Shown: in pieces, positions 1-64,000 of the stretch
Layout of the letters: each line of letters begins with the position of its first letter
Position numbering within the stretch: the first letter of the stretch is position 1
Source: Promethearchaeota archaeon
Lineage (GTDB): Archaea; Asgardarchaeota; Lokiarchaeia; Sigyniarchaeales; SOKP01
Reading direction: 5' to 3'
DNA: 64,000 nucleotides
NCBI GenBank assembly: GCA_018238625.1
Contig: JABCSY010000002.1
Coordinates: forward strand, 1 to 64,000
Program-made: the position numbers and the translations under genes
The notes under the pieces: model-generated
Told to the model about the DNA's origin: nothing
What the model saw: the letters and a program-made list of their open reading frames with translations, nothing else
Databases searched by the model: none

Positions 1-167
1 ATCTCATAATCTATAGTGAACCGCTTGATAATTCCATCTTCTTTCAATTTTTTCACTCTTCTTCTAACGGTTGCCTCCGTTTTGCCTATACTCTTACTAA
101 TGTCACTAAACGACATTCTACTATCCATTTTTAATTCTTCTAAAATCTTAATGTCTATAACATCCAT
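1..167 (-). CDS. Lrp/AsnC-family transcriptional regulator (partial, runs off the window start)
   Basis: Manual translation from ATG at 167: MDVIDIKILEELKMDSRMSFSDISKSIGKTEATVRRRVKKLKEDGIIKRFTIDYE, a typical AsnC HTH. Not in the ORF track. Confidence 0.88.
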   Translation of the reverse strand, partial: MDVIDIKILEELKMDSRMSFSDISKSIGKTEATVRRRVKKLKEDGIIKRFTIDYE

Positions 168-221
168 TTCAATTAACTCACTTGTTAAGTTTTGATAGCT
201 TTACAAAATTATAATGTTCTT

Positions 222-247
222 ATGATCAATTATCAATGATCAATTAT
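222..247. promoter_or_regulatory. Direct repeat ATGATCAATTAT x2 (14-bp period) upstream of the Lrp gene; possible operator
   Basis: atgatcaattat-ca-atgatcaattat, each copy containing the palindrome TGATCA, ~55-80 bp upstream of the Lrp start. Confidence 0.35.
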
Positions 248-433
248 TAATTTTTATCGTTTTTCGCAATTTTTCAGAAACCATATCTAACAATATCTCA
301 TAAATTTTTATAAAATGTTACCACTTCATCATCGCTTCACCAAATTAATCCGTAAAAAAACTAAAATCACATCGAAATTGATATTAATTTGATGTCAAAT
401 TAGGATAGTAGAAATGAGTTGAGCTAAAAGTAA

Positions 434-1381
434 TCACACCTTAAAAAAATCCTCTGCGTGAACGAATTGAAACCCACAACGATTTGCAAAGGTATTATCA
501 ACCTTCATATCGCCTACCATTATACATTGGGAAGGATCGAGCCTATGCTTTTCGATAAATTCAACACCCATTCCAGGCATCGGCTTCCTGCAATAACAAA
601 TCTGCGGAAAAGCAGGGTGAGGGCAAAAAAGACGTTCAAAATCTATTCCTAAAAGTTTATGGGTGTAAGCGAAACATTCAAGAAGCTCATCAAGAGTCAT
701 ATCCCCTTTCGCAACAAACGATTGGTTTGACACCCCTAAGAGAAGATATCCGTTTTCTTGATACTTTTTTAACACTTCGGTTCGGTGGGGGAGTATCTCT
801 ATATCTTCGGGCGTGGACGGATACCTCGCTCCTGACTTTGTTTTCCTAATCGTTCCGTCGTAATCTAAGACGATTGCTTTTTTCGTATACTTAGTTTTAT
901 CAACTACTCGCGTAAACTTTACTTTTTCTACGGCGTGAAATCCTTCTTGGGTTTTTGGAGGTATTACCGTTTTTCTATATTTATAGATTACTACTGGAGG
1001 ATATACACCTACCTCTTTACTCTTTTTAATCTCTTCAGGAGTCAATAACCTCCCGTAAGTATCGATCAATCGTTTAGAAGCGTTATACAACGCATCTCCG
1101 ACGTCAATATCAATATATTTACACCGAATCTCGAAATCGTTGTTACCGGCCCATTTGATAATAGACTGGCGGGACTCTACGGTGGGATAGGTGTTATCCA
1201 AAACAAACTGAGAAGTACCGTTCTCGGCATATTCGCGTTCTAAGTGCTGAACTAGCCCATCCAACGATCCGCCAAGCTCGTCTCTATTTATCCTACAATA
1301 GCCTTGTTTTTCGTACTTTCTGGCAAGGACGGTTTTTCCCGAAGCAGGATATCCCATAATTAGAACAATATTTTTATCCAT
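434..1381 (-). CDS. P-loop kinase + HAD-IIIA phosphatase fusion (polynucleotide kinase/3'-phosphatase-like)
   Basis: N-term GYPASGKT Walker A and LDNT...R. C-term DYDGT (HAD motif I), VSNQS, RKPMPG, MVGD. Confidence 0.75.
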   Translation of the reverse strand: MDKNIVLIMGYPASGKTVLARKYEKQGYCRINRDELGGSLDGLVQHLEREYAENGTSQFVLDNTYPTVESRQSIIKWAGNNDFEIRCKYIDIDVGDALYNASKRLIDTYGRLLTPEEIKKSKEVGVYPPVVIYKYRKTVIPPKTQEGFHAVEKVKFTRVVDKTKYTKKAIVLDYDGTIRKTKSGARYPSTPEDIEILPHRTEVLKKYQENGYLLLGVSNQSFVAKGDMTLDELLECFAYTHKLLGIDFERLFCPHPAFPQICYCRKPMPGMGVEFIEKHRLDPSQCIMVGDMKVDNTFANRCGFQFVHAEDFFKV

Positions 1382-1978
1382 CGTTCCTCAAACATTTTTA
1401 TTGTTACATATATTTAAACCAAAAAAATAATTAAAGTTAGCAGAGTGTTAAACTTTTTCAACAATGTTTTGTAGCTACTCAAACGGTAATAACTACAAAT
1501 ACTTTAAAGTTTTCTTACTATCTTCCGAAACTCTAACATTATATTTTTTAGGTTCAAATATTTTAATTTTTAAAAACTATCAAAACACGCTTCCTACTCG
1601 TTATTTTTAAAAATAATAGGTTCATTGGTTACATTCGTGTCCAAGGGAATTCATGATTTTTACCATTTTATAGCGATTATTTTTCGAAAAGTTTCATATA
1701 TTTGGGTTTTTTTGAACTTTTTTTACATTTTGAAACAGATTATAATGGTATTCTATATTAATCAGTGATTTGGATCAGTTAAAATTGCTTCGTTACCGAA
1801 TGCATGAATTCTGATCGGAATCATTATCCTAAACTAACAAAATCATAGTTATCGATAAAAAGATTAGTCGAAAAGTTCGAAAAAGTTAGTTTTAAATACT
1901 AGTTTATCTAATAATGATCATAGTAAAAAAATTGTGGGAATTAATTCACAATAAAAAAATAATAAAAGTGAATAAAAA

Positions 1979-2155
1979 ATGTGTAATAGTTGCGATTGCG
2001 AAAACTACGAAAAATGTTCCATTGTCGGGTATTTTCCACTAGGTTTTTGTTGTCCTAAATGTGCTTTTTACGAAAACCGGGAAACATGCTTTCAAACACT
2101 AAGAGAAGTTGAGTTCAGCAGGAATAACCTGCCAACACAGACAATTATTCACTAA
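1979..2155 (+). CDS. Cys-rich microprotein, paralog 1 (58 aa; missed by the ORF track)
   Basis: MCNSCDCENYEKCSIVGYFPLGFCCPKCAFYENRETCFQTLREVEFSRNNLPTQTIIH*. Same 8-Cys motif as the next two ORFs; GTGA SD-like element upstream. Confidence 0.8.
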   Translation: MCNSCDCENYEKCSIVGYFPLGFCCPKCAFYENRETCFQTLREVEFSRNNLPTQTIIH

Positions 2156-2175
2156 AAATCGAGAGGTAATTAAAA

Positions 2176-2406
2176 ATGTGTAATAGCTGTAATTGTAGTC
2201 AAGATGCTTACGATCGATGTTCGATTGTTGGGTACCAACCGATTGCGTTTTGTTGCGAACTTTGCGTAGGGTACGAAAATAGGCATTCGTGCGAAAATTT
2301 TATTAGAATGAAAGCGAAGGTTTTTGACTCAAGTTCTCAACATATCCGAGTTGAAACTCAGGTAGAAGCAAGAAAGGAAAAGGTAACCCCTATCATCGGT
2401 AAATAG
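2176..2406 (+). CDS. Cys-rich microprotein, paralog 2
   Basis: MCNSCNC..Y..CSIVGY.P..FCC..C..Y.....C; GAGGT SD. Confidence 0.8.
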   Translation: MCNSCNCSQDAYDRCSIVGYQPIAFCCELCVGYENRHSCENFIRMKAKVFDSSSQHIRVETQVEARKEKVTPIIGK

Positions 2407-2418
2407 AGGTAAACGCTT

Positions 2419-2697
2419 ATGTGTAACAACTGTAATTGCGATAATTACGATAAGTGCTCAATAGTGGGATATATGCCGGAAGGTTTTTGTTGTTCTCACT
2501 GTTTTCTCTATAACGAGCAACGCACGTGCTTAAAGACTAAGACGAAACGTCCTGAAGAGGGTGCCGCTCCAAAAGCGCCCGAAGAGGAGTTAAAACCAGT
2601 CAGCACGTCTATAGAGGATGGGCTTTTAAGAGTTGTTATTAAGAAGAAGGGCGAAGAGATACCAATTTACATAGATCTTCAAAAGCATCTCGAGTAA
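2419..2697 (+). CDS. Cys-rich microprotein, paralog 3
   Basis: Same 8-Cys motif with a longer C-terminal tail; GAGGT SD. Confidence 0.8.
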   Translation: MCNNCNCDNYDKCSIVGYMPEGFCCSHCFLYNEQRTCLKTKTKRPEEGAAPKAPEEELKPVSTSIEDGLLRVVIKKKGEEIPIYIDLQKHLE

Positions 2698-2904
2698 TAA
2701 AAAAAAAACAAAATCAAATTTAAAAATTATCTGAATAGGTTAGTCTATTCCAATTAGGTTAGAATGGAAATGTCGATTTTCCATTATAATTTATCTTATT
2801 GTGAAGGATTGTGATAAATTATTGATTAAAATATTTCTTTTTTATAAAATTTAAATTAGTTAAACAATTAAAAAACACAAAAGGTTAGAAAAAGAGGATT
2901 TGAC

Positions 2905-3402
2905 ATGAGTGTCGTAAATTATAATTTTAGAAACGAAGTGCTCAAGCACAACGCGTCGTTGAGTTATTGTTATCAATGTTCAACGTGTTCTGGGGGGTGT
3001 CCTGTTGCTTTACTCACAAATGGGAAGTACAATCCTAGAAAAATAATTGAAGAGGCAATATTAGGGCTAAAGGATAAGTTAGTTGAGAGTCAAGATCCTA
3101 ACCCTTGGTTGTGTTCGACTTGTCAAAAATGCGTTGAGTTGTGCCCTCAAAAGGTAGAATTAACGGAGATATTTACTTTAATAAAAAACTTATGCTTTGA
3201 AGAGCAGAAATATCCCGAAGCGTTTTACTCGCAGGGTAAAGCGGTGTATGATACTGGAGTTGCCATTCCTTACTCAAATTCGATCGTTGCGAGGCGCAAA
3301 AAATTAGGTCTTCCAGAGATCAAACTCGCATCAGTGGAAGAGATTAGAACTCTAATGAGAGAGACTAATTTTGAAAAAAATATCTTGAAGGGGGGCGAAT
3401 GA
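2905..3402 (+). CDS. hdrC: Heterodisulfide reductase subunit C-like
   Basis: CYQCSTCSGGCP and CSTCQKCVELCP 2x[4Fe-4S] motifs; adjacent to hdrB. Confidence 0.9.
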   Translation: MSVVNYNFRNEVLKHNASLSYCYQCSTCSGGCPVALLTNGKYNPRKIIEEAILGLKDKLVESQDPNPWLCSTCQKCVELCPQKVELTEIFTLIKNLCFEEQKYPEAFYSQGKAVYDTGVAIPYSNSIVARRKKLGLPEIKLASVEEIRTLMRETNFEKNILKGGE

Positions 3403-3403
3403 A

Positions 3404-4279
3404 ATGGCGTACGATTTATTTTTGGGTTGCGTTATTCCGGCGAGATTACCTTATTTAGAGCTATCTTCAAGAAAAGTTTTTGAAAAACTTGGTATTGAGT
3501 TGCGGGATGTTGACGGGTTTAGCTGTTGTCCTGATCCCACTGGGATTGAGCTAATTGACCACGAAACGTGGTTAGCTTTGGGGGCAAGAAATTTAAGTTT
3601 GTGCGATAATAATGGAGGAGTTATATCTTTTTGCTCAGGATGCGTTGAAACATTAAAAGGCGTAAATCATTTTATAAATAAGGATATAGAAGCTAAGCAA
3701 AAAGTTAACAAATATTTAAAAAAGATTGGAAAGACATACGAGGGCAAAACAGAGGTAAAACATTTTGCTCAAGTTCTTTATGAAAATCTAGAAAAAGTTA
3801 AAGAAACCATAGAAAAACCTTTAGAAGGTTTTAAGGTAGCCATTCATTACGGTTGTCACTATTTAAGACCTTCAGAGTTTATTAAATGGGACGACCCATT
3901 TGAACCAGTAACTTTAGATGAAATCGTTAAGACATTAGGAGCGGAATCCGTAGAATACGAGCTAAAAATGGAGTGTTGTGGAAATCCTCTTGATAAGTCT
4001 GATAGGGATTTATCTTTGCAAATGATAGATAATAAATTGAAAGCGATTAACGAAGCTGGCGCTAACTGCGTTGTCGTAGTATGTCCTGCTTGTTACCAAC
4101 AATTTGAGTTTAATCAGAGAGAACTTAACAAGAGAAATAATTCTGAATATAAAATTCCTATTTTTTATTTGTCTGAGTTGATGGCTTTATCGTTTGGGTT
4201 TAAACCGGAAGAATTAGGATTTAACTTTCATCGAATTAAACCAAATGAATTGTTCGAAAGTATAGGGTTTAATGTTTAA
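3404..4279 (+). CDS. hdrB: Heterodisulfide reductase subunit B-like (CCG domains)
   Basis: LFLGC, SCCP, HYGCHYLRP, ECCG, CPACYQQF. Confidence 0.92.
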   Translation: MAYDLFLGCVIPARLPYLELSSRKVFEKLGIELRDVDGFSCCPDPTGIELIDHETWLALGARNLSLCDNNGGVISFCSGCVETLKGVNHFINKDIEAKQKVNKYLKKIGKTYEGKTEVKHFAQVLYENLEKVKETIEKPLEGFKVAIHYGCHYLRPSEFIKWDDPFEPVTLDEIVKTLGAESVEYELKMECCGNPLDKSDRDLSLQMIDNKLKAINEAGANCVVVVCPACYQQFEFNQRELNKRNNSEYKIPIFYLSELMALSFGFKPEELGFNFHRIKPNELFESIGFNV

Positions 4280-4324
4280 CCTTTATTAAAATTGAAATTA
4301 AAATTAATAGTGAGTGAAGTAAAT

Positions 4325-5632
4325 TTGGAAAAAAACTCAAAGAGTGCCTTAGTTATTGGTGGTGGGATCGCAGGAATTCAAGCAGCACTAGATTTAGCAG
4401 ATATGGGAATACATGTAGATATGGTAGAAAAGAAACCAAATATTGGGGGCAGAATGGCCCAATTAGATAAAACATTTCCTACTAACGATTGTTCGATCTG
4501 CATATTAGCCCCTAAATTATCAGAATGTTACAGACATCCAAACATTACGCTCTATTCGTATTCAGAAGTTCAGAAAGTGGAGGGTGAAAGCGGTAATTTT
4601 TCGGTCGAAATTTTACGGCGCGCACGCTATGTTAAAGAAGATGAGTGTATAAATTGCGGTGTTTGCGCAGAAAAATGCCCAATGAGGGTAATAGATGAAT
4701 TCGACCGTCAGCTAAGAAAAAGAAGAGCTATTTATATGTATTACTTACAAGGAGTCCCCGCTATAATGACGATTGATAAGGACAATTGCTTATGGTTTAC
4801 AAAGAACGCGTGTAGAATTTGCGAGAAAGTTTGTGAGAGGGAAGCAATTGATTTTGAGCAACAAGATCAACATATTAAATTGAATAACGTTGGTTCTATC
4901 ATCGTTGCTACGGGTTATAGTTTGATCGAAGATATTGATAATGAAGTTTTAAGAAATTACGGTTATCAAAAGTACAGAAACGTCGTTACCGCCTTAGAGT
5001 TCGAAAGATTGTTAAGCGCTTCTGGACCTCAAGAGGGGCACGTAAAACGACTATCTGACGGCGAAAAACCAAAAAAAATAGCTTATTTGCAATGTATCGG
5101 TTCGCGAAACGATAGAAGTAGAAAGTATTGCTCGTCAATTTGTTGTATGTACACAACTAAAGAAGCTATGATAGCTTACGAGCATAACAACGAACTGGAG
5201 TCGTACGTCTTTTATATAGACATGAGAGCAGGGGGTAAAGGCTTTCAATCTTTTATTCAAAGGGGCGAAAATGATTATAATATTAAATATATTAAGAGTA
5301 AAATTGCTCAAATTACCATCGATAATAAAGAAAATCCGATTATAGCGTATGAAGATTTGGACAGTGGAGAGATAATAGAATTAAAAGTGGACTTAGCAGT
5401 TTTAGCCACGTGTATTATCCCGCCAGAGGGAATTGAGAAAATGTCAGAAGTTTTAGGTATTGAATTAAACGAGTATAGATTTGTTAAGACGCCTCCTTTT
5501 GACTCAACAGAAACCAGTAAGGGGGGTATCTTCACGTGCGGATGCGTACATGAGCCAATGGATATACCTCGCTCGGTTTCTGAGGCGAGCGGTGCGGCAG
5601 CAAGAGCAGCAGAAGTAATTAGAGGAGGCTAA
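4325..5632 (+). CDS. hdrA: HdrA-like flavoprotein, N-terminal half module (FAD + ferredoxin insert)
   Basis: GGGIAG, AQLDKTFPTNDCSIC, ferredoxin motifs, QCIGSR, YCSSICC. Likely TTG start at 4325 after GAGTGA (track start 4292). Confidence 0.88.
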   Translation: MEKNSKSALVIGGGIAGIQAALDLADMGIHVDMVEKKPNIGGRMAQLDKTFPTNDCSICILAPKLSECYRHPNITLYSYSEVQKVEGESGNFSVEILRRARYVKEDECINCGVCAEKCPMRVIDEFDRQLRKRRAIYMYYLQGVPAIMTIDKDNCLWFTKNACRICEKVCEREAIDFEQQDQHIKLNNVGSIIVATGYSLIEDIDNEVLRNYGYQKYRNVVTALEFERLLSASGPQEGHVKRLSDGEKPKKIAYLQCIGSRNDRSRKYCSSICCMYTTKEAMIAYEHNNELESYVFYIDMRAGGKGFQSFIQRGENDYNIKYIKSKIAQITIDNKENPIIAYEDLDSGEIIELKVDLAVLATCIIPPEGIEKMSEVLGIELNEYRFVKTPPFDSTETSKGGIFTCGCVHEPMDIPRSVSEASGAAARAAEVIRGG

Positions 5633-5635
5633 AAA

Positions 5636-7327
5636 ATGTCAGAAGAAAAAAAGAAAGATATTGAAGATGTAAGGGTGGGAGTATTTGTATGCCACTGCGG
5701 TTCTAATATAGGCGGTTTGATAGACTGTAAGGCTTTAGCTGAAGAAGCGAAAAGTCTTCCAAGTGTTGCCTATGCTGAGGATAACCTCTATACTTGTTCA
5801 GAAAACGGTTTAGCGAGTATTAAGGCGGCAATCGAAGAACACAATTTAAATCGCGTTGTTGTAGCATCTTGTACGCCAAGAACTCACGAGCCTTTATTCC
5901 GAGATTGCGTTTCCGAAGCGGGCTTAAATAAATATCTCTTTAACTTTGTTAATATTCGCGATCAATGTACTTGGGTACACCAAAAGCAACCCGAGGAAGC
6001 TTATAAGAAAGCTCAAGATTTAATTAGGATGGGAACTGCTAAAGCCGTAAAGCTTGAAGCGCTAGACATAATAATGGTAAGTGTTAATCCGTCCGCTTTA
6101 ATAATTGGTGGAGGTGTCGCTGGAATGAGCGCGGCTCTTAATTTAAGCAGACAAGGATTTCAAACCTATTTGATTGAAAAAGAAGATAAATTAGGGGGAA
6201 GGTTAAATTCGCTACATAAACTCTTTCCTCATCAATTAGACGCTTCAGATTTTTTAGATAGAATTAAAAATAACGTTCAAAATGCTCGAAATTTGCAAGT
6301 TTTAACATCTACTATAGTTAAAAATATTGATGGATTTGTGGGTAATTTCGAGGTAGAAGTAGAACAAAACGGTAAAAAAATTGAATTGTCCGTAGGTGCT
6401 ATAATAGTTGCTGTAGGTTCTTCGCTTTTTACGCCTAACGATTTATATGGCTACGACGGTAAAAAAAGAATCACGCAATTTGAATTAGAGTATAAATTTA
6501 TTAATAACGACGTAAAAGCAAATAATTTTGTAATGATACAATGCGTAGGTTCTCGAATTGACGAACGTCCATACTGTTCAAGCGTTTGTTGCATGACGGC
6601 TTTAAAAAATGCTTTAGTTATTAAAGAGAAAAATCCTGAAGCAAATATTACGATCTTATTTAGAGATTTGTATACTCCTGGAACAGATTACGAAAAATAT
6701 TATAGAGACGCAAGGGAACAAGGCGTGCTCTTTATTAAATACAGTCTTGATAAAGTACCAACTGTAGAAGAAAACCAAGTAAAAGTATTTAACGAATACA
6801 TGGGGGAAGAATTGATCCTTCCATACGATTTACTTGTGTTATCAACGCCGTTAGTTGCGAATAACGATAACAAAGAACTTGCTCAAAAGTTAAAGGTCCC
6901 TTTAGAAGCTAACAAATTCTTTTTGGAAGCACACGTAAAACTACGTCCTAACGACTTTGCCACAGATGGGATCTATATTGGTGGTTCGGCTAAATGGCCC
7001 GTAGATATAACAGAAGCTATTACTCAAGGATATGCTGCTGCGGCTAGGGCAAGCAGAGTTTTGTCTCATGAATCGCTCGAAGTAGACGGAGCAACTTCAA
7101 GTTTACCCGAATATAATAAAAGTCTGTGTAGTGGTTGCGAAATATGTATTAAAGTTTGTCCTTTTAATGCAATTATCAAAAATGAAAAGGACGAGATTGA
7201 AATTATAGAAGCATTATGTAAAGGATGCGGAGTGTGTGGTGCAACATGCACGAATCAAGCAATTGTGATAAGACATTTTACAGACGATCAAATTTTTTCT
7301 GAAATTGAAGCTTTTGGAGGTCAATAA
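5636..7327 (+). CDS. hdrA: HdrA-like flavoprotein, second module
   Basis: GVFVCHCGSNI, VVASCTPRTHE, GGGVAG, QCVGSR, LEAHVKLRP, C-terminal 2x[4Fe-4S]. Confidence 0.88.
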   Translation: MSEEKKKDIEDVRVGVFVCHCGSNIGGLIDCKALAEEAKSLPSVAYAEDNLYTCSENGLASIKAAIEEHNLNRVVVASCTPRTHEPLFRDCVSEAGLNKYLFNFVNIRDQCTWVHQKQPEEAYKKAQDLIRMGTAKAVKLEALDIIMVSVNPSALIIGGGVAGMSAALNLSRQGFQTYLIEKEDKLGGRLNSLHKLFPHQLDASDFLDRIKNNVQNARNLQVLTSTIVKNIDGFVGNFEVEVEQNGKKIELSVGAIIVAVGSSLFTPNDLYGYDGKKRITQFELEYKFINNDVKANNFVMIQCVGSRIDERPYCSSVCCMTALKNALVIKEKNPEANITILFRDLYTPGTDYEKYYRDAREQGVLFIKYSLDKVPTVEENQVKVFNEYMGEELILPYDLLVLSTPLVANNDNKELAQKLKVPLEANKFFLEAHVKLRPNDFATDGIYIGGSAKWPVDITEAITQGYAAAARASRVLSHESLEVDGATSSLPEYNKSLCSGCEICIKVCPFNAIIKNEKDEIEIIEALCKGCGVCGATCTNQAIVIRHFTDDQIFSEIEAFGGQ

Positions 7328-7329
7328 AG

Positions 7330-8100
7330 ATGAGTTTTGAACCCAAAATTTTAGGCTTTTTATGTAATTGGTGCTCCTACGCTGGTGCCGATTTAGCAGG
7401 CGTTAGTAGAATTCAGTACCCCACGAATATGCGAGTAATTAGAGTTATGTGTAGCGGTCGAGTTGACCCTAAATTTATTTTTCACGCTTTCGAATTAGGA
7501 ATCGATGGAGTTTTTGTAATGGGATGTCACCCCGGAGATTGCCATTATCTTGAAGGAAATTACGAAGCAATAACCAAATTTGATATGACACAAAAATTTC
7601 TTAAAGCTATTAACTTTGATAAAAGAGTGAGATTAGATTGGGTTTCTGCTTCGGAAGGTATTAGATTTGGTGAGGTTGTAACCGAATTCATTGAGCACAT
7701 TAAAGAATTAGGTCCTTCACCCCTAAGTGGAGGGAAACCCGACGAAGACATACTCGATAAACTTAAAGCAATAAAATTAGCTGCAGGTAATAGTAGGATG
7801 CGAGCATTAGTAGGAAGAGAGAAAACCCTACTTGAAAGTGAAAATGTCTATGGGGAACAAATCATTGAGGAAAGGTTTAACATTTTAATGGATAAAGCGA
7901 TAAAAGATGAATTTGAACGGCACCGAGTTTTAGTTGCTTTAGAAAAGGATTCGAACTCGGTAAAAGATTTAGCAGTCGAGTTAAATATTGATCCGAGTGT
8001 AGTTTTGGAGCACGTAATAACTTTGAAAACTCGCGGTCTAGTTGACTTTCAAGAAATTAAAGGAAATACACCAATATTTATGAGGTTATGGGTGAAATAA
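7330..8100 (+). CDS. mvhD: MvhD/FlxD-like [2Fe-2S] protein with C-terminal winged-HTH extension
   Basis: FLCNWCSYAGADLAG, MCSGRVD, GCHPGDCHY. Extra ~125 aa ending SVKDLAVELNIDPSVVLEHVITLKTRGLV (HTH-like). Confidence 0.85.
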   Translation: MSFEPKILGFLCNWCSYAGADLAGVSRIQYPTNMRVIRVMCSGRVDPKFIFHAFELGIDGVFVMGCHPGDCHYLEGNYEAITKFDMTQKFLKAINFDKRVRLDWVSASEGIRFGEVVTEFIEHIKELGPSPLSGGKPDEDILDKLKAIKLAAGNSRMRALVGREKTLLESENVYGEQIIEERFNILMDKAIKDEFERHRVLVALEKDSNSVKDLAVELNIDPSVVLEHVITLKTRGLVDFQEIKGNTPIFMRLWVK

Positions 8101-8104
8101 GATT

Positions 8105-11100
8105 ATGGAGAAGATTGGAGCAGTAATGGTTGTAGGCGCTGGAATTGGAGGTTCGCAAGCGGCATTAGACTTAGCAGATTCGGGATACAAAGTTTATTTG
8201 ATTGAATCCACGACGAGTATTGGTGGTGTAATGGCACAGTTGGATAAAACATTTCCTACGAACGATTGTGCGATGTGTATTGTAAGCCCTAAGTTAGTAG
8301 AAACTGGGCGACACCAGAACATAGATTTGAGTATTAATTGTGAAATTCAAGATGTTATAGGAGAAGCTGGAAATTTTACGATAAAAGTACTAAAAAAATC
8401 GTTATTTATTAACCCAGAAAAATGCACTGGCTGTGGAGTGTGCGGTCGCGAGTGTCCTGTTGAAGCGATTGACGTCTTCAACGAAGGTTTAGCGAAATAC
8501 GCAGCAACATCAGTTAAATATCCTCAAGCAGTACCTCTCGTATTTGCTATTGATAAGGATTATTGTATAGGTTGTGGAATATGTCAAGGAGTCTGCAAAG
8601 CAAAAGCCATAGAATACGATAGAAAAGACGAGGAAGTCGAAATTAACGTTGGTGCAGTAATATTAGCTCCTGGGTTTGACGAATACATTCCTCCAGAAGG
8701 TAACCTTTATGGGTATGGAAAGTATAAGAACGTAGTTACGAGCATAGAGTTTGAAAGGATTTTAAGTGCTAGCGGCCCTTACGCGGGGAGAGTTTTACGG
8801 CCCTCGGATGGGGATGTCCCCGAAAAGGTTGCATTCCTCCAATGTATAGGCTCTCGTGATTATACAGGTAAAGGAAAGCCCTATTGTTCGTCAGTATGTT
8901 GTATGTATACAGCAAAAGAAGCAGTAATTGCCCATGAACACATGCATCAAATACTGCCAACTATTTTTAGCATGGATGTAAGGGCATATGGTAAAGATTT
9001 TGATAAATACATTATTCGAGCACAAGAAGAATATAGCGTTCGCTATATTAGAAGCCGTGTATCTTCAGTAACCGAAGTACCAGAAACGAAAGATTTAAGA
9101 ATTAAATATGAAACTGAAGACGGTACGGTAGTAGAAGAAGATTATCACATGGTAGTACTTGCTGTTGGTTTAAATCCGCCTAACGACGCTAAATATCTTG
9201 CGGAGAAGTTTGGTATAGAATTAAATGAATATGATTTTGCTATGACAGATGTTTTTAACCCCGTACAAACATCAAAACTTGGAATATTTGCTTGTGGTGC
9301 TTTTTCTTCGCCAAAAGACATTCCGGATACAGTTACGCAAGCTAGCGCTGCTGCTGGTTGCGTTAATCAACTTTTATACGAAAAAAAAGGTACGCTAATA
9401 ACAGAAAAATCGCTTCCTCCGGAGATATTTGTAAGAGGTCAACCACCCAGAATTGGTGTGTTTATCTGTTACTGTGGAATTAACATAGGGGGGTTTTTAG
9501 ATGTACCAGAAGTTACCAAATATGCAAAAAGTCTTCCAAATGTAGTGTTAGCTGATAATAATTTATACACATGTTCTGCAGATACTCAAACATTAATAAA
9601 AGATGCAATAAAGGAATATCACCTTAACCGCGTTGTTGTTGCTTCTTGTACGCCAAGAACTCACGAACCTTTGTTTCAAGAAACAATTAGAGAAGCGGGT
9701 TTAAATAGATATTTATTTCAAATGGCAAATATCAGAGATCAATGTTCTTGGGTTCACATGAACGAGTGGGACAAAGCAACCGAAAAAGCAAAGGACCTCG
9801 TGAGGATGGCTGTAAATAAAGCAAGAAATATTGAGGCTATCGAAAGGATAAAATTACCTGTAACGCAAAAAACTTTAATAGTTGGCGGTGGAATTAGTGG
9901 AATGGTTGCTGCACTTAATTTTGCAACGCAAGGATATGAGACGTTTTTGGTTGAAAAACAAAAAGAATTAGGGGGATTTGCTCGACATATATATAACACG
10001 CTTGAAGGTGGCAACGTTCAAGAATTTATATCAGATTTAATTGAAAAAATCAATTCAAACAAATTAATCCGTGTTTTTACTCAAGCAGAAATTGAAATTA
10101 TTGATGGTTATATTGGAAATTTTAAAACTACAGTTATCCACGGTCCAAAAAAAGAGAAAGCAGAATTTGAACACGGGGTGGTGCTTGTAGCTACAGGAGC
10201 CAAAGAATATCAACCTAAAGAGTATTTATACGGTCAGAATAACAAAGTAATTCTACAATCAGAATTTGAAAAACTTTTAAACACTTCTAATAATATTAAC
10301 GATAAAAAATCGGTAGTTATGATCCAGTGTGTTGGTTCTAGAAATGACGAGCATCCCTATTGCAGCAAAATGTGTTGTGCTGAAGCTATAAAGAACGCTC
10401 TTTTAGCAAAACAGAAAAATCCAAACGTTGAAGTTGTAGTTTTATTTAGGGATATAAGAACATATGGGTTTAAAGAAAAGTATTATCGTGAGGCGCGAGA
10501 AAAAGGAGTAATATTCATTAGATACGAAGAAAATGATCCTCCAGAAATAATTTCAGAAGGCTCAGTGTTAAAAGTTAAATTAAAGACTGCGAAGATGGGA
10601 GAAATTACGATTGAATCCGATCTTTTAGTTTTAAGTGCGGGCATTATAGCAAAACGCGAGGATAACGAGGAGTTAGCAATGATGTTAAAAGTTCCTTTAA
10701 ACGACGATAATTTCTTTTTAGAAGCCCATGTTAAATTGCGTCCAGTAGATTTCGCTACAGAAGGCGTATTCGTGGCTGGATTAGCACATTGTCCAAAAAC
10801 AATTGAGGATTCTATTGTTCAAGCTAACGCAGCTGTTGCAAGGGCTTGTACAATTCTCTCTAAAGACGAGATCGAGGTTGAAGGAAAAATTGGAGAGGTT
10901 GACATGGCTCGTTGCACTGGATGTGGGATGTGTATTGATAATTGCGCCTATAATGCTATTGAATTAATCGACGATAGGCGATTCGGTAGAGTTGCATATA
11001 TAAATTCAGCACTCTGTAAAGGATGTGGGGCGTGTGCCGGTAATTGCAGGTGTGCGGCCATTGATATTCGCGGTTTTACAGGTGAACAAATATTTGCAAT

Positions 11101-11119
11101 GATAACTGGGAGGAATTAA
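8105..11119 (+). CDS. hdrA: Large double-FAD HdrA-like protein (1004 aa)
   Basis: Two Rossmann motifs (GAGIGG, GGGISG), LDKTFPTNDC, two QCxGSR motifs, multiple [4Fe-4S] motifs. Confidence 0.9.
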   Translation: MEKIGAVMVVGAGIGGSQAALDLADSGYKVYLIESTTSIGGVMAQLDKTFPTNDCAMCIVSPKLVETGRHQNIDLSINCEIQDVIGEAGNFTIKVLKKSLFINPEKCTGCGVCGRECPVEAIDVFNEGLAKYAATSVKYPQAVPLVFAIDKDYCIGCGICQGVCKAKAIEYDRKDEEVEINVGAVILAPGFDEYIPPEGNLYGYGKYKNVVTSIEFERILSASGPYAGRVLRPSDGDVPEKVAFLQCIGSRDYTGKGKPYCSSVCCMYTAKEAVIAHEHMHQILPTIFSMDVRAYGKDFDKYIIRAQEEYSVRYIRSRVSSVTEVPETKDLRIKYETEDGTVVEEDYHMVVLAVGLNPPNDAKYLAEKFGIELNEYDFAMTDVFNPVQTSKLGIFACGAFSSPKDIPDTVTQASAAAGCVNQLLYEKKGTLITEKSLPPEIFVRGQPPRIGVFICYCGINIGGFLDVPEVTKYAKSLPNVVLADNNLYTCSADTQTLIKDAIKEYHLNRVVVASCTPRTHEPLFQETIREAGLNRYLFQMANIRDQCSWVHMNEWDKATEKAKDLVRMAVNKARNIEAIERIKLPVTQKTLIVGGGISGMVAALNFATQGYETFLVEKQKELGGFARHIYNTLEGGNVQEFISDLIEKINSNKLIRVFTQAEIEIIDGYIGNFKTTVIHGPKKEKAEFEHGVVLVATGAKEYQPKEYLYGQNNKVILQSEFEKLLNTSNNINDKKSVVMIQCVGSRNDEHPYCSKMCCAEAIKNALLAKQKNPNVEVVVLFRDIRTYGFKEKYYREAREKGVIFIRYEENDPPEIISEGSVLKVKLKTAKMGEITIESDLLVLSAGIIAKREDNEELAMMLKVPLNDDNFFLEAHVKLRPVDFATEGVFVAGLAHCPKTIEDSIVQANAAVARACTILSKDEIEVEGKIGEVDMARCTGCGMCIDNCAYNAIELIDDRRFGRVAYINSALCKGCGACAGNCRCAAIDIRGFTGEQIFAMITGRN

Positions 11120-11123
11120 TAAA

Positions 11124-11585
11124 ATGAACGAAATTACGAGTGAATCAGAACAATTGAAAAATAATAATGATGAATGGGAACCTAAGATATTAGCATTTTT
11201 ATGCAATTGGTGTTCTTATGCTGGAGCAGATCTAGCAGGAGTGAGTAGAATTCAATACCCTCCAAATATTAGAGTAGTTAGAGTTCCATGTTCAGGTAGA
11301 ATAAACCCTTATTTTATAGTAAAAGCATTATTAGATGGATGGGATGGAGTTCTGGTTTCTGGATGTCATCCTGGAGATTGTCATTATTTAACAGGAAATT
11401 TAGTAGCTAGAAGAAGGTTTGGAATTTTGAAGGATCTGTTGGAATTTTTCGGAATTGAACCAGATAGAGTTAATTTTATGTGGGCTTCCGCTGCTGAAGG
11501 CGAACGATTTGCTGTTTTGATAAGAAAGACCACCAAGTTGGTTAGAAAATTGGGACCAAATAAAAAATTTGAGAAAAAATGGTGA
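11124..11585 (+). CDS. mvhD: MvhD/FlxD-like [2Fe-2S] subunit
   Basis: FLCNWCSYAGADLAG, VPCSGR, GCHPGDCHY, WASAAEG. Confidence 0.9.
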   Translation: MNEITSESEQLKNNNDEWEPKILAFLCNWCSYAGADLAGVSRIQYPPNIRVVRVPCSGRINPYFIVKALLDGWDGVLVSGCHPGDCHYLTGNLVARRRFGILKDLLEFFGIEPDRVNFMWASAAEGERFAVLIRKTTKLVRKLGPNKKFEKKW

Positions 11586-11591
11586 TAAAAA

Positions 11592-12605
11592 GTGGGAGAT
11601 ATCGAATCAGAAAACCAAGACATCGGAAATAAGATTAAAGAATTAGCAAGGAATTTACTTAGAGAAAAGGAAGTTGATGTTATTATCGGCTATTCAAAGG
11701 GAACGGTGCCCTTAAGCTCTTCACCAGTTTTCATTACGAATGAAGAAGATGTGGATAAATTATTGTGGAATAATTTATGTTATGTAAATTTGGCTAATTA
11801 TTTAGCTCCTAGAATTCCTACGCTATACGACGATGAGGGTCAAAAACTGAAAGTTGGGATTGTCGCAAAAGGTTGCGTTGGAAGAGCGCTAATTCACTTA
11901 GCCGTCGAGAATCAAATTAATTTTGATAACATTAAAATGATAGGAATTTCCTGTAATGGAATAATAAACAGAAAAAGAATTGAGAAGGAAATTGGAGAAA
12001 GAGAAATATTAGAAACCTCTATTTTGGGTAATAATATTATCGTAAAGGGAAGAGATTTTGAAGAAACATTTCCTTTCGACGAATATATGAACGAATTATG
12101 TAAAGTGTGTAAAGTTAAAGCCCCTCCTAACGTGGATGGTTCATGCGTAGGAGAATGCTTAGAAAATCCTGTTATTGAAGATGATTTTAACGATATTTCT
12201 GATTTTGAATCTAAAACTTCTGAAGAAAAATGGGCATATATTAAAGATACTTTAAGCGCATGCACGAGATGTTATGCCTGCAGAGAAGTGTGTCCGATGT
12301 GTTATTGCAATCTGTGTTTCGTGGACCAAAATAAACCCATTTGGTTTGGAAAAACAACTGATTTTCCAGATATTTTTGCTTTTCATTTTAATCGAGCTAT
12401 GCACTTAGCGGGTAGATGTGTTGCTTGTGGCGCTTGTAGTAGCGTTTGCCCCATGGGTATAGATTTGAATTTAATAACGAGAAAATTAGAGAAAATTGTT
12501 AAAGGAAGATATAACTTTACTTCAGGTATAGATAAAGAAACGGTACCTCCAATGATGTCGTTTAGAATGGATGATAAAGAAGAATTTATGATGGAAGAGG
12601 ATTAA
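11592..12605 (+). CDS. FlxC-like / FdhB-C-terminal-like 4Fe-4S protein
   Basis: CTRCYACREVCPMCYC and HLAGRCVACGACSSVCP; position in Hdr-Flx gene order. Confidence 0.75.
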   Translation: MGDIESENQDIGNKIKELARNLLREKEVDVIIGYSKGTVPLSSSPVFITNEEDVDKLLWNNLCYVNLANYLAPRIPTLYDDEGQKLKVGIVAKGCVGRALIHLAVENQINFDNIKMIGISCNGIINRKRIEKEIGEREILETSILGNNIIVKGRDFEETFPFDEYMNELCKVCKVKAPPNVDGSCVGECLENPVIEDDFNDISDFESKTSEEKWAYIKDTLSACTRCYACREVCPMCYCNLCFVDQNKPIWFGKTTDFPDIFAFHFNRAMHLAGRCVACGACSSVCPMGIDLNLITRKLEKIVKGRYNFTSGIDKETVPPMMSFRMDDKEEFMMEED

Positions 12606-12621
12606 TATAGGTGGTGAGAAA

Positions 12622-13683
12622 ATGGAAGAAATGATTTTAATGAAAGACCAGGTCGCAAAGTTATATAAAGAATTATCAGGAGAATATAATTTCTTTGCTC
12701 CCGTCAAAGAAAAAGGTTATATTGCTTATAGAAAAATTACAAACCCAGAAGAAATTGAACTAAATTATTTCAATTCTAAAATACCTCCAAAAGAAATTTT
12801 GTTTCCACAAATGGAAGTTCTTTTTGAATTTGAAACAGATGGTAAAAATGTTACAGAAATTAAAGATAGAAAAGACTTAGACGAAAAAAACATTCTTTTT
12901 GGCATAAGACCGTGCGACGCTCATAGTTTTGATCTGTTAGAAAAATTCTTTGCTTTTGGAGATTTCCAAGATGAGATATTTTTAAAAAAAAGAAAAAATA
13001 GCTTAATAATAGGAATTGGTTGTAATTCTCCAAAAAGCACGTGTTTTTGTACGTCGATTGAAGGACATCCCTTCCAAAAAGATGATATGGATATCTTTTT
13101 AGTAGATTTAGGCGAAAAATATTTAGTAGAAGGTATAACTGATAAAGGAATTAAATTAATCCAAAAATTATCGTGGCTTTCAAAAGCTTCTAAAGCGGAT
13201 GTAAAAAATGCACAAGAATTAGCAAAGAAGGCAGAAGATTTAATAACCACAAAATTAGATCTAACTAACACGAGTAAGATTTTAGAAAGTAATTTTGGCA
13301 ACGAAATTTGGAAAGAAGTTAGCGAAAATTGTTTAGGGTGTGGATCATGTACGTTTTTATGCCCTACATGTACTTGTTTTGATGTTATCGATGAGAATGA
13401 TCAATACAAGAATCGTGGCAGACGAATAAGAATCTGGGATACTTGCCAATTCTGCCTTTATACACTTCATACGAGCGGTCACAATCCCCGCAATAGTAAT
13501 ATTGAGAGATGTCGAAATCGTATATTACACAAATTTAGTTATTACCCCTTGAATTACGATATAATTGGATGTGTGGGGTGTGGACGATGCATCCAAGTAT
13601 GCCCAGTTAATAACGACCTCAGAACAATAATTAATAAAATAAATAATATAAAACCAAAAGAGGAGGAGAATGTGAGTGCCTAA
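12622..13683 (+). CDS. FlxB/AsrA-like 4Fe-4S protein (sulfhydrogenase beta-like)
   Basis: GIRPCD, CFCTS, CLGCGSCTFLCPTCTCF, CVGCGRCIQVCP. Confidence 0.8.
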   Translation: MEEMILMKDQVAKLYKELSGEYNFFAPVKEKGYIAYRKITNPEEIELNYFNSKIPPKEILFPQMEVLFEFETDGKNVTEIKDRKDLDEKNILFGIRPCDAHSFDLLEKFFAFGDFQDEIFLKKRKNSLIIGIGCNSPKSTCFCTSIEGHPFQKDDMDIFLVDLGEKYLVEGITDKGIKLIQKLSWLSKASKADVKNAQELAKKAEDLITTKLDLTNTSKILESNFGNEIWKEVSENCLGCGSCTFLCPTCTCFDVIDENDQYKNRGRRIRIWDTCQFCLYTLHTSGHNPRNSNIERCRNRILHKFSYYPLNYDIIGCVGCGRCIQVCPVNNDLRTIINKINNIKPKEEENVSA

Positions 13684-14515
13684 TCTTTATATTCCAACGT
13701 TAACCACTGTAAAAAATATTGTTTCTGAAAACAAAGTAAATGACATTAAAACTCTTGAATTAGAATTTAAGAAAGAAGAAGATTATAATAAATTCAACTA
13801 TATTCCTGGACAATTCGCTGAAATAAGCTTAATTGGAAAGGGTGAATCACCTATAGGAATTGCCTCATCTCCTACTGAAGAAGGCTCGATTAAATTTACA
13901 ATAAAAAAGATGGGAACTGTAACATCGGAATTTCACAACTGCAATATTGGAGATGTTGTAGGTGTAAGAGGTCCTTTTGGAAACGGATGGCCTATTGAAG
14001 AAATGAAGGGTAAGGATATTGTGGTTATTGGTGGGGGGTTCGCGTTTTCGACTTTAAGGTCCCTCGTTATTTACTTGTTAGACGAGAAGCACAGAAAGGA
14101 TTACAAGAAGATCACAGTGATTTATGGAAATCGCGACTCCAGCGAAGTTTTGTACCGCAATGTTTTAGAAGAATGGAAAAAACACGACGATATCGAAGTG
14201 GTTTTAACAATTGATCGCGAAGAGGAAGGGTGGAAAGAAAAAGTAGGTTTCGTAGCCGCAATTGTAAAAGAAGTAGCCCCTTCTTCGGATAACGCTATAG
14301 CTGTAGTGTGTGGCCCCCCAATCATGATTAAAACGACGATAGCCGTTCTAGAAGAATTAAAATTTAATGACGAACAGATACTAAATTCCTTAGAAATGAG
14401 GATGAAGTGTGGAATTGGAAAATGTGGGAGATGCAATATTGGCAATAAATTCGTCTGTATCGATGGTCCCGTTTTTTCTTTGGCAGAGCTTAAAAAATTG
14501 CCATCCGAATATTAA
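13676..14515 (+). CDS. FlxA/AsrB-like FAD/NAD(P)-binding [2Fe-2S] oxidoreductase
   Basis: PGQF, RGPFGNG, GGG, CGPPIM, MKCGIGKCGRC...VCIDGPVF. Confidence 0.85.
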   Translation: MPNLYIPTLTTVKNIVSENKVNDIKTLELEFKKEEDYNKFNYIPGQFAEISLIGKGESPIGIASSPTEEGSIKFTIKKMGTVTSEFHNCNIGDVVGVRGPFGNGWPIEEMKGKDIVVIGGGFAFSTLRSLVIYLLDEKHRKDYKKITVIYGNRDSSEVLYRNVLEEWKKHDDIEVVLTIDREEEGWKEKVGFVAAIVKEVAPSSDNAIAVVCGPPIMIKTTIAVLEELKFNDEQILNSLEMRMKCGIGKCGRCNIGNKFVCIDGPVFSLAELKKLPSEY

Positions 14516-14569
14516 AAAATTAAAAAAATTTCAAATAAAAAGAAAAATAAAAAAAAGGTAGGTTAAAAA

Positions 14570-15682
14570 ATGGTTGACGAAGTTTTACCAAAATCTTTTG
14601 ATGATTTAATAAAAGACGTTCACGAACTTGGAATCTGTGGAGAATGTGGAGGATGCGTGAGTTTTTGCTCAGCACACGAGATAAAAGCAATCGAGATGTC
14701 TGAATCCGGACCTCCTATATATTATAATAAAGATAATTGCTTAAAATGTGGTATTTGTTATTTAATTTGTCCTCAAACCCATGTATTGGATAATGAGTTA
14801 AATGATAGATTCAATTACAAAGTATCAATAGGTAATTGGGCTAAAATAACTTCAAGTCAAGCTAATTCGGAAGAAATTCTAAAGAACGCAACCGATGGAG
14901 GTGCGGTCACTGCCATTCTTAGTTATTTATTAGATCGTAATTTAATAAATGGGGCAATCGTTTCTAAAAAGGAAGGACCGTTTAACCGAGTACCCTTCTT
15001 TGCGACAACTAAAGAAGAATTAATAGAAGCAGCAGGATCTCATTTTGATTTATCTCAAGGAGTTGTTGGTTTAGAAAACTATAATACATTCATTCCTACA
15101 ATCGCTAAATTAAAAAAAGTCGTTAGCGCGGATATGATGAGCATTGCAGTCGTTGGTACCCCTTGCCAAATTATGTCTATTAGGAAAATGCAAGAATTGA
15201 GTATTTTACCGGCACACATAATAAAATATACTATAGGGCTATTTTGTAATTTTAATTTTTCTTTTAGCATTAAGGGTCGAGAAGAATTGGAAAAAAAATT
15301 TCACTTCTTGTTTAGCGAAGTTGAAAAAATGAATATCAAAGAAAATCTTATATTAACGCTTCAAAATCAGAAAACTATCCACATAGATTTTAACGAATTG
15401 GGAGGAATTACTAGAGCAGCTTGTTTAGCTTGCCGAGACTTTTCCAATGTTTACGCAGACATATCATTTGGGGGTTTGGGCTCGCAAGATGGATTCACTA
15501 CGACTGTGATAAGAACTAAAATTGGCGAAGAAATTTACAACAATGCTTTAAAAGAAGGTTATATTAAAGAGCCAAACGAATTCAACACATCCGTCAAAAA
15601 GTCAGAAATGTTAGCTAAAGTAATAGGTTTTGGCAAAAGGAAATACGAGAGATATGCAAAGGCTTTAAAAGAGCGACAGTAA
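14570..15682 (+). CDS. F420-dependent hydrogenase/dehydrogenase beta-subunit (FrhB/FdhB) family with N-terminal ferredoxin
   Basis: CGECGGCVSFC, CLKCGICYLICP, DGGAVTAIL, VGTPCQI, GLFC, CLACRDF...ADISFG. Confidence 0.85.
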   Translation: MVDEVLPKSFDDLIKDVHELGICGECGGCVSFCSAHEIKAIEMSESGPPIYYNKDNCLKCGICYLICPQTHVLDNELNDRFNYKVSIGNWAKITSSQANSEEILKNATDGGAVTAILSYLLDRNLINGAIVSKKEGPFNRVPFFATTKEELIEAAGSHFDLSQGVVGLENYNTFIPTIAKLKKVVSADMMSIAVVGTPCQIMSIRKMQELSILPAHIIKYTIGLFCNFNFSFSIKGREELEKKFHFLFSEVEKMNIKENLILTLQNQKTIHIDFNELGGITRAACLACRDFSNVYADISFGGLGSQDGFTTTVIRTKIGEEIYNNALKEGYIKEPNEFNTSVKKSEMLAKVIGFGKRKYERYAKALKERQ

Positions 15683-15752
15683 TTTATATGAATTAAGTTC
15701 AAATTTTTACTTTTTATTATATTCTTCTATCGCGTAAGTTTCAACATATTAC

Positions 15753-16727
15753 TTAAATATCGAAGATGTTTCCCGAATTGTATATCGTATCATCTAAATC
15801 GAGAATTATTTGACCCCCTGAAGCGATTTCTATGGCATAATTAAGTCCTTCCAATACTCTTTTCATCATAAATTCGTAAGCTTGAAATAAATCTTCAAGT
15901 TGAGCTCGATTATTCCCTAAATAACAATTTGAAATCGCCGGTATTAGTACTGGTATAAAATCTTGGCTTAACATAATTTCTTCAGCATCGATCATAGTCT
16001 CTTTACCAACGGTAAAAGGGCTAAGAACATCCATTTGTGCGAACATGACTTTGCATACGAATAGAGAAGCCTTAATTTCTCTCATAATAAATTTAATTCG
16101 ATTCTTGTCATCTAAAAACTTTTTAAAAGTTATCGCGTAAATAATATCCTCGTTAGTTACAATGTCCTTAATATCTATTAATTTACTAACTCTTTCTGAA
16201 ACTCTTTTTGTTGAAAGCATTAATCTAAGATTCATTTTATTCTTATGAGTGTAGTCCTTATAGAAAGAAGCCATAAACGCGTGAGCTCCTAAACCCTCTT
16301 GTCCATCTGGTATATTTAATTTAAATTTATTTTCTTTAAATTCCTTCATAAAATGATTTATGATCAAAAACTTTAGCTTCAATCTATGCAGCGCTAGATA
16401 GAGACACATACGCGTTTTAGTGTAAGCCGCTACATTTCCCATTCTAAATCGATCTTGATGGTCCCTTGCATACATTACGATCGGTTTGAGTTTATGCACA
16501 ACTACATCTATAAAATATTCAATAATCCTCTCAAGAGGTTTGCATTCTAAAATTCGAAAAGCTTCTATAATTTTTTGGCTTGATGGTTGACTTTTGGGAA
16601 CCTCTTTGATCAGATCGTAGTTATAATATTCTAAAAACAAAGATGTTAGTGCTTCCATCTCTAATACCGTTCGACAAGGTATAAAAACCTTGTTAAGATC
16701 GTTTAAAATAACGCTACTTTCAGGCAT
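15753..16727 (-). CDS. Hypothetical protein (324 aa)
   Basis: Long ORF with native-looking codon use; no motif recognised. Confidence 0.7.
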   Translation of the reverse strand: MPESSVILNDLNKVFIPCRTVLEMEALTSLFLEYYNYDLIKEVPKSQPSSQKIIEAFRILECKPLERIIEYFIDVVVHKLKPIVMYARDHQDRFRMGNVAAYTKTRMCLYLALHRLKLKFLIINHFMKEFKENKFKLNIPDGQEGLGAHAFMASFYKDYTHKNKMNLRLMLSTKRVSERVSKLIDIKDIVTNEDIIYAITFKKFLDDKNRIKFIMREIKASLFVCKVMFAQMDVLSPFTVGKETMIDAEEIMLSQDFIPVLIPAISNCYLGNNRAQLEDLFQAYEFMMKRVLEGLNYAIEIASGGQIILDLDDTIYNSGNIFDI

Positions 16728-16973
16728 ATTACTTGGATTTCTATAATTATTTCTGGTGTTACCTATATTATATTAATTATTAAACAAATTATTTTAATTT
16801 TTTTTACTTTATTGGAATTTTTTGAATATTTTTATTAAAAAATGTGGATATGTTTAATCTTATAAAACCCTTTTCAAATGCTTAAGAATAATGAAATTAT
16901 TGGTATTTCTCGTAATGAAGATAAAATTATTTTAGAGAATCTAGATGATATTAAAGAAAAATTTATTTTTAAG

Positions 16974-17450
16974 TTATTTCTTTTTAATAAAATAGAAATG
17001 ATCGCAACAATCACAGCCTTCCATTAAAGTCTTAGTTCTTCTAAACCCAATATTTGAATTGAATCCTTCCACAATACTATAATCGGATAAACAATAGAAA
17101 TGATACCCCCAATCAGTTGCTTTAAATTCCTTTGCAGTATCTACTAAAGGACAATACGATACTTTTATCTGGGTTCCTTTTTCTAACTTTTCAACGGTGA
17201 ATTTAAAACCAGCAGATTTGCACATTTGTTCCCAAAGGATATCAACTAATTTATTAATATCATTATCCCCTTCTGAATTTGCGATGTCTTGCCATTGCGC
17301 TAATGTGTCTTTTTTGACAAGAGAATCAACTTCGTCAACCACTCTTGAACCAAATTCTATTTTTAAAGTATTCAAAAATTTTACTTTTTCTTTAAAATCA
17401 CATTTTTTAATACTTTCAATTTTACTTCTTAAATCGTCATTATCTTCCAT
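16974..17450 (-). CDS. L-2-amino-thiazoline-4-carboxylic acid hydrolase-like (V4R-related) protein
   Basis: YCP...CLSD...FRRTKTLMEGCDCCDH motif. Confidence 0.75.
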   Translation of the reverse strand: MEDNDDLRSKIESIKKCDFKEKVKFLNTLKIEFGSRVVDEVDSLVKKDTLAQWQDIANSEGDNDINKLVDILWEQMCKSAGFKFTVEKLEKGTQIKVSYCPLVDTAKEFKATDWGYHFYCLSDYSIVEGFNSNIGFRRTKTLMEGCDCCDHFYFIKKK

Positions 17451-17591
17451 AATATCACATCTTGATAAAATTAAACGGTGTTGAAGATATTAATACTTTT
17501 AAAAATACTACTTCAATGTAAGTTTTGTATTTTTAATAACTTTAGCAATCCAGATAATTAGTAAGATTTTCATATTTGATTTAAGGAATTG

Positions 17592-17653
17592 AAAAAATAA
17601 TAAAAAAGAAAAATAAAAAATTCAAAAAAAATTAGGTATATGCCCGAAAGGGC
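17592..17653 (-). terminator. Hairpin GCCC-UUUC-GGGC directly after the actin stop codon, followed by U-tracts
   Basis: Plus strand gcccgaaagggc at 17642-17653; A-tracts at 17592-17631 read as U-tracts on the minus strand. Confidence 0.55.
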
Positions 17654-18799
17654 TTAAAAGCAGCGGTGAATTACTTGAGGGCCCATTTCTTTGTACTCCC
17701 GACGAGTAACCCACATTCTGTGGAATGTCTTCAAGGAGCTTAAGATTGAACCGCCAATCCATACGGAATACATACGCTCTGGAGGGGCAATGATTTTAAC
17801 ATCAACGGACTCTGGAATCTGTTCCTTAATTTCTTTGGTTAATCTTTCTTTGATTCCAGGGAACATTGTTGAACCGCCAGAAAGCACAATATTACCATAA
17901 AGGTCTCTACGAAGGTCGACATCACATTCGGTAATAGCACCAACAATTACATCATCGAGAGGTTCTAACTCTTTCCCGATTACTGATGGATTGAAGAAGC
18001 ATTCGGGTGCTAAAAATCTTTCTACGCCTACATTTATAGTCTCTCCGTCAGGAAGCATGTAGCTTTTTTCCATTCCAGCAACTTTCTTAGAAAGCATCAT
18101 TTCTTTCTCTGGATCGATTGCTACATAGCAGAGTTTTTCTTTGATATCTCTAACAATTTCTTTCTCTGCAGAAGTTGTAAAGGAATACCCTTTTTGACGG
18201 AGTAATCTTTGTAGGTATGTTGTGATATCACGGCCAGCAAGATCGATTCTTTGGATAGCATGACTTAAAGCGAAACCTTCGAAAATAGGTACGACGTGAG
18301 AGACACCATCTCCAATATCTATTACGCATCCCGTAGTACGACCAGAGGCGTAAAGAGATAGAACCGCTTGCATCGCAACGTAAAGGGCTGGAACGTTGAA
18401 TGTTTCAAACATTATTTCAGCCATTTTTTCTCTGTTTGGTCTTGGGTTTAATGGAGCTTCAGTTAAAAGAACTGGATGCTCGCTAGGATCGATTCGTAAG
18501 TCGGTGTAGAACGTGTAATGCCAAATCTTTTCCATAGCAGTCCAATCTTCGATAATACCATGTTCTACAGGAAACATCAACTTTAAAACACCTTTAAGTT
18601 GCATAGCTTCCTCTCCAATGTAATATTCTCGAGTGTAATGTTCGACATCGGTCATTATCGATTCATATTTAGGATAGCCAATAAGAGTTGGAAATACAGA
18701 ACGAGGTTGGTCTTCACCAGCGAAACCGTTTTTTGAAATTCCGGTACCGTTGTCAACGACTAAGGCTTTCGCGTTTAAAAAACTTTCTTCTTCTGCCAT
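17654..18799 (-). CDS. Actin (Lokiactin)
   Basis: [77 protein letters not shown]. Confidence 0.98.
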
Positions 18800-19239
18800 A
18801 ATATTCAGCTTTTTAATTTTTATTTACTTGTTAATTTTATTCAAAATTTTTTATACACTTATCAATATTATTTTTTTGCGTATAATAATATCGACAAATT
18901 ATAACAAATTCAAATTATCATAATAATAAATTAGATATATATAAATTTTTTTTATTACAAAAAAATTAAGATATTTGGAGGGTATTTCTTTAATAAAAAT
19001 AAGTTTATATATCTTTTAATACAGAAAAATCACAAAATAATTTTTTCATTTAATTTTTTCATTTTTTATTTAGTATAACAAATAATAACTTTTGAAATCA
19101 CAATAAAATCTATTTGTGTATACAAAATGAATTGAAGTAATTAATAAACAAAAATTCATATATATCTGAAATTGAAGAATATATTTTAAATAAGCAATAC
19201 GATTCTTTATTAGAAGATTTCAAACATTTATTTAAATAT

Positions 19240-20685
19240 TTGAAGATGGATTTAAATCCTGATTACGTTAAAAAAAATTTGGAACAAATTGGTAAAGAAA
19301 CAGCAAGAGATATATTAAAAGAGTGGATTGTAAGTTCAGATGATATCAATCTAAGGGAAACCGCGTTAAACCTCTATTCTTCTATGGATGAGGGAAGGGA
19401 GTTTAAATTTTTCGAACAATTATTTCTTTCAGATGAGAGTTTTGAAATCAGATTTTTATCAGGGAACATCTTACGAGACAACTATTTTTATCATAAAAAG
19501 TTCGTATCTCTTCTAGAGTTTACGCTAAATGATGTAAACAATATGGATCAAAAGTTCTTTGCTGTAGAAACATTAAACTCGATTGATACAAAAAAAGCTC
19601 GTAAAATTATTAAAGATTATTTGAAGAAAGCCATTAAATTAAGTTTTAAGAAAAAAATTTATGAGTTTCCTGAAGAAATATTTAATTCTAATTACGATAC
19701 ACCTATTCCTGGTTCAATATTAGAAGTTTGCTTTAATTTAATTCTTTACAACTATTACGTAAATTCATGTGGATATAACGTAACATTAAGGGAAGGATTA
19801 ATAATCCTATTAAATTGTGAGGGTAGTAGGTTGGATGATATTTCTGACATTCAAGCATTTAATAAGCTTGTTAAATTAGAGCATCTACAGCTCCAAAGAA
19901 ATAACATCCACAATATTCGTGGCCTTAGCCATTTAACACAATTAAAAACTTTAAACTTATCACAAAATCAAATTAAAAAGATTGAAAATTTAGACAGCTT
20001 GAATAATCTCCAGGAAATCACTTTATCTTCAAATAAAATAAATAAGATTGAAAATCTGGATTTGAGGAGTTTAAAAAAAGTATCTTTGGATCGGAACTTA
20101 ATTACAAAAATTGAAAATTTAGATAATTTACGCGATTTAGTACTATTAAATCTTAGCTATAACGCTATTTTAAAACTGAAAAACCTCGATAATTTAGGTA
20201 ATTTAAAAACTCTTTTTTTGTCTTTTAATCAAATAGAAATAATTTCTGGTTTAGAAAAACTTGAGAACTTAGTTACTTTAAATTTAAACGATAATCGGAT
20301 TGCTCATATTCAGGGGTTAGAGCGCTTGCTGAGCTTAAAAGTTTTAAGTTTATCCAATAATATTATTAAGAATATTGAAAATTTAGATAATCTAACAGAA
20401 TTAAATAAATTAGAGATTTCTAACAATAAAATTGAAACATTTAATGGATTGGAAAATCTTAAAAATCTTCAAGAACTATTTATTGATAAAAATCGTATTA
20501 AGCAGATGGAAGGAATAAATAATCTAGAGAGCTTAATTATTCTTTTTTTAGAAAACAACGATATTAAAGATTTTAAACTAAGTTATATTGATAATTTAAA
20601 AAATTTGAACTTTATTTTTTTAAACGAAAATCCGTTAACTCCCGAAAGTTGGGAAATCTATCAAAAGAGAACTCGATTTCCGTAA
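19240..20685 (+). CDS. Leucine-rich-repeat protein (SDS22-like) with N-terminal HEAT-like region
   Basis: ~12 repeats of LxxLxLxxNxIxxIxxL; helical N-terminus. Confidence 0.9.
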   Translation: MKMDLNPDYVKKNLEQIGKETARDILKEWIVSSDDINLRETALNLYSSMDEGREFKFFEQLFLSDESFEIRFLSGNILRDNYFYHKKFVSLLEFTLNDVNNMDQKFFAVETLNSIDTKKARKIIKDYLKKAIKLSFKKKIYEFPEEIFNSNYDTPIPGSILEVCFNLILYNYYVNSCGYNVTLREGLIILLNCEGSRLDDISDIQAFNKLVKLEHLQLQRNNIHNIRGLSHLTQLKTLNLSQNQIKKIENLDSLNNLQEITLSSNKINKIENLDLRSLKKVSLDRNLITKIENLDNLRDLVLLNLSYNAILKLKNLDNLGNLKTLFLSFNQIEIISGLEKLENLVTLNLNDNRIAHIQGLERLLSLKVLSLSNNIIKNIENLDNLTELNKLEISNNKIETFNGLENLKNLQELFIDKNRIKQMEGINNLESLIILFLENNDIKDFKLSYIDNLKNLNFIFLNENPLTPESWEIYQKRTRFP

Positions 20686-20712
20686 AGAAATCCCTTTTAA
20701 TTTCGAAAGAAT

Positions 20713-21279
20713 TTAAGGGTTGTGTGCTAAATAGTCATCTATCCACAAATCCAATAGGATTTCGTCGTAATACTTAGAACCCATGTAAAATTGTTTCTTT
20801 CTTATACCTATTATTTGAAAACCCATTTTTTTATAAAGATATAGAGCTCTTTTGTTGTTAGAAAAACAACTTAAGATAATTTTTTCTTTATTATTTAGAT
20901 TTTTAGATTCTCGAATCGCTTCATCAATTAAATTAAAGCCAATACCCAAATCTCTAAAGTTTGTTTGTATAATTATACCTAGTTTGCCCACGTGAGTGGC
21001 AGCATCCCATTCAAGATTTGAGATTTCACATTGACCAAGGATATTGTGTGGATTTTTTAATTTTGGGTGGACAGCTACAATACATATTTCTCTTTCTTTT
21101 TTAATATTCTTATACCACGATTGTTTTTCGAATTCAGATCTTACCGGGAATAAAACGGGAAGATATATCCCTTCATTAACAACTATGTTGAAATTATTCC
21201 AAATTCCGTCAATATCTGATTCGTTAACGTGTCTAATGATAATGGTTTCTCCGGTTTTTAACTTTAAAACTTTTTTCAT
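20713..21279 (-). CDS. GNAT-family N-acetyltransferase
   Basis: FRDLGIG (motif A), NKRALYLYKKMGF. Confidence 0.9.
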   Translation of the reverse strand: MKKVLKLKTGETIIIRHVNESDIDGIWNNFNIVVNEGIYLPVLFPVRSEFEKQSWYKNIKKEREICIVAVHPKLKNPHNILGQCEISNLEWDAATHVGKLGIIIQTNFRDLGIGFNLIDEAIRESKNLNNKEKIILSCFSNNKRALYLYKKMGFQIIGIRKKQFYMGSKYYDEILLDLWIDDYLAHNP

Positions 21280-21324
21280 TAATTGAATATAAGTTTTTAT
21301 AATTAAATTCCTTATCGTATTATT

Positions 21325-21786
21325 ATGGAGAATAAAAACGAAGATGAGAATTCGAAAAAAGAAGTAGGGGATAAAGAAAAAATTCGCAATTACTTAGAGC
21401 AAATGTCTCAAAATAAAAAATCACCAGTTGCAAAAGATTTGGTACAATTAAAACACGTCGAAGTAAAGAAACAAGAAGCAAGTCAAGAAACAATCAATCT
21501 TGCCAAATCTCTTAAAGATCAAATTTTAGAGCACGACCAATTTGAACGACTTTCTAACGACGAGCTTACAGTTCTTGAATCGTTTATGAGTAAAAGAATG
21601 TTTCTTACACGCATCGCGATCGTTGTTAATCAAAGTAGAATACCGTTAGGTATTGAGCCATTTAAAAAAGCAGATTTAGAAAAAATTCTAGATGTTTTAA
21701 TTTCTAAGGGTTATTTAGAAACAGAGCAAGTCGAAGGAAATACGGTATACATTCTTACAGAAAGAGGGAAATATAGAATTCAATAA
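21325..21786 (+). CDS. Hypothetical protein with C-terminal winged-helix
   Basis: LEKILDVLISKGYL...VYILTERG. Confidence 0.65.
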   Translation: MENKNEDENSKKEVGDKEKIRNYLEQMSQNKKSPVAKDLVQLKHVEVKKQEASQETINLAKSLKDQILEHDQFERLSNDELTVLESFMSKRMFLTRIAIVVNQSRIPLGIEPFKKADLEKILDVLISKGYLETEQVEGNTVYILTERGKYRIQ

Positions 21787-21798
21787 AATTGAAGGGTA

Positions 21799-22431
21799 AT
21801 GGAGCGAATAAAACAATTTTTACAAGACGACGAATACATTTTATGGAAAAAATGTCAAGTAAAAAACTATTTGATAAGAATTCCGTTAGTAATATCTCTT
21901 TTAGGAATTCTAATAACTAGTATCGCTCTATTCTTTTGGTATATCCCTGGTTGGGAAGGAACTTTTTATATATTTAACACAAATATTGAAGTTAATCCTA
22001 TTATTATTTATTTAAGCATTTTATCTATCTTTTATACTGGTATAATAATAGTACTTGGTGATTTCTTTCGAGAGTTTAAAAAATATAACAAGAAATTGGA
22101 TTTGAAATTAATTGACCTAAAGAACTATAATGAAATATATATATTAACTAATAGAAGATGGATTCAAAAAGAATTAAAATATAGTTTTTTGATTGACGAC
22201 TCTAAATTTTCCCCCGACATATTATATCGAATAAAAGATGTGATGTTTATAGATTTAAACAATTTCAAAATAGCATCTATTCAAAAAAGAAGATCACAAT
22301 ACACAATTTTCTTCTGTATTAATAATCCAAATAATAAGGATTTTAATCAAAAAATCTTTTTAAATTTAAATATTAAAGAACACAATGATCTAATTATTCA
22401 TTTAAGCAAATTGATTCCTACGAATATCTAA
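21799..22431 (+). CDS. Hypothetical membrane protein (2 TM, YILTNRR motif)
   Basis: Two hydrophobic segments, then YxLTNxR as seen in bPH-type membrane proteins. Confidence 0.6.
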   Translation: MERIKQFLQDDEYILWKKCQVKNYLIRIPLVISLLGILITSIALFFWYIPGWEGTFYIFNTNIEVNPIIIYLSILSIFYTGIIIVLGDFFREFKKYNKKLDLKLIDLKNYNEIYILTNRRWIQKELKYSFLIDDSKFSPDILYRIKDVMFIDLNNFKIASIQKRRSQYTIFFCINNPNNKDFNQKIFLNLNIKEHNDLIIHLSKLIPTNI

Positions 22432-22437
22432 AATGCA

Positions 22438-22752
22438 TTAATCTTTTTTAAGAATCAATTTATTAATAGGAATATCTTGATATTCTCCTGAAGGATACTC
22501 CCGTCGAATTGTTAAGGGTAAAATTTTAGATTTTAGTTCAAGCAAGGCTATCTTAATTGGGTCTATTAAATCCTTAGGCTTATTTATTAATATAGGGGCG
22601 CCGTATGAAATTTGAAGTGCTCTTGCACCTGTGATGCGGGCTTTTTCGTATCTGGAAAGAAAAATAAAACCGATCTTGATATCTTTTCGAACTTCTTTAT
22701 ACAACTTTCTCAATTCACGAGACTCTAAAAAAGAAGACATAGCATAAACCAT
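22438..22752 (-). CDS. rpoK: DNA-directed RNA polymerase subunit K (Rpo6)
   Basis: [21 protein letters not shown]...PLTIRR. Confidence 0.95.
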
Positions 22753-22883
22753 AGAAATAGTAATTAAATTTTGAAATGTAATATAAAATAAAACTTTTTT
22801 GGATTTAATTAATAAACCTCAGTAAGAAACCTTGAATTTAGTGATAAAATATTTATAACTTAAGGAATTGAATTAAATATCAA

Positions 22884-22989
22884 GTGCAAGTGGTCTAGCT
22901 CGGTATGATGACACGCTCACACCGTGTAAATCTACATTAATTCTTTATGTAGATCACGTCGGTCGGGGGTTCGACTCCCTCCTTGCACA
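22884..22989 (+). tRNA. tRNA-Val(CAC) with 32-nt BHB intron in the variable loop (22929-22960)
   Basis: Acceptor GTGCAAG/CTTGCAC, anticodon arm ACACG-CTCACAC-CGTGT, T-arm GGGGG-TTCGACT-CCCTC. BHB helix CGTG/CACG with TAA and TCG bulges; splicing gives variable loop AGGTC. Confidence 0.9.
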
Positions 22990-23071
22990 CTAAATTTATC
23001 TTATTTTAAATAGCGATTTAATAAATATTAATACACTATGAGATTAAATAGTAAATTATAATTCATTACAT

Positions 23072-23356
23072 ATGGATAAATCTGATGTAAAACAGAAGGA
23101 TAAGGATCAAGAAAATGTTGAAGATATGTGTAATAATTTGATTTGTCTTATAAACAAACATTATCCTTCTAACTTAAATCTGATTCCTTCCTTAGGCTCT
23201 TTAGCAAGAAAATATAATTTAAATAGAAATACAATAAGAAAGTATATTTTGATAAATTTAAAGAAAGAAATGAGTCATGAAAACGCTAATAAAATCTATT
23301 CAGATATTTGGAATAGGAATACAATTAATAGTTTTCAGGAAGAGATTACTAAATAA
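23072..23356 (+). CDS. Small HTH-like hypothetical protein, possibly frameshift-truncated
   Basis: SLGSLARKYNLNRNTIRKY HTH-like segment. The -1 frame continues 23353-23448 and ends QKSIMDFLR. Confidence 0.5.
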   Translation: MDKSDVKQKDKDQENVEDMCNNLICLINKHYPSNLNLIPSLGSLARKYNLNRNTIRKYILINLKKEMSHENANKIYSDIWNRNTINSFQEEITK

Positions 23357-23588
23357 AATATCTCTCATCCGATATTCCAAAATATGTATATAATCCATTT
23401 TTAAAAAAATTAGAGAAGCAAAAATCAATAATGGACTTTCTCCGTTAATATCTGTAATTATTAAGAATCGTTCAAAAATATCTATTAACTAATTATTAAT
23501 ATAATTTAAGAGATTCTATAGACTCTGTAACTTTAAAACATATACTAAAAACATAACTGTAAAAAGCCTTTTAGAACGATATTTTCTG

Positions 23589-25937
23589 GTGATCTCTATA
23601 TCGAAAAAAGAACAGTATATATCTCACCCATTAATTAAAGAAAATACAGTCTTAAGGCGAGCTTATCAAGAAAGTATATTTATTAATTGCCTAAACACCA
23701 ACTGTTTAGTGGTTATTCCTACGGGGCTAGGAAAAACGATTATAGGCTTAATGTTAGCGGTACAGAGATTAACAGAAAAACCCAATTCAAAAGTGATATT
23801 TTTAGCTCCGACCAAACCGTTAGTTAATCAACATTATAAATCGTTCTTAGGATTAACTGTTATCCCTTCTCAAAGCTTGAAAGCAATTACAGGAACGACT
23901 TCACCAGAAAAAAGGAAAGTATTATGGGATGATTTAAAGGTCGCTTTTATGACGCCACAAGTGCTCCAAAATGATGTAATTTCAAATCTTTATTCAATAG
24001 ATAGTGTTAGTTTAATTATTTTCGATGAATGCCATCGCGCTGTTGGGGATTACGCATATTGTTTTATTGCTAAAAAGTACATGGAATCCTCGAAAAATCC
24101 TCAAATATTAGGGCTTACTGCAAGTCCAGGATCGACGGAAGGGAAGATTAATGAAATAAAAAATAATTTATTTATCGATCACCTTGAAATTAGAACAGAT
24201 CTTGATTCAGATGTTAAACCTTACATTTATAAAGTCGATAACGAGTGGATTAAGGTTAAGCTTCCAAGCGAGTTTTTAGATATTAAAAAAATTATTTCAG
24301 AAAAACTAAGAACAATTTATAAATGGTTAAAGCAAAAAGAATTATTGAATACATCAGACATCTCTAGAGTTACAAGAAAGAATTTATTAGCTTTAGATAA
24401 AGTAATCAATGGGAGGATTTCGAAGTCTAGAACTGACGACGAGAAGTTCCAATTATTTACAGCTAAAAAATATAATGCAAATGCTATAAGGCTTTCTCAT
24501 ATGGAAGAACTGATAGAAACTCAGGGATTGAGCGCTTTAGATGATTACATGAAAAAAAACGTAGAAAAGATAAAACAAAATACAGCAAATAAATCGTTAA
24601 AAGAACTCCTAAGAGATCCTGACATTAAACGCGTTATTGAGTTAATTGAATCTAACAAAGTAAAGGGAGTTGTACATCCTAAACTAGAGAAATTAGCGGA
24701 AATTCTACATAATCAGATTTTTGGAAATAGTGATTCAAGAATTTTAGTGTTTTGTCATTTTCGAGATTCCGTTAACAATATAGTTAAATTTCTTAAAACA
24801 GATCCGAGTATATCGGCACATAAATTCGTTGGACAACAGAGTAAATCATCTGATAAAGGTTTAACTCAAAAGGAACAAATTAGCCTTCTTGACGACTTTA
24901 AAAAGGGAGTTTACAACACGCTAATAGCGACGAGCGTTGGCGAAGAAGGATTAGATATAGCAGAATGTGATTTAGTTATTTTTTACGATGTTGTTCCGAG
25001 CGCTGTACGCTCAATTCAACGTCGTGGGAGGACTGGCAGAAAAAAAGAAGGAAAAGTTATTATATTAATGGCTGAGGGTACCCGTGATGAAGGGTATTAT
25101 TGGGCGGAAAGAGCTAAGGAGCGTTCTATGAAACAGAGTTTAAAAAAAATAACAGAGACTGATTCCAACTCTAAAGTCGTTGGGCAATCAAGTCTCTTAA
25201 ATTTCGTTAAAAAAGAAAAAGAAAGTAGAGATAAGTCTGACTTAAAAAATGAAAATGAAATTAAGTTGATCCAAAAAATTGAAGGTGCTGAAGAATTTAC
25301 TATTATTTGTGACAATAGAGAAACCGCCTCTGCGGTTGTTAGGACACTATCATTGATGGGAGTTGATTTAAAATTAAAACAACTATCTGTAGCTGATTAC
25401 GTAGTGTCGGAAAGAGTTGGGATTGAACGGAAATCTGCCCAAGATTTTAACGATTCTATTAAAGATGGAAGATTATTTAACGAATTGAACGACCTAAAAA
25501 ATAATTTTATTAGGCCCATCTTAATTTTAGAAGGAGACCCTTTTATTAATTCAAATATTAATCAAAACGCGCTTTATGGTGCAATAACATCCATTATTTT
25601 GAATTTAGGCATTTCTATATACAAAACAAAAGATCCCTCTGAAACTGCTACTTTCCTTTTCCAATTAGCGAAAAAAGAACAATCTAGTGTTAAAGGTGAA
25701 TTAAAACTAAGGTTTGAGAAGAAACCCATCGAAATTTCTCGTTTATTAGAATACATTGTTGCAGGCGTTCCTGGCGTAAATGCGCTTAGAGCAAGAAACC
25801 TTCTTCGAGAATTGAAATCCCTCCAAGATATTTTCAACGCTGAAATTGGTGATTTATTGAAAGTTGAGAATATTGGAAAGAAAATCGCTCAAGAAATCTA
25901 TAAATTAAGTAGATTTAAATATCGTAGTGACTCCTAA
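23589..25937 (+). CDS. hef: Hef (FANCM-like DEAH helicase + XPF/ERCC4 nuclease + HhH)
   Basis: PTGLGKT, DECH, LTASPG, QRRGRTGR, ERKS..DF..SIKDGRL, C-terminal HhH; PIP-like QSSLLNF in the linker. Confidence 0.95.
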   Translation: MISISKKEQYISHPLIKENTVLRRAYQESIFINCLNTNCLVVIPTGLGKTIIGLMLAVQRLTEKPNSKVIFLAPTKPLVNQHYKSFLGLTVIPSQSLKAITGTTSPEKRKVLWDDLKVAFMTPQVLQNDVISNLYSIDSVSLIIFDECHRAVGDYAYCFIAKKYMESSKNPQILGLTASPGSTEGKINEIKNNLFIDHLEIRTDLDSDVKPYIYKVDNEWIKVKLPSEFLDIKKIISEKLRTIYKWLKQKELLNTSDISRVTRKNLLALDKVINGRISKSRTDDEKFQLFTAKKYNANAIRLSHMEELIETQGLSALDDYMKKNVEKIKQNTANKSLKELLRDPDIKRVIELIESNKVKGVVHPKLEKLAEILHNQIFGNSDSRILVFCHFRDSVNNIVKFLKTDPSISAHKFVGQQSKSSDKGLTQKEQISLLDDFKKGVYNTLIATSVGEEGLDIAECDLVIFYDVVPSAVRSIQRRGRTGRKKEGKVIILMAEGTRDEGYYWAERAKERSMKQSLKKITETDSNSKVVGQSSLLNFVKKEKESRDKSDLKNENEIKLIQKIEGAEEFTIICDNRETASAVVRTLSLMGVDLKLKQLSVADYVVSERVGIERKSAQDFNDSIKDGRLFNELNDLKNNFIRPILILEGDPFINSNINQNALYGAITSIILNLGISIYKTKDPSETATFLFQLAKKEQSSVKGELKLRFEKKPIEISRLLEYIVAGVPGVNALRARNLLRELKSLQDIFNAEIGDLLKVENIGKKIAQEIYKLSRFKYRSDS

Positions 25938-25955
25938 ATTGAGAAAAGAATATTT

Positions 25956-27263
25956 TTAAGTTAATTTTTTGAGATTATGGACGCCTTTACCTATTCGTTC
26001 TATAATCTCTTCAATTTCTTCTTCTTTCACGATTAACGGCGGCATCATAATAATGGTATTTTTTCTATTACCACAATAATTTTGTAAAACGCCTTCTTTT
26101 ATTATGGAGAGCATAGCTAATTGCCCAAATATTTCGCTATTAAACTCCATCCCCCATATAAGCCCTCTTCCCCTCACTTCTTTTATTAATTCAGAATTAT
26201 CGTCCGCTATTTCTTCTAAACCTTTGCCAAACAACTTACCCATTTCTTTTACGTGCTTTAAAAATTCGGGATCGGATTGTATGTCTAACATCTCGCATGC
26301 AATCGCACAACCTAAATCTGAACCACCAGTTGTAGAAATATGAATGAACGGATCGTCCTTAAAAACTGACTTCTCTATAAATGGTTTGTAACTACAAGTA
26401 GAGATTGGATATATCCCCGAACTCATACCTTTCCCTAAAACCATAAAATCAGGAACGACTTTTTCGTTCTCATATAAACCGCCATAAATCGCCCAGAAAT
26501 GACTCGATCGTCCAAGCCCGGCTTGAACTTCGTCAATGATCATCATAACCCCATGTTCGTCGCAGAGTTCCCGAACCTCTGAAAAGTAACCTTCTGGAGC
26601 GATTAATACACCGGCTGTTGCAGGGATAGTTTCTAAAATAACGCACGCATCATCATCCGAAATAGTTTTTTTCAAGGCGTCTCCATCGCCAAAAGGGACT
26701 TGCTTAAAACCAGGAAGATTCCATAGAAAGTTTTCTTTAAAGTCAGGGTCTCCAGTTGCCAAGGCAAATCCAGTATGGCCGTGAAATCCTCCAGTTGCGG
26801 AGATACATCCTTTCCTTTTTGTATATGCCCTTGAAAACTTAATGGCAGTATCAACTGCTTCACCACCGCTAACTCCAAATGTTGTTTTTGTTATTCCTGG
26901 AGGCATTAATTCCGCTAATTTTTTCCCCAAAATAGCTCTCCATTCTGATAACTGCAGGTGATCGCCGATATCTAGCCCCCCATCTAAAGCATCCTTAAGA
27001 ACTTGAATAATTCTTGGATTTTGATGACCTAAATTATAAACACCTCCACAAGTGTGACAATCAAACAGTTCCATTGGTGGATCAGAGGGTCTTGGTCCAG
27101 CAAGTGACCTAAATTTAACTCCGCTCCGCTCTCCCGGTACGATTCCTATCCCAAATCCTTTAAAAGTGCGAACTTTTGGTGCGTTCACGTGCTTTGCGTA
27201 TAATTTCATTAACTCTTTCTGTGATAAAGTCCCAATATATTTTTTGTTCGAACGATTTTCCAT
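25956..27263 (-). CDS. Class-III PLP aminotransferase (putrescine/ornithine type)
   Basis: SGGEAVD, FHGHT, DEVQAGLGR, GKGMSSG, EVRGRGL. Confidence 0.9.
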   Translation of the reverse strand: MENRSNKKYIGTLSQKELMKLYAKHVNAPKVRTFKGFGIGIVPGERSGVKFRSLAGPRPSDPPMELFDCHTCGGVYNLGHQNPRIIQVLKDALDGGLDIGDHLQLSEWRAILGKKLAELMPPGITKTTFGVSGGEAVDTAIKFSRAYTKRKGCISATGGFHGHTGFALATGDPDFKENFLWNLPGFKQVPFGDGDALKKTISDDDACVILETIPATAGVLIAPEGYFSEVRELCDEHGVMMIIDEVQAGLGRSSHFWAIYGGLYENEKVVPDFMVLGKGMSSGIYPISTCSYKPFIEKSVFKDDPFIHISTTGGSDLGCAIACEMLDIQSDPEFLKHVKEMGKLFGKGLEEIADDNSELIKEVRGRGLIWGMEFNSEIFGQLAMLSIIKEGVLQNYCGNRKNTIIMMPPLIVKEEEIEEIIERIGKGVHNLKKLT

Positions 27264-27526
27264 GATTTGACAATATTTTTTTTTCTATTAAAATATTGCT
27301 TATATTTTATTCAAAATTGAATTCTATAAATAAAAGGATACTTTTTATGGCAAATAATACTAAAAAGGTTGTAGTAAAATTTCATAATTACACGAAATAT
27401 TTTTTAAAAATTAGAAAAAACAAACAATTAAAATTAATAACAAAATTTTTATGATTAAAGATTAATACTTATATTCTAATATTTACAATAATAAGATTAT
27501 AATCAAAAAAACTTGGTGGAAAAACA

Positions 27527-28117
27527 ATTATCAAATTTAAAGTAATAGTAGCAGGTGCTAAAAATGTAGGAAAAACGTCTCTCATTAGGCGCTACGCCAC
27601 TGGAAAGTTTGATAAATCAACTTTATCGACAATAGGGGTTGATTTCGAAACAAAAAAGGTTGTAGTGGACGATACAGAGATTCTCCTCAACATTTGGGAT
27701 TTTGCCGGAGAAAAAAAGTTCCGTCTTTTATTACCCTCTTACGTCTCGGGCGCTTCTGGAGCTCTTATTCTTTATGACATTACAAATAGTGATTCCTTAA
27801 TAGATCTTCACGATTGGGTTAAGGTTATTACTTCAGTTCCAAATTCTCCAAAAACAAAATTAATGATTGAAGCTAAGATTGATTTAGAAAATCAAAGGGA
27901 AGTCAAACATGAAGACGCTAAAGATGCATTTAATAAATACAAATTTCAAGGAGAAATAATTGGAGTTTCTTCAAAGACGGGAGAAAATGTAGAAAATGCC
28001 TTCGAGATGCTTGGACGACAGATCCTCAAGAATTCTTTAAAAAAATGTTCTAGTTGTAATAAATATTATCCATTAGAGCTTAAATATTGTCAATATTGTG
28101 GACAAAAAACTCGCTAA
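27527..28117 (+). CDS. Rab-like small GTPase with C-terminal zinc ribbon; non-AUG start (ATT 27527 or ATC 27530)
   Basis: Frame stays open upstream of the track start: IKFKVIVAGAKNVGKTSLIRRY..STIGVDF..WDFAGE..AKID..SSK, ending CSSC-x10-CQYC. In-frame TAA at 27500 with no ATG/GTG/TTG before G1. Confidence 0.9.
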   Translation: MIKFKVIVAGAKNVGKTSLIRRYATGKFDKSTLSTIGVDFETKKVVVDDTEILLNIWDFAGEKKFRLLLPSYVSGASGALILYDITNSDSLIDLHDWVKVITSVPNSPKTKLMIEAKIDLENQREVKHEDAKDAFNKYKFQGEIIGVSSKTGENVENAFEMLGRQILKNSLKKCSSCNKYYPLELKYCQYCGQKTR

Positions 28118-28276
28118 TTCTACTATATTGAAAAAAATTCTTGTCGGCCAAATGACACATGATTTTAAAATCGCTGTATAATTTTTAATTATTAGGAAAT
28201 TAATTATTTATATTTTGAAATTAATAAATTTAATAATTTTTTGAAAATTTTATAAAGATAAAAAGGCGTTGTAAAA

Positions 28277-29350
28277 ATGACTTATCACATACAAGATGAT
28301 ATTACTGAAATAATTAATCGTCTTAGAAAAGATAACATTACATTTCAAGATAAAACTATTTTAGTAACTGGAGGCGCAGGATTCCTAGGTTCCTGGGTAT
28401 GCGATGTTCTAGTAAAACAAGGGGCATATTGCATATGTTTAGATAATTTATCTTCGGGGAGATTTGATAACATCTCTCAATTAATGGAAAAAGAAAATTT
28501 CCGTTTTATTAATCACGATGTATCTAAACCTATTTATTTTGGATTGACCCATCATCCAAACGGAATTTGCGTGGGCAATATTAATAGAATTGATATTGTT
28601 ATGCATATGGCTAGCAGGGCGTCTCCATTTGAATTTAAAAGATTTCCAATTCCAATACTAAAAAGTAATACTCTTGGAACGATGAACGCTTTAGGTATTG
28701 CAAAAGCCCATAATGCGTTATTTTTCTATACAAGTACTTCGGAAGTGTATGGTAATCCTCCCGATGAAGCAATTCCGACACCTGAGACCTATTTTGGGCA
28801 CGTAAACCCCGTAGGTCCCAGAAGTTGTTACGATGAGTCTAAAAGGGCTGGAGAGGCTTTTGTCAAGGCGTATGAATTACAACACGGAATCAGAACGAAA
28901 GTAATAAGAATTTTTAACACTTCTGGACCAAGAATCAGATCTGGACCGGAGTTTGGAAGAGTTGTTCCAAATTTTATTCGTCAAGCGTTAAGCGACGAAG
29001 ACATTACGATTTTTGGCGATGGTTCTCAAACTCGTTCTTTCATTTATGTTGTAGATGAGATTGAAGGAATTTTAAAGGTAGTTTATAAAGACGAAGCAAT
29101 TGGAGAAGTTATTAATTTGGGTAACGATAAAGAATACACTATTTTACAATTAGCTAAAATAATAACAGAATTGACTAATTCTAATTCAGAAATTGTATTC
29201 AAACCTTTGCCTATTGACGATCCTGTCAGAAGATCTGCTGATTTAAGAAAGGCAAAAAGAATTCTAAATTGGCAACCTACAACTTCTTTTAAAGATGGGT
29301 TATTGAAAACAATAGCTTGGTTTAAAGATAATGTTCAAAATGAAAAATAA
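28277..29350 (+). CDS. UDP-glucuronate decarboxylase-like SDR (NAD-dependent epimerase/dehydratase)
   Basis: TGGAGFLG, STSEVYG, RSCYDESKR, GDGSQTRSF, DDPVRR. Confidence 0.9.
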   Translation: MTYHIQDDITEIINRLRKDNITFQDKTILVTGGAGFLGSWVCDVLVKQGAYCICLDNLSSGRFDNISQLMEKENFRFINHDVSKPIYFGLTHHPNGICVGNINRIDIVMHMASRASPFEFKRFPIPILKSNTLGTMNALGIAKAHNALFFYTSTSEVYGNPPDEAIPTPETYFGHVNPVGPRSCYDESKRAGEAFVKAYELQHGIRTKVIRIFNTSGPRIRSGPEFGRVVPNFIRQALSDEDITIFGDGSQTRSFIYVVDEIEGILKVVYKDEAIGEVINLGNDKEYTILQLAKIITELTNSNSEIVFKPLPIDDPVRRSADLRKAKRILNWQPTTSFKDGLLKTIAWFKDNVQNEK

Positions 29351-29855
29351 AGAAGCAAAAAAAAAAGTAACTAACAGTTACGAAGAATTTGATAAACTTC
29401 TAAAAATTCTCTTAATTATCGGTATAATTGTTGTGTCTGGCTTTATAATTTATGCCGTATTATCTCCTAAATCAGGTTATTGGTATCTTGGTATTTTGAA
29501 TTCTGACAAAAAAGCAGAAAACTACCCTACAAATGCTGCAGTTGATGAAAATATTACTTTTTATATTTCTGTTGGAAATTATTTAAATCGGGAATTTTCT
29601 TTCCATTTAGAAATTTTAAAGGGAAATAACGATACCGTACTAGGACCATTCCCCTCGATAAACGCAACCACATTTGTGAATTCGTCAACAATTACTCTAC
29701 AGCATAGAGAGGTTTGGATTTCAAGTGCATTTAATGTTTCCTTTTCACAGGCTGGAGCGAATCAAACTATAATTGCGGAATTATGGGAAGTCCCATCTGC
29801 AGGAATTAGAAGATTTTATGATGTGGTATATGTAAGATTAAATATTACTTCTTAA
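29340..29855 (+). CDS. DUF1616-like membrane-anchored protein
   Basis: One TM helix followed by ILN...KAENYPT, typical of archaeal DUF1616. Confidence 0.65.
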   Translation: MKNKEAKKKVTNSYEEFDKLLKILLIIGIIVVSGFIIYAVLSPKSGYWYLGILNSDKKAENYPTNAAVDENITFYISVGNYLNREFSFHLEILKGNNDTVLGPFPSINATTFVNSSTITLQHREVWISSAFNVSFSQAGANQTIIAELWEVPSAGIRRFYDVVYVRLNITS

Positions 29856-29910
29856 CAATCGTGAAAATGAAATAAATCTTAATTGTAGCAATGAATTAAA
29901 TCGTGATAAT

Positions 29911-31287
29911 TTAATTTTTAGATCCAATAATTTGTACGTCTTTGACCCTTACATACGGGGCTTTAAAAGGCCCATATATTTTATAATCTCTTGATACAGC
30001 ATCAATATTTTTAAACAAATCCACTAAGTTTATTCCAAACATAGTTTCGTTTAAAGCTTGTTTTACTTCTCCATTTTTAATTACATTACCTTGGGAAATT
30101 AATCCACTAAAGTCCCCTGTAGCAATATTTGCCGAATCTCCTGTAGAATTTAAGAATATACCCTCTTTAACATCTTGTATTATTTCTTCTATAGAAGAAG
30201 TTCCAGTTTGCATAACGAAGTTTGAAATACCTATGGAGGGGACAGAACTAAAGGACCTTCTAGAGGCGTTCCCTGTGCTTTCAACGCCTTCCTTCCCTGC
30301 TGTATAGCTGTTGTGTAATAAGCCCGATTTCAAAAAAATTCCTTTTTCTATAATTTTTTTATTCTTGCAAGGAACGCCCTCTCCATCGAAATTACTAGAT
30401 CCTACAGCACCATCTATCAATGCGTTATCTTCAAGAGTTAAATATTCAGAACCAATAACTTTTTCTCTCTTATCAACCAGAAAACTTCGTTTATATTGAA
30501 ATAATTCTGCGTTTATGGCGGAAGCAATTGGGTTTAAAATAAGATTTATAGTCCCTTTAGGAGATAAAATTACGGGCATCTTTTTAGTCTTAATTTTAAT
30601 TCTATTAAGATTTCTTTTCGCGTTTTTTAAAGCTTCAATCGCGGTATTTGTTCCGTTAATATCCTTTAGTTTTCTTTTCATTTGGGATTCGTACCCATTT
30701 GAAGTCTCTCCAGTACTTTTATTTTTTACAATAATGTTTGATGAAATTGAAAATACAGTTTCTTTTTCAAACACTTCGATATCGTTTGAATTGAATACAT
30801 AGGAAGTATTGCAATTAGATGTGAAATCACCAGATTGAGAAATCGCTAAGTCATCGTCTTTACATACTTTAATCAATTCTTTAACATATTCAATTGAGTC
30901 TTCGATGGTTAATGTTTTTATACGGGTATCGTATAATTGTCTAATATTGGGATAAGATTTGTATTTTAATGGTAAATTTTGAAAGTTAGGATCGGCAGTG
31001 CCTACATTCATCATCTTTATGGCGTTTTTAATAATTTTTTCGATAATTCTTTTATTTAATTTATTTGTGAACGCAAACCCTAAAGAACCTCTTTTATCGT
31101 AGATTCTAATCGAAACTCCATGGTCACTTCCTATTTCACTGAATTTTATTGAATTTTCTTCTAGTTCGATGTTGGTATATTCGTTCTTGCCAACGAATAT
31201 TTCTGCGCATTTAAAATTTGGAGCTTTTTTTTCGGCGATTTTTATCCCATAATTGGCAAGCTCAAAAATATCAATCGTATTATCCAT
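29911..31287 (-). CDS. pmbA: PmbA/TldE-family protein
   Basis: FDGEGVP, STGNASR, TGDFS; paired with tldD. Confidence 0.9.
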   Translation of the reverse strand: MDNTIDIFELANYGIKIAEKKAPNFKCAEIFVGKNEYTNIELEENSIKFSEIGSDHGVSIRIYDKRGSLGFAFTNKLNKRIIEKIIKNAIKMMNVGTADPNFQNLPLKYKSYPNIRQLYDTRIKTLTIEDSIEYVKELIKVCKDDDLAISQSGDFTSNCNTSYVFNSNDIEVFEKETVFSISSNIIVKNKSTGETSNGYESQMKRKLKDINGTNTAIEALKNAKRNLNRIKIKTKKMPVILSPKGTINLILNPIASAINAELFQYKRSFLVDKREKVIGSEYLTLEDNALIDGAVGSSNFDGEGVPCKNKKIIEKGIFLKSGLLHNSYTAGKEGVESTGNASRRSFSSVPSIGISNFVMQTGTSSIEEIIQDVKEGIFLNSTGDSANIATGDFSGLISQGNVIKNGEVKQALNETMFGINLVDLFKNIDAVSRDYKIYGPFKAPYVRVKDVQIIGSKN

Positions 31288-32739
31288 TTAATTCAATCCC
31301 CCTACGGTTATATTGTCGATTCTAATGTACGGCCCTCCATCACTTACACGAACGCTTTGACCGCCCTTGCCACATATTCCAGATGAAAAACCGAATGTGT
31401 TTTTGTCACCAATAGCGGAAATTTTTTTTAAAACTTCTAAAATCATACCTGATAACGCAACATCTCTCATCAATTCTTGTTTTTCTCCATTTTTAATTTT
31501 ATAGGAAAATTTACATTTAAATTGGAAGTTTCCTGTGGTCGGATTCGTATAACCATACAAAAAGTCTTCACAAAGAATTCCGTTTTTCGTGTCTTGAATC
31601 ATTTCATCGGCATTCCAGTCTTTTGGTTCGATGTAAGTAAATCCCATTCGAACTTGAGGCTTAGAAGAGCTAGATGAAGCTCTTCCATGGCCATTTGGAG
31701 GTACATTCATTCTAGAGGAGGTTTCTAAGTTATGTAAATAATTCTTGAACACTCCATTTTCAATTAGCACTGTTTTTTGGGAAGGTGTCCCTTCATCGTC
31801 TACAAAAAAACTCCCAAATAACTCATATGGTAATCCAAAATTGGACCCTTGCCCCATTGAAGGATTATCCACTACATTAACATCGTCAGAAGCCACTTCT
31901 TGACCAATTTTTCCTTCCAATATGCTTTCCTTGCTCAAAACCAAATCTGCTTCACACGCATGTCCAAGTGCTTCGTGAATTAAGGTTCCGGCAAGTTTAG
32001 GATCGGCTATAATCGTAAAATTTCCTCCAACCGGAGATTTTGCTTCTAATAATTTAATGGATTCTTCTGCTGTTTTAACGCTTAAATTTTCTGCTTTCTT
32101 TGTAGATAATATTTCGAATCCCCCCAAACCGCCGACAGAATTAATTGATCTTTGGATTACACCCCCCTGTTGGGAATAAACTATGTTCAACAAGCGTAAA
32201 TATGAAAGATCCTGATAAATATTACTACCAAACGAGTTTATTAAAACATAGCTTTTAACGCCATCCATGTAAATCGTATGCGTATTTTTTACCTTTTTAG
32301 AATAAGTAGATGCAAGCTTTTCGTGATGTTTTACGAGAAGAATCTTTTCTTCAATATCTACATCTGCAAGCTTTCTCTTACTCTTAATTTTAAAGTTTTT
32401 TTTAATAGGATCAACTTCTTTGATTTTGAACTTGTGTTTTGATAAAGACTCTGTTAATTTAGCTAGCTTAATCGATTTCAAAAAGCTTGTTTTAATTAAA
32501 TCTTTGTTAAGATCTTTCAAGACATAAAATCCCCAACCTCCATTTACAAAAGTTCTTATTCCACAATTTGTAATTTCATAGGAAGAGATTTCTGTGCTTT
32601 TTTGATCCGTAAAATCTATAGTTGTTCCATTGCTTATCGTTGCCCTTATATCCCAATAATCTATCTGGTTTCCCGCTTCTTGAGTTAAGTGTTTTATAAA
32701 ATCGGTATCAAATAGCTTTAATTCGTCTTTAATCCCCAT
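31288..32739 (-). CDS. tldD: TldD metalloprotease
   Basis: HEALGHACEAD, DDEG, CGKGGQ...GGP; ATG 32739 lies 9 nt after GTGA. Confidence 0.93.
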   Translation of the reverse strand: MGIKDELKLFDTDFIKHLTQEAGNQIDYWDIRATISNGTTIDFTDQKSTEISSYEITNCGIRTFVNGGWGFYVLKDLNKDLIKTSFLKSIKLAKLTESLSKHKFKIKEVDPIKKNFKIKSKRKLADVDIEEKILLVKHHEKLASTYSKKVKNTHTIYMDGVKSYVLINSFGSNIYQDLSYLRLLNIVYSQQGGVIQRSINSVGGLGGFEILSTKKAENLSVKTAEESIKLLEAKSPVGGNFTIIADPKLAGTLIHEALGHACEADLVLSKESILEGKIGQEVASDDVNVVDNPSMGQGSNFGLPYELFGSFFVDDEGTPSQKTVLIENGVFKNYLHNLETSSRMNVPPNGHGRASSSSSKPQVRMGFTYIEPKDWNADEMIQDTKNGILCEDFLYGYTNPTTGNFQFKCKFSYKIKNGEKQELMRDVALSGMILEVLKKISAIGDKNTFGFSSGICGKGGQSVRVSDGGPYIRIDNITVGGLN

Positions 32740-32856
32740 AGTATTCACTCAATCACCGTATATGAATTATTAATTAAAATTTAATAGTATTATATTTAGA
32801 ACTTTAAAAAGATTGAAGAGGAGAGGTTTAAATAATTTTATTTTTTAAAATAATTT

Positions 32857-33099
32857 TTATTTAATATCATCTTTTGGGTTAAGATAATAAAAAAGCGATT
32901 CTTTTTCTCCACTCATCTTTAGTTTCTTGATAGTTTTAATCGCTTCTTGGAGCGTTACCATCTTTGAAATTTTAACAGAATTTTTAAACTGAAACGATCG
33001 ATTACATTTCCAACATTTTTTTGATTTTAATATCTTTTTGCTATAAAACCATTCGCCACAGTGATAGCATCTAAAGAAGTAGAACTTTTGAATGTGCAT
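32857..33099 (-). CDS. Small zinc-ribbon protein (DUF1922-like)
   Basis: RCYHCG...KKCWKCN. Confidence 0.7.
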   Translation of the reverse strand: MHIQKFYFFRCYHCGEWFYSKKILKSKKCWKCNRSFQFKNSVKISKMVTLQEAIKTIKKLKMSGEKESLFYYLNPKDDIK

Positions 33100-33288
33100 C
33101 TTAAGGTGATAATAAAAAAATTAATTTAAATTTCCAGTAAGGCTACTAGTTTTCTAACATACAAAGTAGTATATTTTGACATTGATAAAAAAAGGGTAAA
33201 ATTAAATTTCCAATAGAAACTATTAATTCTATATAATTATATATATCGTATATATCAAAAATTTAAGATTTCTCAAGGTTAATTCAGA

Positions 33289-33951
33289 ATGAAGGAGATA
33301 AATGAGAAGGAGTTAAAAAAACTAAATATTGATGAATTAACGCACTTATTTGTCGATAACATAAACGAACAAAATTTGAAATTAATTGAAGGCATTGAAT
33401 TTCTTGTCGAGGAAGATTTTAACAATTTCAAAAAAAACCTAAATTATGTCATTGAGACTAATACTGAAGTTCAAATCAAAAAAGCTTTTGAAGCTAAGAT
33501 ATTTAAATCTAAGCTAATGTTTTCAAAGGCAGATAGGCTAAAACTATTTAATAAAATTAACGATATCAAAAATATTGGAGAATTTTCTGCTAACAAAATG
33601 CTCCTTTATAGAGTTGTATTTCCTGATGAAGAGTTTAAACTCCAAGTACAGAAAATACTTAAATCATTAAAATTGATTTCAAATCAATTGACAGACGCAA
33701 TCAAATTTATTGGTTCTGATTTAACTAAAGCTCACGATGTCTGCGAAAATATCAAAGACGAAAGACGGAGGATGAGAAAAGAAGAGTGGCAACTTCTTAA
33801 CCGTTTGTATAATTATGATATGGATTACTTATCAAGGACTTTCCTTTACTTGAAAGAATTAATAGAAGGCGTAATGAAGTTGGCTGACCACATCAAGAGT
33901 TTTTCAGAGTACATTCAATTTTTAGCAATAAAATATTTAATTTTCGATTAA
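33289..33951 (+). CDS. DUF47/PhoU-like phosphate-transport regulator
   Basis: Helical repeats, KLADHI; adjacent to PiT. Confidence 0.7.
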   Translation: MKEINEKELKKLNIDELTHLFVDNINEQNLKLIEGIEFLVEEDFNNFKKNLNYVIETNTEVQIKKAFEAKIFKSKLMFSKADRLKLFNKINDIKNIGEFSANKMLLYRVVFPDEEFKLQVQKILKSLKLISNQLTDAIKFIGSDLTKAHDVCENIKDERRRMRKEEWQLLNRLYNYDMDYLSRTFLYLKELIEGVMKLADHIKSFSEYIQFLAIKYLIFD

Positions 33952-33972
33952 AATATAAAACTAGGATTTGAT

Positions 33973-35004
33973 ATGGCCGGCGACCTGACTTCAATTTTAG
34001 TTATCGTTTTAATTATTTTGGCGATCTCCCTCGCATTCGCTATAGGCGCTAATGACGAAACTTTATCTTCGTTAGTAGGAGCGGGAGTTCTAAAGTTTAA
34101 GGTTGCGTTATTAATTGGGGGAATTGCCGTCGGAGCTGGGATGTTCTCCTTTAGTTTTTCGTTTGTAGCAAAAACGGTAGGTTCTGACTTATTAGGAGAG
34201 GGTTTAACCTATACTACTTTTATGTTGTTAACTGTTTTAATAAGTAGTATAATTTGGCTAGTAATTGGGAGTTTCGCGGGAATTCCTTTAAGCAGCACTC
34301 ACTCGCTAATAGGAAGCATAGTTGGAGTTGTAATCGTGTATTCTTTTTTACAAGGAGGAGTAAATCCTGAAACGGCGTTTAATTGGGTTAAATTAGGTAA
34401 TGTCGTTCTTGGTTGGTTTATATCGCCTGTGTTTGGCTTAATTATTACATATATGCTTTTTAAAATAATTGCTAAAACTTACTTATCTAAATTGAAAGGT
34501 TTGAATCAGATCGAGAAATCTGAAAAGAATTTCAAGTGGTTATTGTTAATTACAGTTATCTTTGCCGAGATATGGGTGGGGGCAAATTCGGGCGAAGCTT
34601 TAGGTATCCTTTACGGGTTATTGGATAATGGCTCGTTGAATATGGGGCAGTATTTATTCTACGCATTTATATGCGGGATCGCTTCTTGTATTGGAATATA
34701 TTTTGCCGCACGATACGTAATTAGAAACTTAGCGTCGCAAATGATTGATTCTCGACCGAGCGAAGGTTTAATTATTCAATTAAGTACTGCCTTAATTTTG
34801 ATGGTTGCTACATTATTAAGTTTACCAATATCTCATAGTCACGTCATCGTATTTTGCATAATTGGTATGGGTTTAGCTCAAAAAAAAGAAGTAGATTATA
34901 AAGGATTAGGAAAAATGGGGATATATTGGGTTATTACCTTCCCAATAGCAGCGCTGCTTGCCGGATTTCTTTATTTTGGATTTAATTTTTTTGGATTAAA
35001 ATGA
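33973..35004 (+). CDS. pit: PiT-family inorganic phosphate transporter
   Basis: GAND, PLSSTHS, GANS, PISHSH; multiple TM helices. Confidence 0.9.
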   Translation: MAGDLTSILVIVLIILAISLAFAIGANDETLSSLVGAGVLKFKVALLIGGIAVGAGMFSFSFSFVAKTVGSDLLGEGLTYTTFMLLTVLISSIIWLVIGSFAGIPLSSTHSLIGSIVGVVIVYSFLQGGVNPETAFNWVKLGNVVLGWFISPVFGLIITYMLFKIIAKTYLSKLKGLNQIEKSEKNFKWLLLITVIFAEIWVGANSGEALGILYGLLDNGSLNMGQYLFYAFICGIASCIGIYFAARYVIRNLASQMIDSRPSEGLIIQLSTALILMVATLLSLPISHSHVIVFCIIGMGLAQKKEVDYKGLGKMGIYWVITFPIAALLAGFLYFGFNFFGLK

Positions 35005-35076
35005 CGCTCTAAAAAAATATATATATATAAATATTATATATGCATTACAAAAAAAAGTAAAAAAAATGTGATAAAA

Positions 35077-35760
35077 ATGGGTTCATTAATAGAATTTTTA
35101 AAAAGAGAAACGGCTTTAAATGTTTTAGAAAAAACGATTAAACACGCGCAAATCGTTCAAGAATGCGTGAAAGAATTAGAAGTGGGGTTAAATTTATTAT
35201 TAAAAGAGAAAAATATCGAAAAAGCTAATAAAAATTTTCATAAAGTTGATCTTCTAGAAGACGATGCGGATAAATTAAGAAGGAAAATCCAAAGAGAAGT
35301 CTCTAAAGGTGAGTTAAACCCTAGCATAAGATTAAACTTATCACATTTAGTAAAAAGATTGGATGATGTAGCAAATTGTAGCACTGGCGTTGCTCGAAGA
35401 ATTGTTACGATACCAATAAGTTTTTGGGAACAAAGTAGCGAAGAGACCCTTAGCATTGTCTTGAAAATAATTAAAACAACCGTAGAAGCAGTTGAATATT
35501 TAGATAAGATCGTGATTGATTTAGTGGAAAAAAGGAAAAATGTGAAAGAGTACGCTAAACTAATAAATCAATACGAACACGAAGTAGACCTATTAAATAT
35601 TAAATTAAGAAAAAGCCTTCAAGAAACAGACTACAACGTAAATTTCTTTACAATTTTTACTGTCGGAAACATATTCGACATATTAGAAGCTATATCCGAT
35701 TCTATTGAAGGCGTTGCCGATTATATTATGGTTCTTCTTACAAGTTCGAGCAGTCTTTAA
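35077..35760 (+). CDS. DUF47 (TIGR00153-like) protein
   Basis: LEDDADKLRR, LDDVAN, EHEVD, ISDSIEGVAD. Confidence 0.85.
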   Translation: MGSLIEFLKRETALNVLEKTIKHAQIVQECVKELEVGLNLLLKEKNIEKANKNFHKVDLLEDDADKLRRKIQREVSKGELNPSIRLNLSHLVKRLDDVANCSTGVARRIVTIPISFWEQSSEETLSIVLKIIKTTVEAVEYLDKIVIDLVEKRKNVKEYAKLINQYEHEVDLLNIKLRKSLQETDYNVNFFTIFTVGNIFDILEAISDSIEGVADYIMVLLTSSSSL

Positions 35761-35889
35761 GTCGTATTAAATTGCATAAGAACGAAATCAACATCAATTT
35801 GTAAAAATTAGATTATAAAATTAAAAAATCAATTGCTAATCCTTTTAAAAAATAAAGAAAAATAATGAAAAATTCTTTCTAAATACTAC

Positions 35890-36783
35890 TTAATTTTGTG
35901 TATCAAAATTAAAACTGATATTTTTAAGGAGTTCTTTATACCTTGAGCGTAATGTGACTTCCGTAACGGAAATTACGCGCGAAATATCTTTCTGACTCAC
36001 TTTAACGTTTCTCAACTTCGCGACAAGATATATGGCGCCCGCACACAATCCTTTAGGATCCTTGCCAGATATCGACGTAGTTTTAATAAAATTTTGAAGT
36101 ACGCGCATCGCCTCTTTTTCAACCTCGATCCCTAAATTCAAATCTGCGCAATAACGTGGAATGAGCGTTACCGGGTCAATATGCGATATTTTTAAATTTA
36201 ACTCCCGAACCAATATTTTATAGCACTTTTTTACTATGTTATCGTTAATTGAAGCTTCTGCTAAAATCTCTTGAAGAGTAATTGGTACTTTTTCGTCTTT
36301 ACACGCGTAATAAGCGCACGCTGCAACCATACCATTAATTGACCTGCCTCTTAATAGTTGTCTCTTAAAAACTTCTTTATACAATCGTACTGCGGATTTT
36401 TTTACTCTTTCAGGAAAATTTAAGTTGCCACCAATTCTTTTTAATTCGGTTATAGCCATTAACATGTTGCGTTTCTCCCAAGATAAGTGCGTATTCCATT
36501 TAGCAGCCCGCCTTAAATCTGGGTTTTTGATTTTAGTCCTATCAATAACAGTACTTAAGCCAATATCGGGCATTAAGATCGACATAGGAGATCCTGTACG
36601 TTCCTTTCTATCTTTTTCGTGTTTAGAATAGGCTCTAATTCCGCTATGGTTAATGTCTAAATTTCTCTCACCTACAACTAAACCACATTGTTGGCAGACG
36701 GTTTCCCCTCTTTCTAAAACATTGATTGTACTTCCCCCGCATTCGGGGCATAAATTTGCTAACACATCTATTTCTACGACCAT
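35890..36783 (-). CDS. tfb: Transcription initiation factor B
   Basis: CPECG..CQQCG zinc ribbon, RGRSI, GKDPKG, VTEVTLRSRYKEL. Confidence 0.95.
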   Translation of the reverse strand: MVVEIDVLANLCPECGGSTINVLERGETVCQQCGLVVGERNLDINHSGIRAYSKHEKDRKERTGSPMSILMPDIGLSTVIDRTKIKNPDLRRAAKWNTHLSWEKRNMLMAITELKRIGGNLNFPERVKKSAVRLYKEVFKRQLLRGRSINGMVAACAYYACKDEKVPITLQEILAEASINDNIVKKCYKILVRELNLKISHIDPVTLIPRYCADLNLGIEVEKEAMRVLQNFIKTTSISGKDPKGLCAGAIYLVAKLRNVKVSQKDISRVISVTEVTLRSRYKELLKNISFNFDTQN

Positions 36784-37321
36784 TTTAATATACCTCTTTT
36801 CAAACCATGTAAAATTTATCTTTTTTTAAATTTTTTTTTCGTTCTCCTAATTTTCATAGGAATTAATTGATAACAAAAATTATTTTTTGTACACATAATA
36901 TTTTGATTGTTATCACAAATTATACTTCTTACATATTTAAACATTACGATTTTAATTCAAAAATTTACTAATAACAGCAACAAATTTTTTTTTTATAACG
37001 AATTCAATTTTTTTCTGTGAAAAAAACGAATTTGAATATAAATATTTTTAATGGGATTAAAAATCTATATAATATCGATATATACCATAAATTAAGATTC
37101 TTTTTTGTTGGGATTTGATTTTTTGATTTTCTTACCAAGGAATTATTTTGGAATGTAGAAATCTGTTAACATTTCATTTTTTTCGTAAGTTAACGCGACT
37201 TAAATTACTCAAAAAAAAATAGTTGCTTAAGTGTGAGCAAAAAATTTCTATTTAGATAATATTAAATAATACTTCTTTCACTAATTTTTTGGTACAAATC
37301 GTGTTTTAAGGTGAAATATTA

Positions 37322-38365
37322 ATCACGGAAAAACGTAGAAGCTCGAACAAATCGGAAGATGGGTCAAAAAAAGGAGACCACAATTCAAAAACTGAGAAAG
37401 AGCAACCTGAAATTAATAAGGGGGGCAAAACTGAAAAAAACGGCGATAGTCCTCGAATGACTAAAAAAGAAATTGAAAACCTTGATTTGAACGATGAAAA
37501 AATTAAGCGTCTCATGGAAAAATACAAGAGAGAAACGGGTAAATACGTGATTTGGCGGGGGACTGTAACAGAGGGCTTTAAAAAATGGTTAAAAGGCGAG
37601 AAAATATATACACGAGATAAAGAAAGAATATCTTTATATGTAGCTGACGACACTAAGGATGAGTGGCAAGAATTCATTAACATAAACAAAGATGATTTTC
37701 CTACTTTTTCTGAACTAATAAGGCAGAGCGTCAAGTCGTTTATTGAAGACTCTAGTAAAGTTTCGAGCGAATTATCAAAACTTAACCCAAAAACAATATC
37801 CAACATATCTCACGCGTTAAAAGAACCGCTAACTTCTATTAAAGGGTACTCTCAATTATTGCTTGAGAGCGAAGATTATAAAGGTAAATTGAGCAATCAT
37901 GTAAAAGAAACTGTGAAAAATATCTTTGATCAAAGCAATTTGTTAGAAAATATTATAAAGAATTTCTTAGACAACATCAAACCCGATAGTTCTCCATACG
38001 ATATTTTATTAATTGAAGACGATTTAGCGACAATTCGATTGATCACCAGTTATTTTGATAGTAAAAAATACAAGTGTAAGGGTGTAGTTAGCGGAGCGAA
38101 AGGGTTAGAAGAACTACGAAGAACCACCCCTAAAGTCATTTTATTAGACATAATCTTACCAGACTTAAGTGGGTACGATATTTGTAAAACCATAAAAACT
38201 GATAACTCTTTTAAAAAAATTCCTGTGTACTTTCTTACGGCCATTTCGGCGTCTGAGGTAAAAAAACATGTTGAAGAAACAAAAGTAGATGGGTTTATTC
38301 TTAAACCTTTTAACTTTTCTGATTTTGACGTTATTTTTAAAATATTAAATGGAAGAGCAAAATAA
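37322..38365 (+). CDS. RHH-like + HisKA(DHp) + receiver regulator, paralog 1
   Basis: ISLYV...FSELIRQSV (ribbon-helix-helix), SHALKEPLTSIKG, REC with EDD/D/T/KP. Frame open from ATC 37322 after AGGTGA (track ATG 37457). Confidence 0.85.
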   Translation: MTEKRRSSNKSEDGSKKGDHNSKTEKEQPEINKGGKTEKNGDSPRMTKKEIENLDLNDEKIKRLMEKYKRETGKYVIWRGTVTEGFKKWLKGEKIYTRDKERISLYVADDTKDEWQEFININKDDFPTFSELIRQSVKSFIEDSSKVSSELSKLNPKTISNISHALKEPLTSIKGYSQLLLESEDYKGKLSNHVKETVKNIFDQSNLLENIIKNFLDNIKPDSSPYDILLIEDDLATIRLITSYFDSKKYKCKGVVSGAKGLEELRRTTPKVILLDIILPDLSGYDICKTIKTDNSFKKIPVYFLTAISASEVKKHVEETKVDGFILKPFNFSDFDVIFKILNGRAK

Positions 38366-38611
38366 TTAGAGTCAAATTCTCCTGTAAAAATCCTTAATTA
38401 TATGAGAAATTATTGCTTACATTTAGAGATAAAATATTATAGATTACTTACATATTAAAAAAAAAAAAACAATGTTTATTTTTTGTAAAAAATTACTTTT
38501 ATGTAATATTTGATAACAAAGTTAGAATTTTTTATAATTAGTAAATATTTACGGTAAATTTTGAACGGTAAAAAGCAATTAAATCACATAGTAAAAAAAA
38601 GGGTGTTAAAA

Positions 38612-39565
38612 ATTCCTGACGAAAAGAAACGCAATAATAATTCGAACGGTGATAATAACTATTCTATACCTAAAGTAACTGAAAACGAATTAAAAAATCT
38701 TGATTTGAAGAGCGAAAAAACCAAAGAACTAATGAAAGAATACGAAGAAGAAACCGATAAATACGCTATCTGGCGTGGTTCTATAACCGAAGGCTTTATT
38801 AAATGGTTGAAAGGAGAAAAGATTTATGATCGCGAAAAAGAGCGAATTTCGTTGTATGTAGCCGATGAAACTAAAGCTGACTGGCAGGATTTTATAAATA
38901 CTCATAAAGAAAAATACAAAACCGTATCAAAACTCATAAGAGAAAGCGTAAATTACTTTATTAAACAGAAATCGGGCTTAATCGGTGAAGATTTGCATAA
39001 ACTAGACGAGAAAACTCTTACGAACATATCCCACGCGTTAAAAGAGCCATTAACATCAATTAAGGGATTTTCACAACTATTGATTGAGAATTATAAGGAG
39101 GAATTGACGGAAGATGTATTTAATACTATAAAAAATATCTTCGATCAATCTTTACTTCTCGAGAATAAAATTATTAGTATTCTAGACAATATAAAAATGG
39201 AAAGTTCTAAGTACGACATTTTGCTTATCGAAGACGACTTAGCGACAATTAGATTGTTAACGAGCTATTTTGATAGCAAAGGTTTTTCTTGTAAGGGTGT
39301 CGTAAGTGGAACAAAAGGATTGCAAGAATTAGCCAATAACCCTTGTAAATTAGTTCTACTCGATATTATTTTGCCAGATTACAGCGGTTACGATATCTGT
39401 AAAAAAATTAAATCAAATAGAAATCTTAAAGACATACAAGTCTTTTTACTAACAGCCATCCCGGGTTCTGAAGTAGAAAAAAATTTTGAGGATAGTAAAG
39501 CTAACGGTTACATCTTAAAACCATTTGATTTCTCTGATTTTGAAGTGCTATTTCAATATTTATAA
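38612..39565 (+). CDS. RHH-like + HisKA(DHp) + receiver regulator, paralog 2
   Basis: Clear tandem paralog of the previous gene. Likely ATT start 38612 after GGGTG (track TTG 38561). Confidence 0.85.
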   Translation: MPDEKKRNNNSNGDNNYSIPKVTENELKNLDLKSEKTKELMKEYEEETDKYAIWRGSITEGFIKWLKGEKIYDREKERISLYVADETKADWQDFINTHKEKYKTVSKLIRESVNYFIKQKSGLIGEDLHKLDEKTLTNISHALKEPLTSIKGFSQLLIENYKEELTEDVFNTIKNIFDQSLLLENKIISILDNIKMESSKYDILLIEDDLATIRLLTSYFDSKGFSCKGVVSGTKGLQELANNPCKLVLLDIILPDYSGYDICKKIKSNRNLKDIQVFLLTAIPGSEVEKNFEDSKANGYILKPFDFSDFEVLFQYL

Positions 39566-39601
39566 AGAAATAGAACTTTTTTCTTTTATTAAAAAAATAA
39601 G

Positions 39602-39705
39602 CGGGCTATGAGGGACTTTCGCCTCCATCTGATAAGGATGGAAGTATCGAACCCCCGACCTGCCGGTTAAGAGCCGGATGCGCTACCTGCCTGCGCTAAT
39701 AGCCC
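39602..39705 (-). tRNA. tRNA-Lys(CTT) with 30-nt BHB intron in the T-loop (39616-39645)
   Basis: Acceptor GGGCTAT/ATAGCCC, anticodon loop CTCTTAA. BHB helix TTCG/CGAA; spliced T-loop TTCGATT. Confidence 0.92.
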
Positions 39706-39729
39706 TGTTTACTAAATCACCATTGAAAA

Positions 39730-39834
39730 CGCACCTGGAGGGATTTGAACCCCCGAGCGCTTACGCGCACTGGCTTGCTTGATAGTTTCTATTGTACGCT
39801 CAAGGCCAGCGTCTTACCACTAGGCTACAGGTGC
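39730..39834 (-). tRNA. tRNA-Ser(TGA) with 23-nt canonical 37/38 intron (39776-39798)
   Basis: Acceptor GCACCTG/CAGGTGC, CTGGC-CTTGAG|A-GCCAG, long variable arm, BHB helix CTTG/CAAG. Confidence 0.9.
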
Positions 39835-40073
39835 TCTGGAATTACGGTTTTTCGACAAAGTGGTATTATTATCACACTCCACCGAATTATCCATGTTTAA
39901 TGGATGATCTATATTTTCTATTTTTTTTTTAATGATATAGGTATTAAAATAGATTATATTTAATAAAATAAATTTTTTTTTATTTTACTCTCGTAATTCA
40001 TACTTAAAAGAACACTTAAAAGAAAAATATAAATTTTATGTTTCATTGACTTATAATTGAGATGATATAAAAA

Positions 40074-40562
40074 ATGAGTGGGGCCAAAGATTTTAGATAT
40101 TTAATTCCGGAGCGAATCTTTAAATCGATAACTGACAGAGCAGCAGAAGTGTATCCTAACATCGAAAATTACTGGATTTTTGCGGATCGTAAAGAAAACT
40201 TCGGAATAGTTAATAAATTTATTGTTAATCCAGATTTGAGAAAAACCAAAGTTCACGTAAAACCTAGAAGTTGGATGCGATATAAGAAATCGAAAATCTA
40301 CAATATGCGGAAGTTTAAACAAGAGCTTGGAATAGATATAATCTGGCAGGCTCATACACACCCTTCAGGAAACGAGAAATTACACGCAATCGATAAAAAG
40401 ATTTTAAAATATCTCTCAAATGGTGTAATGATAATTGTAATTCCTAATCTTCCCGAAAACGAACCTCCTTTAAAAGCCCATTTAGTTGGTTGGTATTACG
40501 ATAAGCGATACACGAAGAAGCCAATCATCGAGATGATGGTGTTCGAGATAATCCAAGAGTGA
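40074..40562 (+). CDS. JAB/MPN+ (JAMM)-like metalloprotease domain protein, variant motif
   Basis: KENFG ... AHTHPSGNEKLHAID (HxH-x10-D), MIIVIP. Confidence 0.6.
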   Translation: MSGAKDFRYLIPERIFKSITDRAAEVYPNIENYWIFADRKENFGIVNKFIVNPDLRKTKVHVKPRSWMRYKKSKIYNMRKFKQELGIDIIWQAHTHPSGNEKLHAIDKKILKYLSNGVMIIVIPNLPENEPPLKAHLVGWYYDKRYTKKPIIEMMVFEIIQE

Positions 40563-40812
40563 TTTTAAGCTTAAATTTCTTTCTTTTCTTTTTAAATTTT
40601 ATTAGTTACTAATTTACGAGATTAAGCAACAAAAAGAATCGAAAATAACGCTAGTAAAAAAGGTGTGATTTTAGAATTATCACATTGAATTTTTATTTAT
40701 TTTTTCTTTGTTTCATTTCGATATAAATTAAATACGCAATACAATGAAAAAGTATTAAAATTTTAGATATTTATATGTAAAATATAAGATTTAAAGTTTA
40801 TAAAAACACTAA

Positions 40813-40944
40813 GCAATCGTCGCTTAGCCTGGTAGAACGGAAAAGCGTGCCGAAAGCGCTGGATTGCTAATCCAGTGTCCAAACGGACTCGTGGGTTCGA
40901 ATATCCCATTGATTACAATGGGGTCGGGACTCCCACCGATTGCG
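40813..40944 (+). tRNA. tRNA-Ser(GCT) with two BHB introns: D-loop (40836-40854, 19 nt) and T-loop (40902-40930, 29 nt)
   Basis: Acceptor GCAATCG/CGATTGC, CTGGA-TTGCTAA-TCCAG, long variable arm. Splicing restores GCTTAGCCTGGTAGAGCG and TTCGAAT. Confidence 0.9.
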
Positions 40945-40967
40945 TTCTTATAACATTTAAAAAGCAA

Positions 40968-41070
40968 GGGCCCATGGTCTAGTGGTTATGATTCAATTTT
41001 TAGAAATTGAATAATATACGTCTCGCTTACACCGAGAAGGTCGGGAGTTCAATCCTCCCTGGGCCCACCA
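40968..41070 (+). tRNA. tRNA-Val(TAC) with 27-nt D-arm BHB intron (40991-41017), CCA encoded
   Basis: GGGCCCA/TGGGCCC-A-CCA, TCTCG-CTTACAC-CGAGA. Splicing restores GTCTAGTGGTTATGACG. Confidence 0.92.
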
Positions 41071-41080
41071 TTTTTTCATT

Positions 41081-41875
41081 CTATACAAATAATTTTCTGA
41101 TTCTTTCAGGTCTAATTGCGCTCAACTTACAATTTTTAAGGTATTTACCGATATCTGCAATAATTCCTGGAGCGTTTGTGTTTTGTCTTAGAATTACGAT
41201 ATTCTCCAGAAATCCGAATCGCTCTATTGACGCGATATCTCGATAATGACCGGTCCTTATAAGAGCTTTTTTGAATTGCCCTTTTGTTTCACCGCTTACA
41301 AAAACGCCCTCGAGATTTTCCACAACTAATTTACCGTAAATTTTTAAAGTCTTCTGATCTAGAATGCCTTGGATTTGTTCTTTTTCTTTATCGATTGAAG
41401 TAATTTTTATATAAACAGGAAAATGATCGATAAAATCGTAAGCTTTAATAATTTCTGTTAACGAAACATCTCTTCCTTTACATAATTGTTTTCTAAGAGC
41501 GTGAAGATTAAGTAAAACATCCGTTTTAGGGTTTAAAATAGCACAATCCACAAAAATTCCAAACCCTACCTTTCCTACGTCTAATAAGACTCCTTTATAC
41601 GTTTGATTTATTTCAACCTCATCGAACTCAACGATGGCTCCAACTTCTTTCTTAAATAAATTAAGAAGGAAGATTTCTTCTGGTCCTGATATTAGAATCT
41701 CAACTCTATCGTCAAATTGTCTTACCTTTTTTATTTGAACTTTTGTATTTGGAAAGCTTTGAGCTAATTCGTTCAAATATTTTCTATATCTTATTGAAAT
41801 TTCTCTTTTATCTTTATCTGTAGAGACGTTATAAATTTTATCGTATAGGACTAAATTTTTTACCATACAAATCAT
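41081..41875 (-). CDS. DUF2110-like archaeal protein (S1/OB-like)
   Basis: GKVGFGIFVD, DHFPV, GHYRDI..IERFGFLE, TNAPGIIADIG. Confidence 0.75.
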   Translation of the reverse strand: MICMVKNLVLYDKIYNVSTDKDKREISIRYRKYLNELAQSFPNTKVQIKKVRQFDDRVEILISGPEEIFLLNLFKKEVGAIVEFDEVEINQTYKGVLLDVGKVGFGIFVDCAILNPKTDVLLNLHALRKQLCKGRDVSLTEIIKAYDFIDHFPVYIKITSIDKEKEQIQGILDQKTLKIYGKLVVENLEGVFVSGETKGQFKKALIRTGHYRDIASIERFGFLENIVILRQNTNAPGIIADIGKYLKNCKLSAIRPERIRKLFV

Positions 41876-42030
41876 TAAAATAATTATTATAATAGTAAGT
41901 ATAGCGTAATATTTCTTATTTTCTCTTATTCCATTAGTTAATTTTAGCTTAATTTCGTTCTGATAAAATTTAAATTGATAAACTTTTATGATAGTTTAAA
42001 GAAAAGCATAAGAATTTGTTGGTGTGAGTT

Positions 42031-42402
42031 ATGGAACAACAACGATTTAATTATTTAGTTGAAGAACTAAGAAAGTACGACGGTATGGGAGAAATTTTCT
42101 TGTTGGATTCTAACGGCGAGATAATTTTTAAATCAGAAGAATTCTCCTTATCAAACGAAGAAGCTAAAGCTATGCTTGTAGCGTGGAAGCAAAAAGAACC
42201 AGCTCTTAAATTTCAGAATCATAGATATGCAATATTAAAAAATGATGATATTCAATTAGCGGCAAAAAATATTGCTGGGGAAAAGGGAAATATAGTTGGA
42301 TCGATAACAAAAGACGGAGATTACCTCATAGCACATACTCAAGATGAAGGTTTGATTTTACTTGAGTGGTCAATTTTTATAAATAAGATTGCTTGGAGTT
42401 AA
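42031..42402 (+). CDS. Asgard profilin-like protein
   Basis: 123 aa; LLDSNGEII..S..F.L...E, LKFQNHRYAIL, AAKNIAGEKGNIV pattern parallels Loki profilins (from memory, not aligned). Confidence 0.65.
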   Translation: MEQQRFNYLVEELRKYDGMGEIFLLDSNGEIIFKSEEFSLSNEEAKAMLVAWKQKEPALKFQNHRYAILKNDDIQLAAKNIAGEKGNIVGSITKDGDYLIAHTQDEGLILLEWSIFINKIAWS

Positions 42403-42627
42403 ACTGTTTGAAGAATTCACCTAATTATTATCAAGTCTTTTAAAATTACTTTTTATTTCTTTTTTATCTGTATCCTGAATTTGAGCAAATAGTTTTTTTT
42501 TTATTGTGAATTTATGTTCAAAAGCTAATACTTTATTTAGACAAAATATAAATTTTATTAAAAATTTCAATATTTTAATAGTAAAAAAAAAATAAGATAA
42601 TTAATTAAAAATTAAAAGGGATAAATC

Positions 42628-43344
42628 ATGTTCCAGCAAGCAGGACGAGGGTACGACATGGCAATAACTCAGTTTTCTCCAGAGGGTAGGCTGTTTCAGG
42701 TCGAGTACGCTATAGAGGCCGTGAGAAGAGGAACAGCGGCTATTGTCTGTAGGAATAGTCATTCAGTTGTTTTTGCCGTCGAAAAAAAGAGTTCCGAACT
42801 TCAAGAAATTATTGGCTCGGAAAAAATATTTAAAGTTGACGACCACATTGGCGCAGCTATCGCTGGGCTTACTGCTGATGCTAGAGTGCTTATTGACAGA
42901 GCAAGAGTTCAGGCACAAGTTAATATTTTAAATTACGAGGAGAATATTTCGGTTAAAGATAGTACGCTTAATATCTGCGAATATCTCCAACTTTTCACGC
43001 AGAACGCAGGTGTGAGACCTTTTGGAGTGAGTTTCCTTATAGCTGGAGTTGATCCAAATGGAGAGGCTTCGTTGTATTTGACAGACCCCTCGGGCGCTAT
43101 GTGGGGTTATAAAGCTTTTGCGATAGGTTCAGGTGCAACTGAGGCGCGGGTTTACCTTGAAGAAAATTATAAAGAAGATATTAGTGATGATGAATTAAAA
43201 TTATTACCTTTAAGAGCTTTAAAAGAATTAATGGGTGATAAATTGAATAAAGAAACTTGTGATGTAGCTTTCATTATAAAAGACGATGTTAAATATAAAT
43301 TATTGAGTAATGAAGAAAAGGAAGATTTATTGAATAAATTATAA
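42628..43344 (+). CDS. psmA: Proteasome alpha subunit
   Basis: GYDMAITQFSPEGRLFQVEYA, RPFGVS, TDPSG. Confidence 0.97.
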   Translation: MFQQAGRGYDMAITQFSPEGRLFQVEYAIEAVRRGTAAIVCRNSHSVVFAVEKKSSELQEIIGSEKIFKVDDHIGAAIAGLTADARVLIDRARVQAQVNILNYEENISVKDSTLNICEYLQLFTQNAGVRPFGVSFLIAGVDPNGEASLYLTDPSGAMWGYKAFAIGSGATEARVYLEENYKEDISDDELKLLPLRALKELMGDKLNKETCDVAFIIKDDVKYKLLSNEEKEDLLNKL

Positions 43345-43468
43345 TCTTCTATAATGTATTTAAAGTTCAAGGTTAGCCCTCATTAATATTTATCAATTAA
43401 TATAAGGCAAAAAATAAAAAATTGTAAAAAATGGGATCCTTCAATAAAGTAATTAGTGAAAAATTTAA

Positions 43469-44260
43469 ATGATAGGAAGAGCAAGAATAGATTTAGGTGG
43501 TTTCATTGTTGGGCGCATAGCAAAAGAGGGACGCACTTTTGAGATGTTATTAGCCCCGGACAAAGCATGGGAAGCGAAAAAATTCATTCGAGAAGAAATA
43601 AACAAACGTCTTATGGAAGGAAGCGAAAAATCTCGCGTTTCTGCTGAAGAACTCTTAAAAAATCCTAAAATTACAATTGATTTAATTTTTGAAAGTTTTA
43701 CCGTGTTTGAAGACTTGAGAAGGGGAAAAAAAGCAACTGACGGCGATATGGAAGCTGTATTTAATACTACAGACGGAAGACTTATCGCAAGCCACATTTT
43801 GTTAGAAGGAGAAATACATTGGACTCAGACCCAACGAGATGATGAAAGAGATAAAAAATTAAAGCAGATAATTACAATTATCTCTAAAAACGCGATAAAT
43901 CCTCAAAACAAAAAACCACACCCATATCAAAGAATTGAAAAAGCTATAGAGGAAGTAAAAGTTAAAGTTGACTTAATGAGAAGCGCGGAAGAACAAATTG
44001 AAGATGTACTTAAACAGATACGAGCAATCATACCTATTAGAATGGAGCAAGTGGAAATTGCGATAAAGATTCCTTCAGCCTTTACTGCAAAGGGCTATAA
44101 TGTTGTTGCGCAATTAGCACAAATTAAAAAAGAGGAGTGGCAATCGGATGGTTCTTGGGTTTCAGTTGTTAGTTTGCCTGCAGGATTGCAGATGGAGTTG
44201 ATTGATAAATTAAATAAGTTAACTCACGGACGAGTTCAAACAAAATTAATAAAATCCTAA
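43469..44260 (+). CDS. sdo1: Ribosome maturation factor SBDS/Sdo1
   Basis: FE...P, INPQNKKPHP, EEWQSDGSW, LNKLTHG; exosome operon position. Confidence 0.93.
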   Translation: MIGRARIDLGGFIVGRIAKEGRTFEMLLAPDKAWEAKKFIREEINKRLMEGSEKSRVSAEELLKNPKITIDLIFESFTVFEDLRRGKKATDGDMEAVFNTTDGRLIASHILLEGEIHWTQTQRDDERDKKLKQIITIISKNAINPQNKKPHPYQRIEKAIEEVKVKVDLMRSAEEQIEDVLKQIRAIIPIRMEQVEIAIKIPSAFTAKGYNVVAQLAQIKKEEWQSDGSWVSVVSLPAGLQMELIDKLNKLTHGRVQTKLIKS

Positions 44261-44349
44261 CCAGGTAATTTTTAACTAATTTTCAATAATGGTTTTTTAC
44301 GATAATTAATCAAAAATATAAATAATAAATAGAGAGTGATTACAAATAA

Positions 44350-45159
44350 ATGGAAAATGAAGAAGATGAATTAATAGAAGAACCTCTTACAGATAATGAT
44401 GAAGCTGAAGAAATAGGTGAATTAGGTGGTGAGGAAGTTTCTCGGGAAGTTGTTGTGCCAGGAGAGGTATTGACAGAAGATACAAAAAATTTCTTACCAG
44501 GAAGAGGTACAATTTTAAATAAAAAAAGAACAAAAATAATATCTTTAAACATTGGTTTAAAGCAGATTAACAAAAATTACATTAATGTCATCCCTCTTAA
44601 AGGGTTTTATACGCCTCGAGCAGGAGATAAGATTATTGCTTTAGTTACAGATAAAAACCCAGTCAAATATAGATTAGATATTAACGCAAAAAAGGATGGG
44701 ATTTTAAAACCAAGAAATACAGTAAAAAGAGGAAAACCGAGAGGATTTAGAGGGGGAGGTTCAGATCATGAAACTCCTTCAACTGATAAGTATCAAATTG
44801 GAGATATATTAATTGTAAAGGTGCTTTCTGCGGATCGTCTAAATCAACCTGAATTAACAACCGTCGGTCAATATTTAGGCAAAAGAAGAGACGGCATTGT
44901 TATCTCAATCAATCCTCCAAAAATTCCACGAGTTATTGGACGTAGTGGTTCTATGATTAAAATGTTAAAAAATCTGACTAAAAGTAATATATTTGTAACG
45001 CAAAATGGGCGTATTTGGTTAAAAGGTGAAAATATTGCTTATGAAAGGTTATTAATTGACGCAATAAAGAAAATTGAAAGAGAAGCCCATACAGTCGGGC
45101 TAACGGACCGAATTTCAGAATATATTGATAACGAAAAAAAGATAAGAGGTATAAATTAA
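44350..45159 (+). CDS. rrp4: Exosome RNA-binding subunit Rrp4
   Basis: VVPGE, VIPLKGFYTP, KH motif PRVIGRSGSM, QNGRIW, GLTDRI. Confidence 0.95.
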   Translation: MENEEDELIEEPLTDNDEAEEIGELGGEEVSREVVVPGEVLTEDTKNFLPGRGTILNKKRTKIISLNIGLKQINKNYINVIPLKGFYTPRAGDKIIALVTDKNPVKYRLDINAKKDGILKPRNTVKRGKPRGFRGGGSDHETPSTDKYQIGDILIVKVLSADRLNQPELTTVGQYLGKRRDGIVISINPPKIPRVIGRSGSMIKMLKNLTKSNIFVTQNGRIWLKGENIAYERLLIDAIKKIEREAHTVGLTDRISEYIDNEKKIRGIN

Positions 45160-45927
45160 ATGCCACTAATTATTAAAGATGAGTATCCAGAAAAATTATT
45201 TCGTGAAGATGGGAAGAGACTTGATGGTCGAGACAAAAATGAGTTAAGACCTATAAAAATGGAAGTAGGAGTACTAAAAAATGCAGATGGTTCAGCATAT
45301 TTAGAATGGGGTAATAATAAAGTTTTTTGTGCTGTTTACGGACCTAGAGATGTTCATCCTCATTATTTAGCGAAACCTGACAAAGGAATTTTAAGAGTTT
45401 TTTATAGAATGGCAACTTTTTCAGTGTTTGAGAGAAAACGCCCAGCTCCTGGACGTCGAGAAAAAGAGATCTCAATGGTATTAGGAGATTGCTTAGAACC
45501 TTTGCTGTTTCTTGAACTTTATCCTGGTAATTCGTTTGAGGTTTTTATTAACGTGATGGATGCTGATGGCGGAACACGATGTGCATGTGCCACAGTTGCT
45601 GCCTTAGCACTCGCTGATGCAGGGGTTCCTATGAGGAGTCTAGTAACAGCTGTTGCCGTAGGAAAAATCGATGGAGAATTAGTAACAGATTTATCAGGAA
45701 TAGAAGATAAAGCGGGTGATGCAGATTTACCGTGTGCGATAACATGGTTTAATGAGGAATTATCATTACTCCAATTCGATGGTAGTATGGATTTAAAAGA
45801 GTTTAACGAGAGTTTAACTCTTGCTAAAGATGCTCTAATAAAGATCCATGAAATGCAGTTAAACACGCTAAAAAATAAATATATTTCAATTCAAGAAGAA
45901 TATTCTGGAGGAAAGAATAAAAAATGA
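45160..45927 (+). CDS. rrp41: Exosome RNase PH subunit Rrp41
   Basis: RLDGR, ADGSAY, YGPR, RREKEIS, DADGGTR. Confidence 0.95.
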   Translation: MPLIIKDEYPEKLFREDGKRLDGRDKNELRPIKMEVGVLKNADGSAYLEWGNNKVFCAVYGPRDVHPHYLAKPDKGILRVFYRMATFSVFERKRPAPGRREKEISMVLGDCLEPLLFLELYPGNSFEVFINVMDADGGTRCACATVAALALADAGVPMRSLVTAVAVGKIDGELVTDLSGIEDKAGDADLPCAITWFNEELSLLQFDGSMDLKEFNESLTLAKDALIKIHEMQLNTLKNKYISIQEEYSGGKNKK

Positions 45928-46748
45928 TGAATACAAAACGCGTAATCTCAACAATAGAAAAGAATTACATTCTCAATAATTTGAGGAAAGAAGAAAGAAT
46001 TGACGGTAGAGGACTTTGGGAATATCGAGATTGGACTATAAAACCAGATGTTATCGCTTCAGCAGAAGGATCTGCTGACGTCACATTAGGAGATACTAGA
46101 ATAATTACGGGGTTAAAATACGATGTAGGAACCCCATTTCCAGACATTCCTGAAGAAGGCGTTTGTACTTTTATGGCGGAACTGCTACCTTTAGCTTCCC
46201 CCATATTTGAGAGGGGACCTCCAAGTGAACAATCAATTGAACTTGCTCGTGTTGTTGACAGAGGAATTCGACATGCAGACTGCGTCCAAACAAAAAAATT
46301 ATGTATAAAAGCAAATAAAGCGGTATATATTTTATTTCTAGATCTATATATTATTAATTATTCGGGGAATTTAATTGATGCAGGTGGTATAAGTTCGTTA
46401 ACTGCATTAATTTCAAGTCACATTCCCGAAGGAAAATGGGTGGACGATCAAATTGAATGGACGGGCAAATATTTAACCGGAGAAACTATTGTAAATGAAC
46501 TACCAATTGTTACAACATTTGGAAAAATCGGCGATGTCATATTTTTAGACCCTACTTTACCAGAAGAACTAGTGAGTGATGGAAGAATCTCCATTTCTGT
46601 TACAGAAGATAATGTAGTATCTATTCAAAAAAGTGGTCTTGCTACATTTTCTTTAGAAGAAATAAATATGTTGTCCAAGAAATCTATGGAGATAGGTAAA
46701 AAAATTAGGAAGGAATTAAATCTTTGGCAATACAAAGTTAAATATTAA
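45924..46748 (+). CDS. rrp42: Exosome subunit Rrp42
   Basis: RIDGRG, AEGSA, PFPD, ELARVVDRGIR, GNLIDA, DPT..EE. Confidence 0.95.
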   Translation: MMNTKRVISTIEKNYILNNLRKEERIDGRGLWEYRDWTIKPDVIASAEGSADVTLGDTRIITGLKYDVGTPFPDIPEEGVCTFMAELLPLASPIFERGPPSEQSIELARVVDRGIRHADCVQTKKLCIKANKAVYILFLDLYIINYSGNLIDAGGISSLTALISSHIPEGKWVDDQIEWTGKYLTGETIVNELPIVTTFGKIGDVIFLDPTLPEELVSDGRISISVTEDNVVSIQKSGLATFSLEEINMLSKKSMEIGKKIRKELNLWQYKVKY

Positions 46749-46815
46749 AACTTTTTTTAATTGTATTTTTTTTTTAATTTTTTCTGTTTTAAATGTTTTT
46801 TGAGATTATTTTGTA

Positions 46816-47793
46816 TTAAAATTGTTGTTTTCTATCTTTTCTTAGAGTTTCAAACGTGCCATATCCTCCCGAAATTCCATCAAGTTCAAAAGTTCCAAAT
46901 GCTTGTACTAAGATTGATTGATTACCCTCATTATCTTGAAAATTGACGGGGATAATTGTGCCTACATCAGCCTTGAGTATATGTCGATCGCCGAGATTGT
47001 CGATCAATTCTAACTCTGAACTTATAGGTAAAATTCCATCTTGTTGAAATTTTTGATCTATTATTCTTAGCGTCTTTAAAGGAATATTTTTTCCATCTTT
47101 AAATAAAAACCCACCCGTAGATAATCTGCCATCATTAGTAATAATCGCAGCAGGATTAATTGCTAAATTTTCGTTAAACCAAACTACGTAATAAAACCAA
47201 TCTCCAATACCAGTCCAATCTCTTACCCCATAAGTGTGATCTCTTTGTCCTAAAACCCGATTAATGTGAAAAATTTCATCACCAACTTTTAATTCCCCGG
47301 AAACAAGTCCTATTTGTTCCCAATGTTTATCTCCTGATTTTTTACCGATCTCTAGCGATTCTGGAGTCATATATTTGCTATATTCGTATGGTTCGTTGAT
47401 AGGATTAAACGAAAAATCCATTTCAATCGATTGGACTTTTAAAATGAGTTTTGGGTTTTCACGCACTTTTGGTAAGTCTAACGAGTTCTTTACAAAAACC
47501 ATATTACCTTTAAATTTATAATTCCAATTTCCATCTAATTGCCAACCATGTACCATTCCTTTTACTTTAAGAGCATCTGAATAATCCTTTTTTTTAATCT
47601 GTTGGTGATATCCTGCTACGGAACCATCAGGCAGAAAAAGAAAGAAAAAAGTCATACCCTCCTGTTTATTTGGTTTAAAACCAATTCTAGACATGCCCCC
47701 CAATTTGTCCTTTTTACTGTAAAAAACAAAATAATAACTTTCGTTCCATTCAGGATGTTTGGTTGATTTATCTATGTGAGTTATTTTTTCCAT
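46816..47793 (-). CDS. Hypothetical beta-barrel protein (AttH/tocopherol-cyclase-like)
   Basis: WNESYYF, HWEQ.G...G, GQRDHTYGVRDW. Confidence 0.6.
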   Translation of the reverse strand: MEKITHIDKSTKHPEWNESYYFVFYSKKDKLGGMSRIGFKPNKQEGMTFFFLFLPDGSVAGYHQQIKKKDYSDALKVKGMVHGWQLDGNWNYKFKGNMVFVKNSLDLPKVRENPKLILKVQSIEMDFSFNPINEPYEYSKYMTPESLEIGKKSGDKHWEQIGLVSGELKVGDEIFHINRVLGQRDHTYGVRDWTGIGDWFYYVVWFNENLAINPAAIITNDGRLSTGGFLFKDGKNIPLKTLRIIDQKFQQDGILPISSELELIDNLGDRHILKADVGTIIPVNFQDNEGNQSILVQAFGTFELDGISGGYGTFETLRKDRKQQF

Positions 47794-47812
47794 TTTTTAT
47801 TTTAAACCTTTG

Positions 47813-50542
47813 TTAATTTTTAATTGTAACAATTCCATTATAGCCATTAATATTTACAATTTGACCGTTTTTAAAGAGTTTACAGGCGTTTGGAACGTTT
47901 GTAACTGCAGGTATACCATATTCCCGAGCTACTACTGCACCATGACTAAGTATCCCTCCCGTTTCAGTGATAAGACCGCCTATTTTTGAAAATACAGGAG
48001 TCCACCCTGGATCTGTTCGAGGTACTACAAGGATCTCGTTTGCTTTAACTGTAGAGATTTGATTAATAGTTCGAATTATGTGAATTTTCCCAGTAATTAT
48101 TCCATGGCTTGCTGGTATTCCTTGGATAATTGAACTATCTTTTGAGTACTTTAAAACATCGTTAAATTCATGGGAATCTAAAAGAAATTTTGGAGGAACT
48201 TCATGCTCAAATTTTAGAAAATCTCTTTTTCTACTACTGAGTTCAATCTGTAATTTGGACAATTCGCTCTCATTAAATCTATGATGTAATAAATCTTCAA
48301 TCTCTTTTTTTTTTAGAAAAAATATATCATTTGACTCCTTTAGAATTCCCTCATTAGTAAATAGTTTTCCTATTTCTAAAAAAACCATCCGATTTCTTGT
48401 AATCCAGCGATCCAAGTTAAATCTCTGATTTTCTCTAAAGATTATGTATAACCGGCTTAGTTTTAAAATAACACTTAAGATTTTCCATTTTATAAAACCA
48501 AATCGTTGCGATCTAATTTTGTATTCAACTATCTTCTCAAATTTTTCTTGGATCTCACAGCTGAAAAAGTTTTTACTAGTTTTTGCATGTGTTGTTTCTG
48601 TGGTTAATGATTTTAAGATATTAAATATGTGAATCATTGGTTTTTCGCTCCAACGGGGGTAATATGGCTCTCTAGTGAATCCACGATCGCCAAATTTCTT
48701 TAAAAAATTATCCAATTCTAATAGAAAATTGTTAATTTGTGAATTTTTTTCATGTTTTAGCAGGTCATAAATATTTTCAGATTTATTGTCGAGTATTATT
48801 GACTTTAAGTTAGAGTCATCTTGAATTAAGGCCGCTAATGAATGAATTCCCTCATTAGTTTCAGTTAACTTATGTTTTAAGCCTGATATTAAAACGGGAT
48901 AATATAGTAATGATTCATTTTTCCCTAGAAAACGAGTTAGAAGATATTGTGTCATTAAATTCATTCCAATATTATGAACGGGGATCCCATACCTTACTAA
49001 ACAGAAATGAGGAACCATTGCACGATTGAGATCTTCTGCAAGTGAAAATAAAGCCAGCCCATCGCTTGTATCTTCAATTTTTTTGAATTTTAAATCAAAA
49101 TTTATGCAAAACGGATTAAATATCATATTAGTCCACTCATCGTATTTTACCGCAGTTTTAGTAATGCTACCATCAGGATCATAAAACATTACTCGAATTT
49201 CTGCAATCACACGATTCTTAATATGGAAAGGAAGGTTTTTAATTGTTTCTTTACCGTAGTATCCATAACCATCTGGAAAGTAATTTAAAAGATCTTCGTT
49301 TCGTAACATATTTGGAATTTCATTTTCTACTTTAAGTTTAAGAACATTTAAATTGAAATACACGTGACCATTATAAAGCTTTAAAAGCTTATTATCTATA
49401 TTTTCATAGCCCAAAATACTATTAAGCTCGATATTAACAATTTTGGTTAAATTATCTCCTAATAATTCGAAAAAGAGAGGACTAACAGGATCATTCCAAT
49501 AATCGTCGCTATAGCCTCGACTCCACATTTTTTTTTCTCTGATTTTTAAGGGACTCATTGAAGTTATAGGGCGCGATTGAAGAAGATAAATGCGATCGTC
49601 TTGATCTATAGCCCATTCTATGTCTTGAGGCTTTCCTCCAAAGATATTTTCAATTTTGCCCCCAATTCTAGCAAGTTTAACAATGATCTTGTCTGATAGA
49701 GAAGATTCCCTGCTTTTTTGTTCGGAGAGGAGTCTTTGCTCGATACCACTATCTCCATTAGTCTCTTTTGAAAAAATGGCAAATTCTTTTTTTCCTATTC
49801 TTTTGTCAATGACTCTAAATACTTTTTTTCCTTTTGTAAGTATTTTTTGAACAATGTATTGATCTGGATTAATCTGACCAGACATTAAGGATTCTCCTAA
49901 TCCAAAATTAGATTCAATAAGAATTTCTGAAATATCCGATGTAATAGGATTAGCTGTAAATAAAACTCCTGCAGATTTTGGTGAAATCATTTTTTGAACA
50001 ATGGTTGCAATTTTAACATTGTTATGAGGTATCATATTCTTTATCCTATAAGATATTGCTCTACCCGTCCAAAGAGATGCATAGCACTGTTTAATGTGAT
50101 GAAGAATCTGCTTGAACCCTTTAAGATTTAAATAAGTATCATATTGACCCGCAAATGAAGCTTCTGGTAAATCTTCTGCTGTAGCCGACGATCTTACGGC
50201 AACATAATAAGTTTCATAATGAGGATACTTAGCAGAGATTTCATTGGTGAGTTCAATAGGAAGTGGACTACCCTCAATAGCGTTTTGAATTGATTTCGCT
50301 GCTGCTTCAATAGAGGCATAATCATTATCTGTGATTTTATTTAGTGAATCTTGGATAATATTATCAAGCTTATTACGCACTAGAAATAATGAGTAAGCCG
50401 AAGTTTTTATGACGTATCCTTCTGGAACATAAAAATCATTTGCCATTAGAAAGCTGAGATTAGCGGCTTTACTACCGATATTTTTAACATCATCAGTTAA
50501 TATTTCAGTTAAATTTATTGTAAAAGGACCATCTACAACCAA
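47813..50542 (-). CDS. PEP-synthase-like dikinase with rifampin-phosphotransferase/PigC architecture
   Basis: ATP-grasp (GSKAANL, AVRSSATAED..ASFAGQ, DIEW, LQSRPIT), large central domain, C-terminal His-swivel TDPGWT...SHGAVVAREYGIPAV. Probable TTG start at 50542. Confidence 0.85.
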   Translation of the reverse strand: MVVDGPFTINLTEILTDDVKNIGSKAANLSFLMANDFYVPEGYVIKTSAYSLFLVRNKLDNIIQDSLNKITDNDYASIEAAAKSIQNAIEGSPLPIELTNEISAKYPHYETYYVAVRSSATAEDLPEASFAGQYDTYLNLKGFKQILHHIKQCYASLWTGRAISYRIKNMIPHNNVKIATIVQKMISPKSAGVLFTANPITSDISEILIESNFGLGESLMSGQINPDQYIVQKILTKGKKVFRVIDKRIGKKEFAIFSKETNGDSGIEQRLLSEQKSRESSLSDKIIVKLARIGGKIENIFGGKPQDIEWAIDQDDRIYLLQSRPITSMSPLKIREKKMWSRGYSDDYWNDPVSPLFFELLGDNLTKIVNIELNSILGYENIDNKLLKLYNGHVYFNLNVLKLKVENEIPNMLRNEDLLNYFPDGYGYYGKETIKNLPFHIKNRVIAEIRVMFYDPDGSITKTAVKYDEWTNMIFNPFCINFDLKFKKIEDTSDGLALFSLAEDLNRAMVPHFCLVRYGIPVHNIGMNLMTQYLLTRFLGKNESLLYYPVLISGLKHKLTETNEGIHSLAALIQDDSNLKSIILDNKSENIYDLLKHEKNSQINNFLLELDNFLKKFGDRGFTREPYYPRWSEKPMIHIFNILKSLTTETTHAKTSKNFFSCEIQEKFEKIVEYKIRSQRFGFIKWKILSVILKLSRLYIIFRENQRFNLDRWITRNRMVFLEIGKLFTNEGILKESNDIFFLKKKEIEDLLHHRFNESELSKLQIELSSRKRDFLKFEHEVPPKFLLDSHEFNDVLKYSKDSSIIQGIPASHGIITGKIHIIRTINQISTVKANEILVVPRTDPGWTPVFSKIGGLITETGGILSHGAVVAREYGIPAVTNVPNACKLFKNGQIVNINGYNGIVTIKN

Positions 50543-50752
50543 ATAAATCACCCATGAAATTTAGGATATAATTTTAAGTTTAAAATTAAAATCTTTAATA
50601 CATCTTTGTTTAAAATTATTTATAAAAGTTAATTTAACCTAGCCTACAAATTAACGAATTTAGGGGAAATTGATTTTTCTTAATTGGAAAAATTTAAAGT
50701 TTATAGTAGTTTTTATTTAAACACAACATATTAAAAGAAATTAGTGATATTA

Positions 50753-51046
50753 ATGGGTAAAACGAAAAAAACCGGTCTTTCAGCCACTTTTGGAGCTCGC
50801 TATGGCTCTAATGTTCGCAAGAAATGGAGACTAATCATGGAAAAGCAAAAAGGGGGAAATTTAAAATGCCCTCGATGCGAAACAAAAGGATCGATCCATA
50901 GAATTTCGACTGGTATATGGTATTGCAGAAAATGTAGTGCTAAATTTACAGGAGGGGCATATAACACCCAAACACCTCGAGGCGCAGAGTCCTTTAGAAT
51001 AGCGAAGCGAAAACAAAGAGAATCAGAAGTAATTGAAGAACAATGA
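50753..51046 (+). CDS. rpl37ae: 50S ribosomal protein L37Ae (eL43)
   Basis: FGARYG, CPRC...GIWYCRKC..FTGGAY. Confidence 0.96.
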   Translation: MGKTKKTGLSATFGARYGSNVRKKWRLIMEKQKGGNLKCPRCETKGSIHRISTGIWYCRKCSAKFTGGAYNTQTPRGAESFRIAKRKQRESEVIEEQ

Positions 51047-51312
51047 ATAATGATAATTTTTTTACAATAAAATCTACTTTAGAGCTTAAATTTAAAACTT
51101 CTAAACTGTGTGATATTTCTTATAACTCATTTTTACCCGAATTTAACATAGTAAAATCGAAAAGATCTACTATAGAGATGAAAAAAGAGGAATATTCGTT
51201 AATATTTCAAATTAATAGCAACGATATCACTGCTTTCAGGGCAAGTATTAATGAGATAATCAGTTTTGGAAAGGTTATTGATAATACGCTAAAAATTGTT
51301 GAAAATTCGTAA
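51043..51312 (+). CDS. pcc1: KEOPS subunit Pcc1
   Basis: SFLPE..RS..I.SNDITAFRASIN; conserved position after rpl37ae. Confidence 0.85.
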   Translation: MNNDNFFTIKSTLELKFKTSKLCDISYNSFLPEFNIVKSKRSTIEMKKEEYSLIFQINSNDITAFRASINEIISFGKVIDNTLKIVENS

Positions 51313-51370
51313 ATTTCATATTAGAAATTTCATTTTTCTATAAAATATAAAAAATATTATGTGATTATCA

Positions 51371-51727
51371 TTGACAATAAATTACGAATCCTTAAACGAA
51401 GAAACAAAGAAGAAATTTCAAACTCTATCTCAATTTGGTCAAACTTTAGAGATCCTTACACAACAGAAGTTACAAATTGATAGTAATATTAGAGAAACAG
51501 AACTAGCGATAGAAAATCTTACTGAAGCTACTCCAGATACTCCGGTTTACAAAAGTATTGGTGGCGTGATGGTAAAAAGTACTCGAGATAAACTGCTTGA
51601 CGAGAAAAATACTAATAAAGAAACTCTAACTATGCAATCTAAAACGCTTGCTCAAAAGATCGAAAGAACTAAGAGTACTTTTGAGAGCATGCAGAAATCT
51701 CTTCAAGAAGATTTACAAAATCAATAA
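51371..51727 (+). CDS. pfdB: Prefoldin beta subunit
   Basis: Coiled coils flanking VYKSIGGVMV. Confidence 0.92.
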   Translation: MTINYESLNEETKKKFQTLSQFGQTLEILTQQKLQIDSNIRETELAIENLTEATPDTPVYKSIGGVMVKSTRDKLLDEKNTNKETLTMQSKTLAQKIERTKSTFESMQKSLQEDLQNQ

Positions 51728-51743
51728 TATATTCAATATTTTT

Positions 51744-52751
51744 ATGCTTAATACTAAAAAAGATGATTTTTTAAGTTATTTAAAGGGAAAAAATCTCTTA
51801 ATTACCACTCATGATTCAGCTGATCTTGACGGTTTTGTGTCTGTTATAGTTTTAAAATTCTTTTTTGAGAATTTTTTCTCAAATCAAAATATATATTTAA
51901 CCTTCTCAAAATTATCTAAATATACTCAAAATTTTGTTGTAAAATTTCTCCAAAAATTTCCAGACTTTAATTTTCCCTCTAAAAATGACGAAAACTTCTC
52001 GGATATTGACATTATAGTTATTGTCGACACAAATAATATAGAACAAATAAAATTGTCAAGCGCATTAAATTTAGAAGTCCCCTTTATTTTTGTAGATCAT
52101 CATTTAGATTTAAAAAAGAATTATGGAAGAAACATAACATCGTTAAATTTAATATTTGAAAATTATTCTTCGACAGCAGAGATAATATTAGAGTTAATTG
52201 ATAATTACGACTTCAATCTTCCAATCCCATACAAATATCTTTTAATATCGGCAATATTAACCGATTCAGGGTTTCTTAAATATGGAAATACCGAGACTAT
52301 CAAGCATTTATTGAATATTTTGCAAAATGGAATAGATTTTCAAGATGTTCTACCATTATTAGAGAATGAAACCGATATTTCTAAAAAAATTGCAAACATT
52401 AAAGGGTTGCAAAGAGCTAAACTAATTCGAGCTGACAGTTGGTTAATTGGTATTTCACATGTTAGTAGTTTTAGCGCCTCCGTTGCTTCAACTTTAATAA
52501 AAGTTGGATTTGATGTTGGAATTGTTTATACAAAAGAAAAATCTAAGTATAGAATCAGCGCTCGAGCAAAAAAAAATGTATGTTTAAAAACGGGGTTGCA
52601 TCTTGGGAAAGTTTTTAATGGAATAAGTAATGTAGATGGTGGCGGGCATGATGGCGCTGCGACTTTAAACGGTGAAAATGATTTAGAGCGTACTCTTAAC
52701 GAAATAATAGATTCTATAAAACGAACTTTAATTAATTATAAACCGTTATAA
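51744..52751 (+). CDS. DHH/DHHA1 phosphoesterase (NrnA-like)
   Basis: THDSADLDG, VDHH, SSTAE, LTDSG, GGGHDGAA. Confidence 0.9.
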   Translation: MLNTKKDDFLSYLKGKNLLITTHDSADLDGFVSVIVLKFFFENFFSNQNIYLTFSKLSKYTQNFVVKFLQKFPDFNFPSKNDENFSDIDIIVIVDTNNIEQIKLSSALNLEVPFIFVDHHLDLKKNYGRNITSLNLIFENYSSTAEIILELIDNYDFNLPIPYKYLLISAILTDSGFLKYGNTETIKHLLNILQNGIDFQDVLPLLENETDISKKIANIKGLQRAKLIRADSWLIGISHVSSFSASVASTLIKVGFDVGIVYTKEKSKYRISARAKKNVCLKTGLHLGKVFNGISNVDGGGHDGAATLNGENDLERTLNEIIDSIKRTLINYKPL

Positions 52752-52781
52752 AGCAAATAGATATGTAGATATCCTTATATA

Positions 52782-53621
52782 ATGAGCCTAATTAAATTTA
52801 GCAATTTTCATTTTCGATACAAAGGAAATGAAGAATATGCTTTAAATAATATTAATTTAAAAATTGAATCTAACAAATTTATTTTGTTAGCCGGAGAGAC
52901 TGGATCTGGAAAAACTTCGTTAATCAGATGCATGAATGGCTTAATCCCCCAATTTTATGCGGGTTATTATAAGGGATCTGTGGAAATCTCAGGAAAAAAT
53001 ACAACTGAAACATCTATATCAAAATTATCTAAAGATATTGGAATTGTATTTCAAAACCCTGAAAACCAATTAATTGCAATGAATGTAGAACACGAAATTG
53101 CTTTTGGTTTGGAAAACCTTGGAATTTCGAGGGATGTTATTAAAGAAAGAATTGAAGAAGTTGTAAAAATAACTGAAATTGAAAACATAATGGATAAAGC
53201 ACCTTTTGAGATCAGTGGCGGTGAGCAACAACGAGTTGCTATTGCTTCAATTTTAGTATTAGAGCCAAAAATTATCGTTCTAGACGAGCCTACCGCAAAT
53301 TTAGACCCTTTTTTTGCTCAAAAAATTATTACTTTATTGAAAAAAATTCAAATTGAAAAGAAAATTACAGTTATAATTAGCGAACATCGAATGGATTTGA
53401 TTGTCCCAATTGTGGACGATATAATCTTGATGAAAGAAGGTGAAGTTATCGCTTACGACGAAAAAGATAAAATAACTAGTGATGACATTTTTGAGAATTT
53501 AAATATTAATAAACCAAAAATATATTCAATTTTTAATAAATTGAAAAAAAGAAATTTATTTGGGCAAAATATTCCAATATCGATTCAAGATGCTATTAAT
53601 TTATTAAAAACTATTAATTAA
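52782..53621 (+). CDS. ecfA1: ECF transporter ATPase A1
   Basis: GETGSGKT, FQNPENQ, ISGGEQQR, LDEP. Confidence 0.9.
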   Translation: MSLIKFSNFHFRYKGNEEYALNNINLKIESNKFILLAGETGSGKTSLIRCMNGLIPQFYAGYYKGSVEISGKNTTETSISKLSKDIGIVFQNPENQLIAMNVEHEIAFGLENLGISRDVIKERIEEVVKITEIENIMDKAPFEISGGEQQRVAIASILVLEPKIIVLDEPTANLDPFFAQKIITLLKKIQIEKKITVIISEHRMDLIVPIVDDIILMKEGEVIAYDEKDKITSDDIFENLNINKPKIYSIFNKLKKRNLFGQNIPISIQDAINLLKTIN

Positions 53622-53633
53622 ATTTGAAAGGTT

Positions 53634-54509
53634 ATGAAGGAAAAGAACTCGCTACCTTTAATAATGATGCATGATGTTGAATATGTTTATTCAAATGGGA
53701 CGGTGGCATTAAAAAAAGTCTCTCTCAACATCAATAAAGGCGAGTTTATAGCAATAATGGGTCAAAACGGAGCGGGAAAAACGACATTAATTCGAACTAT
53801 TAACGGCTTAATCCGCCCTACTAAGGGAGAAATTTTTTTAGAGGGTGAAAATATCGACTCTAAAACTATTGCTACTTTATCTAAAAAAGTAGGAATTATT
53901 TTTCAAAATCCTACACATCAACTATTTTCTAATACGGTTGAGGATGAAATTAAGTTTTCGTTGAAAAATCTTAATTTAGACAAAGAAGAAATTCAGATAA
54001 AAGCAGATAAAGTATTAAAAGAATTTAATCTAGAAAAGTATCGAAATCGATCGCCATTAAGTCTATCTGGCGGAGAATCAAAAAAAATAGCTGTTGCTTC
54101 AATTATATGCCGCGACACCGAAATTTTAGTTTTTGACGAGCCAACATTGGGTCAGGATGCAAAAGAAATTAGATTTTTTGTTAAATTATTACATAACGAA
54201 TTAAAAAGGGGGAAAACAATAATTATAGTAACTCATAGTGTAGAATTTACTATAGAGCACGCCCCAAGGACCGTTTTAATGAGCGGAGGAAGAATTATTG
54301 CTGATGGTCCAACAAAAAATATTCTTACTAATGAATTTTTAGTAGAAAGCTCATCGCTAGTTATGCCACAAATTTATCAACTTAGAATTGAACTTCAAAA
54401 AATTGGAATTGATGTCCCTAAAGAAGTTGTAAAGGAGCAAGAAATGATAAATTTTCTTAACAATTATTTGGAAAATAAGACAACAACTATACCCGAGGGT
54501 CGTCCATAA
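53634..54509 (+). CDS. ecfA2: ECF transporter ATPase A2
   Basis: GQNGAGKT, FQNP, LSGGE, FDEPTLGQD. Confidence 0.9.
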   Translation: MKEKNSLPLIMMHDVEYVYSNGTVALKKVSLNINKGEFIAIMGQNGAGKTTLIRTINGLIRPTKGEIFLEGENIDSKTIATLSKKVGIIFQNPTHQLFSNTVEDEIKFSLKNLNLDKEEIQIKADKVLKEFNLEKYRNRSPLSLSGGESKKIAVASIICRDTEILVFDEPTLGQDAKEIRFFVKLLHNELKRGKTIIIVTHSVEFTIEHAPRTVLMSGGRIIADGPTKNILTNEFLVESSSLVMPQIYQLRIELQKIGIDVPKEVVKEQEMINFLNNYLENKTTTIPEGRP

Positions 54510-55286
54510 ATGTCTTTAGAATTTCTCAGTGCATTCAAATTTTTGAAAAAAGAAACTTTTTTACATAATCTAGATCCAAGAACAAAATTATTGTTAGCGA
54601 TAACCTACACTATTAACGCTTTGTTGTTCCAAGAAATCATCCCTTTATTATTAATTTTAATAACTTTACTGCCAATAATTCTTTTAGGACGCTTATTTAA
54701 ACAATGGTTAAGAAGTATCAAAGGAATGTCCTTTCTCTACATTTTTATCATTGTTTTGAACACCCTATTTATCAAGGACAGGGGTTTATCATTTGCAATA
54801 GCCATGATATTAAGAATCTCCATAATGATTTCAGCATTTTCATTGTTTTTCTTAACTGTCGACCCAAACGATTTGACTCTTTCTTTGATTTCTATGAAGA
54901 TTTCCTATGAATATGCGTTTTCCTTTTCATTAGCTTTTAGATTCGTTCCAACGATTGCAATAGAGGCTCAAAATATTATGGACGCTCAACAAAGTCGAGG
55001 TTATGAAATGCAACAAAAAGGCATTATTAATCAGGTAAAAAATCTATTTCCTCTCTTAGTCCCTCTAATAATAAGCTCTATAAAAAGAGCTTTTAACGTC
55101 GCAGAGGCTCTTGAATCAAGGGCTTTTGGAAGTAAAAAGGAGCGTACTTTTTATTTTACTATTAAATATTCAACCAAAGATTGGATATTTACGATATATT
55201 TGATTTTATTGTCGACTACTCTAATTTTTATTAAGATCCACTTTATTTCAATGCCACTATGGTTTAGATGGAGTTTACCTGTATGA
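54510..55286 (+). CDS. ecfT: ECF transporter transmembrane T component
   Basis: LDPRTKL, RFVP, AQQSRG, ALESRAF. Confidence 0.92.
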   Translation: MSLEFLSAFKFLKKETFLHNLDPRTKLLLAITYTINALLFQEIIPLLLILITLLPIILLGRLFKQWLRSIKGMSFLYIFIIVLNTLFIKDRGLSFAIAMILRISIMISAFSLFFLTVDPNDLTLSLISMKISYEYAFSFSLAFRFVPTIAIEAQNIMDAQQSRGYEMQQKGIINQVKNLFPLLVPLIISSIKRAFNVAEALESRAFGSKKERTFYFTIKYSTKDWIFTIYLILLSTTLIFIKIHFISMPLWFRWSLPV

Positions 55287-55939
55287 TCATAAATTCTTTC
55301 AAAGGTTTAAACGAAAATCTTAAGTATTACGTAGGAATTAATCAAATTGAGGTTGAGCCAGAAGAATTATCTTTAGAAAAGCTATTAAAATTAATTGAAG
55401 TTATACAAAAAAATCATAATGACACTGTATTACAATTTTTCAACGAAAAGTATGTTCTAAATAAAGAACATATATTTCACGCTTGTTATTTCGTTCAAAA
55501 CGCTTTTTTTAATAAAATTAATATTTCAAATAAAAAAAATATTGAACTTTTTTTATATTTGGCAGCTAAAAGGCAAATTAAGTTAGGTCTCGAAGATTTT
55601 GGGATAGATAATTATAATATTAACAATCGTAGAATTAGTTTTTGTGTAATCTCGTCGAAAAACAACGTTAAGCAAATTAATTTGGAAGTAAATGAGTATT
55701 TAGGTTCTAAAGACATGAGTTTAAATTTAGAAGAACCATCTATAGAAAAATACAAAATCGTTAAAAATTATTTTAATTTTTCTAATAAGCAAATTTTAAC
55801 TGTGTTAAAGTCATATGGGATTAAACTAAGTTACATAGAACCGAACGAGAAAAATATCGTTAATCTATTTAGAGCTTTAAACGATTTATTATGTGAAGAG
55901 ATGGCTTTGTTAAGTTTAGAGAAAACAAGATCTGATTAG
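55283..55939 (+). CDS. cgi121: KEOPS subunit Cgi121
   Basis: HIFHA..AF....NIS....IELFLYLAAKRQI; ATGA overlap with the ecfT stop. Confidence 0.8.
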   Translation: MIINSFKGLNENLKYYVGINQIEVEPEELSLEKLLKLIEVIQKNHNDTVLQFFNEKYVLNKEHIFHACYFVQNAFFNKINISNKKNIELFLYLAAKRQIKLGLEDFGIDNYNINNRRISFCVISSKNNVKQINLEVNEYLGSKDMSLNLEEPSIEKYKIVKNYFNFSNKQILTVLKSYGIKLSYIEPNEKNIVNLFRALNDLLCEEMALLSLEKTRSD

Positions 55940-56466
55940 AGCCTATTAAACTTATTATTAATCCTAACTAAATCGTTTGGGTTTAAAAAAGAAATTCCAG
56001 TAACATTTCCCAGGATTTCTATCCTTATAATTTTGTCTGGATTATCCAAATTAACTTTATTATTAACAATTTTAGCAACCAATTCAATAACAGTGTCTCT
56101 TTCTACCAATTCATTTTTTCTACGTATTAAATCAATCTTAAAAGACTGATCTTCATTAATATAAATGCGATAATATTTATCTACGAATTCTTTGATAGTT
56201 TTTGTATTAGTTTCACAAACATAATCAATTGGGGTAATTTTTAAAACGAACTGAAAAAAATTAGGATCATTTTCTATTATGTTTTTAATTCTAGATATAA
56301 CTTCTTTACGATCAAGATTAGTTACTGCTGTTATCAATCCAGGATACTTTAGCCCTGATATAATAGGGTATTTGTCGCCACACATTAACAGAGTAAACCA
56401 GATTTCTGCTTTTGCGTTTGTCTCGTTATATCTTGAGGTTGAGATCAATAGATTAAAGTTGTTCAA
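55936..56466 (-). CDS. THUMP-domain RNA-binding protein
   Basis: KITPID, SFKIDLIRR, KVNLDNPDKIIRIEI. Confidence 0.88.
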   Translation of the reverse strand: MNNFNLLISTSRYNETNAKAEIWFTLLMCGDKYPIISGLKYPGLITAVTNLDRKEVISRIKNIIENDPNFFQFVLKITPIDYVCETNTKTIKEFVDKYYRIYINEDQSFKIDLIRRKNELVERDTVIELVAKIVNNKVNLDNPDKIIRIEILGNVTGISFLNPNDLVRINNKFNRL

Positions 56467-56482
56467 ATTTTACTCCTTATTT

Positions 56483-57151
56483 TTAATCTTCCTTTATTTC
56501 TAAAATGCTTTCGATATCTTCTTCTTCTATCAACCCAATTCGCAGTAATTTTAACTTTTCTGAGCTACAATCAACGATTGTCGTAGGAACTTTCGATTGT
56601 GATTTTCCTCCATCGATTATTAAATCAATAGGTGTTAAGAATTTTTTCGCAACTTCGCTTCCACTAATAGATGCTGTCTCTCCAGAATAGTTTGCTGAAG
56701 TCCCAATTATCCCACCAAAGCATCCTTTTAATTTCAGTTTTTTTAAGATATGTAAAACGATCTCGTTTTCAGGAATACGGATACCAATAGTATTCTGAAA
56801 AGCAGTAACTTCTGGAGGAATGATATTTGGTTCTTTTTTTTTTAAAATTAAGGTTAGTTGACCAGGCCAAAAGTGATCTGCTAGCTTTCTACCTAAAATG
56901 TTAAACTCAGCTATTTTAGAAGCTTCCTCAACATCAGCTACTAACAATAACAATCCTTTAGATCGTTCTCGAAATTTTATTTCGTAAATTTTTTCAATAG
57001 CATTAAGATTTGTTGGATCACATCCAAGCCCATAGACAGAATTGGTAGGAAAAGCGATAACTTTTCCTTCTATTATGTTTTCCACTACAATATCTAGAAA
57101 ATATTCAATTTCTTCTATTTTTTTTCCCGCTAATTTAATTAAAAAACCCAT
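56483..57151 (-). CDS. tsaC: Threonylcarbamoyl-AMP synthase (TsaC/YrdC single domain)
   Basis: AFPTNSVYGLG, KFR, FWPGQLT, TSANYSG, PTTIVD. Confidence 0.92.
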   Translation of the reverse strand: MGFLIKLAGKKIEEIEYFLDIVVENIIEGKVIAFPTNSVYGLGCDPTNLNAIEKIYEIKFRERSKGLLLLVADVEEASKIAEFNILGRKLADHFWPGQLTLILKKKEPNIIPPEVTAFQNTIGIRIPENEIVLHILKKLKLKGCFGGIIGTSANYSGETASISGSEVAKKFLTPIDLIIDGGKSQSKVPTTIVDCSSEKLKLLRIGLIEEEDIESILEIKED

Positions 57152-57215
57152 AATATTCGGTTAAAATGTAAATGTAAATTAATAATAGAAAATGAAGATA
57201 GTAATAATTTAAAGA

Positions 57216-58157
57216 TTATTTTTGGTAATTATCTTGACAACTTAACTCAGCAGCAATTCGTTCCCAATTACGATCGAGGCGTTCTTGTAGTTCAATTAAA
57301 TCCTTTTCTGAAAGTTTTGAGAATCTTTTTTGATTCGAAAGATAGTCGATCAATGGCGTCCTCTTAGATGGGTCTAATAGTGGTTGGCTCTTTTTTGAAA
57401 GTTTCATTATACCATTTTCAATCTCATATAATATCCAAGAACCCGTTTTAACGGCCAAGCGCGCTAGTTCAATTGTACTTTCGGATTGATACCCCCATCC
57501 CGGTGGACATGGTGCTAGAATGTGAATGTATCTACATCCCTTAATTGATTTTGCTTTCTTAAATTTATCGTAAAGATCAAGCGGTTCACTAACACTACAT
57601 GTGGCAACATATGGAATCTCGTGAGCTGCCATTATAGCTGGAAGATTTTTCTTGTACCTTTCTTTTCCCAATGTTGTTGTCGTTGTAACAGCCCCGTGAG
57701 GCGTGCTTGATGATCTCTGGATGCCCGTATTCATGTAGGCCTCGTTATCGTAACAGCAATAAATAAAATCAGAATTTCTTTCAGCAGCTCCACTTAGACC
57801 TTGAATACCAATGTCCGTCGTACCTCCATCTCCAGCAAAAACTAGAGTTGTCATTTCCCCCCATACTTTACCTGGAAATCGATAATTCTTTGCTTTGAAT
57901 GCGGCAGACATCCCAGTTGCTGCCGCTGCTGCCGCTGCAAATGCCATGTTTGTAAAGGGAAAGTTTGGTGCAGCTTTAGGCCATAATCCTACTACTACAT
58001 TTAAACAACTAGCTGGCGTTACTAACGCTGTTTTAGGTCCTAACGCTTTCATTGCCCATCGTAGGGCAATTTCGAGACCACAACCAGCACAACAAGAATT
58101 GCCTGGAAGAAAAAACTCTTCTTGGCAAGATTCTAATGCTTCTTTTAATTTTACCAT
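57216..58157 (-). CDS. porB: 2-oxoacid:ferredoxin oxidoreductase beta subunit
   Basis: CAGCG, GDGG..DIG, YDNEAYMNTGIQ, APCPPGW. Confidence 0.93.
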   Translation of the reverse strand: MVKLKEALESCQEEFFLPGNSCCAGCGLEIALRWAMKALGPKTALVTPASCLNVVVGLWPKAAPNFPFTNMAFAAAAAAATGMSAAFKAKNYRFPGKVWGEMTTLVFAGDGGTTDIGIQGLSGAAERNSDFIYCCYDNEAYMNTGIQRSSSTPHGAVTTTTTLGKERYKKNLPAIMAAHEIPYVATCSVSEPLDLYDKFKKAKSIKGCRYIHILAPCPPGWGYQSESTIELARLAVKTGSWILYEIENGIMKLSKKSQPLLDPSKRTPLIDYLSNQKRFSKLSEKDLIELQERLDRNWERIAAELSCQDNYQK

Positions 58158-58160
58158 TAC

Positions 58161-59417
58161 CTATTTCACCTCTAATAGCCCATCCCAATAAGTGCCATAA
58201 AGCATATCTTTTGGGAGCTCTCCGGTTTCGTTTAGTTTTATTAGCATTTTTAATTGATTTTTTTGTTGTTCTAAAGTAACTTCTCTTCCGCCTAAACCGT
58301 TTATCATTGGCAATATTCTAGCGGTACCCTTAACATCGTGTAAAGCTGTTTTTACCTCAGAGCTCACAGGTCCTCCCGTTGGGCTTCCAAACGCCGTTGC
58401 TCTATCAACTACTCCAAGAAGTGGGACTTTTTTAGCAATTTCAATAATATCTTCAACTGGAAAAGGTCTTAAATACCTTAATTTAACCATACCAACTTTA
58501 TACCCTTCTTCTCTCAAATCATCAACTGCTTGTTCCATTTGTAGAGCTAAGTCCCCATAAATTACCATTCCTACGTCTGCTCCATCCATTTTATATTCTT
58601 GAATTAAACCGTTTCCGTAATTTCTACCAAAGGCCTTTTCAAAATCTTTTGCTACACTCTTGATTTTCTCTTTAGCTCTAATCATGGCATCGTGGATCTT
58701 CATTCTGAATTCGTAATAGAATCCCGATGGCATAATGAGATTTCCAAACATTAGAGGCCTTTCCGGATCGATCCACATATGAGGCCATCCCTTTTCATCT
58801 GGCAAAGGTGGTAAAAATGAATCAACTAGATCTTGATCTTCAATTATTACAGGTTTAGACGTGTGAGATAATATAAATCCTCCATAAGCGACGAACTTAG
58901 GCAATAAAACCTCGTAATCTTCGCATATCTTATAGGACATTAATACTTCGTCGTAAATTTCTTGATGAGTCGCACAAAACGCAGTCATCCATCCAGTGTC
59001 CCGACAACTAATAACATCTGTAAAATCAGCCCATATATTCCATGGTGGAGCTGCCCCCCTTGATGCAATGGTGGTGACAATTGGCAATCTGGACCCACTA
59101 GCCCAATGAAGCATTTCAAACATGTAGAAAAGACCTTGTCCTGCCGTTGCTGTAAAAGTTCGAGTTCCAGCCATACTTGCTGTAATTACTGAAGCCATTA
59201 CAGAATGTTCAGACTCCACTTTTATATACTGAGTTCCTGGCATTAAACCATTATCGACAAATTCAGAAAGCTTTTCTACTACAGTTGTTTGAGGTGTAAT
59301 TGGATAAGCGCTTATTACTTGAACCCTAGCAGATTTAGCAGCATAAGCAGCAGAGATGTTTCCTTTTAATACTATGGTTTCTTTTTCTTGAATAAAATCA
59401 TTTGTGGCTTCAACCAT
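58161..59417 (-). CDS. porA: 2-oxoacid:ferredoxin oxidoreductase alpha subunit
   Basis: [24 protein letters not shown]. Confidence 0.93.
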
Positions 59418-59760
59418 CTTTTATATCACTCTCTCTAATCATTTCAATATTTTTAGTAGGACATTCTTTTGCGCAGATTCCACATCCTTTACAATACAAT
59501 AAATCAATTTCAAAATGCCCATCTTCTTTCTTTTCAATAACGCCTTCGGGACAGTACATCCAACAAAATCCGCATTTATTACAATTTTCTTGATCTATTA
59601 TCGGTCTAAACGTTCTCCAATCTCCAGTTGTTCCCATATTTCCTTCAATTGGTAGGGAAATAGGAATTGGAGATAATTCTTTCCAATTTTTATATTCTTG
59701 AACTTTGGGACGTTCTTCTTTAGATTTATTAATCTTTTTCCATTTTTCAGATTCAGACAT
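59410..59760 (-). CDS. porD: 2-oxoacid:ferredoxin oxidoreductase delta subunit
   Basis: [31 protein letters not shown]. Confidence 0.93.
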
Positions 59761-59762
59761 AT

Positions 59763-60338
59763 TTATACCTCCCTTACAGACTCATAAGCGTCTTTTGCCA
59801 CAGTCATGTTTTTCTCTAACCTATTTTCTCCAAATTCTTTTTTAAGAACTTTTTCCATAATCTTAAGATCGTAAAACCCCGTAATTTTACCAAAAGCCCC
59901 TAACATAGGTATATTTAGAATTGGTCCACTAGAATGCATGAATCCTCTATTGATGCAAATCCCTGTTGCATCTATTAGATAGATCTTTAGGTTTTTTGGA
60001 AATAAACTTAAATCGATCGGTTTAGCGCTATTAATTAAAAGTGTGACTCCTTCCTTAATCGTTTCTTTCACTCTTGGAATATCTAACAATGAAGTATCAA
60101 AAACCATGATGTAATCGGGATTGACTACACTGTCGTAAGTCTTTATAGGTTTATTCCTTGAGAACTTAGTGAATGCTTGAATTGGAGCACCTCTTCGTTC
60201 AGCACCTATAATTGGGATCGCAATAGCATCTTTAAAGCCTTTTTCAAAGGTTAATTGTGCTAATAACTGACTAGCAGTAATAGCCGTCTGACCACCCCTA
60301 CCATGGTAGGTTACTTCTACAATTTCATTATCTGTCAA
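59763..60338 (-). CDS. porG: 2-oxoacid:ferredoxin oxidoreductase gamma subunit
   Basis: [19 protein letters not shown]; TTG start. Confidence 0.93.
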
Positions 60339-60610
60339 ATCTTTTTCACTTATTCGTTATAGAAAATTATAAACATTAAATTTGTACTAATACGGTTATT
60401 CTAGTGATTTTCACATAAAATTATTGGTGTACTATTAATTATTTCCAATACATTAAAAATTTCTGGAAAAAATTTATAAGTAAGCTGTTTAATAAGCAAT
60501 AGACCACTATAAAGAATAAAATACCCAAAAAAATTCTCACTTAATTGAATCAAAGAAGTTTTAGAATTTTTACATCAATTACAATAATTTAACTATATAT
60601 AAGTGAAATT

Positions 60611-61180
60611 ATGTCAGAGAGAGCTGAAAAAACCGAAATTAATTATTCTTTTAAATGTCCAATTTGTAGCGAAGGAAAAATTGAAATCAGTAAGGTGACA
60701 TATGATGTACCAGACGGAGATAAAATTTTAATTATTAAATTTGAATGTAACTTATGTAATTATTCTAACAATGATATAATCCCTTTAACAACTAATTTTA
60801 CGCCAGGTATTATGAAGTTAAAGGTTACAAGTGAAGACGACCTAAAATCTAAAATATATCGTTCCCCCGTAGGGGCATTAGAAATTCCAGAATTAGAATT
60901 AATTGTTAACCCGGGTCCTAGAGCTGATTTTTATTATACCAATGTAGAGGGTATTTTATTTCGATTTGAAAACGCAGTTTCAATATATCGGAAAAATCTC
61001 GAAGATGATGACGCTCAAATAAAAGAAATTGATAAAATTTTAAAAGACTTGGGAAAGGCATTAAAGGGAGAATTTAAGTTCACACTGATTATAACTGATA
61101 CAGGAGGGGGAAGTTATATTATTCCTAACGATAAATCAAAATATTCATTCGAAAAATTTGAGCCGAAAGAATTAAATTAA
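60611..61180 (+). CDS. Archaeal ZPR1 zinc-finger protein
   Basis: CPIC..CNLC, IPELEL, NVEGIL, FTLIITDTGGGS. Confidence 0.9.
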   Translation: MSERAEKTEINYSFKCPICSEGKIEISKVTYDVPDGDKILIIKFECNLCNYSNNDIIPLTTNFTPGIMKLKVTSEDDLKSKIYRSPVGALEIPELELIVNPGPRADFYYTNVEGILFRFENAVSIYRKNLEDDDAQIKEIDKILKDLGKALKGEFKFTLIITDTGGGSYIIPNDKSKYSFEKFEPKELN

Positions 61181-61248
61181 AGGAAATCATCATTATTTTT
61201 TTATAAATATTAATGAAAAAAATAGAATTATTAAAAATGTGAAATCAA

Positions 61249-62427
61249 ATGGTAATTAAAAAAGTTGGAATCCTTACGGGAGGTGGCGATTGCCCGGGTT
61301 TAAACTCCGTTATATATGGAATAATGTTGAAAGCTTATGATGCGGGCATAGAGTGTGTTGGAATCCTTAAAGGATGGAAGGGCCTTATGGAAAATCTTAC
61401 AATCCCTCTTAAGATTGCAGAACACGATGACTTGCATACTATTGGCGGGACTATATTATATACGAGTAGAACTAATCCCTTTAAAGGAGCAGAATCTAAA
61501 GAAAAAGTAGCAAAAGATCTGGTAACTAAATTTGAAGATTTAGGAATAGATGCGCTTATCGCTATCGGTGGAGATTTAAAACGGTTTACATTTTAAACCT
61601 AAAACGATACTTTAAGCGTTGCGGATGCTATGTGCAAATACTCAAAAGCGAACGTAGTTGGCTGCCCAAAAACGATAGACAACGATTTGGCTGGAACACA
61701 TTACACGTTTGGCTTCTGGAGCGCTGTACAGCTAGCCTCCAACGCGATGGATAACTTAACGACAACCGCGCGTTCCCATCAGAGAGTGTTTGTGGTAGAA
61801 ATTATGGGAAGAGACGCAGGATTTCTTACAATGTATAGTGGAATTTCTGCTGGTGCCGATATAATATTAATTCCTGAATCACCATTTAGTTTAGAGAAGG
61901 ATATTATTGACGTGCTTAAAAAAAGAGTCAATGCAGGATACAAATACCACATAATTGCTACCTCAGAAGGAGCTTATCCAAATTCAGAATCGTTGGAAAA
62001 GGATTTTAAAACAATATCGAAAGAAACGATTGATAAATTACCTAAAGATACATATGGAAACCCTTTGCTTGTAAAATTGAATATATCCAAAATAATTGTT
62101 GACGAACTCAACTTAAGAGAAGATTTAAAAAAGGAATTTCAGAATAATGGGGTGGATTTTGAGTGTAGAAGCGTAGTTCTGGGCCACACAATGCGAGCAG
62201 GGACGCCTAATTCGTTCGATAGAATCTTAGGATTGAGATTTGGGTTAGCAGCTATGAATCTTGTTTTGAAATCTAAATTTGGGAACATGGTTTCGCTTCA
62301 AGGAAATAAAATTGAAACTATACCACTTTCAGAAGGGGTAAAAAAGAAATACATTACCTCGGATAGCGATAAAATGGAATTACGAGACCTATTAGTGAAA
62401 ATTAGATATTTATCGAAACAAAAATAA
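61249..62427 (+). CDS. pfkA: 6-phosphofructokinase (PfkA family, PPi-type GGDD/PKTIDND), interrupted: exons 61249-61573 + 61604-62427 (382 aa if spliced)
   Basis: TGGGDCPGLN, GGTILYTSR, IGGD|DT, PKTIDND, EIMGR, LGHTMRAG. Both track ORFs are in the same frame, separated by a 30-nt insert with two TAA stops. Confidence 0.9.
61574..61603 (+). other. Candidate BHB-type mRNA intron (30 nt) in pfkA
   Basis: Exon stems TATCG/CGATA and GCGCTTA/TAAGCGT, 3-nt bulges AGA and AAA, 4-nt central helix GTGG/CCTA (2 WC pairs), intron stem TTTAAAA/TTTTAAA. Standard cut sites give GGA GAC GAT ACT. Confidence 0.7.
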
Positions 62428-62474
62428 TTCCACTGTTTTTTTAATTGTATTGTATTAAAAAAAAGAAATATAGA

Positions 62475-63713
62475 TTAACCATAATGTTTTTCCTCTTCGT
62501 GTTCTGCATCAATCGCGTCTTGCTCTACATCACGACCAAGCCATTTTTCGCTTAGCTTCTCTTTATAATATTCATGTTGGATGATGAGATTCATTATTTC
62601 CGTTGTTCCGGTCCAGATCTCTCCTATACGAGCGTCTCTCAAAAGACGTTCTATTGGATATACGGTTGTATACCCGATACCTCCCATTATCTGCATGGAT
62701 TTGTTAATAACTTTCCAGCACGCTTTAGTTGAAAATTTTTTGGATTCAGAAACTAATCTTCTTTGAAGAGCGGGTGGCGCTCCAGCATCTATAGATTTCG
62801 CAGTATTAAACACAATTGCTCTTGTTGCATCTAAATAAGTAATGCAATCCGCTATCATGAAGTTAACGGCTTGAAAATTCTTTATAATCTGTCCAAACGC
62901 TTTTCTTTTGGTGCTATATTTGGTTGCTATTTGAAAACAAGCGCGTGCCAATCCGAGAAAACCAGAAGCTGTAGTTAATCGTTCTGGAACCATCATGTGG
63001 TAAAATATTTTACCCCCATCTCCTTCTCCCAGGATTAAATTCTCCTTAGGGACTTCCACATCTTTAAAAACTAACCTCCCTGCTCCACCGCCTCTAGTAC
63101 CTAATAAACCGTAAATATATGCTGCGTCTACTGCATCGCTTTTATCAACAATAAATAAGCTTAAAGAATCTCGAGGGGACGCTTTAGGATCCGTTTTAGC
63201 GTAAACCAAAAAGAAATCAGCACCTTCAGCGCCAACAACGAATCGTTTTTCTCCATTTAATATGTAGTGATCTCCTTCTTTTACAGCAGTAGATGTGGCT
63301 CCAAAAAAATCCGAACCGCCTCTTGGTTCAGTTAACGCTTCAGCAGTAAATTTCTTACCTTCGCACATAGGTTTTAAATAATTTAACTTTTGGTCTTCTG
63401 TGCCAAATTTATTAAGCGCTTCCCCACATATGCTCGGTAACGAAAATAAACAGGTTAGGGAACTTCCTAGTACGCCAACTTCTTCTTGAGCAATAATTTC
63501 ACTTTCCCAATTTAAACCACGACCACCGTATTTCTTTGGAAACCTTATTCCAATCAAATTTTGTTTAGCTAATGCTTCCATCCACTCACTTGGATATTGA
63601 ATCTCGTCTTTATCCATTTGTCTTAATAATGAAGGTGGTACAGCGTTTTTAACGAACTCTCGAACTTCTTCTCTAAATTTTTTATTTTCTTCGCTTATTA
63701 AATAATCATACAT
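62475..63713 (-). CDS. Acyl-CoA dehydrogenase
   Basis: ALTEPRGGSD, LNGEKRF, RKAFGQ.I..FQAV, QIMGGIGY, RDARIGEIWTGTTEI. Confidence 0.95.
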   Translation of the reverse strand: MYDYLISEENKKFREEVREFVKNAVPPSLLRQMDKDEIQYPSEWMEALAKQNLIGIRFPKKYGGRGLNWESEIIAQEEVGVLGSSLTCLFSLPSICGEALNKFGTEDQKLNYLKPMCEGKKFTAEALTEPRGGSDFFGATSTAVKEGDHYILNGEKRFVVGAEGADFFLVYAKTDPKASPRDSLSLFIVDKSDAVDAAYIYGLLGTRGGGAGRLVFKDVEVPKENLILGEGDGGKIFYHMMVPERLTTASGFLGLARACFQIATKYSTKRKAFGQIIKNFQAVNFMIADCITYLDATRAIVFNTAKSIDAGAPPALQRRLVSESKKFSTKACWKVINKSMQIMGGIGYTTVYPIERLLRDARIGEIWTGTTEIMNLIIQHEYYKEKLSEKWLGRDVEQDAIDAEHEEEKHYG

Positions 63714-63896
63714 TTTCGATTCTCCTTAGATGATTTATACTACAATTAAGTAATGATGGGTCTAATAAAAACAATAGATAAATCGAACTTTATTAGTTTA
63801 CAATTATTTAAATTGATCATTATAAATTGGATTTTTAAAGAAAAGAGAATATTACTTTATATTATATTATCAAACTCGTAAATTATTGATCTAATT

Positions 63897-64000
63897 TTGC
63901 TTACAAAAAATAAAAATGGTTTTAAAGAATATCCTAATGCGTTTAAAGTGTTAGTCCTCGCCACTTTCATTGATAGATTTGGAAGTTTTTTATTATTTCC
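63897..64000 (+). CDS. MFS transporter (partial, runs off the window end)
   Basis: TTG-initiated frame MLTKNKNGFKEYPNAFKVLVLATFIDRFGSFLLFP resembles TM1 of MdtH-like MFS proteins. Confidence 0.6.
   Translation, partial: MLTKNKNGFKEYPNAFKVLVLATFIDRFGSFLLF

What the first reader, a model, noticed from the sequence alone, without database searches (positions are those of the whole stretch)
61552..61619. Candidate tRNA-endonuclease-type (BHB) micro-intron inside the catalytic motif of an Asgard phosphofructokinase mRNA
Seen in sequence: the two pfk ORFs are in the same frame, and a 30-nt insert with two TAA codons splits IGGD from DTLSV. The pre-mRNA can fold as follows: exon stems GCGCUUA(61552-58)/UAAGCGU(61613-19) and UAUCG(61563-67)/CGAUA(61605-09); central 4-mer GUGG(61568-71)/CCUA(61598-601); bulges AGA(61572-74) and AAA(61602-04); 7-bp intron stem UUUAAAA(61575-81)/UUUUAAA(61591-97). 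Cutting after the 2nd nucleotide of each bulge, the same rule that resolves all six tRNA introns here, removes 61574-61603 and gives GGA GAC GAT ACT = GGDDT. The rest of the gene is intact. Established knowledge: archaeal splicing endonuclease cuts BHB motifs, the crenarchaeal cbf5 mRNA intron sits at a catalytic Asp codon, and GGDD plus PKTIDND marks PPi-dependent PFK. Inference: an Asgard archaeon splices a glycolytic mRNA with EndA/RtcB, possibly as a regulatory switch, and many 'split' Asgard genes may hide such introns. Caveats: the central helix has only 2 of 4 WC pairs, and a competing GGUUUA/UAAACC hairpin exists.
Basis: partly seen in the sequence, partly recalled or inferred. Interest (0 to 1): 0.92.

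Follow-up and report, generated by a model that had tools for sequence, protein, structure and literature searches.

The report
tRNA-type mini-intron in Lokiarchaeial pfk gene
The only phosphofructokinase gene of this Asgard (Loki-type) archaeon is interrupted by a conserved 30-base insert that is almost certainly cut out of the messenger RNA by the tRNA-splicing enzymes, and similar mini-introns sit in several other essential genes of the same genome.

Summary
A 30-nt in-frame insert (61574-61603) carrying two TAA codons splits an otherwise intact pfk gene, and an independent DNA run contains the same insert.

Comparative evidence shows it is an intron, not decay.
- The same-site insert occurs in 19 of 118 pfk genes of the family.
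- A second insert of 30-32 nt, frame-breaking in 26 of 27 carriers, sits in the GGGDCPG motif in 27 of 116 genes.
- Removing the inserts at the junctions predicted by the bulge-helix-bulge (BHB) rule leaves an open frame in all 118 genes.
- dN/dS is about 0.05 with or without inserts.
- In 13 of the 19 site-2 carriers, only the BHB-predicted junction restores Asp-Asp.
- The second site has a perfect 4-bp central helix, with one compensatory change.
- The window's own site has well-kept flanking helices (99% paired) but a weak central helix (2 of 4 pairs).
- The genome encodes two EndA-domain proteins and one RtcB.

An 852-kb comparison with the closest species found further frame-restoring mini-introns. 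In this genome they lie in leuS, a NifU-like gene and a BcrAD-type activase gene. In the sister species they lie in aIF2-gamma, an AAA ATPase and a histone gene.

No RNA data covered the junction, so splicing itself is inferred. In the papers I could search, archaeal mRNA BHB splicing is reported only for cbf5. Earlier notes of this scan describe similar introns in other Asgard genes, but not in pfk.

The parts
61249..61573 (+). pfk exon 1 (Met1 to the first base of the second Asp codon of IGGDD)
   Evidence: ORF list. Pfam PF00365 profile 1-101, E 1.9e-27. Junction fixed by relatives.
61574..61603 (+). 30-nt mini-intron with in-frame TAA at 61594-96 and 61600-02
   Evidence: Sequence. Same-site homologous insert in 19 of 118 family pfk genes. 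Precisely absent in the closest species G028. Spanned by a contig of an independent DNA run. More conserved than third codon positions, 0.81 against 0.55, in 171 of 171 pairs.
61604..62427 (+). pfk exon 2 (rest of the Asp codon to the stop)
   Evidence: Pfam PF00365 profile 101-276, E 4.9e-55. No start codon between the insert and the conserved DTLSVADA codons.
61552..61567 (+). 5' strands of the two exon (outer) helices, 61552-58 and 61563-67. They pair with 61613-19 and 61605-09.
   Evidence: In the MFE and in the RNAalifold consensus. Paired in 88.9% and 98.9% of cells over 18 distinct sequences, with 2 pairs changed on both sides in the distal helix.
61568..61571 (+). 5' strand of the central helix (GUGG), opposite 61598-601 (CCUA)
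   Evidence: Only G:C and G:C pair here. Across carriers 68.1% of cells pair and the first position (G opposite A or G) never does. This is a relaxed BHB.
61572..61574 (+). 5' bulge AG|A, cut after 61573
   Evidence: Rule checked on tRNA introns of the window. The base after the cut is A in 6 carriers and T in 13 of 19, so it is intronic.
61575..61597 (+). intron hairpin: 7-bp helix 61575-81/61591-97 with a 9-nt loop
   Evidence: 99.2% of cells paired. All changes are one-sided A:U to G:U, which fits the sense RNA strand only. An extra covarying pair 38:44 (A:U 14, G:C 5) appears. The competing GGUUUA/UAAACC hairpin is paired in only 72.2% of cells.
61598..61604 (+). 3' strand of the central helix (61598-601) and 3' bulge AA|A (61602-04), cut after 61603
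   Evidence: The last intron base varies (A, G, C or T) while the next two bases AC are invariant in 19 of 19 carriers.
61605..61619 (+). 3' strands of the exon helices (61605-09 and 61613-19)

Best explanation
The 30 nt at 61574-61603 are an archaeal tRNA-type intron of relaxed bulge-helix-bulge form inside the coding sequence of the genome's single phosphofructokinase gene.

Proposed mechanism:
1. The pre-mRNA folds so that exon-exon pairing (61552-67 with 61605-19) and an intron hairpin (61575-97) flank a symmetric 7x7 internal loop.
2. Within the loop, 2-3 pairs can form the central helix.
3. The splicing endonuclease EndA, here two EndA-domain proteins of about 200 aa, cuts after 61573 and after 61603. 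Each cut lies 6 nt 3' of one helix and 1 nt 5' of the next.
4. RtcB joins the exons and probably circularises the intron.
5. The mature mRNA reads GGA GAC GAT ACT and encodes a 382-aa enzyme with an intact IGGDDT motif.

What is shown: the insert is real DNA, it is homologous across species and it is under constraint. The gene around it is under strong purifying selection. Only the BHB-predicted junction works in most carriers. The enzymes are encoded in the genome.

What is inferred: cleavage and ligation themselves, and which enzymes perform them.
For: (1) The insert is real. A contig of an independent DNA run spans it with 0 differences.

(2) It is conserved. A same-site 30-nt insert occurs in 19 of 118 family pfk sequences, from 3 genera.

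(3) The genes are functional. After removal, all 118 have long open frames of 310-408 aa, the shortest being cut by contig ends. Median dN/dS is 0.051 for insert-bearing pairs (62 usable of 66) against 0.047 for insert-free pairs.

(4) The junction is fixed. In 13 of 19 carriers the base after GGAG is T, so only GGAG|AC restores Asp-Asp. That is the junction given by the BHB rule.

(5) The structure is kept. The inner helix is paired in 99.2% of cells and the proximal exon helix in 98.9%, against 33-47% in slid controls.

(6) A second site exists. Inserts of 30-32 nt (30 nt in 1, 31 nt in 21, 32 nt in 5, so frame-breaking in 26 of 27) lie in GGG|DCPG in 27 of 116 sequences. Their central helix is paired in 100% of 104 cells and includes a C:G to U:A double change. 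The BHB fold is the MFE itself in 3 of 27 carriers.

(7) The insert evolves more slowly than third codon positions.

(8) tRNA introns in the same window have the same size and architecture: 27-32 nt, an 8-bp hairpin and a 4-bp central helix.

(9) G000 encodes two EndA-domain ORFs and one RtcB. Asgard EndA is reported as the broad-specificity (alpha-beta)2 type with the L1 loop (PMC5829648, passages read).

(10) More frame-restoring BHB inserts were found in other genes.
Against: - There is no RNA evidence. The three RNA-library runs laid do not cover 61449-61888.
- The central helix at this site is poor. It has 2 of 4 pairs in this genome, and the first position never pairs in any carrier.
- RNAalifold leaves the centre as an internal loop.
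- Forcing the BHB costs a median of 4.3 kcal/mol over the MFE, although forcing non-standard pairs makes that figure rough.
- BHB-like parses are common by chance. A genome-wide BHB-plus-ORF scan gave 283 hits against 283-387 in frame-shifted controls.
- At the second site RNAalifold prefers an exon-exon helix (GGCGG/CUGCC) to the BHB central helix.
- Covariation counts rest on related sequences, with few independent events.
Confidence: 0.85

Rival explanations
1. RNA-level removal does occur, but by machinery other than EndA/RtcB, such as an unknown nuclease/ligase pair or a guide-RNA system. On this view the BHB-like fold is incidental.
For: The central helix at this site is weak. No cleavage data exist.
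Against: - The deduced cuts are two-fold symmetric relative to the flanking helices, exactly as at tRNA introns of the same window.
- The second pfk site and the leuS and NifU-like inserts have canonical 4-bp central helices.
- EndA and RtcB are encoded.
Confidence: 0.06
2. Translational recoding: the ribosome bypasses the 30 nt (as in T4 gene 60) or reads through or shifts frame, so no splicing is needed.
For: The insert is in frame, contains a hairpin, and a stop codon lies shortly after a Gly codon.
Against: - No take-off and landing codons match. After GGA the carriers read GAU or GUU, and there is no GGN near the 3' end.
- A hop from GAU to GAU would lose one Asp, and it is impossible in the 13 carriers with GUU.
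- The Asp codon is split between its first and second base, which needs nucleotide-precise joining.
- Most inserts at the second site are 31-32 nt and split a codon in the same way.
Confidence: 0.04
3. Recent pseudogene, or two separate polypeptides (115 aa and 265 aa) that work without the joined motif.
For: As annotated the gene is split. Public databases hold 265-aa and 357-aa truncated calls of this family.
Against: - dN/dS is about 0.05, equal to that of uninterrupted genes.
- All 118 frames are intact.
- The insert is shared by genes only about 75% identical in DNA.
- The codons DTLSVADA between the insert and the first Met are conserved at the protein level but have no start codon.
- It is the only pfk in the genome.
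Confidence: 0.03
4. Assembly or sequencing artefact.
For: The genome is a MAG of 201 contigs with 7.6% contamination.
Against: The same insert appears in 18 other genome assemblies and in a contig of a run from another study.
Confidence: 0.01

Closest known systems
BHB intron in the cbf5 (pseudouridine synthase) pre-mRNA of Desulfurococcales and Sulfolobales (Watanabe 2002, seen only as a reference; Yokobori 2009, PMC2738675, abstract and outline read)
   Same: A short intron without an ORF inside a protein-coding sequence, folding as a BHB-type motif in an archaeon with a hetero-oligomeric, broad-specificity EndA. It shows lineage-specific loss and causes gene-prediction errors.
   Different: - A different phylum (Asgard/Lokiarchaeia by source names) and a different gene, glycolytic rather than RNA modification.
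- Two intron positions in one gene.
- Far patchier distribution: at least 15 and at least 19 changes on a 114-row tree, against at least two losses reported for cbf5.
- Several further genes are affected in the same genome.
- Splicing is experimentally shown for cbf5 but not here.
Non-canonical tRNA introns of Asgard and TACK archaea, cut by (alpha-beta)2 EndA with the L1 loop (PMC5829648, passages read; bioRxiv 10.64898/2026.10.13.758758, listing and one passage)
   Same: The same size class (27-32 nt in this window's tRNAs), the same hairpin plus 4-nt plus 3-nt-bulge architecture, the same cutting rule, and repeated gains reported for Asgard tRNA introns.
   Different: The host RNA is an mRNA, so the exon helix is built from codons and splicing must compete with translation. 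The preprint's main text has 0 occurrences of 'mRNA'. Its supplements could not be seen.
EndA processing of the Haloferax volcanii HVO_1309 mRNA (PMC7714728, passages read)
   Same: An mRNA is a substrate of the archaeal splicing endonuclease.
   Different: That paper calls it one additional mRNA substrate cleaved by the endonuclease. The passages I read do not describe exon ligation restoring a reading frame.
IRE1/RtcB splicing of HAC1/XBP1 mRNA in eukaryotes (recalled; named in PMC13149111, passages read)
   Same: Spliceosome-independent excision of a small intron from an mRNA at stem-loop sites, ligated by a tRNA ligase, which changes the protein made.
   Different: The endonuclease and RNA motif differ, and that system is regulated by stress. 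No regulation is shown here.

Membership tests
Archaeal BHB (EndA-type) intron | Two 3-nt bulges on opposite strands separated by a 4-bp helix | tested here: inconclusive
   Window site: 2 of 4 pairs. Across 18 distinct carriers 68.1% of central cells pair and position 1 never does, which is a relaxed motif. Second pfk site in relatives: 104 of 104 central cells paired.
Archaeal BHB (EndA-type) intron | Flanking helices h (exon) and h' (intron) next to the bulges | tested here: met
   Paired in 98.9% and 99.2% of cells, against 33-47% in slid controls. Both are in the MFE and the RNAalifold consensus.
Archaeal BHB (EndA-type) intron | Cutting after the 2nd base of each bulge yields the functional RNA | tested here: met
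   It restores IGGDDT in 19 of 19 carriers and is the only working junction in 13 of 19. All 118 frames are open after removal.
Archaeal BHB (EndA-type) intron | Host encodes the splicing endonuclease and RtcB ligase | tested here: met
   PF01974 hits in two open frames of 200-202 aa (97.7 and 73.8 bits) and PF01139 once (556.8 bits) in G000.
Archaeal BHB (EndA-type) intron | Spliced RNA and excised (circular) intron exist; EndA cuts the substrate | not testable with these tools
Phosphofructokinase PF00365 / PPi-dependent subtype | PFK fold; Asp after GGD and Lys in PKTIDND as PPi markers (the marker rule is recalled, not tested) | tested here: inconclusive
   PF00365 is clear and the motifs GGDD and PKTIDND are present. 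The best NCBIfam model is TIGR02483 PFK_mixed, below its cut-off. The intact ortholog passes only NF002872, the 'ATP-dependent' subfamily model.
Programmed translational bypass (T4 gene 60 type) | Matching take-off and landing codons flanking the gap | tested here: not met
   No matching pair exists in 13 of 19 carriers, and a codon is split at phase 1.
Mobile (homing-type) intron | Patchy distribution, co-conversion of exon flanks, associated endonuclease gene | tested here: inconclusive
   Patchy: at least 19 changes for 26 carriers and at least 15 for 18. Carrier-carrier exon flanks are 4-11 points more alike than non-carrier flanks at equal divergence, 8-11 points in two of the four divergence bins at site 1, but structural constraint would give the same result. 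There is no ORF in the intron and no nuclease gene next to pfk in the window.

The most novel reading that the evidence does not exclude
Lokiarchaeial genomes may carry a whole population of mobile tRNA-type mini-introns.
- They colonise the most conserved catalytic motifs of protein-coding genes: pfk at two sites, leuS, a NifU-like gene, a BcrAD activase, aIF2-gamma, an AAA ATPase and a histone.
- They come and go between species, with co-conversion of the exon flanks.
- They make glycolysis, translation and chromatin genes depend on EndA/RtcB.

That would be a splicing-dependent proteome in the closest prokaryotic relatives of eukaryotes, with room for splicing-level regulation.
Probability: 0.45. 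Interest if true: 0.9.

Novelty: new member of a known kind. Interest (0 to 1): 0.8.

Why it matters
- **State of the literature.** In the papers I could search, archaeal mRNA splicing by the tRNA machinery is reported only for cbf5 in Crenarchaeota, plus one cleaved mRNA in Haloferax. The searches were made, and passages were read.
- **What is added.** A central-metabolism gene of an Asgard archaeon depends on such an intron. The same gene has a second intron site. At least three more genes of the same genome are affected.
- **Consequences for annotation.** Gene callers truncate these genes. Among the best 120 database relatives, 6 entries are 265 aa and 7 are 357 aa. Metabolic reconstructions of Asgard MAGs can therefore wrongly score genes as broken or absent.
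- **A test bed.** The system can be used to ask how introns enter and leave coding genes in the lineage nearest to eukaryotes.

Tried and rejected
- **ARAGORN** found no tRNA in the window, so Rfam was used instead.
- **Genome-wide BHB-plus-ORF scan of G000.** It gave 283 hits against 283-387 in frame-shifted controls. There is no enrichment, because gene boundaries dominate the hits. An earlier version of the script timed out.
- **Sequence search for copies of the pfk inserts** elsewhere in G000 gave only chance-level matches of 12-17 nt.
- **RNA evidence.** Runs X17, X18 and X19 were laid. Their contigs cover only 61264-61442 and 61904-62427, not the junction, so nothing follows for or against splicing.
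- **Length-based inference from BLAST coordinates.** It suggested that most other genera carry the insert. Alignment showed this was wrong: those genes carry an unrelated 30-nt coding indel elsewhere.
- **L059 (G105)** looked as if it had an odd N-terminus, but the cause is a run of N. It was dropped for site 1.
- **Nuclease cassette.** Earlier notes of this scan describe a nuclease cassette beside such introns. None lies next to pfk in the window. L025 has a duplicated pfk 3' end but no nuclease ORF.
- **In-frame indels without stops** in the G000/G028 comparison (for example C13:20657 and C193:4275) were treated as ordinary coding indels.

Full report
**1. Observation**

The window holds a phosphofructokinase gene at 61249-62427 on the + strand. 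It is read as two ORFs in one frame, 61249-61596 (115 aa) and 61630-62427 (265 aa). Pfam PF00365 matches profile positions 1-101 in the first piece and 101-276 in the second. Nothing of the protein is therefore missing; 30 extra bases with TAA at 61594-96 and 61600-02 sit between IGGD and DTLSV.

The MFE of 61545-61625 contains both exon stems and the 7-bp intron stem. The MFE does not form the 4-bp central helix, which has only two G:C pairs. The fold is only modestly better than shuffles (z -2.08; 7 of 200 shuffles as good).

G000 has no second pfk. A contig of a DNA run from another study spans 61467-61633 without a difference, so the insert is not an assembly artefact.

**2. Comparative evidence for this site**

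I collected 118 pfk sequences from 117 of the 126 family genomes that gave a match. Nine genomes with fragments only were left out: G022, G064, G083, G094, G109, G111, G130, G142 and G145.

A homologous 30-nt insert lies at exactly this position in 19 of the 118 sequences: 11 in the window's genus, 7 in g28 and 1 in g27. The closest species, G028 (91% identical pfk), lacks it precisely. Twelve pfk genes from other families of the order are uninterrupted.

In 13 of the 19 carriers the base after GGAG is T, and the last intron base varies among A, G, C and T, while the following AC is invariant. In those 13 genes only the junction GGAG|AC restores Asp-Asp. In the window's own sequence three registers would work. 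The relatives select the register that the BHB rule predicts.

**3. The gene is alive**

After removal of the inserts, all 118 sequences keep a long open frame of 310-408 aa. The short ones are cut by contig ends. Among 30 sequences of the genus, median dN/dS is 0.051 for pairs that both carry inserts (62 usable of 66) and 0.047 for pairs without inserts (128 usable of 153). The insert is itself more conserved than third codon positions of the gene, 0.81 against 0.55, in 171 of 171 pairs. This excludes a decaying pseudogene.

**4. Structure**

The counts below are over 18 distinct sequences.

| Helix | Cells paired | Notes |
|---|---|---|
| Intron helix | 99.2% | changes only A:U to G:U, which fits the sense RNA |
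| Proximal exon helix | 98.9% | |
| Distal exon helix | 88.9% | two pairs changed on both sides |
| Central helix | 68.1% | first position never pairs |
| Slid controls | 33-47% | |

RNAalifold returns the two exon helices and the intron helix around a 7x7 internal loop, and it adds a covarying pair (A:U 14, G:C 5) that extends the hairpin.

The cuts were deduced from coding needs alone, yet they are two-fold symmetric. Each lies 6 nt 3' of one helix and 1 nt 5' of the next, as at the tRNA introns 22929-22960 and 40991-41017 of the same window. Those tRNA introns have a 4-bp central helix and an 8-bp hairpin.

Forcing the full BHB costs a median of 4.3 kcal/mol over the MFE. I therefore call this a relaxed BHB.

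**5. A second intron site**

In 27 of 116 informative sequences, from 5 genera and including all 4 genomes of g22, an insert of 30-32 nt splits GGG|DCPG after GGNGGAG, again at phase 1 of an Asp codon. The insert is 30 nt in 1 sequence, 31 nt in 21 and 32 nt in 5, so it breaks the frame in 26 of the 27 carriers.

The intron sequences fall into several unrelated-looking types with different hairpins, one of them a perfect 9-bp stem. The central helix is nevertheless paired in 104 of 104 cells. It shows one C:G to U:A double change and otherwise only G:C/G:U alternation. The BHB is the MFE itself in 3 of 27 carriers and lies within 1.5 kcal/mol of it in 9 of 27.

RNAalifold prefers an alternative exon-exon helix here. 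That helix is made of Gly and Cys-Pro codons, which intron-free genes also have. This site is empty in the window (position 61288/61289). A loose end in run X2 shows that a relative carrying it lives in that sample.

**6. Distribution**

On a tree of 114 pfk rows, built without the inserts and their flanks, presence needs at least 19 changes for 26 site-1 carriers and at least 15 changes for 18 site-2 carriers. Four rows were left out: L059, L071, L085 and L120.

At equal overall divergence, carrier-carrier exon flanks are more alike than non-carrier flanks. The margin is 4-11 points at site 1 (8-11 points in two of the four divergence bins) and 5-8 points at site 2. Either structural constraint on the exon helix or co-conversion during lateral spread would give this result. 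I cannot separate the two.

**7. Machinery**

G000 encodes two EndA-domain open frames of 200-202 aa and one RtcB. Kaneta et al. (PMC5829648, passages read) report that Asgard archaea have the (alpha-beta)2 EndA with the L1 loop, which goes with broad substrate range. Three of the 4 tRNA genes that Rfam finds in the window carry inserts at non-canonical positions.

**8. Other genes**

I aligned 1.01 Mb of G028 to G000, of which 852 kb aligned. This gave 73 indels of 14-130 nt with good flanks. The inserts that restore a broken frame and parse as BHB are listed below. The helix column gives paired bases as central/inner/outer.

| Genome | Position | Length | Gene | Helices | Detail |
|---|---|---|---|---|---|
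| G000 | C152:29097-29126 | 30 nt | leuS | 4/7/4 | contains TAA |
| G000 | C11:770-800 | 31 nt | NifU-like | 4/9/6 | after the CxxC motif; Pfam 1-41 and 44-67 |
| G000 | C59:8907-8941 | 35 nt | BcrAD_BadFG activase | central 4 | before CAAGTG; Pfam 1-135 and 137-271; inner helix interrupted |
| G028 | L167:7216-7244 | 29 nt | aIF2-gamma | central 4 | inside GHVDHG\|KTTL |
| G028 | L180:8619-8648 | 30 nt | AAA_5 ATPase | central 4 | |
| G028 | L160:1631-1660 | 30 nt | histone-fold protein | central 4 | |

The first two are strong and the others are moderate. All lie in highly conserved motifs.

**9. Identity and annotation**

The nearest named database proteins are from MAGs labelled Lokiarchaeota, Lokiarchaeia or Promethearchaeota. 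Among the best 120 relatives, 6 are 265 aa and 7 are 357 aa. These are the sizes expected when a gene caller restarts after the second-site or the first-site insert.

NCBIfam does not settle ATP against PPi as the phosphoryl donor.

**10. Known or new**

Four full-text searches and passages from PMC5829648, PMC12397907, PMC13149111, PMC7714728 and the 2026 preprint on Asgard tRNA introns name only cbf5 as a spliced archaeal mRNA, plus one Haloferax mRNA that EndA cleaves. Supplements were not available and might hold more.

Earlier notes of this scan report similar mini-introns in other Asgard genes: iolM, cobO, ppsA and fwdB. They are leads, not evidence, and none concerns pfk.

**11. Verdict**

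This is a real, conserved tRNA-type mini-intron in pfk, a new member of the kind known from cbf5. The mechanism is inferred with about 85% confidence and lacks only RNA-level proof.

Noticed in passing
window 61288/61289 (empty site); L006:234-264, L027:2610-2640 and 25 other loci: A second pfk intron site lies in GGG|DCPG. Inserts of 30-32 nt of several sequence types occur in 27 of 116 family pfk genes, with a central helix that always pairs. Four genes of the window's genus carry both introns.
   Followed up: yes
G000 C152:29097-29126 (-), L196: A 30-nt canonical BHB insert with TAA lies in leucyl-tRNA synthetase, between PMGYD and SFGLPAE. It is precisely absent in G028.
   Followed up: partly
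G000 C11:770-800 (-), L198; G000 C59:8907-8941 (-), L197: A 31-nt insert lies in a NifU-like gene after its CxxC motif, and a 35-nt insert lies in a BcrAD/BadFG-type activase before CAAGTG. Both break the frame, both are absent in G028, and the Pfam profiles are contiguous across them.
   Followed up: partly
L167:7216-7244 (-), L180:8619-8648 (+), L160:1631-1660 (-) (all G028): The sister species has its own frame-restoring mini-inserts in aIF2-gamma (inside the P-loop), an AAA_5 ATPase and a histone-fold gene, at places where G000 has none.
   Followed up: partly
window 22884-22989, 39730-39834 (-), 40968-41067; also 40902-40930, 39616-39645 (-), 36957-36986 (-): The tRNA genes carry 26-33-nt inserts in the D-loop, the anticodon loop and the variable region. 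Three further very strong BHB parses nearby may mark tRNA genes or introns that Rfam missed.
   Followed up: partly
database proteins P0006, P0045, P0077, P0083, P0101, P0111 (265 aa); P0010, P0023, P0079, P0086, P0087, P0090, P0108 (357 aa): Public protein collections hold truncated pfk calls of exactly the lengths expected from the two intron sites. The introns cause systematic mis-annotation.
   Followed up: no
L025:2715-2816 (G015): A second copy of the last 34 codons of pfk (82% identical) lies about 105 nt downstream of the intact gene of a site-1 carrier, just before a convergent MFS transporter gene. No nuclease ORF is present.
   Followed up: partly
run X2, loose end before window 61291: A contig in an independent sediment metagenome carries a site-1-type intron in front of the TGCCC codons, so carriers of both introns co-occur in that sample.
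   Followed up: no
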